A stretch of DNA of 64,000 nt. Origin: Pristiophorus japonicus (lineage: Eukaryota). Shown here piece after piece: positions 1 through 64,000 of the stretch. How positions within the stretch are numbered: position 1 is the stretch's first letter; each line of letters starts with the position of its first letter. The stretch is from assembly GCF_044704955.1 (NCBI RefSeq), contig NW_027251257.1, positions 992,001 to 1,056,000 of the forward strand, written 5' to 3'. Made by a program: the position numbers and the translations under genes. The notes under the pieces were generated by a model. The model saw nothing but the letters and a program-made list of their open reading frames with translations, was not told the origin of the DNA and made no database searches.

Positions 1-1050
1 TTTCCCGTAGCCCTGTGAATTGTCTTCCTTCAGGTACTTATCCAATTCCCTTTGGAATGCCATGATTGATTCTGCCCCCACCACCATTTCAGGCCGTGCA
101 TTCCAGACCTAACCACTCACTGTGTAAAAACGTTTTTGTCAGTTCGACTTTGGTTCTTCTGCCAATCACCTTAAACCTGTGTCCTCTGTCCTTGACCCTT
201 CCACCAATGGGAACAGTTTCTCTCCAGCTACTCTCTCTAGACCCCTTATGATTCTGAACACCTCTATCAAATCTGATCTCAACCTTTTCTGCTCTAAGGA
301 GAACAAACCCAGCTTCTCCAGACTATCCATATAACTGAAGTACCTTATCCCTGGAATCACACTTGTAAATCTCTTCTGCTCCCTCTCTAAGGCCTTCACA
401 TCCATCCTAAAGTGTGGTGCCCAAATTTGGACACAATACTCCAGTTGAGGCTGAACCAGTGTTTTACAAACGTTCATCATAACTTCCTTTCATTTGTATT
501 CTATGCCTCTATTTATGAAGCCCAGGATCCCGTAAGCTTTTCAAACCATTTTCTCAGCCGGCCCTGCCATCTTCGATTATTTGTGCACATATACCCCCAG
601 GCCACTGTGTTCACCACCTCCTTCAGAATTGTACCCTTTAGTTTATATTGCCTCTCCTCATTCTTCCTACCAAAATGCATCACTTCACAATTTTCTGCAT
701 TTCATTTGCCACGTGTCCACCCATTCCATCAGCAGGTCGATGTTCTCTTGAAGTCATCACTATCCTTCTCACTGTTCACTATACTTACAAGTTTTGTGAC
801 ATCTGAAAAATTTGAAATTGTGCCCTTGCACCCAAGTATAAGTCATGAATATGAGCAGAACACCACTGTATACCCTCCTCCAATCCAAAAAAACAACCGG
901 TCGACACTACTCTCTGGTTGCTGTCACTCAGCCAATTTCATATCCATGCTGCCACTGTGCCTTTTATTCTATGGGCTTCAACTTTGCTGGCAAGGATATT
1001 ATCAAGGCACTTTATCAAACACCTTTTGGGAGTCCACCACATCAACCATA
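1..1050 (-). mobile_element. CR1-clade LINE, degenerate 3' portion of ORF2 (RT C-terminus)
   Basis: Minus ORF 166..480 has PQLEYCVQIWAP...LGLFSLEQKRLRSDLIEVFRII, typical CR1 ORF2 C-terminal motifs; boundaries approximate. Confidence 0.85.
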
Positions 1051-1294
1051 TAAACTTTGACAGGGTCTAGTGCAGTAAAAACTGTGACGGAGTCAAGTGT
1101 AATGAGAGAATCTTGATATTCGTCAATCCATCTATCTATCTTCTGCCTATCGAATGGATGAATGGTCCCGTGCAGAAAAAATTGATACAGGGTCTAGTGT
1201 ATAATAAATAGAGTCAATGTCCAGTGCAGTTATATTTTATAGACAAAATCTAGTGTAAGATGAAGAGGGACAGGATATATTATAATAAATTTCA

Positions 1295-2725
1295 GACAGA
1301 GACAGGATCTAGTTTAACATGAGCAGAGACAGGGTCTAGTGTAATATAAACAGGGACAGCGTCTAGTGTAATATAAACAGAGACAGGGTCTAGTGTAATA
1401 TAAACAGAGACAGGGTCTAGTGTAATATAAACAGAGACAGGGTCTAGTGTAATATAAACAGAGACAGGGTCCAGTGTAATATAAACAGGGACAGCGTCTA
1501 GTGTAATATAAACAGAGACAGGGTCTAGTGTAATATAAACAGAGACAGGGTCTAGTGTAATATAAACAGAGACAGGGTCTGGTGTAATATAAACAGAGAC
1601 AGGGTCTAGTGTAATATAAACAGGGACAGGGTCTAGTGTAATATAAACAGAGACAGGGTCTAGTGTAATATAAACAGGGACAGGGTCTAGTGTAATATAA
1701 ACAGAGACAGGGTCTAGTGTAATATAAACAGAGACAGGGTCTGGTGTAATATAAACAGAGACAGGGTCTAGTGTAATATAAACAGAGACAGGGTCTAGTG
1801 TAATATAAACAGAGACAGGGTCTAGTGTAATATAAACAGAGACAGGGTCTAGTGTAATATAAACAGAGACAGGGTCTAGTGTAATATAAACAGAGACAGG
1901 GTCTAGTGTAATATAAACAGAGACAGGGCCGAGTGTAATATATACAGGGACAGGGTCTCGTGTAATATAAACAGAGACAGGGTCTAGTGTAATATAAACA
2001 GAGACAGTGTCTAGTGTAATATAAACAGAGACAGGGTCTAGTGTAATATAAACAGAGACAGGGTCTAGTGTAATATAAACAGAGACAGGGTCTAGTGTAA
2101 TATAAACAGAGACAGGGTCTAGTGTAATATAAGCAGAGACAGGGTCTAGTGTAATATAAACAGAGACAGGGTCTAGTGTAATATAAACAGAGACAGGGTC
2201 TAGTGTAATATAAACAGGGACAGGGTCTAGTGTAATATAAACAGAGACAGGGTCTAGTGTAATATAAACAGGGACAGGGTCTAGTGTAATATAAACAGAG
2301 ACAGGGTCTAGTGTAATATAAACAGAGACAGGGTCTAGTGTAATATAAACAGGGACAGGGTCTAGTGTAATATAAACAGAGACAGGGTCTAGTGTAATAT
2401 AAACAGAGACAGGGTCTGGTGTAATATAAACAGAGACAGGGTCTAGTGTAATATAAACAGGGACAGGGTCTAGTGTAATATAAACAGAGACAGGGTCTAG
2501 TGTAATATAAACAGAGACAGGGTCTAGTGTAATATAAACAGAGACAGGGTCTAGTGTAATATAAACAGAGACAGGGCCTAGTGTAATATAAACAGGGACA
2601 GGGTCTAGTGTAATATAAACAGAGACAGGGTCTAGTGTAATATAAACAGAGACAGGGTCTAGTGTAATATAAACAGGGACAGGGCCGAGTGTAATATAAA
2701 CAGGGACAGCGTCTAGTGTAATATA
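1295..2725. repeat. 27-bp minisatellite (GTGTAATATAAACAGAGACAGGGTCTA)n, about 50 near-perfect copies
   Basis: Unit read directly; it produces the spurious LDPVSVYIT 9-aa repeat ORF; degenerate copies extend left to about 1060. Confidence 0.97.
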
Positions 2726-2771
2726 AAAAAAGATCCCTTGTCTAGTGCAATAAAATCCCCGACATGATCTA

Positions 2772-4070
2772 GGGCTAGAACCTCCACCTTTATGCTTATC
2801 GCCCAAAAATGGGTGTTATAACTGGCGTGAGTGTTAAAAAATAATTTTCAGATCGCCGGCTTCTCGCCTATTTGCAAAACAACTCGTTTCCTTTTTTGAG
2901 AATGGCCAATACCGCGAGCGATATCAAATGGGTGGCAGCGTTAAATTTTTTTGACCTTCTGCCGTAAAGTGTGGCCACCCTTAGCAACGGCATGGCAATG
3001 CTCGATTCCCACGATTCAGGAGGTCAGAGCCATCATGACATGCGCAGAAGAGGAGACAGAGAGAGATCTCAGAGGCACTATGGTGTGTGCTTGTCTGGCT
3101 GTTGTGGAGATTCACCAGTAGCAGAAAGCCTACTAACCACCAAGAACATATTTGGCACCCAGTTTTTGTCCAACAAATAAGATATAACATGCAAGGGATG
3201 GAGGAGACTCTGGAGCTGGAAGCCAGGAAGACTGGTGGCAGAGGGCGCCCAGTGGTCCCGGAGCACCACACTGCACCCCAAAGTACGGCACCCCCATTAC
3301 CAACCACACATGAGAGCCAGGAGCAACATCTTGCTTCTGGCTCAGAGCACGTTCCCACCTCAGGACCGCCCTCTCCCGTATCTGTCCAAGCAGCGGTTCA
3401 GCTGTCACTGTCACCCCACAATGAAGCATCGCCTGAAGACCTCCTCGGCCAGGCAGCTTGGAGTCAGGAGGGGAAGGGGTAGAGGTGGGGAGGAGAAGTG
3501 GCGTTGCGGTGGGTGGGGGAGAGTGTTGATTTGTACAGAAATATTGATGATTTCAGATTAATGTTCAGTTTAAATTTTTTTTTTAACAAAACCTTGTAGC
3601 ACATTGGCTCATGGTGTCCATAACGCTGTGATTCATTCCGGTTAGTTCCAATTTTCTGGGCGGTTTTTTGGGAGAGCTATACTGTGGTCGATATGTGAAC
3701 GAGAAGGTGAAATTGAAGCAGGACAATCTCATGGCCGCTAGTTTCGGTAAATATGCTCTTTCCGACAAAAAAAGTGGGCGGACGTTAATATTGAATCTCG
3801 GAGTTAAATCAGGGCGGAAATTAACGCTGGGTGATATTATGGGCGTTGAATTCTGTTGATTCAACCCCAAAAAAGTGGGCGGGCGGTAATATTTTATCCC
3901 GCTGTTAAGCACATGGGGAAAGTAATGCTCAGTGATAACTTTCTGAAAAATGCCTGCCAGTTTCCATTTTGTGCCAAAAAGGGTGATATATGGGCATTAT
4001 ATGTCATTTCAGCGGTAAAATTGGCGTTAAGTGCGTGTTAAGCATGCAAAAAAAGTACAGGTTCTAACCT
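2772..4070. mobile_element. Non-autonomous DNA transposon (PIF/Harbinger-like MITE) inserted in the 27-bp satellite
   Basis: Imperfect TIRs GGGCTAGAACC (2772) / GGTTCTAACCT (4070), flanks CTA/GTA; satellite resumes after 4070; no transposase ORF. Confidence 0.55.
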
Positions 4071-4772
4071 GTAGTGTTTTATAAAAAGAGACAGGTCTTC
4101 GTGTAATATGAACAGAGACATGATGTAGTTATAGAATCATAGAATCGAAGAATGATACAGTACAGAAAGTGTACATTCAGCTCACCGGTTCCTGTGCCGG
4201 CACTAAGTTGAAAGAGCAACCAATTAGTCCCACTCCCCCTGCTATTTCCCAATATCCCTGCATTTTTTCCAATTCAAGTATTTACCCAAATCCCTTTTGA
4301 GATTTATTACTGGAACTGCTTCCAGCACCCTATCAGACAGTGTATTCCAGATCATCACATTCTGTGTATTTCTTTTTCCTCATTTCGCCTCTGGTTCTTT
4401 TGCCAAGTACCTTAAATCTGTGTGCTCTGGTTACAGACCCTTCAGCCACTGGAAAATAATCTTCTTAATTACTGTGTCAGTACCCCCCATGATCTTGAAC
4501 ATGTTTATCAAATCTCCTTTTAACCTTCTCTGCTCCGATGACAACAATCCCAATGCCCTGAGTGTCGACACATAATTGGAGTATTTCATCCAAGGTCCGA
4601 AACTAGGAAATTAGCTCTGTACCCTTTCCAAGGCCTTACAACCTTTCCTAAAATGTGGCACCCAGAGTTAAACACAATACTTCGGCTGGGGTATAACCAG
4701 TGTTTTACAGATGTTTAACAACAAGTTCATTGCATTTGCACCCTATTTCTCTTTTTATAAAAACGAAAGATA

Positions 4773-5960
4773 GAACATAAGAACATAAGAATTAGGAACA
4801 GGAGTAAGCCATCTAGCCCCCCGAGCCTGCTCCTCCATTCAACAAGATCATGGCTGACCTGGCCGTGGACTCAGCTCCACTTACCCACCAGCTCCCCGTA
4901 ACCCTTAATTCCCTTATTGGTTAAAAATCTATCTATCTGTGACTTGAATACATTCAATGAGCTAGCTTCAACTGCTTCCTTGGGCAGAGAATTCCACAGA
5001 TTCACAACCCTCTGGGAGAAGAAATTCCTTCTCAACTCGGTTTTAAATTGGCTCTCCGGTATTTTGAGGCTGTGTCCCCTAGTTCTAGTCTCCCCTACCA
5101 GTGGAAACAACCTCTCTGCCTCTATCTTGTCTATCCCTTTCATTATTTTAAACGTTTCGATAAGATCACCCATCATCCTTCTGAACTCCAGCGAGTAAAG
5201 ACCCAGTCTACTCAATCTATCATCATAGCTTAGTGAATCATCTCTGTATCCCCTCCAAAGCCAGTATATCCTTCCTTAAGTAAGGTGACCAAAACTGCAT
5301 GCAGTACTCCAGGTGCAGCCTCACCAATACTCTATACAGTTGCAGCAGGACCTCCCTGCTTTTGTACTCCATCCCTCTCGCAATGAAGGCCAACATTCCA
5401 TTCGCCTTCCTGATTACCTGCTGCACCTGCAAACTAACTTTTTGGGATTCATGCACAAGGACCCCCAGGTCCCTCTGCACCGCAGCATGTTGTAATTTCT
5501 CCCCATTCAAATAAAAGTCCCTTTCACTGTTTTTTTCCCCAAGGTGGATGACCTCACACTTTCCGACATTATATTCCATCTGCCAAACCTTAGCCCATTC
5601 GCTTAACCTATCTAAATCTCTTTGCAGCCTCTCTGTGTCCTCTACAGCGTACGCCTTCTGCATTCCAGAGAAGAACAGCTTGCTACATTTAACCATCTCC
5701 TTATCTCCCCTCTGTCTTTTTTGCAAATGGTCTTAAATCTGTGTCCTCTGGTTACCGATGCTCCTGTCAGTGTAAACAATGTTTCACTATCAACTCTATC
5801 AAATCCCTTCATAAAGGGAAGGGTGGAACAGGCAGTAGCATTAATTTCTGATTGCTGCCAGAGATTGGTTGGCAGATTTTCGTTCGGATAGGGTATTAAT
5901 GGTGATGGAATCAATACTGGTCGATAGAGTTAAATTACCGATCATCCGTCATCTATTGAA
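4773..5960 (-). mobile_element. CR1 LINE 3' end with (AACATAAG)n tail plus adjacent CR1 fragments
   Basis: ORFs 4871..5215 and 5238..5726 show CR1 RT C-terminus (WQMEYNVGKCEV, LEYCMQFWSP, RRNFFSQRVVNLWNSLP); 8-bp tail repeat at 4773-4790. Confidence 0.9.
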
Positions 5961-5984
5961 TAGAGTTATGGTCGCGTGTAGTAC

Positions 5985-6840
5985 TAATTGAGAAAGGGTA
6001 CCATGTAATTTAAACAGAAGAATGGTCTAATGCATTAATAACAGAGACAAAACCTAGTGCAATGTAAAGAGGTGACATTGTCTAGTGCAGTAATAATTGC
6101 GACAGGGCCTAGTGTAATATAAATGGAGACATGGTGTAGATTGTAATAACTGAGAGTGTCCAGTGTATTGTAAATATAGACATAGTCTAATACATTAAAA
6201 CTGAAGCAAGGTTTCGTGTAATATGAAGAGACACATACCCGAGTGCAGTAATAAATGAGACAGTAACTAATCTAAGACTATATGAACAGGGGCATGGTCC
6301 AGTGCAGTAATAACTGAGAAAGGGCATCGTGTAATATATACTGAGACAAGGCCAAGTGCAATCTAATCAGAGAGATGGTCTAGTGCAATGATAACTGAGA
6401 CAAGTCCCAATGTAATATAAAGAGAGGCATGTTCTCATGCAGTACTAACAGAGAGAGCCTTGTGTAATATAAATAGAGACATGACTTAGTGCAGCAATAA
6501 CTTAACGTGACCCAGTGTAATATGAACAGATGCAGGGCCTAGTGTAATATAACCAGTCACCGAGTCTAATGCATTGATGCAATATTAACAGAAATAGAGT
6601 CTAGCATAGTACTAACGGAGACAGGACTGAGTGTAATATACCAGGGACATGGCCTAGTGCAGTAATAACTGAGACAGGGTTCAGTGTAATATAAACTGAG
6701 AATTGTCTCGTGTAATATAAACAAAGACATTGTCTAGTGTAATATAAACTGAAGCATTGTCTAGTGTAATATAAAAGAGACATTGTCTCGTGTAACATAA
6801 ACTGAGACAAGGTCTAATGCAGCAAAAACTAAGACATGTC
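5985..6840 (+). repeat. Degenerate 27-bp satellite, same orientation as 1295-2725
   Basis: Recurrent tctagtgtaatataaac/tctagtgcagtaataactgagaca variants. Confidence 0.85.
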
Positions 6841-6849
6841 CTATTGAAG

Positions 6850-7530
6850 CTTTTATGTCTGTTTATGTCTCTCGGTGGTTTACTCTCATATTCTATTTCC
6901 CCTTTCTTGATCAATTTCTTGGTCCTCCTTTGCTGAATTCTAAAATCCTCCCAATCCTCAGGCTTACATTATAATTGTTGGCAATATTATAATCCTCTTC
7001 CTTTGATTTAATACTGTCTTTAATTTCTCTTGTTAGCCATGGTTGGACCACTTTTCTTGTAGGAATTCTATGTCTTAAAAAGGTATGTTTGTCGTAACTT
7101 ATGTATTAACTTTTTACAGTCTATCCATTGCTTGTCTACCATTATACCTTTTAATATAGGTTGCCAACGCGCCCTCATACCTCCGTAGTTTGCTTTGTTT
7201 AGATTTAAGTCCCTAGTTTCGGATATAACTAAATCACTTGCAAATTTAATATAAAATTCTATCATATTGTGGCCACTTTTCCCTAAAGGCCCGTTTACTA
7301 CAAGGTTATTAATTAACCCTTTCTGACTGCACAATACTAGATCTAAAATAGCCTGTTTGCTTGTCGGTTCCTCAACATACTAATCGAGAAAACCATCTTG
7401 TATACATTCCATGAATTTGTCCTCCACACTATTTCTGCAAATTTGGTTTGCTAAGTCTATACGTAGATTAAAATCCCCCATGATTACTGTATTACGCTTG
7501 TTACATGCACCTCTAATTTTCTGATTAATA
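6850..7530 (-). mobile_element. CR1 LINE fragment (endonuclease/linker region)
   Basis: Minus ORF 7068..7334 GLINNLVVNGPLGKSGHNMIEF matches the CR1 APE C-terminal SDHN motif region seen in the full-length copy at 55623..56414. Confidence 0.8.
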
Positions 7531-7534
7531 CTGT

Positions 7535-9100
7535 TCCCTGTCTCAGTTATTACTGCACTAGACCATGTCTTCGTTTATATTACACTTGGCCGTGTCTCAG
7601 TTATTTCTGCACTGGACCATATTTTATTGACGTTATATCTGACCATGTCTCTGTTTATATTACACAAGTCCCAATCTCATTTATTACTGAAACAGATATT
7701 TTATCTGTTTATATAACCCTTTTGATATTACACTGTCTGAGTTATACTGCACTGCACACGGTCTCTGTTTATATTACATTAGACCTTGTTGCTGTTTATT
7801 TTATGCTAATATCTATCTCAGTTATTACTGCACTAGACCATGTCTCTGTTTATATTACAAGGGTCCCTGTCTCTAGGCATGAAAGCACGGGCCTTACGCT
7901 AAACATCCATACGACAAAGGTCCTCCACCAGCCTGACTCCACCACACAGCACTACCCGCCAGTCATCAAGATCCATGGCACGGCCCTGGATAACGTGGAA
8001 CACTTTCTATACCTCGGGAGCCTATTAACAACAAGGGCAGACATTGACGACAAGATTCAGCACCATATCCAGTATGCCAGCGCAGTTTTGGCCACCTGAG
8101 GAAGATTTGAAGAGCAGGCCCTCAAATCTTCCACCAAGCTCATGGTCTACAGGACTGTAGTGATACCTGCCCTCCTGTATGGCTCAGAGGTGTGGACCAT
8201 ATACAGGAGACACCTCAAATCGCTGGAGAAATTTCACCAACGATTTCTACGCAAGATCGTGAAAATCCCCTGGGAGGACAGGCGCATCAATGTTAGCATC
8301 CTTGACCAGGCCAACATCCTCAGCATCGAAGCACTGACCACACTTGACCAGCTCTGCTGGATGGGCCACAGTGTTCTCATGCCTGACACAAGACTCACAA
8401 AACAAGCGCTCTACTCCTACATGGCAAGCGAGCCCAAGGTGGCAGAGGAAACGTTTCAAGGACACCCTCAAAGCCTCCCTGATAAAATGCAACATCCCCA
8501 CCGACTCCTGAAAGTCCCTGGCCAAAGACCGCCCTAAATGGAGGAAGTGCATCTGGGAGGGTGCTGAGCACCTCGAGTCTCATCGCCGAGAGCGTGCAGA
8601 AACCAAGCGCAGGCAGCAGAAGGAGTGTGCGGCAAACCAGTCCCACGCACCCTTTCCTTCAATGACTGTCTGTCTCACCTGTGGCAGAGACTGTAATTCC
8701 CATATTGGACTGTTCAATCACCTAAGATCTCATTTTTAGAGTGGAAGCAAGTCTTCCTCCATTTCACGGGACTGCCTATGATGATGATGGCCAGGCCCTG
8801 CCTCTGTTTATATTACAGTAGACCATGTCTCTGTTTATATTACACTAGACCCTGTTGCTGTTTATTTTACGCTAGACCCTGTCTCTGTTTATATTATGCA
8901 AGACACTGACACTGTTTATGTTATACTAAGCCCTGTCTCAGTTTATATTACACTATACCCTTCCACTGCTTATATTACACTAGACCCTGTCTCTGTTTAT
9001 ATTACACTAGACCCTGTCTCTGTTTATATTACACTAGGCCCTGTCTCTGTTTATATTACACCAGACCCTCTCTCAGTTTATATTGCGTTAGGTCCTGTGT
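7535..9100 (-). repeat. 27-bp satellite in inverted orientation, split by an RTE insertion
   Basis: (CCCTGTCTCTGTTTATATTACACTAGA) units at 7535-7875 and 8790-9100 are the reverse complement of the 1295-2725 unit. Confidence 0.9.
7876..8789 (+). mobile_element. RTE-clade LINE, 5'-truncated
   Basis: GLTLNIHTTKVL...VEHFLYLGS and KLMVYRTVVIPALLYGSEVWT motifs (ORFs 7722, 8142); (ATG)n tail at about 8778-8789. Confidence 0.85.
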
Positions 9101-10089
9101 CAAGTGACCTCACAAATTAACAGAGTAATTGAAATCATTTTGAAAAACTAAAAGGAGAGTTGCACTCTCAGCCAGTACAGCATAACATCAGATTTTAAAA
9201 GAGGCAAGAATCTAAATAATGTGTTGGTTGGCAGCAGAGTACAGAGACCAAACTCTGATGACAAGCAATGTGGGGCATGTAAATAGCTACAAATCCAAAA
9301 CCAGATACAAAGCAGGAGCACGGGGAAACAGATTCATAAAGCGAAAGTTTACATGCGAGCGGCCCAGTGTAATCTACGGCAATCCGATGCAAACAATGCG
9401 ACATCTTGTATAGCAGGGAAACAGGGAACTGTCAATGAACCAGGCTTACAGGGCAACTCAGTGCCACAAGAACAGAACATGAAGACAAAGCTATCAGCAG
9501 ACATTTCATGGAGTGTGGGGTTCAATCACTGGGAATTGGACAACCACACAAAGGAAGAAGACAGAGAGAGATTCTGGGAATCAGATACCCAGTTAGCAAC
9601 TTGCCTCAGTCAAATATAAAACAGGAAAACTCTGACCCAGACCCAAACCTAAAGTATCCACAAAATACTAACCCAATTACCATGGAAAGCCTACAGTAAT
9701 GCTAACCCTATCTCACAAACCCGAACCCTGATGCAAACCACAACACCAACACTAATCCAAAACACCAACCATAACCCCTACTCGAACCGTAATGTCACTA
9801 ACCCTAATGACCCCAACACTACCGACCCGAACTCTAACCTAAATCCAAAACCTAAAATACCTTCAACCATAATCCTTATCTCGATCTTAAGCACGACTAT
9901 TCTTTCAATCCAATTTAAAGACTCTAACACATGCCTTGAAACCCAACACTTCCAGAGCTGTAGCTAGATAATAACAAGTAGAATTATACAAAAAGCAATA
10001 AAAGGCATGAGACAAATAAAAGTGGCAGGTACCAATGAGAAAATCCTCAAGACATGAAAATACAAGCACAAGAGAGGACAATGACCCTA

Positions 10090-12676
10090 TTGCCCGTAAA
10101 GGAAACCATTACAGCTGTAAGTAGGGGTGATATGTTGGAAGGATCATCAAATAACTCCATATAAGTTGAACTGAAGAACAAAAAAGGGAAAAGCGCACAA
10201 CTATAGATCCCTAAACAGTCAGAGGGAGATAGAAGAGCATATATACAGCCACTTTTATGAGAAGTCAAAAAATAATAGGGAGCATTAGCAGGGGGTTTCA
10301 ACTACCCTAGAACTCTAAAGATGCATTCAGAAGAACCTTTGTTTTAGACAGAATGTAGCAATGCCAACAAGAGCAGTTCTGGATTTAGTTTTAGGGATGG
10401 AAACTGAGCAAGTGGAAGGGGATTCAATGAGAGAGCATTTTGGTGCTTCTGATCAAAATTCAGTTTGATTTACTGTAGTTATGGAAAAGAACAAAGATAG
10501 ACCAGATATAAATGTTGATTGGGGAAAGGCCAAATTTAATAAGCTGAGAAGTGATTTAACAAAAGGGACAGGAAACAGCTACTTGAAGGTAAATCAGTCT
10601 CAGAGCAGTGGGAGGCATTCAAGGAGGAGATAGAGAGGATACAGAGCAAGTATGTTCCCACAAAGAAAAGGGATGGGTCTCCCAAATCTAGATCCCCTGG
10701 ATGTCACGGAGCATACAGGTAAGTATAAGGACAAAAAGAGAAGCTTTTGTCAGGTTCCGAGAGCTCAGTACTGCAAACAGCCTAAGGGAGTATAGAAAGT
10801 GGAGGGGTGAAATGAAAAGGGACATTGGGAAAGCAAAGAGAGAGCATGGAATGTTGGCAAGTAAAATCAAGGAAAACCCAAAGGTGGTTTATCAATACAT
10901 AAAAAGCAAAGGAATAACTAAGGAGAAATCAAAACAGTATCCTATGTGTAGAGGCAGAAGAAATGGCTATGATTCTCAATACATACTTTGCGTCTGTCTT
11001 CACAGAGAGAGGGGCAATGCTGACACTATATTTAAGGAGGAGGAGTGTGAAATATTAGATGGGATAAACCTAGAGACAGATGAAGAATTAAGTGGGTTAG
11101 CATCTTTGAAAGCAAACAAATCACCAGTCCCGGATAAAATGTATCACAGGCTGTTAAGAGATACAAGGGAGAAAACAACGCAGGCTCTGACCATCAACAT
11201 CCAAACCTTTCTGGGTACAGGCATGGTGCCAGAGGACTGGAGGACTGCTAATGTTGTGCCATTGTTTAAAGAGGGAGAAAGGATTAGTCCGAGTAGTGAT
11301 AGGTCAATCAGCCTTACCTCGGTTGTGTGAACATTATTGGAAAAAGTTCTGAGGGACAGGATAAATCTTCTTTTAGAATACCACAGATTTATCAAGGAGA
11401 GTTAAAGAGGTTTTGTAAAAGGAATGTCATATCAGACTAACTAATTTTGAGGAGATAATGAGGAGGGTCGATCAGGGATCATTTGATGTAGTCTACATCA
11501 AGTTCAGCAAGGCCGTTGACAAGGTCACACAAGGCATGTTGGTCAGAAAAAATAAAAGCCCATGGGATCCAAGGGAAACTGGCAAGTTGGATCCGAAATT
11601 GGCTCAGAAGCAGGAAGCAAAGGGGAATGGTCGATGGGTGTTTTTGTGACTGGAAGGATGTTTCCAGAGGGGTTCTGCAGGGCTCAGTATTACTTCCCTT
11701 TCTTTTTGTGTTATATATCAATGATTTGGCCTTGAATGTAGGGGGCATGATTAAGAAGTTTTCAGATGATACAGCAATTGGCCGTGTGGTTGATAGTGAG
11801 GAAGACAGCTGTAGACTACAGGAAGATATCAATGGACTGATCAAGTGGGTAGAGCAGTGGGAAATGGAATTCAATCTGGAGAAGTGTGATGTAATGCATT
11901 TGGGGCGGGATAACAAGGCAAGGGAATAGGCAATAAATGGTAGGGCACTGAGGAAGGTAGAGGGACAGATGGACCTGGGAGTGCATGTCCACAGATCCTT
12001 GAAGGTAGCAGGACAGGTAGATCAGGTGGTTAAGAAGATATGCAGGTTACTTTATTTGAGTAGCCGAGGCATACAATAAAGGAGCAGGGCGGTTATGCTT
12101 GAACTGTACAAAACACTAGTTAGGCCACAGGTAGAGTACTGCATGCAGTCTGGTCACCACATTAAAGGAAACATGTGATTGCACTCGAGAGGGTACAAAG
12201 GAGAATAATGAGGATGTTGCCAGGACTGCAGAATTTTAGCTCTGAAGAAAGCTCGGTTAGCCTGGGGTTGTTTTCTTTGGAACAGAGGAGGCTGAGGGGA
12301 GATTCAATTGAGGAGTGTAAGATTATAAAGGGCCGAGATAGGGTGGATAGGAAGCACCTATTTCTCTCAGCAGAGAGACCAATAAGTAGGGGACATAAAT
12401 TTAAAGTAATTGGTGGAAGGATTAGAGGGGAGTCGAGGAAAATGTATTTGTGGTGTGGTGGGGATTTTTAACTTACTGCCTGAAAGGTTGGTAGAGGCAG
12501 AAACACTCATCGCATTCAAAAATCACATGAATATGTACTTGAAGTGCCGTACACTACTAGGCTACGGACCAAAAGCTGGAAAGTGGGATTAGGCCATATG
12601 GCTCTTTTTTCGGTCAGCTCACGGACGGTGGGCACAATGGCCTCATTCTGTGCAGTAATCATCTATGATTCTATGA
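10090..12676 (+). mobile_element. CR1 LINE, decayed ORF2 with 3' tail
   Basis: ORFs 10701, 11516, 12175, 12410 (EDWRTANVVPLFK, GVLQGSVL, KFSDDT); ctatgatt tail at about 12664-12676. Confidence 0.9.
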
Positions 12677-13159
12677 CAACCTTTCAAAATGTGATCACTA
12701 TTCAATAATCCTTTAAACTTCCCTGCTCTAAGTCGAACAATCCCAGTTTCTCCAGTCTCCACACAACTGAAAAACTGCACCCTGGTAAATTTCTAGACAT
12801 TCTGCTCTGCAGCATCACCGAGGCCTTGGCATACTTCCCAAAGTCTGGATTGAACTCAATTTAATCTTTATTTCTCCTTCAGATTAATTCTAAGGATGAA
12901 TGCTCTCTTAAAATTGAACTGAGCAGTAATCTGAGTATTGCTAATTATTGATTGATAACGACGATATAACTTGTGTCTAACAATACAGACGGTGATTTTC
13001 CTGCTCAGCAACAGCAGCCTCTGCATAATTTTGTTTCAATAAGGTCACTGCCGCCACCTGCTGATGATAAACATCTACTGCAGGCGCCAGAGTATTTTTG
13101 AACATGAGTATTTAATTCCACACACAACAACTTGCATTTTCCCAGTTACGTTCACCCAG

Positions 13160-13980
13160 AGGAGTTTCTCAGAGCAAACCACAAGCGGGCCAAGACATCA
13201 GGTGGAGTTAAGGGACAAAGGACACAATTAGTGTTATCAATTCTGAGGAGGTTTTCATGGGCAGATGGGAAGTTATATAGGAACATAAGAATTAGGAGCC
13301 ACACGGAAGCTGGAGCTTGCTCTGCCATTCAATAAGATGATGGCCCATTTTCGAACGCAACTCCACTTTCCTGTCCGATCCCCATATCCCTTGATTCTCC
13401 TGGCGTGCAACAATCTATCTATCTCAGTTTTGAATATACTCAAAGACACAGCATCCACAGCCCTCTGGGGCACAGAATTCCAAAGATTCACAACCCTCTG
13501 AGTGAAGAAATTCCTCCTCATCTCAGTCTTATATGGTTGACCCCTAATCTGGATACTATGCCCCCTAGTTCGAGATTCTCCAGTCAGTGGAAACAACCTC
13601 TCAGCATCTACCCCGTCAATCCCGCTCAGGATCTTATCTGTTTCAATGAGATCACCTCTCATTCTTCTAAACACCAAAGGAGTTTCAGCAAGCAAACCAC
13701 AAGAGGGCCAACGGATCAGGGGGGGTTAATGGAGAAAGGACACAATTAATGTTATCAATCCTGAGGAGGTTTTCATGTGAAGGTGTGAAGTTATATAAGA
13801 ACATAAGAATTTGGAGCAGGAGTAGGCCACATGGCCCCTGGAGAATGCTCCTCCATTCAATAAGATCATGGCTGCTCATCGACCTCAACACAACTTTCCT
13901 GCTTTATCCCCATATCCCTTCATTTTCCTCCAGTCCAAAAATCCACCTATCTCAGCCTTGAATATATTCAACGACTCAGC
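13160..13980. repeat. Local direct duplication of about 130 bp unique flank plus a minus-strand CR1 3' end
   Basis: gcaaaccacaag...ggacacaatta.tgttatcaat.ctgaggaggttttcatg...aacataagaatt occurs at about 13160-13290 and about 13680-13810. Confidence 0.75.
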
Positions 13981-14116
13981 AGGGTTTGTGGATTCTGGTG
14001 GGTCAGATAGGTCAAAGGATCTGTGAATCATTCCCAGCTTTAACACGTCATTTGAAATGATCTCAATATAACCAATGGGGTTGTTTCTTGCCAGTACGAA
14101 TGTATTGTTGCTGGGC

Positions 14117-17100
14117 AGATTTGTGTACAACTCTTTTAATAGGAGACAAAATTAACCAATTAAGTCAAATGCCCCCCAATCTGGGGGACACTCCAAACAT
14201 TTTTCAACTGCCCTTTTTATTTTGACTTTTTTTGGGGGTTTTTTTTGTGATTTTTTTGGGGCAATAAAATCATAAATCTTTACTAGTGCCCCCTATAAAA
14301 GGGGAGGAGGACACTAAAAACCCGGCAATTAAAACAAATTAAACTTTAAAACATATAAAATCCAATTAAAATTCGGTTGCCGGGGATAACAATGCACTCC
14401 AGTCCCTCCGCCGCCCACCTCTCGCGGAAGGCCGCAAGCATACCGGTGGACACCGCGTGCTCCATCTCTAAGGACACCCTGGACCGGATGGAGGCGTGGA
14501 AGAGAGGCAGGTAGTCAGGCTGAACGATCACCTCGACCGGCTGATGGCACCCTTGGCCGTGACCTGGAGCAGTCCGATGAGAAGGCCCTCGGACCTACCC
14601 GCTCCCCTCCGCACAGGGTGTCCAAAGATCAGGAGTGTGGGACTGAAGTGCAGTCAGAATTTCAGGAGCAGCCCCTTTAAATATTGGAACAGGGGCTGCA
14701 ACCTCGTACATTCAATAAAAACATGGAACACGGACTCTTCCAGACCGCAGAAATTGCAGATGGCCTGGGAGCCCGTGAACCGGCTTAAAAATTTGTTGCA
14801 CAGGACTGCTCCATGCACCACCCTCCAGGCCCAGTCCCCGATAAATAATGGGAGGAGATTTGTGTACAACTCTTTTTTAGGGGGAGACAAAATAAACATT
14901 AAATCAACTGCCCCCCGATCTGGGGGACACTCCAGACACTTATACCTGACCTCTTTTTTTTGTGTATTTTTTTCCTGTTGTGATTTTTTTGGGTGGCATT
15001 AAAATCATATAATTTACAAGTGCCCCCTATAAAAGGGGAGGGGGACATTAAAACCGGCAATTAAAACAAATTAAACTGTAAAATAAATAAAATCAAATTA
15101 AAATTTGGTTGCCGGGGGTTAGAATGCACTCCAGTCCCTCCGGCGCCCACCTCTTGCGGAAGGCTGCGAGCGTACTGGTGGACACCGCGTGCTCCATCTC
15201 TAAGGAAACCCTGGCCCGGATGTAGGCGCGGAAAAGAGGCAGGTAGTCAGGCTGAACGACCCCCTCGACTGCCCGCTGCCTGGACCGGCTGATGGCACCC
15301 TTGGCCATGCCCAGGAGCAGTCCTACGAGGAGGCTCTCGGACCTATCCGCTCACCTCCGCCCAGGGTGCCCAAAGATCAGAAGTGTGGGACTGAAATGCA
15401 TCCAGAATTTCAGGAGCAGCCCCCTTAAATAATAAAACAGGGGCTGCAACCTCGTGCATTCAATAAAAACATGGAACACGGACTCTTCCAGACTGCAGAA
15501 ATTACAGGTTGCCTGGGAGCCCGTGAACCGGCTTAAAAATTTGTTGCATAGGACTGCTCCATGCACCACCCTCCAGGCCAAGTCCCCAATAAATAATGGG
15601 AGGAGATTTGTGTACAACTCTTTCTGGGGGGTGACAAATTAACATTAGATCGAGTGCCCCCCGATCTGGGGGACACTCCAGACACTTATAAATGCCCTTT
15701 TATTTTGTGTTTTTTTTTCCTGTTGTGATTTTTTGGGGGGCATTAAAATCATATAATTTACAAGTGCCCCCTATAAAAGGGGAGCGGGACATTAAAACCG
15801 GCAATTAAAACAAATTAAACTGTAAAATAAATAAAATCAAATTAAAATTTGGTTGCCAGGGGTTATAATGCACTCCAGTCCCTCCGGTGCCCACCTCTCG
15901 CGGAAGGCCGTAAGCGTACCGGTGGACACCGCGTGCTCCATCTCTAAGGAAACCCTGGCCCGGATGTAGGCGAGGAAAAGAGGCAGGCAGTCAGGCTGAA
16001 CAACCCCCTCGACCGCCCGCTGCCTGGACCAGCTGATGGCACCCTTGGCCATGCCCAGGAGCAGTCCTACGAGGAGGCCCTCGGACCTACCCGCTCCCCT
16101 CCGCACAGGGTGGCCAAAGATCAGGAGTGTGGGACTGAAGTGCAGCCAGAATTTCAGGAGCAGCCCCTTTAAATAATAAAACAGGGGCTGCAACCTCGTG
16201 CATTCAATAAAAACATGGAACACGGACTCTTCCAGACCGCAGAAATTACAGGTTGCCTGGGAGCCCGTGAACCGGCTTAAAAATTTGTTGCATAGGACTG
16301 TTCCGTGCACCACCCTCCAGGCCAAGTCCCCGATAAATAATGGGAGGAGATTTGTGTACAACTCTTTTTGCGGGGAGACAAATTTACATTAGATCGAGTG
16401 CCCCCCGATCTGGGGGACACTCCAGACACTTATAACTGCCATTTTTTTTTGGTTGTTTTTTTAAAAACTTTTTTTTGTTTTTTTTTGTGATTTTTTTTTG
16501 GCATTAAAATTATAAATTTTACAAGTGCCCACTATAAAAGGGGAGGGGGACACTAAAAACCCGGCAATTAAAACAAATTAACCCTTAAAACATATAAAGT
16601 CAAATTAAAATTTGGTTGCCAGGGGTAACAATGCACCCCAGTCCCTCCGGTGCCCAGCTCTCGTGGAAGGTCGTGAGCGTACCAGTAGACACCTCATGCT
16701 CCATCTCTAAGGACACCCTGGACCGGATGTAGGCGCTGAAGAGAGGCAGGCAGTCAGGCTGAACGACCCCCTCGACCGCCCGCTGCCTGGACCGGCTGAT
16801 GGCACCCTTGGCCGTGCTCAGGAGCAGTCCTACGTGGAGGCCCTCGGACCTACCCGCTCCCCTCCGCACAGGGTGCCCAAAGATCAGGAGTGTGGGACTG
16901 AAGTGCAGCCAGAATTTCAGGAGCAGCCCCTTCAAATAATGGAACAGGGGCTGCAACCTTGTGCATTCAATAAAAACATGGAACACGGACTCTTCCAGAC
17001 CGCAGAAATTGCAGGCGGCCTGGGAGCCCGTGAACCAGCTTAAAAATTTGTTGCACGGGACTGCTCCGTGCACCACCCTCCAGGCCAAGTCCCCGATAAA

Positions 17101-17838
17101 TAGTGGGAGGAGATTTGTGTACAACTCTTTTTGAGTAAACAAATCATTATTTCAAGTGCTCCCCGATCTGGGGCACAGTACAAACATTTCACAAGGCCCC
17201 TTTTTTTTTTGTGCACTAAAGTCATAGTTTCTTTTTTCCAAGTGCCCCCTTTAAAAGGGGAGGGTGACACTAAAAACACCGGCAATTAAAACAAATAAAC
17301 TTTAAAACATAAAATCAAATTAAAATTTGGTTGCCGGGCGTGATGATGCACTCCAGTCCCTCCGGTGCCCACCTCTCGCGGAAGGCCGCGAGCGTACCGG
17401 TGGACACCGCGTGCTCCATCTCCAAGGACACCCTGGACCGGATGTAAGAGCGGAAGAGAGGCAGGCAGTCAGGCTGAACGACCCCCTCGACCGCCCGCTG
17501 CCTGGACCGGCTGATGGCACCCTTGGCCGTGCCCAGGAGCAGTCCTACAAGGATGCCCTCGGATCTACCCGCTCCCCTCCGCACAGGGTGCCCGAAGATC
17601 AGGAGTGCGGGACTGAAGTGCAGCCAGAAATTGAGGAGCAGCCCCTTTAAATAATAAAAGAGGGGCTGCAACCTCGTGCATTCAATAAAAACATGGAACA
17701 CGGACTCTTCCAGACCGCAGAAATTGCAGGCGGCCTGGGAGCCCGTGAACCGGCTTAAAAAGTTGTTGCACGGGACTGCTCCGTGCACCACCCTCCAGGC
17801 CAAGTCCCCGATAAATAATGGGAGGAGATTTGTGTACA
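14117..17838 (-). mobile_element. Five tandem 5'-truncated Tx1/L1-group non-LTR retrotransposon 3' ends (about 715-765 bp each)
   Basis: Each unit encodes GDLAWRVVHGAV...CNFCGLEESVFHVFIEC (RT-associated CCHC finger) plus a 3' UTR; units are separated by the identical 13-mer AGATTTGTGTACA at 14117, 14856, 15604, 16348, 17111, 17826. Confidence 0.85.
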
Positions 17839-19114
17839 GACAGGTTCCATTCACAATAGGTGGTTGTAATTAGCTTTCTGTCTCTGCTCAGCGGGCAGGA
17901 AACAGCTGGTTGTTTTTCTGCACCGAAGCAGCAGATGTTTCCTGCAAGTTACATTGTGAGTTCTCGCCCCTCCCTGATGGTGATATTGTGGATTTCTGTG
18001 ACAAAATGTGTGGGAGAGATATGGACTGTGTGTGGGTGGGATCAACGTGGAAGTTAACTCTTCGACTATTGAATCAGTAAACAACATCCATCTGAAATAT
18101 ATTTCTGCTGTCATGACTTTAAAAACATTATGTTTCGTGTATGACATGCGCAGTACTGAATAAAATATAATTGGAGCAATGCAAAGCTTTTGATGTATCG
18201 ATTAATGAAGGACAATTCTCCTCTGGTTTCATGCCATCTTCTATTACAATCCAGCAGACGGCAATGGAAGCTGTGCTGGTATCACATACACATAGAGAAC
18301 TACAGTTACAAAGAACGTAATAACCCATATAACAGTTCTTGGTCCCTTTGATAATTTATATTTGACTGCATGAGCTGCAGTCTGCCGAGTTACAGTCCCA
18401 GTGATGGAGCCTCTGACCGGGAATTCCAGTTACTGAGGTTTTGGTCAAATGCCATTGACAGCCTTTATATTTAAAAGTAAAACACCCTCTGGTACAACTG
18501 TGAGAGATGTGCACTTGGCATCAGAACATCTGGCCACAAGTGGATTAAGTTCAGCACCAAACCAACCTGCACGATGGCAACACTCAATTAAAGCATTTAT
18601 TATAATGTTTTCCCTTTCTGGTGCAAATTAAAAATGTTACCTCAAACCAATAATATCCCAAAGCTACGAATGTAATTTCTCCTTTAATCGGTTCACACTG
18701 ATCGACACTGTTTAATCTGCAGTGTTGAGGAAATTTCCATGGTCGGTGGGACAGTAATGTAATTGCGATTAGAAAGCGAGGCAGCGTGATTGAATCCTCA
18801 CCCAGATAACTTCGGGCGGACTGTGCGGTCTCCTCACAATTATACAGATCGATGTAGATCTTCACTTTTAACATTTAGAATTGCTCAGCGTGAAATAAAG
18901 TAACAATCTCCACACGGGTGAACTGAGATCCAGTGCCCGATTTGGGCCAGGGACGATTGTATTAAGTGTGGAGCTGCACAGACGCGATGGACGCTATCTG
19001 ATAAAATATAATGTTGTTCCCAAACTTAGCTTTCCCTGCTGTATAACCGGCAAGAATATCATCAACTCGTGTGTCCTTTTCTCTTCCATCCCACAAGCAG
19101 TTGCCGATCAGAAA

Positions 19115-19460
19115 AATAAAGACTTGCATTTATATAGCTCCTTTCTCGACATCAGGATGCCCCAAAGCTCTTTAGAGACAATTAAGTACTTTTTTGAGTG
19201 GTATCACTGTTGCAATGAAGGGAAACACGGCAGCCAATTTGTGCACAACAAGATCCAACTAACAGCATTGTGATACATGACTAAATGATCTGTTTTAGTG
19301 AAGTTGGTTGAGGGATAAATATTGGTCAAACACAGGGGAGAACTCTGTTCGAAATAATTCCATGTGATATTTTCCATCCACCTGAGGGGAATTGGACACG
19401 GAGTAAATGTGGGCTGTTTGTGGAGAATCCTCACACTGAATCAATTGTATACTGAATATG
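19115..19460 (-). mobile_element. SINE / L2-tail element (DeuSINE-like)
   Basis: Begins GACTTGCATTTATATAGCTCCTTT, the reverse complement of an L2-type 3' tail; a similar tail lies at about 27810. Confidence 0.5.
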
Positions 19461-19684
19461 TTTTGGATAGATGGTGTATAATCCCCAGCAGTATATCGGC
19501 AATCAAAGTCAAAATAAGTTGGGGGAATGGACACAAAAGACGGATTATTAATGGTTAATTATATTTTACACAGCTGGACTCAGACAGGAAAACAGGGGAG
19601 GAGTCAGTCTGCTGCTGGGGGAGGCGTGTGACTCCCAGTCCCCATCCCTCTCTCTCTCTCACACACACACAGGGCTCCGGACAG

Positions 19685-19692
19685 TTTAAATA
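19685..19692 (+). promoter_or_regulatory. Putative TATA box of the VH promoter
   Basis: TTTAAATA about 90 bp upstream of the leader ATG; no ATGCAAAT octamer seen in the proximal 300 bp, consistent with shark VH promoters. Confidence 0.5.
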
Positions 19693-19780
19693 GCGGGACC
19701 CAGCTCCAGGTTCACAATCAGGAGGCGGTGTTGCGGCACCAAGACACGCTCCCGAGTCAGTTACACCGAGAGACCCGACG

Positions 19781-19826
19781 ATGGGACTTGCCCCGTGCCT
19801 CTGTTTGTTTCTGGCTTGCTTCACCT
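19781..19826 (+). CDS. IGHV: Ig heavy-chain leader exon (MGLAPCLCLFLACFT)
   Basis: ATG at 19781, hydrophobic peptide, phase-1 donor GTGAGT at 19827 in frame with the V exon. Confidence 0.92.
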
Positions 19827-19948
19827 GTGAGTATTCCTCGCTGCTTCCGTGACACAATAGAAGGCAGCTTCAGATATTGTGTTTTTATTTCTATTCATTG
19901 ATGTGAATGTTCTCCAATGTAATTACAATTTATTTCATTCACTGACAG

Positions 19949-20251
19949 ATGTCCGGTCCGATATTGTGCTGACCCAGTCGGCTTCTGTGTCGAGGAAGCT
20001 CGGAGAATCTCACAAACTGTCCTGTTCAGTGAACGGGTTCAATCTGGACAGCCACCACGTGCACTGGTTTAAACAAGTTCCCGGGAAGGGGCTGGAGTGG
20101 CTGCTTGCTTACAGAAATCCGTCGGATACCAAACTTTACGCGCCTGGAGTCGAAGGTCGGATCATCCCTTCAAGAACATCTTCCACAACCTACATCGAGA
20201 TCAAGAACCTGAGAACCGAAGACTCCGCCATGTATTACTGTGCAAGACGGG
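19949..20251 (+). CDS. IGHV: Ig heavy-chain V exon, open reading frame
   Basis: Acceptor CAG 19946-48; (Y)VRS-DIVLTQ...LSC...HWFKQVPGKGLEWL...EDSAMYYCARR with both conserved Cys and Trp. Confidence 0.95.
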
Positions 20252-20290
20252 CACAGCGACCTGAACACGTCCTGGGCTCGTACAGAAACT
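20252..20290 (+). promoter_or_regulatory. 23-RSS of VH
   Basis: CACAGCG (20252-58) + 23 nt + ACAGAAACT (20282-90). Confidence 0.93.
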
Positions 20291-20649
20291 GAACGGAGAG
20301 CAATTGCAGCAACTTCCATCGAATTCTCGGTCAGTAACGGTGTAAAATATATCAAGAGATGTGTTTAACCTAGATTGGAAGAATGTATTTACTACAGCAA
20401 TAAATTGTCTAAGAATAAAATGCACATTAACTAGATTTGTATAGATGAAGATGGTTTATAGTTACTGTTTACAGTGTCCCGGATTAACAACGAGGATTCA
20501 ATGGAACCTTTAATATTGTATCTATGGGCATGATTTTGGTAGAATTCTGCCCTCTGCGAAAGAATCATCAATAGATAATCAATATCTGATAAAACCTTCT
20601 GTTGATTGAGCGATTTATTACCTGACAGCGTTAATCAGAGAGTGAGTGC

Positions 20650-20677
20650 AGTATTTGTGCGGGTCCCTGTCACTGTG
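20650..20677 (-). promoter_or_regulatory. 12-RSS 5' of the J segment
   Basis: AGTATTTGT (20650-58) + 12 nt GCGGGTCCCTGT + CACTGTG (20671-77). Confidence 0.88.
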
Positions 20678-20730
20678 GTACAGCTATCTCGACGACTGGG
20701 GACAAGGCACCATGGTGACAGTGACTACAG
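20678..20730 (+). CDS. IGHJ: JH segment, possibly germline-joined DJ (YSYLDDWGQGTMVTVTT)
   Basis: WGQG motif; phase-1 donor GTAAGA at 20731 in frame with Cmu1. Confidence 0.95.
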
Positions 20731-23700
20731 GTAAGAAACATCCACTCTTTCAGTAACTGTGGAATTTGTTTCTTTATTTTATATTTCTGTTTATTTCAAT
20801 AATTCACTGATTCGCTGGGTTCCGTGTTAAGTTTTTTTTTTAGCTATGTTTCATTTGATTCTGCTGCAATGCTTTTATGGAATGAAACTACTTCTCAACA
20901 CAAAATGTTCTTTCGGGATTGATCCCCAGATTGATGTGATTTGGTGTTTATCTGCTGATGGGACTGTGCGCCTGGGTTACTTTAAACACCCAATGGTTAT
21001 TAAACTCTTTGGCGTTTCTACAATGCTTAATCTCGGTAACATCTAATTGCTGCATGTTTTCTGATCAAACGCAAATATTATATTTAAATGTGTTTGAAAG
21101 ATGATTGTAGGCAGAAACAGAACGCTTTAGAGGTTATAAATAAATGTAAGATATTTTATTATGTTTTATTAATGATAATTGCATTGTCATTTATTGATCA
21201 AAAATTGACGAATGCTCATATACGTGAAATGTTACTGTAATGAAGAACTATATAATTAATATATTTGTGGCATGAATCAGATTTAACTTAATACAAATTA
21301 CATTATTATAATGTAGTAATAGCAGGCAAGAGCACAACAATATCCTGTATCAATATTAATTGATTAACATGATCCGTCTAATCACAATTCTGCTGTCATT
21401 ATTTTATATTTCTATTTATTTCAATAATTAATTCGTTCAGTGATAAACGAGTTCGCTGGATTCTGTAGTGACATTTTTTGGCAATGTTACATTTGATTCT
21501 TCTGAAAGGGTTTATAGAATTAAGTTGCTTCTCCACAAACCATTGTGTTGTGGGATCCAGCCCCTCAGTGCTGTTGTTTGCTGTTTATCTGCTGAGCAGA
21601 GTGTGTGTCTGGGTTACTCTGAATAACGAAACTTTGTGAAACTGTTTGGTTTTTGTGCAATGTTTATCTCAATGACATCGAACTGCTGCAGGTTTTTATG
21701 ATCCGTTTAAAACTGTTTCAAAGATAATTGTCGGCAGACAATAAGTAGGTTTTATAAATTATAAATCGTTTATAAATAATTTTCTTCATCTTATTATTTA
21801 AGTGAGACTTACAGGTTCAACTATTAACCTATGGTTTCCGGTGCACACATTTAATACATGGAATGTTACTATTATATGATTACAAATTTGCAGGTTGAAG
21901 GGGAGTTAAATACATATAATTCAAACAATTATAATGAGGTAATGTTGCCCAATATCACTAAATATGAGATGGAATTAATATTCATGTATTAAACATTATT
22001 CGCCTCCCACAATTCTGCTGTGCACTGGTCACAATTAACGTGAGCGGAAAATTTTAGAGGCTGGAAGCAATTTCTGATTATATCTGAAATTATTTTAATA
22101 ACAGCATACTGATTCCACCGCAGTTCAATGAGGGTCTGAAATTAATTGTTATCTCCCTGTTTTACACAGATGCATGACAGATTGTATTCAATTATCAATA
22201 AAATGCGAGTTGTAAATTGCAGTTTGTAAATGTCATAAATCTGACTGGTTATTAAATTCTTAAATCATGCAATTTCTTCATTTTTATTTGTTGTTTCATA
22301 GCGAGACAATTATCACTAAGCTAATCTGAAACCGTTTGTAAGATGATAGGCTGAGCGGTAGACGTCGCTGGCAGTCAAAGCATTGTTCATATGATTCTAT
22401 TTAAATTCAAGAAAAGTGCAGACTGACAGACACACAACCCATTGAAATGCAAGCGGATTAATTTAATTTCAAAAGGTCAATATTAGTTTTGAATTGAGTA
22501 ACAACATCCAGTCTCCCATTGCTGTGCTGTATATGGGATAGAATTATAGACAGTGAACAGGTTACATTTAAGAGTTATGTTTAACTATCATTCATGTTAA
22601 ATTGATCAACAAAATCTCTCCTCCATTTGCTCATTAAATGTCAGTGTCGCAGATGGTCTGAATGATTTGTTCCCCGCCAATATTATGTTGATCATTCTGG
22701 AACTTAGTTGAAGTAAATAGCCGAATATATTTAATAATTAATTTACGGGCATTGTGTGAATTACGGGAGTAAAATATAAAAAGATTGTCTGTGTTATTAA
22801 ATAGCGGAGACTCTGTTACTGACTGCACATTGGAATCTTGCCTTTTACTTCACAAAATATATTTTATAGTTAAGATTGAGGATAATGTTTAAACTGGAGG
22901 GCCCTGATTTAGAAAACATACGATGTTACAGCCCTCCCATAGTTAGTGAGATGTAACCAGGGCCAGACTTTGAACTATTTAAAATTGTCCACTCCTAAAT
23001 CCATCATGTGAAATCCACTCTGAGAAAAGATGGAGTGTATGTTGTATTAGAGAGTTCAGAAATATACAGAGTTTATAAGTGTGCAGATAGAAAGCGGGAA
23101 TGTAATGGAAACTCGTCACCATTTTAACAATCAAATGTGATTTGATTCAAGTAAGCATAATATATTAGTCTGAATGTCTTTATATATTAATTTGATTCTT
23201 AATATTTTAAAATTGATAATTGCCATGTTAATTTAAATGAAACGCTAATATTTCACACGTTACCAAGCAGAAACAGGATTAAAATGAATATTAACTAATG
23301 TTATTATAATGCAGTATTACATCAGCTAACATCAATAATATCAGTGTGAACTCATTAACCATTAATGACCTCCCACAATTGCGTTGTATACTGGACAGTA
23401 TTACAGTTACTGCAAAATCTTTGGGTTGGAGAAAATTTTAAATTATGTCTAACATTAATTTAGTAAACAATACATGTCTTACTCAGCTGTGTTTAGATGG
23501 ATAAGGTGTCGCCGCAGATTTTAATGAATTAACTTCGTGTTTTGCCTCGATGATTTTACAGATTATATTTAATTATGAAATTGTATTGAACCAGTGGGTA
23601 ATGGGTTTTCAATGTAACTGTTTCCTGGTTTGTTAAATTCCTAATCTGACAGGAAGTCCCGATTAAATACAGCAAATTACCCAGAAATGTGAATTATTTC

Positions 23701-24139
23701 GATATAATTGTTTTTTTTAGGATTTGTACGATTGTAGAGAGGGAGGGAGAAATAATTGGAAGTAGAAGAAAGTTTTTCAAATTAGTATCAGTTTAGTCTT
23801 TAAAAATGTGCAGTTTTGAGATGGTCAGAAATTGACAAGAGATCAATTGTAAATCAGCTCCATTGAAAGTGACAGATAGTACCGATCTATCTGCTGAGAG
23901 CACGATTGTGCCTGTTCTGTTTCTGTGCGCCTGCTCACTGTGTGAGAATCAGGATTCCTCCTGACTGGTTGTAAACCTTCCGCTTTGTCCTCTTGTATTT
24001 CACGGAGTGCAATTCGACTCATTTATTTGAGAAGCTTGCATCTGTGAAAAATGTGACTGTTAAGTTTGAGCAGGCACCTCAGAAATGGGACCAATAACGC
24101 AATTTGTGGCATTTAGAAGCAGCAATTGAAAAACATTTT

Positions 24140-25030
24140 TGTTAGACTGTAGAAGGAGCTTTAATTAGTTTCTAACCCGTGTTATACCTGCCCCGGGACT
24201 GCCTGATGGGACAGTGTAGAGGGAGCTTTACTCTGTATCTAACCCGTGCTATACCTGCCCCGGGAGTGCCTGATGGGACAGTGTAGAGGCAACTTTACTC
24301 TGTATTTAACCCGTGCTGTACCTGCATTTGGTCAGTTTGATGGGACTATTTAGAGGGAGGTTTACCCTGTATCTAATCCGTGCTGTACCTGCTCTGGGTC
24401 AGTTTGATGAGACAGTGTAGAGGGAGCTTTACTCTGTATTTTACCAGTGCTGCAAGTGCCCTGGGTCAGTGTGTTGGGACAGTGTAGAGCGAGCTTTACT
24501 CTGTATCTAACCGGAGTAACCTGCCCTCGGAGTGTTTGAAGGGGCAGAGTAGAGGGAGATTTACTTTGTATTTAACCCATGCTGTACCTACCCTCGAAGT
24601 GTTTGATGAGACAGTGTAGAGGGAGCTTTACACTGTATTTAACCCTGGGACTCTGGGAGTGTTTGATGGGATAGTGAAAAGGGAGAATTTATTTTGTATC
24701 TAACCCGTGTTGTACCTGCCCTGGGTCAGTCTGATTATGCAATGTATAAGGAGCTTAACTCTGTATTGAACTCGTGCTGGAACTGTCCCGTGACTCTTTG
24801 ATACGACAGTGTAGAGGGAAAATGTACTCTATATCTAACTCGTGTTCTATCTGCCCTGGTAGGACAGGGTACATGGAGCTCTGCTCTGTATTTATCTAGT
24901 ACGGTACATTATCTGGACTGTTTGACACTGTAGTATTGACATGGCTTTTCTCGGAATCAATTCCTTGATACACCTGACCATACAGTGCAGAGGGAACTTT
25001 ACTCTATATTATTTGTAATATAACAGACCT
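24140..25030 (+). repeat. 67-bp minisatellite in the J-C intron
   Basis: Unit GGGACAGTGTAGAGGGAGCTTTACTCTGTATCTAACCCGTGCTGTACCTGCCCTGGGAGTGTTTGAT; period 24208 to 24275. Confidence 0.92.
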
Positions 25031-25639
25031 GAAAATGTTTTATCCAGGGTTGTTCATGGAGCCTCAATTTGCATCCAACTAATAAAGTGCGAGTTATCGA
25101 GCCAGATATATACAAATAAATATTTCAATTGCTCCAATGAAACAACCGTGCATTAATTGAGTTTAACCTTATTGCAAAATAACTGCCTAATTTTTAGTGA
25201 ATTGATAAACTTTAAACATTTTGAGTATCAGATAATGATTGAATGAGATTGGCCTGATCTTGAGCTCACTTTCAGAACAAATAGTTTCAGGAAAAGACTG
25301 TAACAGTCCAGAACGCAGCGCCTGTTCTGATCTGATGGGAGGCTGGAAGTTACTTTGACAATTTAAATGGTGAATGTCGAGACTCCCGCTCCAAATAACC
25401 ATCATTTCGTTCGATTATTATTTTTAAATGCACCAGGCAGTGACAGACACAGGTGAGATGCAGCTGTTGGACTGGGTCACAACACAAGGCACACAGTAAC
25501 TGAACTGCGGTTCTGTGAAACATTTAAAGAGATACATTCAGTCAGCAATGAGTTGCCATTCACAGTAATCTTTCAAACTCTGTAACGGTATCCAATTGAA
25601 TCGTTTGAGTCAAATTTCTCAGTCCCTTTATTTTAAATA

Positions 25640-27680
25640 TCCCCTTGCACTACAACAGACAATAAAAATAGATCTGATAAAGGTGTTCAAAATTATGAAG
25701 CGTTTCCAGAACTTAACCCTCTCTTTGAAAAAAAATCCCCTCATTTTCCCTTTAGTTCTTTTGCCAATTATTTTAAATCTGTGACCTTTGGTTAATGACG
25801 TACTCGCCAGAGGAAATCATTTCTCCTGACATTATTTGCCACAACCTCTCACAAGTTTGATTAACTCTATTAGGCCTCACCTTAATTTTCACTGCTTTAA
25901 TAATCCCAGCTTATCTAATCTTTCCACATAACTGAAGTCTCTGATCCTTGCTATCATCTTGGGGCCTTGTCATCCTTTGTAAATTGTGGTGGTCAGAATT
26001 GTATACACTACTGCATCTGATGTCTAACCAGTGATTTATAAAGGTTTAGCATTACTTCCTTGTTTCTGTATTCAAGGCCACTTTTACAATGACAATAATG
26101 CATACAATTTCTTAAGCGATTATCAACTCACCCTGCCACCTTCAAAGAGCTGTGAATATGTACCCCCAGGACCCTCTTCTCTGGCACCTCCATCAAATTA
26201 GTGCCTGTTCGATTATATTGCCTCTCCATGTTGTTCCTCCAAAATGCATTAAATTGTATCTGCCATGTGTCTGTCCATTTCACCAGTCTGCCGAGTACTC
26301 CTGAAGTCCGCTGCTATCCTGCTCATACGTTCCCAAGTTGCCAACTTTGCATCGTCCGTGAACATGTAAACTGTATTCCCTATAAACAAGTCCAGGTAAC
26401 TTATATATAAAATAGGAAAATCAATTGTCCTCATACCGACCAATGGGAGACCCCACTTCTCTCCCGTCAGAAAAACATCCGTTCACCACTGCTGGCTGCC
26501 TCCTGTCACGCAGCAATTACATACTCAAGTTACCTCCATCCCTTTAATCCCATGTGCTTCTATTTTCCAAATAAGTATTTTATGAGATTCTTCATAAAAT
26601 GCCATTTGAACGTCTATATGTACATCATCTATTGCAACACCATCATCGACCCTCTCTGTAACTTCACGGTGTAGACCAAGATTTCAGTACCTGACCAATA
26701 AACCACAGGTGTTTGAGCTACCCACACAAACCAGATGCGAGATTTTCCCATATCAGTAGTAACCACGTTAGTTACTCTTTGTAATTCCTAGCATAGACCC
26801 GGCTGATAACCAATCGATTGATAATGTTTAAAGTTTGCCAATATTAGGTATTTAGAGAAGAAACCTGTCCCGATGTTTAGATTATGTTCGGTACGAACAA
26901 CAACAAGAAGTGACTGTAATGACAGAAAGCAGTGCCTGTTCTCACTGGTGGGAGGTTGGAAAGTGCTTTGTAAAATAAAATGGAGCATTTAAAAAGCATC
27001 GTTCTGTATAACCGGCTTTGGGAATCATACTTCATTCGGATTATTTAATTGAGTGAGTGGGAGGAGGAATGTCGGGAGACATCCAATCAGTAGCACGGGA
27101 TAGAGCACAACTCACACTGCATCGCTTTTCCTCCAATTCTGAGAAGGAACGAGATAGACCCGAATCAATCCAGATTGAGTTAAAGCTTGAATCCTAGATA
27201 TCAGGCTGTGCAAAAGTTCACGGTTCAAATCTGAGCGCTGAATTATTCAATTCACATTTTAAAGGAGACTTCAACCATTTATTGGAACGTCCTTTATTGT
27301 CCTGGGAACAAAGAAGATTTAGATGAGGTATGATAGAGGGGTTTTGGAATTATGAAGGGTTTTATGAAGGGACTTGGGAAACATATTTCCCCAGGTCCGT
27401 GAGTTGGTGAGTAAATGACACTGATTGAAAATTAGCAGCAATAGAATGAAGGGAGCGGGTATTATTGCACTATTCTACACAGGGGCTGTTAGGACATCGG
27501 TTGTCCTATCAGAAAGAGGGCTGCATGCAGAATCCATAATAGCTTAATAAAATTGAATGTTTGCGAAGAAGATTGGGAATTGGAAGGTGAACGGGATTGG
27601 TGGAGAGATCGTTCAGAGGCGTGATGGGCCGAATAGCCTCCTTCCGTGCTGTAAAGTTATATTATTTTATCCGTCTGGGT
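25640..27680. mobile_element. Old CR1 fragments (minus about 25700-26670; plus 3' end about 27290-27670)
   Basis: FTDDAKL and DLIKVFKIMK remnants; CR1 3' UTR motif gatgggccgaatagcctcct. Confidence 0.65.
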
Positions 27681-28434
27681 TATGCTTTATAAACATGCCG
27701 GGATTTTAAAAAAGTTAATACAACTAGTAGATCTTGCTGTAGAAGTTGTAGTATTAGGAGAATTCACCCCACCGCTATTCAAACAAGAGTATCCCCGAAA
27801 ACAACACGAGCATTTATATAGCGCCTTTAACGTAGTAAAGCGTTCCAAGACGATTCATACGAGCTTAAGGAGGTAACATATGATATCAGACCAGATAAGG
27901 AGATATCAATTTTTTTTCGTATGGTCAGCAGTGATTCTGGCAGTTGACCAAAAACTTGGTCCAAGAGGTTAGTTTAAACAGCATCTTAAAATGGAGAGTT
28001 GACTTCACTTTAATATCATGGAATGGCCTGATTCGGTGCTGCTAATAAGATTCTGATAGCAAAAGGATGCAGGGAGGAGCTAGAAGACATAATGTGAAAT
28101 AATCTACTGTAAAAGTGGTTGAGGATTGAGGGGAGAGTTCCATAATAGCTGGAAGAAGTCCACGATACACTATCCCAGCATTCACTCGGTACAAAGGGGC
28201 CTGATGGACAGATTGCCCCTTTAACACTCGTGACTTTCCTTATGTACAGGACTGGAGTTACACGGAGGCGTTTCACGTCGGGTCTCATAACTCCTAGAAA
28301 CTCAAATGCTGATGTAGGGCTTGATGGGTAAATGATTGTGTTAGTTCACCCTGTAGTGAAATTTCGAGGTGTTTGGTTATTTTATAAGCACTGATTACAG
28401 AGTATAACTTGTCCAATTGGCCAATCTTTCCCAG

Positions 28435-28734
28435 CGACACCATCTCCTCCCAAACTCTACGCCCTGCTCTCCTCCTGTGAACAACCCAACACTGGCGGCC
28501 CCGTCACCTACGGCTGCTTGGCGATGGACTACTCCCCGGAAATCACCAGCTTTTCCTGGAGGAAAGAAAAAGAGCCGATCAGCATTGGATTGAAGACCTA
28601 TCTGTCAGTGCTCAACAAGAAGGGAGCCTACACATGGAGCAGCCAGTTAACCATCAACGAGTCAGAGGTGGGGAGCAGCGCAATCTACTGCGAGGTTCGA
28701 CGAGGTGGGGCGGTCTGGGATGTAAAAATGTTAG
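28435..28734 (+). CDS. IGHM: IgM Cmu1 exon
   Basis: Acceptor CAG 28432-34; [17 protein letters not shown]...[16 protein letters not shown]...[22 protein letters not shown]; donor GTGAGT 28735; matches shark Cmu1. Confidence 0.95.
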
Positions 28735-28769
28735 GTGAGTGTTGTGGGATACAGGGAGGCAAACTGTGA

Positions 28770-29735
28770 AAAGCAGAGAAGTTATGTTCAACTTCTATAC
28801 AACCTTGGTTAGACCAGACTTAGAGTAATGTGCATTTTTACTCTCTATCTGACACTGAGAGTCATGTGCACAGTTCTGGTCTGCATATTACACTTAGAGT
28901 CATGTGCACAGTTCTGGTCTCCATATTACACTTAGACTGCTGTGCACAGCTCTGGTCTTTATATCACACTAAGAGTGCTGTGTACAGCTCTGGTTTCCAC
29001 ATCATATTTAGAGTACTGTACACAGTTAAAGTCTCCATAAGATATTAAGAGTGCTGCGTACAGGTCTGGTCTCTATAACACACCTTACTGTGCGCAGTTC
29101 CGGTCTACAAATCACAATTCGAGCACTGTGCATAGTGCTGGTTTCCATATCACACTTAAAGTACTATGCACAGTTCTGATCTCCATATCACATATGGAGT
29201 ACTGTATACTGCTCCAAGCTCCAGATCATATCAACTGTAATGTGCATTGTGCTGGTTTCCATATTATAAGAATGATACAGAGGAACAAGGGCGACACCAG
29301 AACTGAAAGATTGTAACTGTCAATAATTGTTGAACCGGGTGGGACTATTTTCTCTAGAAAAGGGAAGGCTTGGTGATGATCAAATAGTGGTCTTTAAAAT
29401 TATGAAGGGATTTGAAAGGTTAGTCGTGGATAAAATATTTCTGCATGAGCAGGAGCCCGATATTGGGGCCATAAATATAAGATATGCACTAATAAATCCA
29501 ATAGGGAGTTCAGGAAAAAGTTCTGCACCAAGGGAATTGGTAAAATATGGAACTCCCTACCGCATGGAATACGAGGTGAATAGCATATATGCGTTTCAGG
29601 GGAATCTAGATAAGTACACGAGGGAGAAAGGGATATAAGGTTATGTTAATAGCGGGTAGGCAGTAGGGAGAGAAGGTATATGTGGAATATAAACATAGGT
29701 CTGTTGGGCCGAATGGCCTGTTTCGGTGATGTAGA
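28770..29735 (+). mobile_element. CR1 3' fragment containing an internal 38-bp tandem expansion (about 28820-29270)
   Basis: Repeat unit cttagagtcatgtgcacagttctggtctccatattaca derives from the LEYCVQFWSP codons; CR1 resumes as GLFSLEKGRL (ORF 29327). Confidence 0.75.
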
Positions 29736-29815
29736 TTAAATGTTAAAAACCGCTTTACAGTTCTTAATTGTTTGGATTGTAACAAATAATCCCAATAAAA
29801 TGTATTTTCTTGCAG

Positions 29816-30127
29816 ATCGTGTGGTACATCATCCAACTGTTATCCTTACCCTGAGTTCCAGGGAAGAAATCACCAGCAGCAGATCTGCAACCGCCGTGTG
29901 TTCAATCATCGATTTCTGGCCAAAGTCACTGACCATGAATTGGCTGAAGAATGCACATCTTGTGCATTCGGGAATCGTCACTTCTCCCGTCTATGAGGTG
30001 AACGGGAACTTCTCGGCGACCAGTCGGCTGACATTCCCCGCCGGGGAATGGTTCGCCCGCTCGGTCTATACCTGCCAGGTCTCTCATCAAGGATTCATCC
30101 AAAGCCGAAACATCACCAGACCTCCGG
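29816..30127 (+). CDS. IGHM: IgM Cmu2 exon
   Basis: Acceptor CAG 29813-15; [28 protein letters not shown]...W...YTCQVSHQ; donor GTAAG 30128. Confidence 0.95.
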
Positions 30128-30419
30128 GTAAGAGACACGGCCCCCTGAAGTTACGGATCATTCTGAGCGCTGATCTCAGTCAGGGCTTTTATTGGAATTC
30201 GTAAAAAGCACAGAACTATTTCTCATTTCCAATCATACAGTTTGTTTTTCCTTTCGGTGTATGTCCTGACTGAGGATACCTCACGGTTCATGACTCCGTC
30301 ACTTGGCCAAAGGTTGCCCTCTGCTTGCCGTTAGTCTCAGCTTTATCCTGAGTTGCCTGAGCATATTCGGAGCGACAGTAGGTGTCTCCAAGCCTTTACT
30401 CTGTCAGAGCCACTGCTAG

Positions 30420-31690
30420 AAATGGTGTCGATGAAAAAAGTGACCTTGGAGCGCATGTCCATAGATCCCTAAAGGTAACACGCCAGCTAGATAAGTGGGT
30501 TAAGAAAGCATCCGGAATATTTGTCTTTATTAGTCGAGGCGTGGAATACAATAGCAAGGAGCTTATGCTTGAACTGTATAAAACACTGGTTAGGCCGCAG
30601 CTGGAGTACCACGTGCAGTTCTGGTCACCACGTTACAGGAAAGATGTAATTGAACTGGAAAGGATGCAGAGGAGATTTAGAGGGATGTTACCTGGACTGG
30701 AGAATTTTGGCTATGAGGAAAGATTGGAGATGCTGGGTCTATTTTCTTTCGAACAGAGGAGGCTGAGGGGAGACCTGATTGAGGTGATTATGAGGGGCCT
30801 GGATAGAGTGGATAGGAAGGACCTGTTTCCCTTGGCAGAGGGGTCAACAACCAGAGGACATAGATTTAAAGTAATTGGGGCGAAGTTTAGAGGAAATATG
30901 AGGAGAAATGTCTTCACCCAGAAGGTGGTGGGGGTCTCGAACTCACTGCCTGAAAGGATGGTAGAGGCAGAAACCCTCACCACATTAAAATAATACTTGG
31001 ATATGCAATTAACCCACAGGGCTACGGACCAAGAGCTGGAAAGTGAGATTAGGCTGGATTGCTCTTGGTCGGCCGGCGCAGACACGATGGGCCAAAATGG
31101 CCTCTTTCCATGCTGTAAATGTCTATGATTTTATGATCTGCCTATTTAGAAGACAGCGTTCAGTTCTGGGCACCGCACCGCAGGCTGGATAAACTAGCTT
31201 TAGAGGGGGTGCAACGCAAATTCTCCCGAATCATACCGGGCTAAAAATCTAAATTATGAGGACAGGTTGCACAGAATAGGCTCGTATTCCTTTGTATAGA
31301 ATGTGAAGAGACGATCTAATTGAGGTGCTTAAGTTGATAAATGGAACTGATGTGGTAGATAGAGAGAAAATATTTCCTCTGGTGCGGGAGTTCAGAACAA
31401 GGGACAGAACCTTAAAAGTAGAGCTAGACCGTTCAGGGGTGATGTCAGGAAGCATTATTTCACACAAAGGTTAGTGTACATCTTGAACTCTCACCCTCCA
31501 AAAGCTGTTGGGGCTGGGGGTCAATTGAAAATATAAAAACTGAGATTGATAGAACTTTGTTAGGCAAGGGTGTAAAGGGTTACGGAACCAAGGCGGGTAG
31601 ATGGTGTTGAGGTGTATATCAGCCATGATCTAATTGAATGGCAGAACAGGCTGGATGGGCTGAATGGCCTTCTCCTGTTCCTATGTTGCT
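30420..31690 (+). mobile_element. Two tandem CR1 3' ends
   Basis: ORF 30382..30993 is a CR1 RT C-terminus; tails at about 31125-31138 and about 31680. Confidence 0.85.
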
Positions 31691-32381
31691 ATTACTGCCC
31701 TGCAGTTATATTCCTTCCTGACTCACTCTCACTAGACATGATAAAAGCTCACGAATGACAGAAATTAAAATAATTACTTCACACCGGTAATGCAAATTAT
31801 TCCCCATCACAAAAGACCCCTTCAAATTCCATTCTCCCTTTCACTTCTGCTCTGCCGGGGGGCTGTGACTGGTCCCTGCACATTTTCATCGCGTCAAAAT
31901 CACAAGCCAACAGAAAAATAACTTTGTTTCCAGTTGCACCTAAAATCCTGTATTTGATTTAACACTCGTTTTGAACCAGTGTAATTTTCATGTAGAGCTC
32001 TTGACCCTGGGGGTGGAGCCATTATACTGAGCGGAAATGCGTTCGGGCACAAGGATCGATAGACGGGCGTAAAGCAGCAAGGATTTTCGGGAAGAGCGCT
32101 ATTCAGTGCGTAACACAACTGCAGCCCAATTTATTCAATGTCTTATGCGGGTATTTTCTTCACAGCCCATCACAGGTGGCTCTGGTTGCAAATACACAGG
32201 AAATGTTAAAGGGTCTCCCGGAATCGTTGCCAATTCGCTGTCCTTCCAATAACGATGGTGTTTAAGCAAAAGCGAGAGGTTAATATCTCAAAGGTGATTT
32301 ATTCAACTTAAGGGAATTAAAGCAGAATTAATCCTGGTTATGAAGATGAAGCTTTGCTTGACTTTCATTTCTGCTTCACAG

Positions 32382-32690
32382 ATGATTCCTCCTGCAACGA
32401 ACCAAAAATCACTCTTCCGCAGCCGTCTCTAGAACAGGTCTTACTGGAGGCGACAGTGACCTTAACCTGCATCGTGTCTAATGCTCCTTATGGAGTCACC
32501 ATGACCTGGATGCACGAAAAGAAGAATTTGCAATCAGGGATTGCCGGCCAACCGGGAGAGGCTCCCGACAGCGTGATCAGCAAATTAGACATCTCGACAC
32601 AAGACTGGCTGAGTGGGAATGTGTTTGACTGCGTGGTGAGCCATCGGGATATGCCGACTCCTATCAGAGGTTCCATCCGCAAGGAAACGG
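32382..32690 (+). CDS. IGHM: IgM Cmu3 exon
   Basis: Acceptor CAG 32379-81; [25 protein letters not shown]...[13 protein letters not shown]; donor GTGAG 32691. Confidence 0.95.
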
Positions 32691-33205
32691 GTGAGCGGCG
32701 TGATTGTAGTAACAAGTGAGAGGCTGTAACTATTCCCGGTGCTTGTGCATGGGCCAATTCGTTCTAATGCATTTTAGTAGATTACTCCGATATTTCAAAT
32801 GGTAATCCCACGAACTAAACACTCTGGGACATGAGACGATGCATGTAAGGGGAAGCTGGATAAGTGCACGAGGAAGAAATAAATAGAAGGATATGTTTTG
32901 TGGTTTAGATGAAGTAAGGTGGGAGGAGGCTCGTGTGGAGCATAAAAGATGGTTTAGATCATTTCGCCGAATGGCCTGTTTCTTAGCAGTGATTTCTATG
33001 TAATTTTCCAGTACAACTCTCAAGCTCCAAGAGCGAAGGATTAGGTCACACTTTGTTCTGTGCTGAAAAACTGGATAGACCAGGGAGGCGAAAAGGAGAA
33101 TCCTTTAAAATTCAGCGCAAAGCACATTTCTCTCACATTTAACCGCCGGTTTCATTGTCTCTGGAAGTCACCAGTTTATTGACCTTTTTTGTAATTGTTC
33201 TGCAG

Positions 33206-33597
33206 GTAAAGATCCGCGGGAACCAGCCGTGTCTGTCCTCCTGCCCTCGGCAGAAGAAGTCTCCGCTCAGAGGTTGGTCACCCTCACCTGCTTAGTGAGA
33301 GCTTTCTCTCCCCGAGAGATCTTCGTCAAGTGGACCGTCAATGGCAAGCCAGTGGATACCGGCAACTACACGAACACCGAGGTAATGGCGGAGAACGGCA
33401 GCAGCTATTTCTTCACGTACAGCCTGTTATCCATTGCAGCCGAGGAGTGGGCCAGCGGTGCTTCTTACTCCTGTGTGGTGGGACATGAAGCCATCCCCTT
33501 GAAGATCACGAACAGAACGGTCAATAAATCCAGCGGTAAACCCAGTTTTGTGAACATTTCTCTTGTTCTGATGGACACCGTCAATTCTTGTCAATGA
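33206..33597 (+). CDS. IGHM: IgM Cmu4 exon with secretory tailpiece
   Basis: Acceptor CAG 33203-05; [18 protein letters not shown]...YSCVVGHEA; internal donor G|GTAAA at 33536; tailpiece [20 protein letters not shown] with N-glycan site and penultimate Cys. Confidence 0.96.
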
Positions 33598-33625
33598 GAA
33601 TCTCTCGATTGCATTTCAGTTCTTA

Positions 33626-33641
33626 AATAAAAAACAATAAA
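33626..33641 (+). terminator. Secretory-form polyadenylation signals
   Basis: AATAAA at 33626 and 33636. Confidence 0.8.
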
Positions 33642-34004
33642 GGCCTTTTTTTCCAATCGTGAATTACACACACAGCCGCTCAATTAATTTTGTTTCCCAT
33701 TTTTGCCAAGGGGCAGAATATTTGTCGGACTTGGGCCCAAAGCTTGTACAGTCAGTGCTCCCAGCTCAGATACACCACAGGTTGGAGGCAGAGTGAAGCG
33801 CTTTCATGACAGGATTCCTCAAAGTCATTTCGTCCATTGGGAGAACCTGCAAAGTTCAATTTTCCGACAAACAAATACAGTACATTTAGATGTCAGTGTC
33901 CTTGTTTCTCGTATTGTTCATCCCTTCAGATTTGGGGCCAGTTTTATTTGGCAGCGTCGCATCCTCTGGGACCTGAAATGGGGGTCACACTCGAACACGA
34001 ACTG

Positions 34005-34550
34005 TACCCCACCAGAGAGAGGGGAAAGGTCAATTGTTAACCCACGGTACTCCCCACTGCCCCACCAGAGAGAGTGGAAAGGGCAATTGTTAACCCCCTG
34101 TACCCCCCACTGTCCTACCAAAGAGAGGGGAAAGGGCAATTGTTCACCCCCTGTACCCCCCACTGCCCCACCAGAGAGAGGGGAAAGATCCATTGTTAAC
34201 CCCCTGTACTCCCCACTGCCCCACCAGAGAGAGGGGAAAGGTCCATTGGTAACCCCCTGTACCCCCCACTGGCCCACCAGAGACAGGGGAAAGGTCAATT
34301 GTTAACCCCCTGTACCCCCTACTGCCCCACCAGAGAGAGGGGATAGAGCAATTGTTAACCCACTGTACTTCCACTGCCCCAACAGAGAGAGTGGAACGGT
34401 CAATTGTTGACTTACTGTCCCGACCACTGCCCCAGCACAGTGAGGGGAAAGGTCAATTGTTAATCCACTATACCCGACTTCCACACAAGCGAGAGGGCAA
34501 AGGCTAATTGTTAACCCACTGTACCTCTCAATTCCCACCAGGGAGAGAGA
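34005..34550. repeat. 53-bp minisatellite between the secretory poly(A) site and TM1
   Basis: caattgttaacccc...ccccactgccccaccagagagagggg recurs at 34031, 34084, 34137 and onward. Confidence 0.9.
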
Positions 34551-34619
34551 GACCCATCGGTTGAATTGTTGCATTCCGTCGGCTGACGTCACATGGCGTC
34601 TCACACTGAACACATTTAC

Positions 34620-35310
34620 ACAGAGCGGGGAAGAATGCGTGTAAAAGTGAGTGTGTGTGTTTTTGTGGAAGTTCACACTTACACATAAACACACAGAGAC
34701 TTACATGTAAACACACACATTGACACACTGATAGAGGATATTACACATACCCAGAATATAATACACAATGTTATTGTCAGAACCAGTAATTAGTATTCTC
34801 TGAAAGTTTGAACGACAGCAAAAATATACACATACACCCTTACGCAAAACATACACAAACACGCGCATTATCACACACACACACACACACTTACACTCGC
34901 ATAAACACACAAATCAACACAAACCAACTACCACATAACACACACACACATTTACATGTGAATACACACAGTTACACATAAACACACATATGCTTACCCC
35001 GAAACATACACAACACTTACACATAACCATATACACACACATTAAAAACACACACATGGACGTACTTACACAAAACACATATTTAAACATAAACACACAC
35101 AATTACATATAAACACACAAGACTTACTCATAAACATACAAAAACTTACAGAAATACACACACATAAATATAGATACATAGAATGACACATTAACACACA
35201 TAACCTTACATATCAACATTACATTAACACATATCAACACACAAACACAGACAAAACCAAAACAAGAGATCGCCATACACATATACGCAAACACTAAAAT
35301 ACACAAAATA
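34620..35310. repeat. CA-rich low-complexity tract
   Basis: Imperfect (CA)n/ACATAAAC runs. Confidence 0.85.
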
Positions 35311-35890
35311 CGTCAGGCTATAGGCGAATATCGCATTAAAATACACTCTTTGAACAGTCTCCCAACGATTGCATTAAATAAATCATTTCCGATATCATAA
35401 TATCTGACATTCCTCTATTCTGATGCCGCACACACACTGAATCAACGTTCTTAGTTGGAAACTGATACAAGTTAATTATGTTCAGAACATTGACCGTCAC
35501 AAATTAATCATGATTATAACTCACATCCGATATCTCACCCTGTCCCATTGACAATCTCCAAATAATTAGCTATCGAAAACTATTGTTAAAATAATCGATA
35601 TCATTCAGTAAGCCTCCCTCAATATTACATCATACTATTCCCGAAAGCGTGTGACATTGAAGGAAAACTGTCATATTTTCCAACACAGGATCATAAAGGA
35701 AGAGCGACTGTGGAAGTAGGAACACAGATAGAGTGCTGAGAGTGATTAACTTAACACAGGACATACATTCTACTTTAAATTAGAAAACAAACTAATATCT
35801 TAAGGAAAAGAAAAGACAATATATAATAATAATATGATATCTTGGATTAACAAGCGATCTGAATATATTTCCTCCTCTACATTCCCGCAG

Positions 35891-36018
35891 ATTCCTCAGA
35901 TCACAGCTGGAATGAAGAGTATGAGGACCAGAGCGGCAACATCTGGACAACCGCTTCCACATTCACCATCCTGTTTTTCCTGAGCATGTTCTAAAGCGCT
36001 GGAGTCACTCTGGTGAAG
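35891..36018 (+). CDS. IGHM: IgM TM1 exon with premature stop TAA at 35992-35994
   Basis: Acceptor CAG 35888-90; DSSDHSWNEEYEDQSGNIWTTASTFTILFFLSMF*SAGVTLVK; donor GT 36019. Confidence 0.92.
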
Positions 36019-36156
36019 GTCAGAAGATTCAATGCATTCGCCTCGAGCTGACTGAAGCGGTTTGACAAATCTCTAAACGTTTCATTGATAAAAACCCTGA
36101 GATAAATTCCCTAAACCACTAAATCCCTGCATCAATCTTTTATCCCTCTTTTACAG

Positions 36157-36165
36157 ATCAAGTGA
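36157..36165 (+). CDS. IGHM: IgM TM2 exon (IK*)
   Basis: Polypyrimidine tract + CAG at 36154-56, ATC AAG TGA; AATAAA at 36229. Confidence 0.85.
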   Translation: MK

Positions 36166-36919
36166 TTGACTGAATTTCGGCCGCTGTGGATTTTCCTCAT
36201 CTGGTTATTAACATCACTGTGTCCTGAAAATAAACTGTGTCCTCTTGGTGATTCCTGGAGTCAATTGCCTTCAGTTATTTCGTCTCTCTGTTGAAATGTG
36301 TGAGACAATTGTGGCTATAATGTAAATGTATCTCGGAGTTTCATAATTGTTTGAATATCTCATGTGTAAATAAGTCACTGTTCTCATTCATGATTCACAA
36401 TTATTCCCTTTCCTTTATGTTAAACATCTGTTTCTCTCTCCCTGATGTCTGTTACAATTGTACAGAAAGCTGGCAGCTCAGACCACCTGTGTTCTAGACT
36501 CAATGTGATGCTCATTTGTTATTTTCAATTTGTGTTAACTTGTTAAAAACTTCTTTGTAATTTGTTCTCTGTGAAATTGTTGATAAATCTGGAATGACAA
36601 ATGGAATATATTGGACTTTGCTGAGTTCCTTTCTCCAAGGCTCCTTCACACAGTTATATTTCCCTATCACACTTCGTTTTATTTCCCTGACAATTGCTCT
36701 TCACCCGTCCTGTCTGGGTTGTGTTTGAATCCAAGGCCTTTCAGTGGAGGAGCCACTACGCCACCTAGTGTCTCATCAGAGTAATGACAATTTCCCCCTG
36801 CCTATTTTCGTCATGCTCCGGAGGCGAAATGACTGCACAGTGACCAGATGCACCATGCGGTCTCTTCTAATATTATGGTCTTTCACGTGCCAGGTTATGT
36901 TAAAGAGCAGTACTCTGAT

Positions 36920-37490
36920 CCATCACAGTCTGATTCAGTATTTTACGTGCCAGAGTAAATCTCCCTCTACACTGTCCCATCAAACACTCCCAGGGCAGGT
37001 ACAGCACGGGATAGCTACAGAGTAACGCTCCATCTACACTGTCCCAGCAAACACTCCCTGGGCAGGTCCAGCACGGGGTTAGATACAGAGTAAAGCTCCC
37101 TCTACAATGTCCCAGCAAACACTCCCAGGGCATGTACAGCACGGAGTTAGATACACAGTAAAGCTCCCTCTACAATGTCCCAGAAAATTCTCCCAGGGCA
37201 GGTACAACACGGGCTAGATACAGAGTAACGCTCCATCTACATTGTCCCATCAAACACTCCTAGAGTAGGTACAGCACAGGGTTAGATACAGATTAAAGCT
37301 CCCTCTACACTGTCCTATCAAACACTTCCAGGGCAGGTACAGCACAGGGTTAGATACAGAGTAAAGCTCCCTCTGCACTGTCCTATCAAACACTTCCAGG
37401 GCAGGTACAGCACGGGGTTAGATACAGAGGAAAGCTCCTTCTACACTGTCCCATCACAGACTCGAAGGGCAGGTACAGCACGGGTTAAAT
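36920..37490 (-). repeat. 67-bp minisatellite, inverted relative to 24140-25030
   Basis: Units atcaaacactcccagggcaggtacagcacggggttagatacagagtaaagctccctctacactgtccc. Confidence 0.92.
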
Positions 37491-37989
37491 ATCTGACACA
37501 GACACACCAGGGAGCAGAAAGTCTGGGAATTATTCCCAAAGCCTGGGGCCTATCTGACACACAGACACTCGCTCCAAGGTTTGTACTATACACACACAGA
37601 TAGCCAAAAAACAGACGAAAGGTGGAGATACTTTATTTGAGAGAGAGATGAGGGATCGCACGGCGTCTGCAGCTACATTAGTAGCCTTCTGTCCGGTGGA
37701 CATCAAAAGATACAGGTGATGTGATAGACGGGAAAAAGCACTTTCTGATGTAAGACCATTTTAGTTTTATTCTGACCAAGTGTACGAGTGGCGCCCTCTT
37801 GTCGGGGAGGGCACAAGTAGAATGTATGTTTTGTTTCCGAATCGCCTCTTTAAAGGTGACCCGTGTCCAAATGGCTCACAGAGACCGAGGAAATAAGTAG
37901 GCCCAGCACCGGGGTAACCACTTCCAGCCCTTCTCCATTCTGAGGATTATACATTAACTCTGACCCTCTGTGTCCTGTTTCCCGGACGA

Positions 37990-38540
37990 CGTATCTCCCC
38001 TGATCTGCCAAATTCCCTCTGATACCATCTCCCTGAAATCACAGATCATCACCACAGGGATCCTATCTCCCTGATCTGCTCCATTCCCTCTGATACCATC
38101 TCCCTGAAATCACAGATCATTACCACAGGGATCCTATCTCCATGATCTGTTTCATTCCCTCTGATACCATCTCCCTGAAATCACAGATCATTACAACAGG
38201 GATCCTATCTCCATGATCTGCTTCATTCCCTCGGATACCATCTCACTTAAGTCTCTGATCATCACCACAGGGATCCTTTCTCCCTGCTCTCCCCCATTCC
38301 CTCTGATATCATCTCCTTGAACACACTGAGCATCACCCAGTGATCCTTTCTCCCTGCTCTCCCCCATTCCCTCTGATACAATGTCCCAGAACACACTGAG
38401 CATCACCCAGTGATCCTTTCTCCCAGCTCGCCCCCATTCCCTCTGATACAATGTCCCTGATAACACTGAGCAGCATCCAGTGATCCTTTCTCCCTGCTCT
38501 CCTTCATTCCCTCTGATACAATCTCCCAGAACACAAGTAT
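37990..38540. repeat. About 70-bp minisatellite
   Basis: ccattccctctgataccatctccctgaaatcacagatcat recurs at about 71-bp period. Confidence 0.88.
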
Positions 38541-38699
38541 CCACGAGTGACCTTTAGACTTTCGCTCCATGTTTCCCTGAACTTTCACCTCACGTCCGTC
38601 ACTGTCTCATCTTATTCTGATAGAGAGATATTGACAGCATAAACTGATAGATAGGCAAATGTCGTTTTGAATCACAAAAAGAAACAAAAAGAAACTGTA

Positions 38700-40712
38700 G
38701 AGAAGTAGGTATGAGGAGCGAGTTGACTAAGGTAGATTGGGAAACTACATTAAAGTTATGACGGTAGACAAGCAGTGGCTAACTTTTAAAGAATGAATAC
38801 ATAATTTACAACAAACATACATTCCTTTAAGGCACTAAAATTCCACAGGAAAAGTAGTCCAAACGTGGCTCACAACAAGTTAAATAATGTATTAGATAAA
38901 AGGAAGCGGCTTATAATGTTGCCAAAAAGAGCAGTAAGCCCGAGGATTGGAAGGATTTTAGAACGCAGCAAAGGAGGAATAATAAATTTATAAAGAAAGT
39001 GTTTAATAGAATATGAGAGTAAACTAGCGAGAGATATAAAATGAGATGCTATAAACTTTTATAGGTATGTAAAAAGGAAAGGTTTAGTGAAAGTAAATGT
39101 GGGACCCTTACAGGCTGAGACAGGATAAATTATAATGGGGAATAAGGAAATGGCTGAGAAATTAACCAAATACTTTGTGTTTGTCTTCACGGAAGCAGAC
39201 ACAAAAAGCCTTCCGGAAAGCATGGATAGCCAAGGGTCTAGTGAGAATGAGAAACTGAAGGAAATTAGTATTAGTAAAAAACATAGTAATGGAGAAATTA
39301 ATGGGACTGAAAGCCCATAAATCCCCTGGACCTCATGGCCTACATCCAAGGAATTTGAAACAACAGTTAGCTTGACATCAGTCGTCGAGAAAATGGTAGA
39401 CTCTATTATTAAGCACTTGGTAACAGGACACTTAGAAAATAATAGCAGGATTGGGCAGAGTCAACACAGATTTATGAAAGGGAAATCATGTTGACAAAAC
39501 CTTTTTGAGCTTGTAACGAGTAGAACACATAAGGGGAAACCAGTGGATGTTGTGTATTTAGATTTTCAGAATGCATTCGATAATGTACCACGCAAGAGGT
39601 TATTAAACAAAATTACGTCTCATGGTATTGGTGGTAATATACTAGCATGGATTGGGAATTGGTTAATCGACAGCAAGCAAAGAGTAGGAATAAACGTGTA
39701 ATTTTCGGGTGTCAGGCTGTAACTAATGGGGTGCCGCAAGGATCGATGCTGGGGCCTCAGCTATTCACCATCTATATCAATGGTTTGGATGAGAGACCCA
39801 AATGTAATAGATCCAAGTTTGCTGATGATAGAAAGCTTGATGGGAATATTGTGAGGAGGATGCAAAGAGGCTCAAGGGGATATAGACAGTCTAAGTGAAT
39901 GGGCAAGAACATGGCTAATGGAATATAACGTGGAGAAATGTGGTTATGCATTTTGTTAGGAAAAATAGAAAAGCAGAGTATTTTTTATATGGAGAGAGAT
40001 TGGGAAATGCTGATCTTCAGAGGGATGTCTTTCTGCACGAATCACTGAAAGTTAACATACAGCTACAGCAAGCAATTAAGAAAGCAAATAATATGTTGGT
40101 CTTTGTTACAATAGGATTTCAGTATAAGAGTGAATGCATCTTATTGCAATGATATAGGGCCCTGGTGAAATCGCAAGTGGAGTATTGTGTGCAGTTTTGG
40201 CCTCCTTACCTAAGGAAGGATATACCTGCCACAGAGGGAACGTTCACCAGACTGATTCCTGGGATGGTGGGATTGTCCTAAGTAGAGAGATTGAGCAGAC
40301 TAGGCCAATATTATCTAGAGTTTAGAAGAATGAGAGGTAATCTCATTTAAACATACAGCATTCGAACAGGGCATAACGGGGTAGATGCAGAGAGGATGTT
40401 TTCTCTGGCTCGTCAGTCTACAACCAGGAGTCATAGCCACAGAATAAGGGGTCGGATGGGGAGTACTTTATTCATTCAGAGGGTGGTGAATCTTTGGAAT
40501 TCTCTGGCCCAGAGGGCTGTGGAAGCTCAGTCTTAGGGTATATTCAAGACAGAGATCGATAGATTTTTGAATATTAAGGGAATCAAGGGGTATAGGGACA
40601 ATGCAGGAAAGTGGAGTTGAGGAAGAAGATAATCCATGATCGCATTGAATGGCAGAGTAGTCTCGAGGGCCCGAATGGCCTACTCCTGCTCCTAACTTTT
40701 ATGTTCTTATGT
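38700..40712 (+). mobile_element. CR1 LINE, decayed
   Basis: Recognisable remnants of GFMKGKSC, VVYLDFQ.AFD, GVPQGS.LGP.LF, KFADD; tail tatgttcttatg at about 40700. Confidence 0.88.
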
Positions 40713-41039
40713 ACAGTGAATGACTTTGAATGAACACCTACCTCTGATTGTAGTTCGTGTTGAGATCGTGGAAAAGTGCTCACAGTCATCATCAGGGTAT
40801 GGAAATCTCAGTCTGCACTGACAACTGAACGGTGACATTGGGGCCTAGAGTCTGCATTAACATAAAGGGTAGGGTTGAGGAGCTGGGAATCTCAGTTTGC
40901 AATGACACCTGTTCTACTGCAGGGTGGGTCTGGGAACCAGAGTCTGTAATTGCATTGCTGGGATGGTGAGGAGATCAATATCAGTGTGCGCTGCCATCTG
41001 TATTGATCAGTGCCTGCGTTCAAGCGTTCAAGCAGATTG

Positions 41040-41816
41040 AAATGACCGTGTTGCCTTGTGTCCTTAGCTTAGTGGCAGTATTGCATATTACGGGAAATCA
41101 ATAACACCGTGGCACATTATAGTATCGAAGGTCTCATCAGCAACTGATGTCCTCCTGCTTGACTTTATCATCATCAAATCCTGGCTGCAACACCTAGCAT
41201 TATTCAATAAAGCCCAGAATGCATATCAGTGGAGTCACTCCGTGATGTTTGCATTCCCTTGAGTCTAATCAACTTTTACGGCAGCCCAGCCTTCATGACC
41301 TGCATTGCTATTGACCAATTCTTCTCTGTTGTCCACCCTATCAGGTCTCATGCATGGACAAGGACCCCATACTACGTTTTTCTGTCCATCGCAACTTGGC
41401 TGCCCATGTTGGCCCTGAGCCTGGAGGCCGTTTTCATGGAGAAAACAATCTTTCCTGATGCCTATTCAAACAGTGAAACGTTTGCAACGTGGAGGCAATG
41501 ACACATCCTCATGCTATTTTTTTTAAATTATATTATTTGCCATCCCAGTCTTGATGCTGTTGATCTGCTACACCTGACAGTAAAGAAAGGAGCTGGGAAG
41601 GAATCCATTGAGTTGGTCTTGGCTCTTGACCTATTCTACTTTGCCCCTCATCACATCCCTGAACTGTATTTCAGGACTAAGGATCTTCTACATTCATCGA
41701 ATCCTGTCTCAGATCTTTACAGATGCAATCTTAATTCTTACAGCGGGGTCCTTACATCCTTCACTGCCTTCCTCCATCCCTTGCTGTATATTTTCAGGTC
41801 CCAGAACTTTCAATGA
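41040..41816 (+). pseudogene. Intronless class A GPCR pseudogene (P2Y/proton-sensing, delta-group-like)
   Basis: TM3 INFYGSPAFMTCIAIDQFFSVVHP (DRY/F-like), TM4 W, TM6 FAPHHI, TM7 FLHPLLYIF; broken by stops and frameshifts. Confidence 0.75.
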
Positions 41817-42150
41817 AGACCGCAATGCTGCACTGTGCAACGTGTTAGAATCAGTGACATTCATGACACCTCCCCGGATCCCCACATTGCTAGGGTTAAG
41901 GTTACAGTCTAAATTCTCACTTTCTACTGTTCCACATTGAGTTTGGAGAGAGTATACTATAGACAGAAATATCCAGAGCAACCTTGTTTGGGCCAGAAGT
42001 TCCAACTGAGAGAATACTGCACAAATTAAAACAGATTTAACTTGTCTGTAATGCAGTCACTCCGAACTCGGTTTGGGTGTCCATCTGTAACTAATTTATG
42101 CATGCATTTATCAACACCAATTACTCCTATACTTCATAATTGTCCTTTTA

Positions 42151-42759
42151 GGGTTAGAAATTGAACTTTTGGCGATAGCCGTAGTTTTCGGATTTTTTGA
42201 GCAAAAATACCGTTACAAAAACCGTTATTTTTGAAAGGGATAACATTGGCAACAAAATGCGCCCGATGGTACAAATCGGCATTGCACGGGGATTCGCGGT
42301 GAAACCACGGTCCTCGCCAACTTTACTCCGAGGCCGATTACCGCTAAAAAGACAGGCTCTGGGAAGGAGGGGGAAGAGACAAAAATTTGCAAAAAACCAA
42401 ATCATCAAAAAGCACAACACATTTACAAACCTCTTACTTAATTATTCGCCGCAAAAGACATAAAAAATAACAACTTTAACTTAGCTTTTTTTGCAGGTCT
42501 TCGTACTTACCGCTGTTTCTGAAGCTGCAGTACAGCTTTTTACCTGGCAGATTTTTTTGCGCAGAATATGCGTGCTACGAACGGTAAATTTACAGTGGTA
42601 TCACATTGTTTTGCCATTGCACGATGGGGGTGCACTTTTCAGCGGGATTTACAAACCACTGGCGTACAACTTTAGCCAATTTAGCTGAGCACCTTTTACC
42701 ATCAAAAAAGGCAAAATATCGCCAAAAACATGGGCGCAAGGCTGGCCAATTTCTAGCAT
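42151..42759. mobile_element. Harbinger-like MITE
   Basis: Imperfect TIR GGGTTAGAAATTG / CAATTTCTAGCAT; similar termini to 2772-4070. Confidence 0.5.
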
Positions 42760-43629
42760 TCTGCCTGTCCACCACTATCACCATCTGTTATCTATCTATC
42801 AGGCACTTTAATATTTCTACCTCTGTATCTGTTTATGCATCGATCTTGCTCTCGGGGTGTCGGTGTAGATGATGTGCTTCGGTCTCTGGAGTTGGACTCG
42901 ATTCCCTGACCTCCTAAATCAGAGTGGTAGAACCAAAGCAACAAACCAAACTGACACTAGAGCACAGAAAAAATGAGAGAAGTAAGCAAGCGGGGGAAAT
43001 AGAGGTTAGAAACCAGAGTTGAGAGAAGGATTATATAACAAGCAAGCATTTTCGTGTTTCCGGTGCAAGGTTGTGAAGATGTAATTAGCAGTCACGCCCC
43101 AGATCTAGGTGAAGTTTTCAGCACTTAAACTGATGAGGGGCTCAGAGAGAGTTGACAATTGCAGTGCTCCTTACAGTCCAGCAACATCATAGGAGAGGTC
43201 ATATCATGGCCTTTCCAAGTACTGGGCTAGAATGGTTAAGGAACAAAGGAATTTATAGTCAAAGACAGAATGAAACAAGACTGGTATAAGTGTTTCACCA
43301 CAAGCAATTGCTGTTCAGTTTCAAATGGGACGTGTATCATTTTTTCTGTTGTGTAACTGTTTATTTGAAGATTGATCGACCAGAAAGTCAATGGTTTAGC
43401 ATTTTTAGTGAGTAAAGTTTGTGACATTGTACCAAACCAATGGCGTCGTTCCTTTTAATACTGAGCCTTATTTAAAAAAAAACATTGGCTGTTGGTGTGA
43501 GTTCTATGCTGGGCAATCTCTTCCCAGTCCTGTATAATGATTTTGGATGGATCAGTAGCTACACAGATAAAGGGAGAGATGGCGAGATCGTTACGGACAA
43601 ACACATGAGATACACAGATGCAGAAATGT

Positions 43630-44040
43630 GGATATTTATGTATAAAATGGTTGTATAGTTAACGAGAGAAAAGCATTTATCGATGTCGACAGAGAGAGAG
43701 AGAGAGAGACGAGGTGGAAGGAAATGTAGCCCAGGTAGCTGTGGGAGTCAGAGGGCTTATAGTAAATGTTTGCCAATAGTCTATCCCCCGAAATGGAGAG
43801 AGAGAAGTCGAGGAAGGGAAGGGAAGGGAAGAGTCGGAGGGGGACCATGTGAAGGCGAAGGGATCATCCTCTCTGCATCTATCCTGTGAAGCTCCCTCAG
43901 AACCTGCCTCAGAATATATCCATGAAAGACTTGAAGATCGCAGACGGCGCCGGGTATTACTGCGCCCTGAGACCAACAGTGAATAAGGGGCATCTCGGGC
44001 CTGTTACAGAAACAGGGCACAGGTCAGCATCGGGAGTGGG
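43630..44040 (-). mobile_element. Penelope-like element RT fragment
   Basis: LPFLDFSLSISGDRLLANIYYKPSDSHSYLGY motif in ORF 43636..43848. Confidence 0.75.
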
Positions 44041-44741
44041 TGCGTGAAGTGGGGGGCGGGGCGGGGGTGGTGGTGCTGCACCTTCTGGAAATATCAGGGA
44101 TTGAATCCCGAGGGGTTATAAAGAAAATGAATGAGAAAATACAGCCTAGCCCGATCGGGTTCCTCCAGGTAAAGTTATTGTTGTCAGTGTTGGGATAAGT
44201 GAAATTCAACAATCATTTTAACCCAGGGTCAAATTCAGATATTTCCACCCCTCGTGTTAGCACAGACCTTCAGATCTCTGAGATGAATAACAGGATCAAT
44301 CTCTACAAATAAAATGCTGGATATGATGCAGATCCTTCAGGTCACATTTTGAAAGCTATCTCGGCGGGGCAGAGGGATGTCCACTTATCACGTCCCTCGT
44401 AGTCTTGAGGCTATGACTAGCAATGGAGCTCATTAGCTGTGGTGGGAAATCAGTGATAGCGGGCATAGAAACTGGTTCAAATTATATTTCGCTTTTGCAC
44501 CTTTCTGAGAGGTGGAGGGGGGTGGGGTGGAGGTGGATGGAATAAATGACAAGATTGGTCCACAGCTGGTGTCAGTTCTGAGAGACCAGCCAATCCTGTC
44601 CCTCGCAAATGCGACTCATTCTCCCGAGAAGAGAAGTCTGCCCCTGATCTCAGTTTATTATTTCATATCAGACTATAAACGTCAACATATTTAAAACATT
44701 TCTGCTTAAAATATTTTCCTTCGAACTCTAAACCAGGCACC

Positions 44742-45174
44742 ATGTTCTCATTATGTTCCTTTCTGATAATAATGTTCATGCTGTCTGGTGAGTACATGTT
44801 TAAATGGTCAGTTTGTGTTTCATGGGTTATGTTTACACCCAGACTTATCACATATTCTGTATTTTGTTACAGGAATGAGTGGCAAAGAATCAGTGTCCCA
44901 GGATCCATCTGAATTATTGGTTACAGAAGGAAAGACATTAATACTGAGTTGCAATTACTCGGAAGCTGGTTCAACTCTGTTCTTGGAACATCCAGTATTC
45001 CGGGGAAACTCCGAGATATTTACTGAAGATATATAGTGTGGGGACAGTACAGCAGTCTCCAGATTTCCCAGACAGGTTCTCTGCTGTATTGCACAGGGAC
45101 AACAAAACGGTTCATATAACTATCACCGGAGCTCTTGTCTCCGACACTGCTGTGTATTTCTGTGCTATGAACCC
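44742..45174 (+). pseudogene. TCR alpha/delta-type V pseudogene A (leader 44742-44787, V exon 44873-45174)
   Basis: Leader MFSLCSFLIIMFMLS|GT; SVSQDPSELLVTEGKTLILSCNYS...+1 frameshift at about 44983...WNIQYSGETPRYLL...DTAVYFCAMNP. Confidence 0.88.
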
Positions 45175-45214
45175 CACACTGCTGCAGAGATATAGTGGAT
45201 CCCGTCCAAAATCC
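45175..45214 (+). promoter_or_regulatory. Degenerate 23(+1)-RSS of V-A
   Basis: CACACTG + 24 nt + CCAAAATCC. Confidence 0.7.
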
Positions 45215-45235
45215 CACACTGAGAGTTCCAGTTAG

Positions 45236-45254
45236 TGCCCACCAGAGGGCACTC
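45236..45254 (+). promoter_or_regulatory. CTCF-like motif directly 3' of the V-A RSS
   Basis: TGCCCACCAGAGGGCACTC versus consensus CCACCAGRGGGCRC. Confidence 0.7.
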
Positions 45255-46363
45255 TCATACCGATAAACAGCAGTGATAATTCAGCACCCACAGCGAAAGT
45301 CATGGGAACATTCTTAAAAGAGCGACAAGTCACAACACTCAACTAAACAGGCGAAGTATATTTTGAGTAATTTGTTTGTGATTTCAACTCGTATTTATAA
45401 TAAAAAAAACCTACTGCCCAAATGAGGTCTTAGTCACCTTAACGCACCTTTTGTCGTTTCTCTATTGTCTACAACTCTGTGCACCAGACGTTAGCAAGGA
45501 TGTGAACGACCTGGAGAGTGTACAATGGAGGTATACCAGGGAAGAGGGACGTCAGTTACGTGGAAATATTGGAGAAGCTGGGATGTACTCTTGAAAGCAT
45601 AGAAGGATAAGGGGAGACATAATATAGGTATTCAAAATCATGAGGGATTTTAGTAGAGCAAGTTGGGAGAAACCACATCTTCTTCAAACTGAATCGCTGT
45701 AACCGGCCCCTCTGAACCCGAGTCTGCATAACTAACACCTGCAGACATTTAGAAATAAAAACTTTATAATTTTATTATCATTTTATTATAACTGATATCA
45801 TCAAGATAATGGAACATACAGAAAATAGAGGGACAATACAGGTAAAGTGAAGATTCTCTCTGTCAGTCACACGTGCAAGAGAGAAGATTATGTAACTTGA
45901 AAACTTTACCATTTAAGGGAGCCGCAGGTGTGACGAATGAATATAAAGTAACAGCCAACATGTTTATAGGGAGTTGATAGCAGATTTAAACAGAACGGCT
46001 TGAACCTGAAATATTTTAGTAAAGGCTTGCGAAGTTATCAAATGATATCTGACGGCTCTGCCGATTGGTTCATTCCTGACAGCGTCAACAGGTGACATCC
46101 AATCAACGCATAGCTTTTTATATCCAATTCATCCGTGCAACTCACAACTCATGTGTAATCGAACTGATCCAATCAAATCATAGCTCCTTTGTCATCGAAT
46201 TCATCCAATAAACTCTCAGCTGCCTGTTTCGCCAATTCACCCAATCAGTTCACGGCTACTTTGGTCTCCAATTCAACCAATCAGCTCACCATTCCTTTTT
46301 TTCTCCAATTCATCAATCGTCTCACAACTCATTTGTTCGCCACTTCATGACGTCTGTGGTCAA

Positions 46364-49300
46364 ACATAAGAACTTAAGAAAATATGAAATAGGAGCAGGA
46401 GTAGGCCATACGGCTCCTCAAGCGTGCTCCGCCATTTAATACGATCATGGTTGATCCGATCATGGACTCAGGTCCACTTTCCTGCCCGCTCCACATAACT
46501 CCTTATTTCCTTATCAGTTAAGAAACTGTCTATCTCTGACTTAAATTTAATCAATGACTCAGCTTCCACATTTCTCTGAGGCAGCGACTTCCACAGATTT
46601 ACAATCCTCTGAGAAAATAATTTCCTCCTCATCTCAGTTTTAAATGAGCGTCCCTTATTCTAAGATTATGCCCCCTAGTTCTGGTCTCCCCTATCAGTGG
46701 AAAAATCCCCTCTGCATCCACCTTGTCAAGCCCCCTCACAATCTTATACGTTTCGATAAGATCACCTCTCATTCTTCTGAATTGCAATGAGTAGAGGCCC
46801 AACCTACTCAACCAATCCTCAAATGTCAACCTCCTCATCTCCGGAATCAACCTAGTGAACCTTCTCTGATCTCCTCCAATGCAATTATATCCTTTCTTAA
46901 TTATGGAAACTAAAACAGTATGCAGTATTCTAGGTGTGGCCTTAACAATACTTTGTATAACTGTAGCAAGACTTCCCTGCTTTTAATTTCCATCCCCTGA
47001 GCAATAAAGGCCAAGATTCCATTGGCCTTCCTGATCACTTGCTGTATCCATATACTAATCTTTTGTGTTCCATGCACAAGGACCCCCAGGTTCCTCTGTA
47101 CTGCAGCACTTTGCAATTTTTCTCCATTTAAATAATAACTTACTCTTCGATTTTTTAATCTGGCAAAGTGCATAACCTCACACTTTCCAACATTATACTC
47201 CATCTGCCAAATCTTTGCCCACTCATTTAGCCTGTCTGTGTCCTTTTGCAGTATTTTTGTGTCCTCCTCACATATTGCTTTTCCTCCCATCTTTGTATCA
47301 TCAGCAAACTTGGCTACATTACACTCGCTCCCTTCACCCAAGTTGTTAATATAGATTGTAAATAGTTGGGGTCGCAGCACTGATCCCAACATTACCCCAC
47401 TAATTACTGATTGACAAACCGAGAATGAACCATTTATCTGGACTCTCTGTTTTCTGTTAGTAAGCCAATCCTCTATCCAAGGTACTATATTACCCCCAAC
47501 TCCGTGAACTTTTATCTTGTTCAGTAACCTTTTATGTGGCACATTATCAAATGCCTTCTGGAAGTCCAAATGCACCACATCCACTGGTTCCCCTTTATCC
47601 ACGCTGTTTATTACATCCTCAAAGAATTCCTGCAAATTTGTCAAACATGATTTCCCCTTCATAAATCTATGCTGACTCTGCCTGACTGAATTGTAGAAAA
47701 CATTGAAACATAGAAATTTACAGCGCAGAAGGAGGCCATTTCGCTGCATCGTGTCCATGCTGGCCGACATAGAGCCACACTGCCCTTGGTCAGCAGCCCT
47801 AATGGTTACATATAAACCTATGAACACTGACGGAAAGGCAAAGACCACCCAGCCCAACCAGTCCACCTCAGACAATTGCAACACTCTTTACACTGAACCA
47901 TTCTACACTCCACCCCAACCGGAGCCATGTGTTCTTCAGGGAGAGGCAAAAACCAGATAAAAACCCAGGCCAATTTAGGGAGGAAAAATCTGGGAAAATT
48001 TCTTTCCGACCGATCCAGGCGATGGAAACTAGTCCAGGTGATCACCCTGGGCGTATTCTATTCCCTGCAGTACTTACCGTTATATCTGCACCGTCCAACA
48101 AAAGGTCATCCAGCCTAATCCCAATTATCAGCTGTAGATTCGTAACCCTGCAAATTAAAAGTGGTGAGGGTTTCTGCATCCACCACTCTTGCAGGCAGCG
48201 AGTTCCAGATCCCCACAACCCTCTGCGTAAAGAAGCACCCCCCTTCAAATCCCCTCTAAACCTTCCACCAACCATCTTAAAACTATGCCCCCTCGTAATC
48301 GATCCCATCCATCAATGGAAATAGACCCTGACTATCCACTATGTCCAGGCCCCTTAATATTTTGCAACCTCAATGAAGTCTCCTCTCAACATCCTCTGTT
48401 CCAATGAGAACCAACCCAACCTATCCAATCTGTCCTCCTAACTAAGATTCTCCATTCCAGGCAGCAAACTAGTGAATCTCCTCTGCACCCTCTCTCGTGT
48501 AATCATGTTCTTCCTATAATACAGCGACCAGAACTGCACGCAGTACTCCAGCTGTGGCCGAACCAAAGTATTATACAATTTAAGCATAACTTCCTGCTCT
48601 TATATTCTAAGCCTCGGCCAATAAAGGCAAGCATTCCGCATGCCTTCTTAACCACCTTATCCACCTGGCATGCTACTTTCAGGTATCTGTGGACAAGCAC
48701 TCCAAGTTCCCTTTTTTCATCTACACTGTTAATGTATATACCATTTCCTTAATAGCCCTCCCAAAATGCATCACCTCACACTTCTCTGAATTAAATTCCA
48801 TTTGCCACTGCTCTGCCCACCTGGCCAGTAGATTGATATCGTCCTGCAGCCCATGACTTTCCTCTACATCATCAACCACACAGCCAATTTTAGTGTCATC
48901 TGAAAACTTCTTAATCATCCTCCCTATATTCAAATCTAAATCGTTGAAATATGAATTATGCTTTTCTAAATGTCCTGCTACTGCTTCTTTAATAATGGAC
49001 TCCAACATTTTCCTAACCACAGATGTTAGGCGAACTGGTCTATAGTTTCATGATATTGTCTGCCTCCTTTTTTTAAATAGGGGCGTTTCATTTGCCATTT
49101 GCCAATCTGCTGGTACCTCCCCAGAATCCAGGGAATTTTGGTAAATTACAACCAATGTATCCACTATCCCTGCCGATATTTCTCTTAAGACACCAGGATG
49201 CATGCCATCAGGTCAAGCGGATTTATCTGCCTTTAGTCCCATATCTTACTGAGTACCACCTCCTTAGTGATTGTGGTGCCCACCGCCCCCCGCCACCCCG

Positions 49301-49520
49301 CCTCACCTTGCCTGTCCTTTGTTGGGATATTTGTAGTGTCTGCTACCGTAAAGGTGAATACAAAATATTTGTTCAGAGTTTCAGCCATTTCGTGTTCTCC
49401 AAAGGGAACAACATTTACTTTAGCCACTCTTTCCCTTTTTATATACCTGTAGAAACTCTTGGTATCTGTTTTTATATTTCGTGCCAGTGTACTTTCATAG
49501 TCTATCTTCCCTTTCTTAAC
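46364..49520 (-). mobile_element. Nested CR1 LINEs (inner copy about 47695-48950 inside an outer copy)
   Basis: ORF 46910..47884 is RT (KFADDTK); a second tail tagaaaacattgaaacatagaaa at 47694; the outer element resumes at about 48955. Confidence 0.82.
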
Positions 49521-49945
49521 TTCTCCTGTTTACAGAGCAAGTGACTGGGAACAAGTAAAATGAGAGCGTAATTAACGGATTACACAGCATGAGAAATAAT
49601 GAAAGACTTTGATCAGCTGCAATCTTGATATTTGAGACACGATATCTGCCACTCGTGTTTTTGTATATAACCATCAGCCGTCAGTCCCCTCAATGACCTC
49701 ATTCTACGCCGGGTGCAACCCAATCCAGCAGAAGAAAGCACCAAACTCAAGAACGGGGGTACTTAGAAAGTCACGTGATGCAAACGCCAAAGCCAATAGC
49801 GATCGAAGCCTGAGTGAGGTCTCAATGCGGCCGAAAGCTGCGGAGTATGGGCGGAACAATGTGCTGAACAGGCCACAGGTTATCTCTGTACTTCTCAATC
49901 TGTGCCTCACTCAATTCCAAATCACTACAAGGGATTCAGTCAGAC

Positions 49946-50400
49946 ATGTTTCTATTAAATCTGGTGGCCCTGTTGGACGGTAAGTACTGGATTATATTAT
50001 AAACACAGGTTAGCAGATTGATGCAAAGAGCTTGTGCAGGGAGTTAGTTCAATTACCGATCAGACATATCCAAATGATGGACAGCTATGTGGCTGGACGG
50101 TTATACACTCTCATACAGATATACACAAGTTTAGATTTAACCTTCTGCTCTTCTGTTCCCCAGTCTTCACAGGCGGAATATGTGCGGATCCAGTAAAATA
50201 GTCTCCGACTACAATTGCCGTGTCAGCAGGGGTTTCTGCGCAGTTAGATTGCGAATACACAGCCGTGATTATAAACACCAGGCAATGATAATGGCAGAAA
50301 CCGGCACAGCCTCCAAGCTGGATAATTAGCAAAGCAGTAGCACTGAAGGGAGATGACATCTCAGGACAATGTATGGTTACCTCAATATAAGTGGGAAGTC
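49946..50400 (+). pseudogene. Heavily decayed TCR alpha/delta-type V pseudogene B (leader 49946-49979, V exon from 50164)
   Basis: MFLLNLVALLD|GTAAGT...CCCAG|VFTGGICADPVK*SPTTIAVSAGVSAQLDCEY...RQ**WQKPAQPPSWII; the conserved WY codons have become TGA TAA; 3' end and RSS not recognisable. Confidence 0.75.
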
Positions 50401-52557
50401 CTCTGTCTGAGCATAAATACAGATCCCCGACGCACTGCAATGCCAAACAGGAAACAGCGGCAGCAATCTCTGCAATAACACAGGGCAGGCAAGGCGGGTG
50501 AGAGTGAGAGCAGCAAACGGAAGCTGTGGGCGGGGTTGCCACGGGCAGTGTTATCCCACATAGGATCCATCTGTGAGGACAGAATTCAATAATAATGTCC
50601 CTTCTGAAATGATATAATTCTGCCTCTCTGTAAGGGTTGTGCTATTTTCATATACGTTAAAAATTCTGGGCAAGCAGTCGAGCGATAGGAATTTCAGCAT
50701 TATATTCTTCAACAGTTAATGAAATCGTCAGCAGTGAAGTGGTTTATAACCAAGTGCTGACACGGGTGGTTGGAAACAACAAAACTGCAATTGATCCCGA
50801 ACTTCTAAAATTATTAAACTGTAATGGATTGCAAAACATTACTGAGCATAAATATAATCTAAAAAGTAATTTCACCTCAATTTATATTGAGAAAGCGTCA
50901 GTCAGCATTGGTTGATGTAAAGTGACTGGCGGTTGGAATCCGTGCTCTGTCAGCGCCACTTGGCCGGGAATAAAGCATCTCCTTTGAGCTGATGTCACAG
51001 AACACGGTTACTGTACGAGGTGTCCTTGGGTTTTCTCACTGTTGGCCTCAGTGCACAGTAGTACATGGCGCTGTCTGCGAGCTGCAGCTCAGTCAGGGTG
51101 ACAACAGCTAGAGTTTTTGACTTTTCAGAATGACAGAGAAACGGCTGTTAACTTCGTTCTTTCCAAAATAATGTATTCAAATTACGAGAGTGGGAGCCTT
51201 CTACTGGCTCTGACGGTAAAGCTCCAGGTAGTAGGTCGCTTGGGGGGTGGAATAGTTACAAATAATGCTCATTGAGGTACCTTCCAGATATTGGGCTTAT
51301 TTTGGCCATTGATCCACGGAGTCTCCAGAATTTAATTCTGCAGAAAACAATCGTGGTTACCCATGGAAACAGCGTAAAGCACAGACCACACGTTTCTCTT
51401 TATTTGAGAAAAATCTGTATCTCTTTGAGTATATACAGGGAGACAAAGATATACAAGCATCAGATTAATGGCTAGATATTGGATATTGATAGTTAGGCAG
51501 GTTAATAAACAGAGACATAGAGACAGACAGTCAGACAGATAGAGTGAGTGACACAGAGTGGCGGGCAGACAAGTTGATAGATTGTTGAGAGGTAATAAGA
51601 TGGATGGAGGGATAGACCTAGAGATCGATGAAAAGAAGACAGTTGTGTCAATAGTGGAATGGATAGACAGATACATGTGTAAATAAATAAACCTATCAAA
51701 TAACAAAGATGCCAGGCCCGAAATAACAAAAAGCCCAAACTCCATAATGGCCGCAGTCTCCCCACAATGGGACACCGCACTTCGCCCGCTGCCTCCTCTC
51801 AGTTGCAGATTTCGGAATGAAGGAAAGAATGTGAAGTGTTTCCGTCAGCAAACGGACTCCCCGTCATTTCCGGAATCAAACCCAGAGCCGGGTCTCAATG
51901 AGCTTGCCGGTGATTATTGTCGCTGTCTGTGTTCACCATCATTGCCCGCGGCACCGGCACACAGACTTCGTGTGCTGCTCTGCCTTGTCCCGGACATCTA
52001 AACATCCGATCCCGGGAATGGGTGAGGATTCTGTCTCTCCATTACGGGCCTCACCCACAATGGCACCAACACATCCCAGAAATGGTTGAAAGGGCAAAAA
52101 AGCTTCGATTGAAATGTATTCTTCAAAAGGATTCTCATTTAAGGGAGGTCAGAACGGGGAATACTCTGCCAGACACTGTTAGTGACGTAGACTCCATCAA
52201 TTATTATTTTATAAAGGAAGCATATTGAGGAATTATTTAATTATTACAGGGTGTAGGGAGCCTTTGTTGTGTTTTAAGATACTAACATTGATTGAGAATG
52301 AATTCTTGAAGCGTGCCTCCATTCTGTATTGTACAAGGCACGAAAAAATGGTTCAAACTATCTCGCGGTGTCCTGACAAACAAATCCACATTATTGCACC
52401 GAAAGTTTAAATCACATTCAGACAATGCCCACAAGAGGGGGCTGTGAAGCGACACTGCTGGCGATCAATTTGGCAGAATGTGTATTAAAAAGTTAGAGAG
52501 TACGTCATAAAATAGGGCTCAAATCAAGGTAAGGAGGGACCGTCGAACTGCAGCCCA

Positions 52558-52852
52558 GGGTGAGCTCAGAGACAGTGTGAACTGCTGTCAGTGAGAAACA
52601 CTGAGTGTGGGCGGTTGGTGTGAGCTCAGAGACAGTATGAGCTGCTGTCAGTGAGACACACTGAGTGTGGGCGGTGGGTGTGAGCTCAGAGACAGCGTGA
52701 GCTGCTGTCAGTGAGAAACACTGAGTGTGGGCGGTGGGTGTGAGCTCAGAGACAGCGTGAGCTGCTGTCAGTGAGAAACACTGAGTGTGGGCGGTGGGTG
52801 TGAGCTCAGAGACAGCGTGAGCTGCTGTCAGTGAGAAACACTGCGTGTGGGT
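52558..52852. repeat. 60-bp tandem repeat, about 5 copies, upstream of V-C
   Basis: tgagctcagagacagcgtgagctgctgtcagtgagaaacactgagtgtgggcggtgggtg at 52561, 52621, 52681, 52741, 52801. Confidence 0.95.
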
Positions 52853-53020
52853 GGCCCGGGGTGGGTAAACCTGAGATCAGCTTCTTTCGTTAGTTCAACA
52901 GAAAGAAGCCTCTGAGTTGGAATCTGCCTCCTTGTTAATTCTCCCGTATATAATATCTCTACCCTAGGAGCAACCCGTCCTCCGTGTGCAATGCTTTCAG
53001 CCTCCTTTCCATCTGATCCG

Positions 53021-53358
53021 ATGGCACTCCGGATTTACAGAGTTTCCCTGCTGATTTGCACTCTGATCTGCACGGATGTGAGCGGTGAAGATGAGGTGAT
53101 GCAGATCCCTCCATCGGTGGTTGTTAATGAAGAGGGAATCGTATCTATAAACTGCACCACGACAGCTGCTTTTACTGTCTTGCGCTGGTACAGACAGCTC
53201 TCGAATCAGACCCTCCAGCACCTGGTGCTGGCCACAAGCAGGGCCGATCAACATGGGAGGATCACTGCTTCAATCGGGGGGAGGAAATAAACGCAGTGTC
53301 CTGACTGTGAGAGACGCGCAAGTGACAGACACCGCCACCTAACTCTGCGCCGTGAACC
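53021..53358 (+). pseudogene. TCR alpha/delta-type V pseudogene C with leader fused to V (no intron)
   Basis: MALRIYRVSLLICTLICTDVSG-EDEVMQIPPSVVVNEEGIVSINC...WYRQ...; frameshift in the G-run at about 53276-81; DTAT*LCAVNP with TAA at 53340. Confidence 0.88.
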
Positions 53359-53397
53359 CACAGTGTAACAAACAGGTGGAGAGTCCGCACAGAAACC
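53359..53397 (+). promoter_or_regulatory. Near-consensus 23-RSS of V-C
   Basis: CACAGTG + 23 nt + ACAGAAACC. Confidence 0.93.
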
Positions 53398-53692
53398 TGC
53401 ACCGAAGGGGAGCACCGAGCTGCTCTCTTTCGAATAACGGGATAGGGAGGGGGTGGTTATAATAACCGGAGGGCAAAGGGACTGAGCACAGAAAAACATA
53501 GGAAATGTGGAAGAGAGAGATTTAACAACATTCTGAAATGAAGAGAGTTAAAAACATATAGAAAGAGAAGGCGCTAAACAAAGAATGAGGGCAAGTGAAA
53601 ATCAATGTAATAATAGGTGTAGCGGACGGCAAATTAAGAAAGAATAAAAGAGACATGAAATAAAGTGAGAAATAACGAGTTAGAAATAGAAA

Positions 53693-56600
53693 CATAGACA
53701 TAGAAACATAGAAAATAGGGGCAGGAGTAGGCCATTCGGCCCTTCTAGCCTGCACCGCCATTCAATGAGTTCATGGCTGAACATGCAACTTCAGTACTCG
53801 CTTCCTGCTATCTCGCCATACCCCTTGATCCCCCGAGTAGCAAGGACTTCATCTAACTCCCTTTTGAATATATTTAGTGAATTGGCCTCAACTACTTCCT
53901 GTGGTAGAGAATTCCACAGGTTCACCACTCTCTGGGTGAAGAAGTTTCTCCTCATCTCGGTCCTAAATGGCTTACCCCTTATCCTTAGACTGTGACCCCT
54001 GGTTCTGGACTTCCCCAACATTGGGAAGATTCTTCCTGCATCTAACCTGTCCAAACCCGTCAGAATTTTAAACGTTTCTATGAGGTCCCCTCGCATTCTT
54101 CAGAACTCCAGTGAATACAAGCTCAGTTGATCCAGTCTTTCTTGATAGATCAGTCCCACCATCCCGGGAATCAGTCTGGTGAATCTTCGCTGCACTCCCT
54201 CAATAGCAAGATTGTCCTTCCTCAAGTTAGGTGACCAAAACTGTACACAATACTCCAGGTGTGGCCTCACCAAGGCCCTGTACAACTGTAGCAACACCTC
54301 CCTGCCCCTGTACTCAAATCCCCTCGCTATGAAGGCCAACATGCCATTGGCTTTCTTAACCGTCTGCTGTACCTGCATGCCAACATTCAATGACTGATTT
54401 AGCATGACACCCAGGTCTCGTTGCACCTCCCCTTTTCCTAATTTGTCACCATTCAGATAATAGTCTGTCTCTCTGTTTTTATCACCAAAGTGGATAACCT
54501 CACATTTATCCACATTATACTTCATCTGCCATGCATTTGCCCACTCACCTAACCTATCCAAGTCACTCTGCAGCCACATAGCATCCTCCTCGCAGCTCAC
54601 ACTGCCACCCAACTTAGTATCATCCGCAAATATGGAGATACTACATTTAATCCCCTCGTCTAAATCATTAATTTACAATGTAAACAGCTGGGGCCCCAGC
54701 ACAGAACCTTGCGGTACCCCACTAGTCACTGTCTGCCATTCTGAAAAGTACCCATTTACTCCTACTCTTTGCTTCCTGTCTGACAACCAGTTCTCAATCC
54801 ACGTAAGCACACTACCCCCAATCCAATGTGCTTTAACTTTGCACATTAATCTCTTGTGTGGGACCTTGTCGAAAGCCTTCTGAAAGTCAAAATATACCAC
54901 ATCAACTGGTTCTCCCTTGTCCACTTTACTGGAAACATCCTCAAAAAATTCCAGAAGGTTTGTCAAGCATGATTTCCCTTTCACAAATCCATGCTGACTT
55001 GGACCTATCATGGCACCTCTTTCCAAATGCACTGCTATGACATCCTTAATAATTTATTCCATCATTTTACCCACTACTGAGGTCAGGCTGACCGGTCTAT
55101 AATTCCATGTTTTCTCTCTCCCTCCTTTTTAAAAAAGTGGGGTTACATTGGCTACCCTCACTCGATAGGAACTGATCCAGAGTCAATGGAATGTTGGAAA
55201 ATGACTGTCAATGCATCCGCTATTTCCAAGGCCACCTCCCTAAGTACTCTGGGATGCAGTCCATCAGGCCCTGGGGATTTATCGGCCTTCAAACCCATCA
55301 ATTACCCCAACACAATTTCCCGACTAATAAAGATTTCCCTCAGTGCCTCCTCCTTACAGTGCCTCCTCCTTACTGGACCCTCTGACCCCTTTTATATCCG
55401 GAAGGTTGTTGGTGTCCTCCTTAGTGAATCCCGAAACAAAGTACTTGTTCAATTGGTCTGCCATTTCTTTGTTCCCCGTTATGACTTCCCCGGATTCTGA
55501 CTGCGGGGGACCTACGTTTGTCTTTACTAACCTTTTTCTCTTCACATACCTATAGAAACTTTTGCAATCCGCCTTAATGTTCCCTGCAAGCTTCTTCTCG
55601 TACTGCATTTTCCCTGCCCTAATCAAACCCTTTGTCCTCCTCTGCTGAGTTCTAAATTTCTCCCAGTCCCCGGGTTCGCTGCTATTTCTGGCCAATTTGT
55701 ATGCCACTTCCTTGGCTTTAATACTATCCCTGATTTCCCTTGATAGCCATGGTTGAGCCACCTTCCCGTTTTTTTTTTTACGCCAGACAGGAATGTACAA
55801 TTGTTTAGTTCATCCATGCGGTCTCTAAATGTCTGCCATTGTCCATCCACAGTCAACCCCTTAAGTATCATTCGCCAATCTATCCTAGCCAATTCACGCC
55901 TCATACCTTCAAAGTTACCCTTCTTTAAGTTCTGGACCATGGTCTCTGAATTAACTGTTTCATTCTCCATCCTAATGCAGAATTCCACCATATTATGGTC
56001 ACTCTTCCCCAAGGGGCCTCGCACAATGAGATTGCTAATTAATCCTCTCTCATTACTCAACCTCCAGTCTAAGATGGCCTCCCCCCTAGTTGGTTCCTCG
56101 ACATATTGGTCTAGAAAACCATCCCTTATGCATTCCAGGAAATCCTCCTCCACTGTATTGCTTCCAGTTTGGCTCGCCCAATCTATGTGCATATTAAAGT
56201 CACCCATTATAACTGCTGCACCTTTATTGCATGCACCCCTAATTTCCTGTTTGATACCCTCCCCAACATCACTACTACTGTTTGGAGGTCTGTACACAAC
56301 CCCCACTAACGTTTTTTGCCCTTTGGTGTTCTGCAGCTCTACCCATATAGATTCCACATCATCCAAGCTGATGTCTTTCCTAACTATTGCATTAATCTCC
56401 TCTTTAACCAGCAATGCTACCCCACCTCCTTTTCCTTTTATTCTATCCTTCCTGAATGTTGAATACCCCTGGATGTTGAGTTCCCAGCCCTGATCATCCT
56501 GGATTCACGTCTCCATAATCCCAATGACATCATATTTGTTAACATCTATTTGCACAGTTAATTCAGCTTATTGCGGATACTCCTTGCATTAAGACACAGA

Positions 56601-58364
56601 GCCTTCAGGCTTGTTTTATAACACCCTTTGTCCTTTTAGAATGTTGCTGTACAGTGGCCCTTTTTGTTCTTTTTCCTTGGGTTTCTCTGCCCTCCACTTT
56701 TCTTCATCTCCTTTCTGTCTTTTGCTTTTGCCTCCATTTGTCTCCCTCTGTCTCCCTGCATTGGTTCCCATCCCCCTGCCATATTAGTTCAACTCCTCCC
56801 CAACAGCACTAGCAAACACTCCCCCTAAGACATTGGTTCCGGTCCTGCCCAGGTGCAGACTGTCCGGTTTGTACTGGTCCCACCTCCCCCAGAACCGGTT
56901 CCAATGCCCCAGGAATTTGAATCCCTCCCTGCTGCACCACTGCTCAAGCCACGTATTCATCTGTGCTATCCTGCGATTCCTACTCTGACTAGCACGAGGC
57001 ACTGGTAGCAATCTAGAGATTACAACTTTTGAGGTCCTACTTTTTAATTTAGCTCCTAGCTCTTTAAATTCGTTTCATAGGACCTCATCCCTTTTTTTTT
57101 ACCTATGTCGTTGGTGCCAATGTGCACCACGGCAACTGGCTGTTCTCCCTCCCTTTTCAGAATGTCCTGAATCCGCTCTGAGACATTCTTGACCCTTGCA
57201 CCAGGGAGGCAACATACCATCCTGGAGTCTCGGTTGCTGCCGCAGAAACGCCTATCTATTCCCCTCATCATTGAATCCCCTATCACTATCGCTCTCCCAG
57301 TCTTTTTCCTGCCGTTCTGTGCAACAGAGCCAGCCACAGTGCCATGAACTTGGCTGCTGCTGCCCTCCCCCGATGAGTCGTCCCCCTCAACAGTACTCAA
57401 AGCAGTGTATCTGTTTTGCAGGGGGATGAACACAGGGGACCCCTGCACTACCTTCTTTGCACTACTCTTCCTGCTGGTCTTCCATTCCCTATCTGGCTGT
57501 GGACCCTTCTCCTGCGGTAAGACCAACTCGCTACACGTGCTACTCACGTCATTCTCAGCATCGTGGATGCTCCAGATTGAATCCACCCTCAGCTCCAACT
57601 CCGCAACGCGGACCGTCAGGAGCTCGAGGCGGATACACTTCCCACACACGTAGTCGTCAGGGACACCAGAAGTGTCCCTGAGTTCCCACATGGTACAGGA
57701 AGAGCATAACACCCGACCGAGCTCTCCTGCCATGACTTAACCCTTAGATACACTTAAATTGGCAACAACAATGTTAAAAGTTACTGACTAATATAAAAAA
57801 GAAAAAGAAAAACTACTCTCCAATCACCAGCCAATCACTTACCCCCTCGGCTGTGACGTCACCTTTCTGTTTCTTTCTACTTCTTTTTTGCCTTCTCCCT
57901 GTAGCTGCACAATTATGCCTTTTATAGGCCTTTGCTGATCCCCGGACTCACGCCTCACCAACGAACTCCCGACGCCTCTCGCGGCCTTTTATAGGCCTCT
58001 GCTGATCCCCGGACTCACGCCTCACCAACGAACTCCCGACACCTCTCGCGGCCTTTTATAGGCCTTTGCTGATCCCCGGACTCACGCCTCACCACCGAAC
58101 TCCCGACGCCTCTCGCGGCCTTTTATAGGCCTCTGCTGATCCCCGGACTCACGCCTCAGCGACTACGAACTCCGCCTGCCTCTCGCAGCCTTTTATAGGC
58201 CTCTACTGATCCCCGGACTCACGCCTCACCCACGAACTCCCGCTGCCTCTCGCGGTCTTTTATAGTCCTCTGCTGATCCCCGGACTCACGCCTCACCAAC
58301 GAACTCCCGCTGCCTCTCGCGGCCTTTTATAGGCCTCTGCTGATCCCCGGACTCACGCCTCACC
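53693..58364 (-). mobile_element. Full-length CR1 LINE (5' UTR monomers, SGNH-esterase ORF1, APE+RT ORF2, tail)
   Basis: ORF1 57056..57733 has Cys pairs and GDS/GTND esterase motifs; APE in 55623..56414; RT in 54100..55032; tail (CATAGAAA)n; candidate TSD AAATAGAAA at 53684-92 and 58365-73; a few frameshifts. Confidence 0.92.
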
Positions 58365-58834
58365 AAATAGAAATGTAACAGAAAGCCATTAAGAGGTTTA
58401 GAAAAAAAGTACAATACCCTTTCCTTCAAGCTCACTGATATTACCCTTACTTGTCCAGTTGAATTGTCTGAACTATCTCTCTTGAAGTCCGAATGCTGGA
58501 AACTGCGCCATCGATAAACTCCGACTTTGTTCTGGCCATTATCCTGACAGTGTACAGTTCTCATAGTCACCGCCAGAGGGCGCCACGGTCACATATTTCT
58601 CGGCATTATAAACTGGAAGTTTTCGAGACAAAACTTGTGGTCACACTGCCCGGCTGCTTCGTCAACAGCTTCCGATTGCTGCTCTTTCTGACCTGCCTTG
58701 TGTTATTGGAGAAATTGCTGCCTCTGTTCCTTCTTTGGTATTGGTTAAATCAGCAGTGCAGTGGGCTGGCGATTTATATTTCTGCTCTGACAGAGGATTT
58801 CGAAGAATGCACAGTTACAGACTCAGCGAGCATC

Positions 58835-59320
58835 ATGCGGAACCGTCTCACACCGCTCCTCACCATTGTATCAGTTCTCAGTAAGTATTCCATTCCCAGT
58901 GCAAATCCATTCTCCTCCTGAATGTTGCAACCCAGATGTGATAATTGGTTAAATGATCCTGATTATTATGTTGATTGTGATGATGATGATGACTATTACT
59001 GTTATTTTATGTTGGACTGGAGCCACCAAGACACAGTGGAACAGACGATCCCTGAATTGATGGTTGAAGAGGAAAGTAATGTCACGCTAACCTGCACCTT
59101 GAAAACAAGCACTTCTGTCCCTTATGTACACTGGTACAGTCAGCATCACGGGCAGGCGGCCACAGTTCGTATTTTATCTCTATGCTGGGATAATCAACAT
59201 AAACCTTGACTTCAATGACCAATTCTTTTGTAGGTTCAATAAAACTACCAAGATTGGCGAGCTAACGATCGGTAAAGCCCTGATCTCCAATACTGCTGTG
59301 TATTTCTGTGCCATGAGCCC
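58835..59320 (+). pseudogene. TCR alpha/delta-type V pseudogene D (leader 58835-58880, V exon about 59016-59320)
   Basis: Leader MRNRLTPLLTIVSVL|GTAAGT; acceptor mutated (TGG at 59013-15); DTVEQTIPELMVEEESNVTLTC...HWYSQ; frameshift at about 59159; NTAVYFCAMSP; heptamer mutated to CAGACTG + 24 nt + ACAAAAATC. Confidence 0.88.
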
Positions 59321-59531
59321 CAGACTGGAGCAGCGATATCATGGATGCCGTACAAAAATCCACACTGAGAGTTCCAGGTAGTGCTCACTAGAGGGCGATC
59401 ACACCCCGATAACCAGAAGCAATCAATCAGTCTCCACAGTGAGAGCCACAGGGATCTTCTAAATAGACCGGCAAAATAGAATTCTCAACATGAAAAGGTG
59501 AAGTCCACTGGCCGAATTATAATATTTAATA

Positions 59532-61779
59532 CATAGAAACAGAGAAACATAGAAAATAGGTGCAGGAGTAGGCCATTCGGCCCTTCGAGCCTGCACCGCC
59601 ATTCAATGAGTTCATGGCTGAACATGCAACTTCAGTACCCCATTACTGCTTTCCCGTCATGCCACTTGATATCCCCCAGTAGTAAGGACTACATCTAACT
59701 CATTTTTGAATACATTTAGTGAATTGGCCTCAACAACTTTCTGTGGTAGAGAATTCCACAGGTTCACCACTCTCTGGGTGAAGAAGTTTCTCCTCATCTC
59801 AGTCCTAAATAGCTTACCCTTTATCCTTAGACTGTGACCCCTGGTTCTGGACTTCCCCAACATTGGGAACATTCTTCCTGCAACTAACCTGTCTAAACCC
59901 GTCAGAATTTTAAACGTTTCTATGAGATCCCCTCTCATTCTTCTGAACTCCAATGAATACAAGCCCAGTTGATCCAGTCTTTCTTGATAGGTCAGTCCCA
60001 CCATCCCGGGAATCAGTCTGCTGAACCTTCGCTGCACTCCCTCAATAGCAAGAATGTCCCTCCTCAAGTTATGAGAGCAAAACTGTACACAATACTCCAG
60101 GTGTGGCCTCACCAAGGCCTGTACAACTGTAATAACACCTCCCTGAACCTGTACTCAAATCCCCTCGCTATGAAGGCCAACATGCCATTGGCTTTCTTAA
60201 CCGCCTGCTGTACCTGCATGCCAACCTTCAATGACTGATGTACCATGATACCCAGGTCTCGTTGCACCATCCCTTTTCCTAATCTGGCACCATTCAGATA
60301 ATAGTCTGTCTCTCTGTTTTTACCACCAATGTGGATAACCTCACATTTATCCACATTATACTTCATCTGCCATGCATTTGCTCACTCACCTAACCTATCT
60401 AAGTCACTCTGCAGCCTCATAGCATCCTCCTCGCAGCTCACACTGCCACCCAACTTAGTATCATCCGCAAATTTGGAGATACTACATTTAATCCCCTCGT
60501 CTAAATCATTAATTTACAATGTAAACAGCTGGGGCCCCGGCACAGAACCTTGCGGTACCCCACTAGTCACTGCCTGCCATTCTGAAAAATACCCATTTAC
60601 TCCTACTCTTTGCTTTCTGTCTGACAACCAGTTCTCAATCCACGTCAGCACACTACCCCCAATCCCATGTGCTTTAACTTTGCACATTAATTTCTTGTGT
60701 GGGACCTTGTTGAAAGCCTTCTGAAAGTCCAAATACACCACATCAACTGGTTCTCCCTTGTCCACTCTACTGGAAACATCCTCAAGAAATTCCAGAAGAT
60801 TAGTTCAAGCATAATTTCCCTTTCACAAATCCATGCTGACTTGGATCAATCATGTCACCTCTTTGCTATGACATCCTTAATAATTGATTCCATCATTTTA
60901 CCCACTACCGATGTCAGGCTGACCGGTCTATAATTCCCTGTTTTCTCTATCCCTCCTTTCTTAAGAAGTGGGGTTACATTGGCTACCCTCCACACCATAG
61001 AAACTGATCCAGTGTCTATTGAATGTTGAAAAATGACTGTCAATGCATCCGCTATTTCCAAGGCCACCTCCTTAAGTATTCTGGGATGCAGTCCATCAGG
61101 CCCTGCGAATTTATTGGCCTTCAATCCCATCAATTTCCCCAACACAATTTCTCGACTAATAAGGATTTCCCTCAGTTCCTCCTTCTTACTAGACCCTCTG
61201 ACCCCTTTTATATCCGGAAGGTTGTTGGTGTCCTCCTTAGTGAAAACCGAACCAAAGTATTTGTTCAATTGGTCTGCCATTTCTTTGTTCGCCGCTATGA
61301 CTTCCCCTGATTCTGACTGCAGGGGACCTACGTTTGTCTTTACTAATCTTTTTCTCTTTACATATCTATAGAAGCTTTTGCAGTCCGTCTTAATATTCCC
61401 TGCAAACGTCTTCTCGTACTCTATTTTCCCTACTCTAATCAAAACCTTTGTCCTCCTCTGCTGAGTTCTAAATTTCTCCCAGTCCCCGGGTTCGCTGCTA
61501 TTTCTGGCCAATTTGTATAGCACTTCCTTGGCTTTAATACTATCCATGATTTCCCTTGATAGCCATGGTTGAGCCACCTTCCCTTTTTTATTTATACGCC
61601 AGACAGGGATGTACAATTGTTGTAGTTCATCCATGTGGTCTCTAAATATCTGCAATTGTCCATCCACTGTCAACCCCTTAAGTATCATTCGCCGATCTAT
61701 CCTAACCAATTCATGCCTCATACCTTCAAAGTTACCCTTCTTTAAGTTCTGGACCATGGTCTCTGAATTAATTGTTTCA
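59532..61779 (-). mobile_element. CR1 LINE of the same young family as 53693-58364, truncated or interrupted at the LTR element
   Basis: Near-identical 3' UTR and RT; similarity stops at ...gaattaattgtttca 61779. Confidence 0.9.
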
Positions 61780-61780
61780 C

Positions 61781-64000
61781 TGTATTACTGTATGCACACA
61801 ACCTAGGTGCACACCTTGACCACAAGTGGTGAACTTGTGGGAGACACTCCTTATCTGATCTCCCAGGTATATAAATGGAGGTCTCATATACGGTCATCAC
61901 TTGTGGAGTGCTGTGAATAAAGAGTCGAGGTCACAGCGTGACCTAGTCCCCAGAATGTGCCTCGTGTGGTTTCATGCTGTAGAGTAAGGACTTTACATTG
62001 GTGACGAGAAAAGGGAATTCATGACCCAAGAGAATGGCCACTGGTAGTGCAGAGGAAAGGTACTGTGTTGGGGAGGACTGGGACGATTTTGTCAAGAGGC
62101 TTCAGCAAAGCTTCATTATGAAACAATGGCTGGGGGATGCAGCGGCCTATAAGCGAAAGGCTCATCTCTTGACCAGCTGCGGACCAAAGACTTACACCCT
62201 CATGAAGGACTTACTTGCACCCGAAAAGCTATTGGACAAAATCTTTGAAGAACTTACAAAACTGGTCGGGGAGCACCTCACACCAGCGAGTAGCATACAC
62301 ATGGCCCGACACAGATTCTACACCCACCGACGTCGTGAAGGACAGAGCATACCGGATTTCGTAGCGGACCTCTGGTGTTTGGCCAGCCTCTGTAAGATCA
62401 CAGACGCCTGCAGGGGGAAGATGCTAAGGAACTTCTTTATCGAGGGCATCGATCATGTGGGAATTTTCTGCAAATTAATTGAGAGCAAGGATTTGACCTT
62501 GGAAGCGGCGGCGTTGTTAGCTGAAACTTTCATGGCGGGGGAGGAAGAGACGAAAATAATATACGCGCACAATTCTGCCTCTAGCGCGGCGATGGGTCAG
62601 GGAGTCAACATCATCAATGCGACTCAGAGCCCCGCAGGCAGGCAGGGGCAGTCCGACATTCCCCAGGCAACAACAGACCCCAGAGTAGGACTCCAACAGA
62701 GACAATGGCAGGCTGAACGGACATTCACATCATCACAATGGACAATGCGGTCCGAGATGGGGTCATTGACACCCTCTAATAGGGTACTTAAGAGCAGTCA
62801 AAGGGACAGTCACCGCGGAATTCCTTGCCATAGTCGCTTTGATCCCAACAATGGAAACTTTAACTCATGCTGGAGGTGTGAAGGAAAACACTCAGCCAGA
62901 TCTTGCAGATTTCAATAGTTTGTCTGCGGAAATTGCAATCTCAGTGGCCATTTAGCTCGAATGTGCAGGAAGCCTGCAACCAGACTAATATATGAGGCAC
63001 ATGGACCAGAAGAGGGTCCTTTGAGGCAGGATGACTTTTGGGGCAAATCGATGGACGCTGAGGTTCAGCGGGTCCATGCAGCGAACAGTTCATACACCAA
63101 AATGCCACCAATGATGATGAGAGTTATATTAAACGGCATCCCAGTACACATGGAGCTGGACACTGGGGCCAGCCAGTCACTCATAGGCGTTCAGCAATTT
63201 GAGAAGCTATCGCCACTTAAAGCCAGTAGACCCAAATTAGCACATATTGAGACACAATTACGGACTTTCACTAAAGAAATCATTCCGGTGCTAGGCAGTG
63301 CAATGTTGGCTGTCATACACAACGGGTTAGTGAATCGGCTGCTGCTCTGGATTGTACCAGGTAATGGTCCCGCGCTGTTGGGGAGGAGCTGGTTAGCCGA
63401 GATGAACTGGAAATGGGAGGATGTTCACACAATGTCATCTGTGGAGCGAAGTTCGTGCTCACAAGTCCTACAACAATTGGATTAACTATTCCAACCTGCG
63501 TCGGGACTTTCAAAGGCACTAAAGTAGTGATACACATCACCCCGGACGCCAGGTCAGTGCACCACAAAGCCAGAGCGGTGCCGTTTGTGACGCGGGAAAA
63601 GATCGAGAGCGAATTGGAAAGGCTGTTGAGAGAGGGCATCATCTCGCCTGTTGAATTCAGCAACTGGGCGAGCCCCATCGTTCCCGTCCTAAAAGCGGAT
63701 GGCTCTGTCAAGATTTGTGGCGACTACAAGGCCACCATTAATCGGGTGTCCCTGCAAGATCAATACCCGCTCCCGAGAGTGGAGTACCTTTTCACCACGC
63801 TGGCAGGCGTCAAGCTGTTCACCAAGTTGGACCTCACCTCAGCCTATATAACCCAGGAACTGGCCGACGAATCTAAACTACTGACCACCATCACCACGCA
63901 CAAGGGACTGTTCGTTTATAACAGGTGCCCGTTTAGCATGTGACTAGCAGCCGCGATTTTTCAAAGAAACATGGAAAGCGTGCTTAAATCCATTCCTGGA
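61781..64000 (+). mobile_element. Ty3/Gypsy LTR retrotransposon (5' LTR about 61781/61789-61997, PBS, gag, protease, RT start)
   Basis: TGTA...TACA LTR with TATATAAA and AATAAA; PBS TGGTGACGAG at 61999; gag 62034.. with zinc knuckles (one stop); protease LDTGAS; RT WASPIVPV...GDYK...KLDL; runs off the window. Confidence 0.92.

Follow-up and report, generated by a model that had tools for sequence, protein, structure and literature searches.

The analysed DNA, hereafter the window, is a stretch of 64,000 nt on the forward strand of Pristiophorus japonicus (GCF_044704955.1, contig NW_027251257.1, positions 992,001-1,056,000), in which a sequence scan found no N stretches. The window contains one complete IgM minilocus of the cartilaginous-fish type on the + strand. 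Protein-level searches were run exon by exon, and the following features were recognized.

19781..19826, +, leader exon (MGLAPCLCLFLACFT), phase 1, with a GT donor
19949..20251, +, VH exon, open, ending in ..DSAMYYCARR+G; V-set domain (PF07686, E 4e-13)
20252..20290, +, V 23-RSS: heptamer CACAGCG (20252-20258), 23-nt spacer, nonamer ACAGAAACT (20282-20290)
20291..20649, +, V-to-DJ intersegment, 359 bp, AT-rich, with neither an RSS nor a heptamer-like motif
20650..20677, +, 12-RSS: nonamer AGTATTTGT (20650-20658), 12-nt spacer, heptamer CACTGTG (20671-20677); read as the 5' RSS of a former D
20678..20683, +, GTACAG, putative D remnant of a germline D-J coding joint
20684..20730, +, J core, ending in ..LDDWGQGTMVTVTT, with a GT donor at 20731
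28435..28734, +, Cmu1 exon, open, C1-set
29816..30127, +, Cmu2 exon, open, C1-set
32382..32690, +, Cmu3 exon, open, C1-set
33206..33597, +, Cmu4 exon, open, C1-set, with the secretory tailpiece and a stop
35891..36018, +, TM1 exon, with an in-frame TAA (35992-35994) replacing the conserved Tyr of ..LFYS..

Structure of the IgM minilocus

The minilocus has a VH with a split leader (the leader-V intron is 122 bp) and a 3' 23-RSS, a single JH (WGxG..VTV) with a splice donor, and four Cmu exons of the C1-set type that include a mu tailpiece. A pair of free, RSS-flanked D segments was not found between V and J, nor were intact transmembrane exons. The best solved relatives of Cmu4 and its tail are IgM mu chains, which were matched through the tailpiece. 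The J exon (20678-20730) is 53 nt of ordinary length and reads G + YSYLDDWGQGTMVTVTT + G, followed by the GT donor. Its end is at 20730, as placed by the earlier note on this DNA, and not at 20729, the final G being exonic. The RNA contigs of related genes splice to Cmu1 just past the J core end at 20730. The J-Cmu1 intron is approximately 7.7 kb. The same note had regarded all exons on the secretory route as open and in correct splice phase, and this held: Cmu1-4 are bordered by AG/GT, and the phase from J to the Cmu4 stop sums to whole codons.

The search with the V exon protein yielded 9 matches only, and no rearranged cDNA of this V was among them. The nearest public relatives were a V of Scyliorhinus torazame (P0002; 80%), which continues into a closely similar 23-RSS, and an old entry in UniParc, UPI0000376B81 (P0001; 79%), which retains the same CDR1 (DSHHVHW) and CDR2 (YRNPSDT). 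Judged from these sequences, the V lineage looks old.

Recombination signals and the interval between V and J

The V exon runs into CACAGCG, a 23-nt spacer and a nonamer (20252-20290), and a 12-RSS stands before J after 359 bp (20650-20677), both as previously described (the distance having been put at about 360 bp). The heptamer of the latter, CACTGTG, is a perfect CACAGTG on the opposite strand. By chance, 0.045 occurrences of a 12-RSS with at most 2 mismatches would be expected in 64 kb with both strands counted, and the single one observed abuts J exactly.

The earlier statement that no RSS-flanked D lies between the two signals was confirmed: the RSS scan of 20291-20649 detected no RSS with at most 6 mismatches on either strand, and neither CACNNTG nor CANNGTG occurs in this interval. 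We also considered a hidden D in the interval, which was ruled out by the absence of heptamer-like motifs and by the richest 15-mer having only 9 G+C. The interval is colinear with related short-read contigs at approximately 90% identity (X1 record 3: 20297-20647) with small indels only, and thus no D-sized piece is missing inside it relative to the relatives. The spacing between V and D1 in shark clusters is roughly 400 bp (PMC2435157), which the 359-bp interval fits.

Evidence from short-read contigs

Seven read sets were considered. X1-X4 are DNA-like and derived from one sample of unspecified tissue, possibly that of the assembled individual, while X5-X7 belong to another study and X5 and X6 among them behave as RNA. 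The contigs of X1, X3, X5, and X6 were aligned to 19400-21200 at 80% likeness. One X1 contig (record 4; 376 nt) covers 20349-20724 with 0 differences, including the border between the RSS and the DJ segment, so that this border is present in short reads as well as in the assembly.

The nature of the 12-RSS is indicated by an X3 contig that matches the window across the 12-RSS and GTAC, as far as 20681, and from there reads TACAGCGGGGT, CACGGTG, and a spacer. Behind the same 12-RSS, this contig carries a 15-nt free D (GTACTACAGCGGGGT) that possesses a 3' heptamer of its own; the comparison is based on a 30-letter consensus from the end of that one contig, which is not the true parent cluster. 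As the same 12-RSS and GTAC front a free D in a related contig, the 12-RSS in the window is best regarded as the 5' signal of a D, and GTACAG as what is left of a D. An RNA contig with a related V (X5 record 17; 96%) carries the D core CTACAGCGGG in its junction, indicating that the free D is in use.

The other side of the junction can be compared with a germline J (X5 record 18), which aligns to the window only from 20684 and is preceded by A + CACTGTG. A nonamer-like block 12 nt upstream of this heptamer is absent. From this arrangement, the germline J (A-CTATCTC..) sits behind a different signal, probably of the 23-type.

Besides the exact contigs, there are higher-depth related contigs, 5-10% different, which span the promoter, V, the V RSS, and the whole interval. 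One higher-depth X1 contig joins 20681 to 20691; the related clusters, too, thus have the 12-RSS and GTAC close to a J core. Altogether, a more abundant set of related contigs with the same V-DJ layout appears to exist, and the uniqueness that the earlier note had given to this cluster was overstated. Contig depths, which are a rough guide rather than copy numbers, are 4.4 and 14.2 for the exact contigs, and 47-65 and 175-195 for the related ones, a contrast that suggests a multi-copy sister family, albeit only as a hint. Several contigs match the RSS and 14 nt upstream of it but diverge further upstream (loose ends at 20636), indicating that two kinds of 12-RSS flank exist.

Two additional observations on the contigs were made. 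X3 record 13 (20461-20684; 1 difference, depth 14.2) stops two letters past 20682, inside the putative D remnant, which hints at a near-identical copy or an allele diverging there. The summed contig depth rises 3-5 fold over 20681-20802, which takes in the J exon and reaches 70 bp into the J-C intron; far more IgM clusters share this part than share the V side.

A probable germline join of D and J

Based on the comparisons above, we propose that the locus is probably a germline V-DJ cluster, in which D is fused to J and V is free. In the germ line of an ancestor, RAG would have joined D to J, deleting the 3' RSS of D and the RSS belonging to J along with the intervening DNA, and the 5' 12-RSS of D would have stayed in front of the fused DJ. 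The fused segment would then comprise GTACAG, six letters that are D-derived or junctional, and J minus its first base. The term "D-less" that had been applied to this cluster is consequently inappropriate, since the RSS and GTAC are shared with a free D and the D appears to be joined to J instead.

The sequence itself is consistent with such a join. The heptamer is followed by GTACAG and CTATCTCGAC..., of which the first four letters, or seven with a 3-nt gap, are those of the free D, and the sequence from 20684 on is J without its first base. Relative to the 30-letter contig ends of the relatives, D is cut to GTAC(..AG) and J is one base short. The trimming of D at its 3' side and of J by one base, together with the retained 5' 12-RSS, resembles a D-J coding joint. 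Two segments are fused, the inner RSSs and the intersegment are lost, and the outer RSSs are kept. The putative D remnant is at most 6-7 nt. An origin of GTAC as P nucleotides from the J end was also considered and ruled out, as the J core should then follow directly, yet AG intervenes.

A germline D(D)-J join that left the 5' 12-RSS of D in place had been put forward in the earlier note, with GTACAG as a possible relic of D. The related contig with a free D supports the former, and the latter gains support from GTAC starting the free D and the germline J aligning only from 20684. As for the parts of this mechanism, we infer RAG as the agent and germ cells as the site, as well as the number of D segments consumed (one or two), which D was involved, and the timing. 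Germline joining by RAG is an established origin of joined Ig genes in sharks (PMC2193156), and V-DDJ is a normal product of RAG in the lymphocytes of the nurse shark (PMC2435157).

The 23-RSS of V and the 12-RSS of DJ are convergent and compatible under the 12/23 rule, and one deletional RAG step would complete the V region, excising 426 bp and leaving a single junction. The light-chain-like single step predicted previously stands in these two respects, namely the compatible signals and the deletional orientation, but not as a novelty in its own right, since the one-step heavy-chain clusters VD-J and VD-DJ are already known (PMC5192425). The untrimmed V-DJ join is out of frame. This is usual for untrimmed joins. 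In frame, the product would carry a CDR3 of about 9 residues (AR[R]..YSYLDD), short rather than "very short" as once supposed, and not extreme.

Alternative explanations

The best-surviving alternative is that D was lost without RAG. In a cluster with one D (V-23 / 12-D-22 / 12-J), the 12-RSS regions of D and J resemble each other, and unequal crossing-over or a simple deletion between them could have removed D and the D-J intersegment. Near-identical 12-RSS blocks occur in two contexts, as the loose ends at 20636 indicate, and would serve as a substrate for such an exchange. Nevertheless, the letters behind the heptamer match the start of D (GTAC..AG) and not that of the germline J (A-CTATCTC), and the first base, no more and no less, is missing from J, as is typical when a coding joint has been trimmed. 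We thus regard a loss of D without RAG as unlikely.

Much less probable is an artefact, in which the assembled sequence would not be inherited but would stem from a somatic V-DDJ allele of a lymphocyte or from a deletion made in assembly. B cells and thymocytes of the nurse shark frequently contain V-DDJ as a somatic intermediate (PMC2435157), the source tissue of the DNA runs is unspecified, and the end of X3 record 13 two letters past 20682 hints at a branch. On the other hand, the exact junction was assembled at depths of 4.4 and 14.2, like other low-depth contigs in both runs, a depth that a single lymphocyte clone would not attain, and there are higher-depth related contigs with the same layout. 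Bearing on inheritance are the exact contig in the runs of one sample and a related contig of like layout.

Finally, a primary V-J gene, D-less from the outset and with a J natively bearing a 12-RSS, would agree with an interval devoid of D or RSS relics and with the ordinary J exon length (53 nt), but we consider it highly improbable, because a related contig has the same RSS and GTAC ahead of a free D, this D occurs in the transcripts of related V genes, and the known IgM clusters all derive from V-D-D-J (PMC5192425, PMC2435157). A gene of that kind would lack D-derived letters and carry a J-native RSS, whereas the germline J begins at 20683/20684 behind another signal.

Comparison with known joined immunoglobulin genes

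The joined forms of IgM described in reviews are VD-J, VD-DJ, and VDJ (PMC5192425, PMC4279169); VD and VDD joins are given by Lee et al. (PMC2193156). The germline-joined IgM genes of horn shark and skate (VD-J, VD-DJ, VDD-J, and VDJ) share with the locus studied here the cluster-type IgM, the inherited fusion, the loss of the inner RSSs, and the retention of the outer ones (PMC5192425, PMC4279169, PMC2193156). VD-J and VD-DJ are alike in needing one further RAG step, and the latter already holds a germline D-J join. In contrast to the horn shark and skate forms, V is wholly free here and faces DJ directly, so that the remaining pair is V-23 / 12-D(5'). This pair of RSSs is absent from the forms listed in the reviews on shark Ig (PMC5192425, PMC4279169). 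The literature search turned up V-DDJ solely among somatic intermediates. Heavy-chain clusters that need a single step have precedents; an unjoined V opposite a germline DJ, as a variant of the known germline joining in sharks, is listed rarely or never.

The closest counterparts in layout are the somatic V-DDJ and V-D-DJ intermediates of the nurse shark (Malecek et al., 2008; PMC2435157), which likewise have a free V, a retained V-D intersegment, and DJ fused behind the 5' RSS of D. These occur in single B cells and thymocytes, whereas the layout presented here was found in a genome assembly, short-read contigs, and apparently a family of related clusters. In terms of origin, the NS4 light-chain genes of the nurse shark (Lee et al., 2000; PMC2193156) offer a parallel, as the RAG-like joining of split relatives in germ cells was recent and was recognized by comparing the joints with unjoined relatives. 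However, NS4 comprises light-chain VJ genes that are fully joined and non-rearranging, while the present gene is a heavy-chain one that is joined at D-J only and, as predicted from its signals, still rearranging. Nurse shark IgM1gj is also a germline-joined IgM with a predetermined contribution to CDR3, but it is fully VDJ-joined and has no Cmu2 (PMC4279169), in contrast to the free V and four Cmu exons found here. Outside sharks, the mammalian DJH intermediate and the light-chain V-J loci are similar in that a DJ (or J) with a 12-RSS is targeted by one V-to-(D)J step under the 12/23 rule; DJH is somatic only, and the light-chain J bears no D-derived letters.

A germline V-DJ would be the missing counterpart to VD-J, VD-DJ, and VDJ, as well as an inherited image of the somatic V-DDJ intermediate. 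To our knowledge, germline joining by RAG is peculiar to cartilaginous fish. It is relevant to the reshaping of antigen-receptor genes by RAG in the course of evolution. If the whole family of related clusters is V-DJ, it would document RAG acting several times in germ cells, or once with amplification afterwards, and provide heavy chains with diversity from a single junction. We tentatively raise the idea, doubtful as it is at present, that the V-DJ clusters form a family of one-step IgM genes, inherited and amplified on the basis of an old V lineage and giving semi-invariant, innate-like antibodies through a single junction, and are not one decayed accident. An X6 contig consists of a related V (91%), 12 letters, and the J core, spliced to Cmu1. 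If such a family is real, which we hold to be rather doubtful, an RNA contig of this type might be its product.

Condition and expression of this copy

The secretory route of this copy is open. Because of the TAA in TM1, a membrane receptor would end partway through its membrane span. Within 650 bp upstream of the V ATG (19130-19780), a search for the octamer (ATGCAAAT, allowing one mismatch) was negative. There is a TATA-like TTTAAATAG at approximately 19686, behind a CT/CA microsatellite (19645-19672). No RNA contig of the exact locus was seen in X5 or X6, although contigs drop rare variants and this does not prove silence. The stop in the TM1 exon leads us to regard this copy as probably decaying and no longer a working B-cell receptor gene. 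Function had therefore been rated too highly in view of the TAA, the missing octamer, and the lack of exact-locus RNA contigs; with its membrane exon broken, this copy adds little on function.

Other elements in the window

Three tandem arrays lie within the minilocus: a 67-bp array in the J-Cmu1 intron (24148-24859), a 38-bp array in the Cmu1-Cmu2 intron (28852-29205), and a 53-bp array of 10 copies with 82% matches between Cmu4 and TM1 (34007-34547). On the - strand, 2-5 kb upstream of V (15000-17900), the end of a retroelement-like ORF (..LYTNLLPLFIGDLAWRVVHGAV..ITPGNQILI) is repeated in tandem, in four to five copies.

IgM clusters mixed with TCR alpha/delta V segments are a linkage published in 2025 (PMC12227049). 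In the window, three TCR alpha/delta-like V segments occur 11-20 kb behind Cmu4, at 44700-45214 (+, ..YFCAM), 51000-51450 (-, ..YYCAL), and 52990-53397 (+, ..LCAV). All of them need frame changes or hold stops, and the third keeps a near-perfect 23-RSS (53359-53397).

Follow-up and report, generated by a model that had tools for sequence, protein, structure and literature searches.

Structure of the IgM minicluster

The window, that is, the whole stretch of 64,000 nucleotides of Pristiophorus japonicus DNA that was analyzed, carries one of the many IgM miniclusters of sharks, arranged as L-V, pre-joined D-J, Cmu1 to Cmu4, tailpiece, and TM1-TM2. With one V, a D/J element, and four Cmu exons, the gene has its best likeness to shark IgM, and its Cmu4 shares 75 to 89% identity with named IgM chains of sharks and with the nearest unnamed relative of these. 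The leader exon (19781-19826, +) starts with an ATG at 19781, encodes a signal peptide that is intact by inspection, and ends at a phase-1 GT donor. The VH exon follows at 19949-20251 (+), and the constant region consists of Cmu1 (28435-28734, +), Cmu2 (29816-30127, +), Cmu3 (32382-32690, +), and Cmu4 with the secretory tailpiece (33206-33597, +), all four Cmu being open C1-set domains. Cmu4 itself extends to 33535, with an internal GT donor at 33536, while the tailpiece ends in NSCQ and a stop codon, so that its penultimate residue is Cys; two secretory-form AATAAA signals (33626-33641, +) begin at 33626 and 33636. TM1 (35891-36018, +) is flanked by an AG acceptor at 35889-35890 and a GT donor at 36019, both intact. 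The coding part of TM2 (36157-36165, +) reads ATC AAG TGA (Ile-Lys-stop), and the membrane-form AATAAA lies at 36229-36234 (+).

All introns have GT..AG ends, and every element that the initial annotation had listed as intact (Cmu1 to Cmu4, the tailpiece, the poly(A) signals, and the TM splice sites) was found. The secretory form, which it had considered possible, is without a disabling lesion, and the membrane form alone is hit. Compared to the elasmobranch IgM minicluster (V-D1-D2-J-Cmu1-4-sec-TM), the gene shares the exon order, the four Cmu, the tailpiece, and the two TM exons, as well as the V-to-D spacing and a neighborhood of TCR-alpha/delta V genes, but differs by a stop in TM1 and by a D(D)J that is joined while V is still open.

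V segment and state of rearrangement

The VH exon is open and unrearranged and belongs to a divergent shark VH family. It is 76 to 80% identical to P0057, P0058, and P0173, with which it forms a divergent clade (support, 100/99), versus 36 to 47% for the remaining 10 VH of cartilaginous-fish type that were compared. We take it to resemble the nurse shark Group 1 and horn shark monotypic VH family; none of the matches to the window V is named Group 1 or monotypic, and only a distinct VH clade is resolved. The V branch is short (0.054), and V is better conserved than TM1. The stretches of CDR1 and CDR2 (SHHVH and YRNPSDT) are identical to those of P0058 despite differing frameworks and an overall identity of 78%, a hint that germline specificity may be under selection. 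The J reads Asp before WGQG, where relatives have Tyr.

Directly after V lies its own 23-spacer RSS (20252-20290, +; CACAGCG-23-ACAGAAACT); when read through, its spacer shares 13 of 14 residues with the catshark counterpart. A 12-spacer RSS facing V (20650-20677, -; CACAGTG-12-ACAAATACT) begins 359 bp beyond the RSS of V, and a D remnant fused to JH (20678-20730, +; ..YLDDWGQGTMVTVTT) comes directly after it, 426 bp after V. Relative to the RSS consensus, the 23-RSS has three mismatches and the 12-RSS has two, both in its nonamer. The A-tract positions of the RSS nonamer are important, and the 12-RSS nonamer deviates inside this tract.

The usual V-to-D1 spacing is 250 to 500 bp according to PMC5192425. 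Since the spacing in the window gene lies within this range, D and J are apparently pre-joined, as D(D)J, beside an open V, so that a single RAG step would be enough to complete the gene, whether the join is germline or somatic; V-DDJ is also described as a somatic intermediate in sharks (PMC2435157). The germline forms given in shark reviews are VD-J, VD-DJ, and VDJ, whereas the window gene combines an open V with a joined D(D)J. The RSS 3' of V is V's own, which led us to reject a VD join.

A germline-joined IgM is known as a secreted antibody from nurse shark IgM1gj. Unlike the window gene, which is partly joined, IgM1gj has a complete VDJ join and no Cmu2; here, Cmu2 is intact beside an open V. 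The two V share 47% identity, and the window gene is not a member of the IgM1gj subclass.

A stop codon in the first membrane exon

In the window sequence, a TAA at 35992-35994 (+) interrupts TM1, which translates as ...SGNIWTTASTFTILFFLSMF*SAGVTLVK (asterisk, stop). The TAA stands where all 13 TM-bearing proteins of our protein set (n = 187) have Tyr, and none of these 13 ends at this position. The TM Tyr-Ser has a role in CD79 binding, and when aligned, the mIgM chains of mouse and human receptor structures have Tyr-Ser at the stop position. The stop in place of a conserved Tyr was thus correctly recognized in the initial annotation, but the "YS" motif that it took to be conserved is variable among cartilaginous fish, the residue after the Tyr being Ser in only 9 of the 13 proteins. 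A representative search with TM1 gave 13 matches, two of which covered the full query and were shark TM forms with Tyr (P0011 and P0180), while the remaining 11 matched the acidic stretch only. A homologue search with TM1 as the query gave no matches.

The stop removes the Tyr together with the last nine residues of TM1 and the tail encoded by TM2, and the membrane form would end in ...FFLSMF; a complete TM helix with the conserved Tyr and a basic cytoplasmic tail is absent from the window gene. These losses leave no normal CD79-coupled receptor, in line with the earlier view that the gene cannot make a signaling BCR. The stop stands in a tight context (UAA-A), 24 nt from the last exon junction (TM1/TM2). 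This distance had been given correctly, and a stop less than 50 nt upstream of the last junction is expected to escape NMD.

Rare changes of TM1 were found on either side of the TAA. The window gene has Thr where 13/13 relatives have Ile, inside the supposed GPI tail, and Gly where 13/13 have Ala or Thr. It also has Ser at about 35905-35906, where the mapped contigs of four runs, at all depth, have Ile. Rescue of the membrane form by an alternative TM exon was rejected, since no second TM exon was found in the window, and so was rescue by alternative splicing, the three GT upstream of the stop in TM1 being poor donors or helix-deleting.

Sister copies and sequencing reads

Sequencing contigs of four of the seven runs were mapped to 35260-36940 at 88% likeness. 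X1, X3, and X4 are DNA runs of one sample, possibly the source of the window, while X5, whose type is absent from the record, is RNA by inference. The search for runs listed no RNA data set with the stretch, a result that carries no information on expression. Each DNA run gave 108 to 129 mapped contigs, 57 to 65 of them at 90 to 95% likeness and 6 to 15 at 99+%, with pile-ups of up to 8 to 9 contigs at a single place. Other parts of the mapped interval gave contigs of low depth identical to the window (X1 record 3, 124 nt; X3 record 16, 109 nt). The many contigs at 90 to 95% beside these low-depth identical pieces indicate that several related copies exist.

The TAA was seen in no contig among the matches listed for 35260-36940 in the four runs. 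The stop thus holds for the window sequence but is unconfirmed in reads, where the initial annotation had wished to see it. In two contigs (X4 record 21 and X5 record 27), the alignment breaks off precisely at 35994, and this clipping implies that both would carry another letter at the third base of the stop. Since 8 of 117 and 5 of 95 of their other letters, respectively, differ from the window, these contigs represent other copies. An X5 contig over TM1 differs at 6 letters. Its loose ends agree with the last letters of Cmu4 and the first letters of TM2 but, being 12 to 15 letters long, fall below the 31-letter bridging bar of the tool; they hint that a sister copy gives a spliced membrane transcript. 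None of the 14 contigs mapped from X5 reached 99+% likeness, contigs showing presence only.

Genomic surroundings

The window gene sits in an IgH-TCR-alpha/delta complex. Five broken V relics with RSS-like ends lie at 43.8 to 59.4 kb in both orientations. The one at 53020-53397 (+), a pseudogene with a frameshift near 53285, an in-frame TAA, and a 23-RSS at 53359, has its best match in TCR-alpha chains. In this relic, too, a TAA stands at a Tyr, the one just before the second Cys. The other four (43800-44010, +; 44750-45205, +; 50990-51150, -; 58950-59360, +) appear TCR-alpha/delta-like by motif and context; among them, V-set family matches were found at E values of 2e-7, 3e-4, and, weakly, 0.027, one relic giving none. 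No TCR D, J, or C was recognized in the window by tblastn with Ig queries only. Shark IgM clusters, some labeled "pseudo?", are listed as interleaved with TCR-alpha/delta V genes in PMC12227049 (Table S1).

Upstream of the IgM promoter, at least four similar retroelement-like C-terminal ORF fragments occupy the minus strand at 14470-17950, and a fragmented LTR retrotransposon with gag-, protease-, and reverse-transcriptase-like ORFs (by inspection) lies at the window end (62025-63940). Long minisatellite arrays occur at 1295-2815, 24148-24859, 34007-34547, and 36951-37491, with periods of about 21, 67, 53, and 68 bp, respectively; the one with 53-bp units separates the secretory poly(A) site from TM1.

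Constraint on V, Cmu, and TM1

In the C domains, the window gene has singleton residues at 22 of 269 conserved columns, 11 of them radical, compared to 11 of 265 (4 radical) in P0004, its nearest full-length relative, and 16 of 268 in Triakis. More singletons were counted in P0019 (33) and in the skate-like P0022 (67), and 2 to 8 in each of eight panel proteins that have close kin in the panel. The excess of odd residues in the window gene is mild and non-significant. Invariant C columns are broken at 4 of 123 positions, while 11 of 12 panel proteins have 0 to 9 such breaks, and a relative-rate test was significant with only two of five outgroups (p = 0.002, 0.0003, 0.05, 0.15, and 0.59). The sequence changes in TM1 suggest decay of this exon; for V and Cmu, the data fall short of showing it, and the normal invariant columns and the short V branch speak against it.

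The C domains are 75 to 89% identical to those of P0004, which has a conventional V, versus 65 to 80% to those of P0173, which has the same V family. This mismatch between C domains and V family suggests that either V was swapped or C has undergone concerted evolution. The closest grouping of Cmu4 is with the Pristiophorus gene model P0036, itself degenerate-looking. P0014, a protein filed under Aeromonas veronii, shares 82% identity with shark Cmu4 and probably represents host contamination.

The Scyliorhinus torazame counterpart (scyTo_0014239/0014240, adjacent locus tags; V, P0057; C, P0013) has the same divergent VH family, a conserved V RSS spacer, and the Cmu2 start of the window gene. 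Its TM is intact with the Tyr, whereas the window gene has the stop; the stop state is therefore not ancient. A rearranged secreted chain with the V type of the window is represented by P0173, which belongs to the cluster of P0013.

A receptor-dead cluster, probably in early decay

The best reading of these data, to which we give moderate confidence, is that of an IgM minicluster rendered receptor-dead by a one-base Tyr-to-stop change and now in early decay. Incipient pseudogenization, one of the options raised by the initial annotation, is also the best supported of them. After one V-to-DJ join, the membrane mRNA would escape NMD and give a product ending in a 17-residue hydrophobic stub, unable to pair with CD79a/b. 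The stub would signal neither survival nor exclusion, and selection of the B cell would proceed via another cluster. Since sister copies supply the receptor, the simplest outcome is that constraint is lost, and selection on the window copy would lapse in TM1 first and most visibly. Some secreted mu chain might still be made, unselected. The gene had also been proposed to act outside clonal selection; this would hold only in part: since V still needs a RAG join to D-J, any product would be a passenger in a cell selected via another cluster. As an alternative entry, the VDJ of another cluster could be placed on the window Cmu by inter-cluster switching.

Early decay is favored by the redundancy of sister copies, the intact TM of the catshark counterpart, the rare TM1 changes, the C-domain singletons, and the five V relics. 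It is opposed by the lack of a second hard lesion, the normal invariant columns, the significance of only two of five relative-rate tests, and the constrained V; weighed together, these points leave it reasonably probable. It is established in the mouse that both exclusion and the progression of pre-B cells depend on the membrane exon and on Ig-alpha/beta (PMC2196397, PMC8873125). For the nurse shark, PMC2435157 reports rearrangement of one to three clusters in each B cell, a process that probably ends once a receptor is expressed. Damaged and partly pre-joined shark IgM clusters are already known, and three nurse-shark IgM pseudogenes have been published. In the literature covered, outside which key shark papers lie, we found neither a shark IgM with a TM stop nor a natural GPI-linked IgM.

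Alternative readings

The gene could instead be a secretory-only cluster that is maintained, either as a natural muMT-like allele or as a Cmu recipient in inter-cluster switching, which we regard as the main rival but rather unlikely. Completed by a one-step join and giving no exclusion signal, such a cluster would provide a second antibody, its germline CDR1 and CDR2 conserved, from plasma cells selected via another cluster. The mouse muMT allele is similar in that its secretory exons are intact, its membrane form is dead, and no exclusion signal is expected, but it is engineered and lies in a single translocon locus, whereas the lesion of the window gene is natural and affects one of many clusters. 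Maintenance would be in keeping with the retained tailpiece, Cys residues, and invariant columns, and with the conservation of V and its RSS. Moreover, the TAA is the sole hard lesion of the gene and is TM-specific. TM1 and TM2 together hold 17 of the 235 single-base nonsense routes of the gene (7%), the 2 of the Tyr codon included, and a lone lesion in this 7% mildly favors a secretory path still in use. Loss of the membrane exon in mice leads to allelic inclusion (PMC8873125), and shark V regions expressed with C regions of other clusters, as reported in PMC4279169, would suit a switch recipient. However, C-domain singletons are twofold over those of P0004, the catshark TM speaks against an ancient stop state, and the 12-RSS nonamer deviates inside the A-tract. 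In addition, nurse-shark pseudogenes showed no rearrangement by Southern blot in PMC2435157.

An assembly or sequencing error, with TAC or TAT as the true codon of an ordinary functional IgM gene, is improbable. Such an error would explain why no contig among the matches listed has the TAA, why two contigs differ at 35994, and why the gene bears no other hard lesion, but those two contigs represent other copies, the mapped interval includes low-depth contigs that are identical to the window at other places, the window is without N, and the TAA is a substitution amid several other copy-specific substitutions.

There is likewise only a slight chance that the open V and its 23-RSS are kept as a donor for trans-rearrangement to a TCR-delta D-J-C while the IgM C and TM decay, a reading that would be compatible with early decay. 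Trans-rearrangement of IgH V to TCR-delta is known in sharks and linked to the IgH-TCR-alpha/delta complex, TCR-alpha-like V relics lie nearby, and V is better conserved than TM1. Against a donor role, all five neighboring V segments are broken, the tblastn search with Ig queries recognized no TCR D, J, or C in the window, and the 12-RSS 359 bp away would be expected to compete.

The initial annotation had also likened the truncated end to a GPI signal. A selected GPI-anchored IgM would have its omega site at Ser35932 or at a neighboring Asp, Gly, or Asn and would be lipid-anchored, sheddable, and non-signaling. It would be co-expressed beside a true receptor, with no heavy-chain exclusion, repeating the TM-to-GPI switch of CEACAMs. 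Tail-less mammalian mIgM can be GPI-linked, as can IgD; the mammalian mIgM, however, kept its whole TM. The membrane mRNA, with its stop 24 nt from the junction, is expected to escape NMD. The likeness in layout stands, since the end fits by rule the PredGPI scheme, in which positions omega-1 to +2 hold small residues, +3 to +9 form the spacer, and the hydrophobic tail starts at +10 (PMC2571997): small omega residues lie 17 to 21 amino acids from the end, the spacer reads IWTTAST, and the tail is uncharged, with a mean Kyte-Doolittle value of 2.37 over the last 10 residues. GPI anchoring of the stub in a transfected cell is possible. In pig CEACAM60, a single T>A making a TAA in the TM exon gave a PI-PLC-releasable protein (PMC13212111), and similar TM-to-GPI events occurred repeatedly in primate CEACAMs (PMC2832619). 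Like the window gene, these GPI CEACAMs (pig CEACAM60, primate CEACAM5-8) are of the Ig superfamily, with a one-base TM-exon stop and a hydrophobic end; for them, in addition, a stop common across species, expression, and release by PI-PLC are documented. Nothing observed in the window gene points to selection for a GPI anchor. The omega, spacer, and hydrophobic features are those of the ancestral TM1 sequence, and a GPI-like end would result from 4 of the 17 ways in which a single base change makes a stop codon in the TM exons. The propeptide of 17 to 21 amino acids exceeds the required 16 but is short, cleavage usually taking place about 20 to 30 residues from the C terminus according to PMC2571997; the Ile-to-Thr change lowers the hydrophobicity of the tail, and none of the 13 TM-bearing proteins is truncated at the stop position. 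A selected GPI-anchored IgM is therefore the most improbable of the readings considered.

Significance

If the window gene is a decaying copy, it exemplifies the routine birth and death of clusters among shark IgM genes and has annotation value only. If the stub took a GPI anchor, surface antibodies would gain a new kind. That heavy-chain exclusion in sharks depends on membrane-receptor feedback is assumed rather than demonstrated in Malecek 2008. If the gene is still rearranged and its product secreted, it would be a natural muMT allele and would offer a direct test, in sharks, of exclusion via such feedback.
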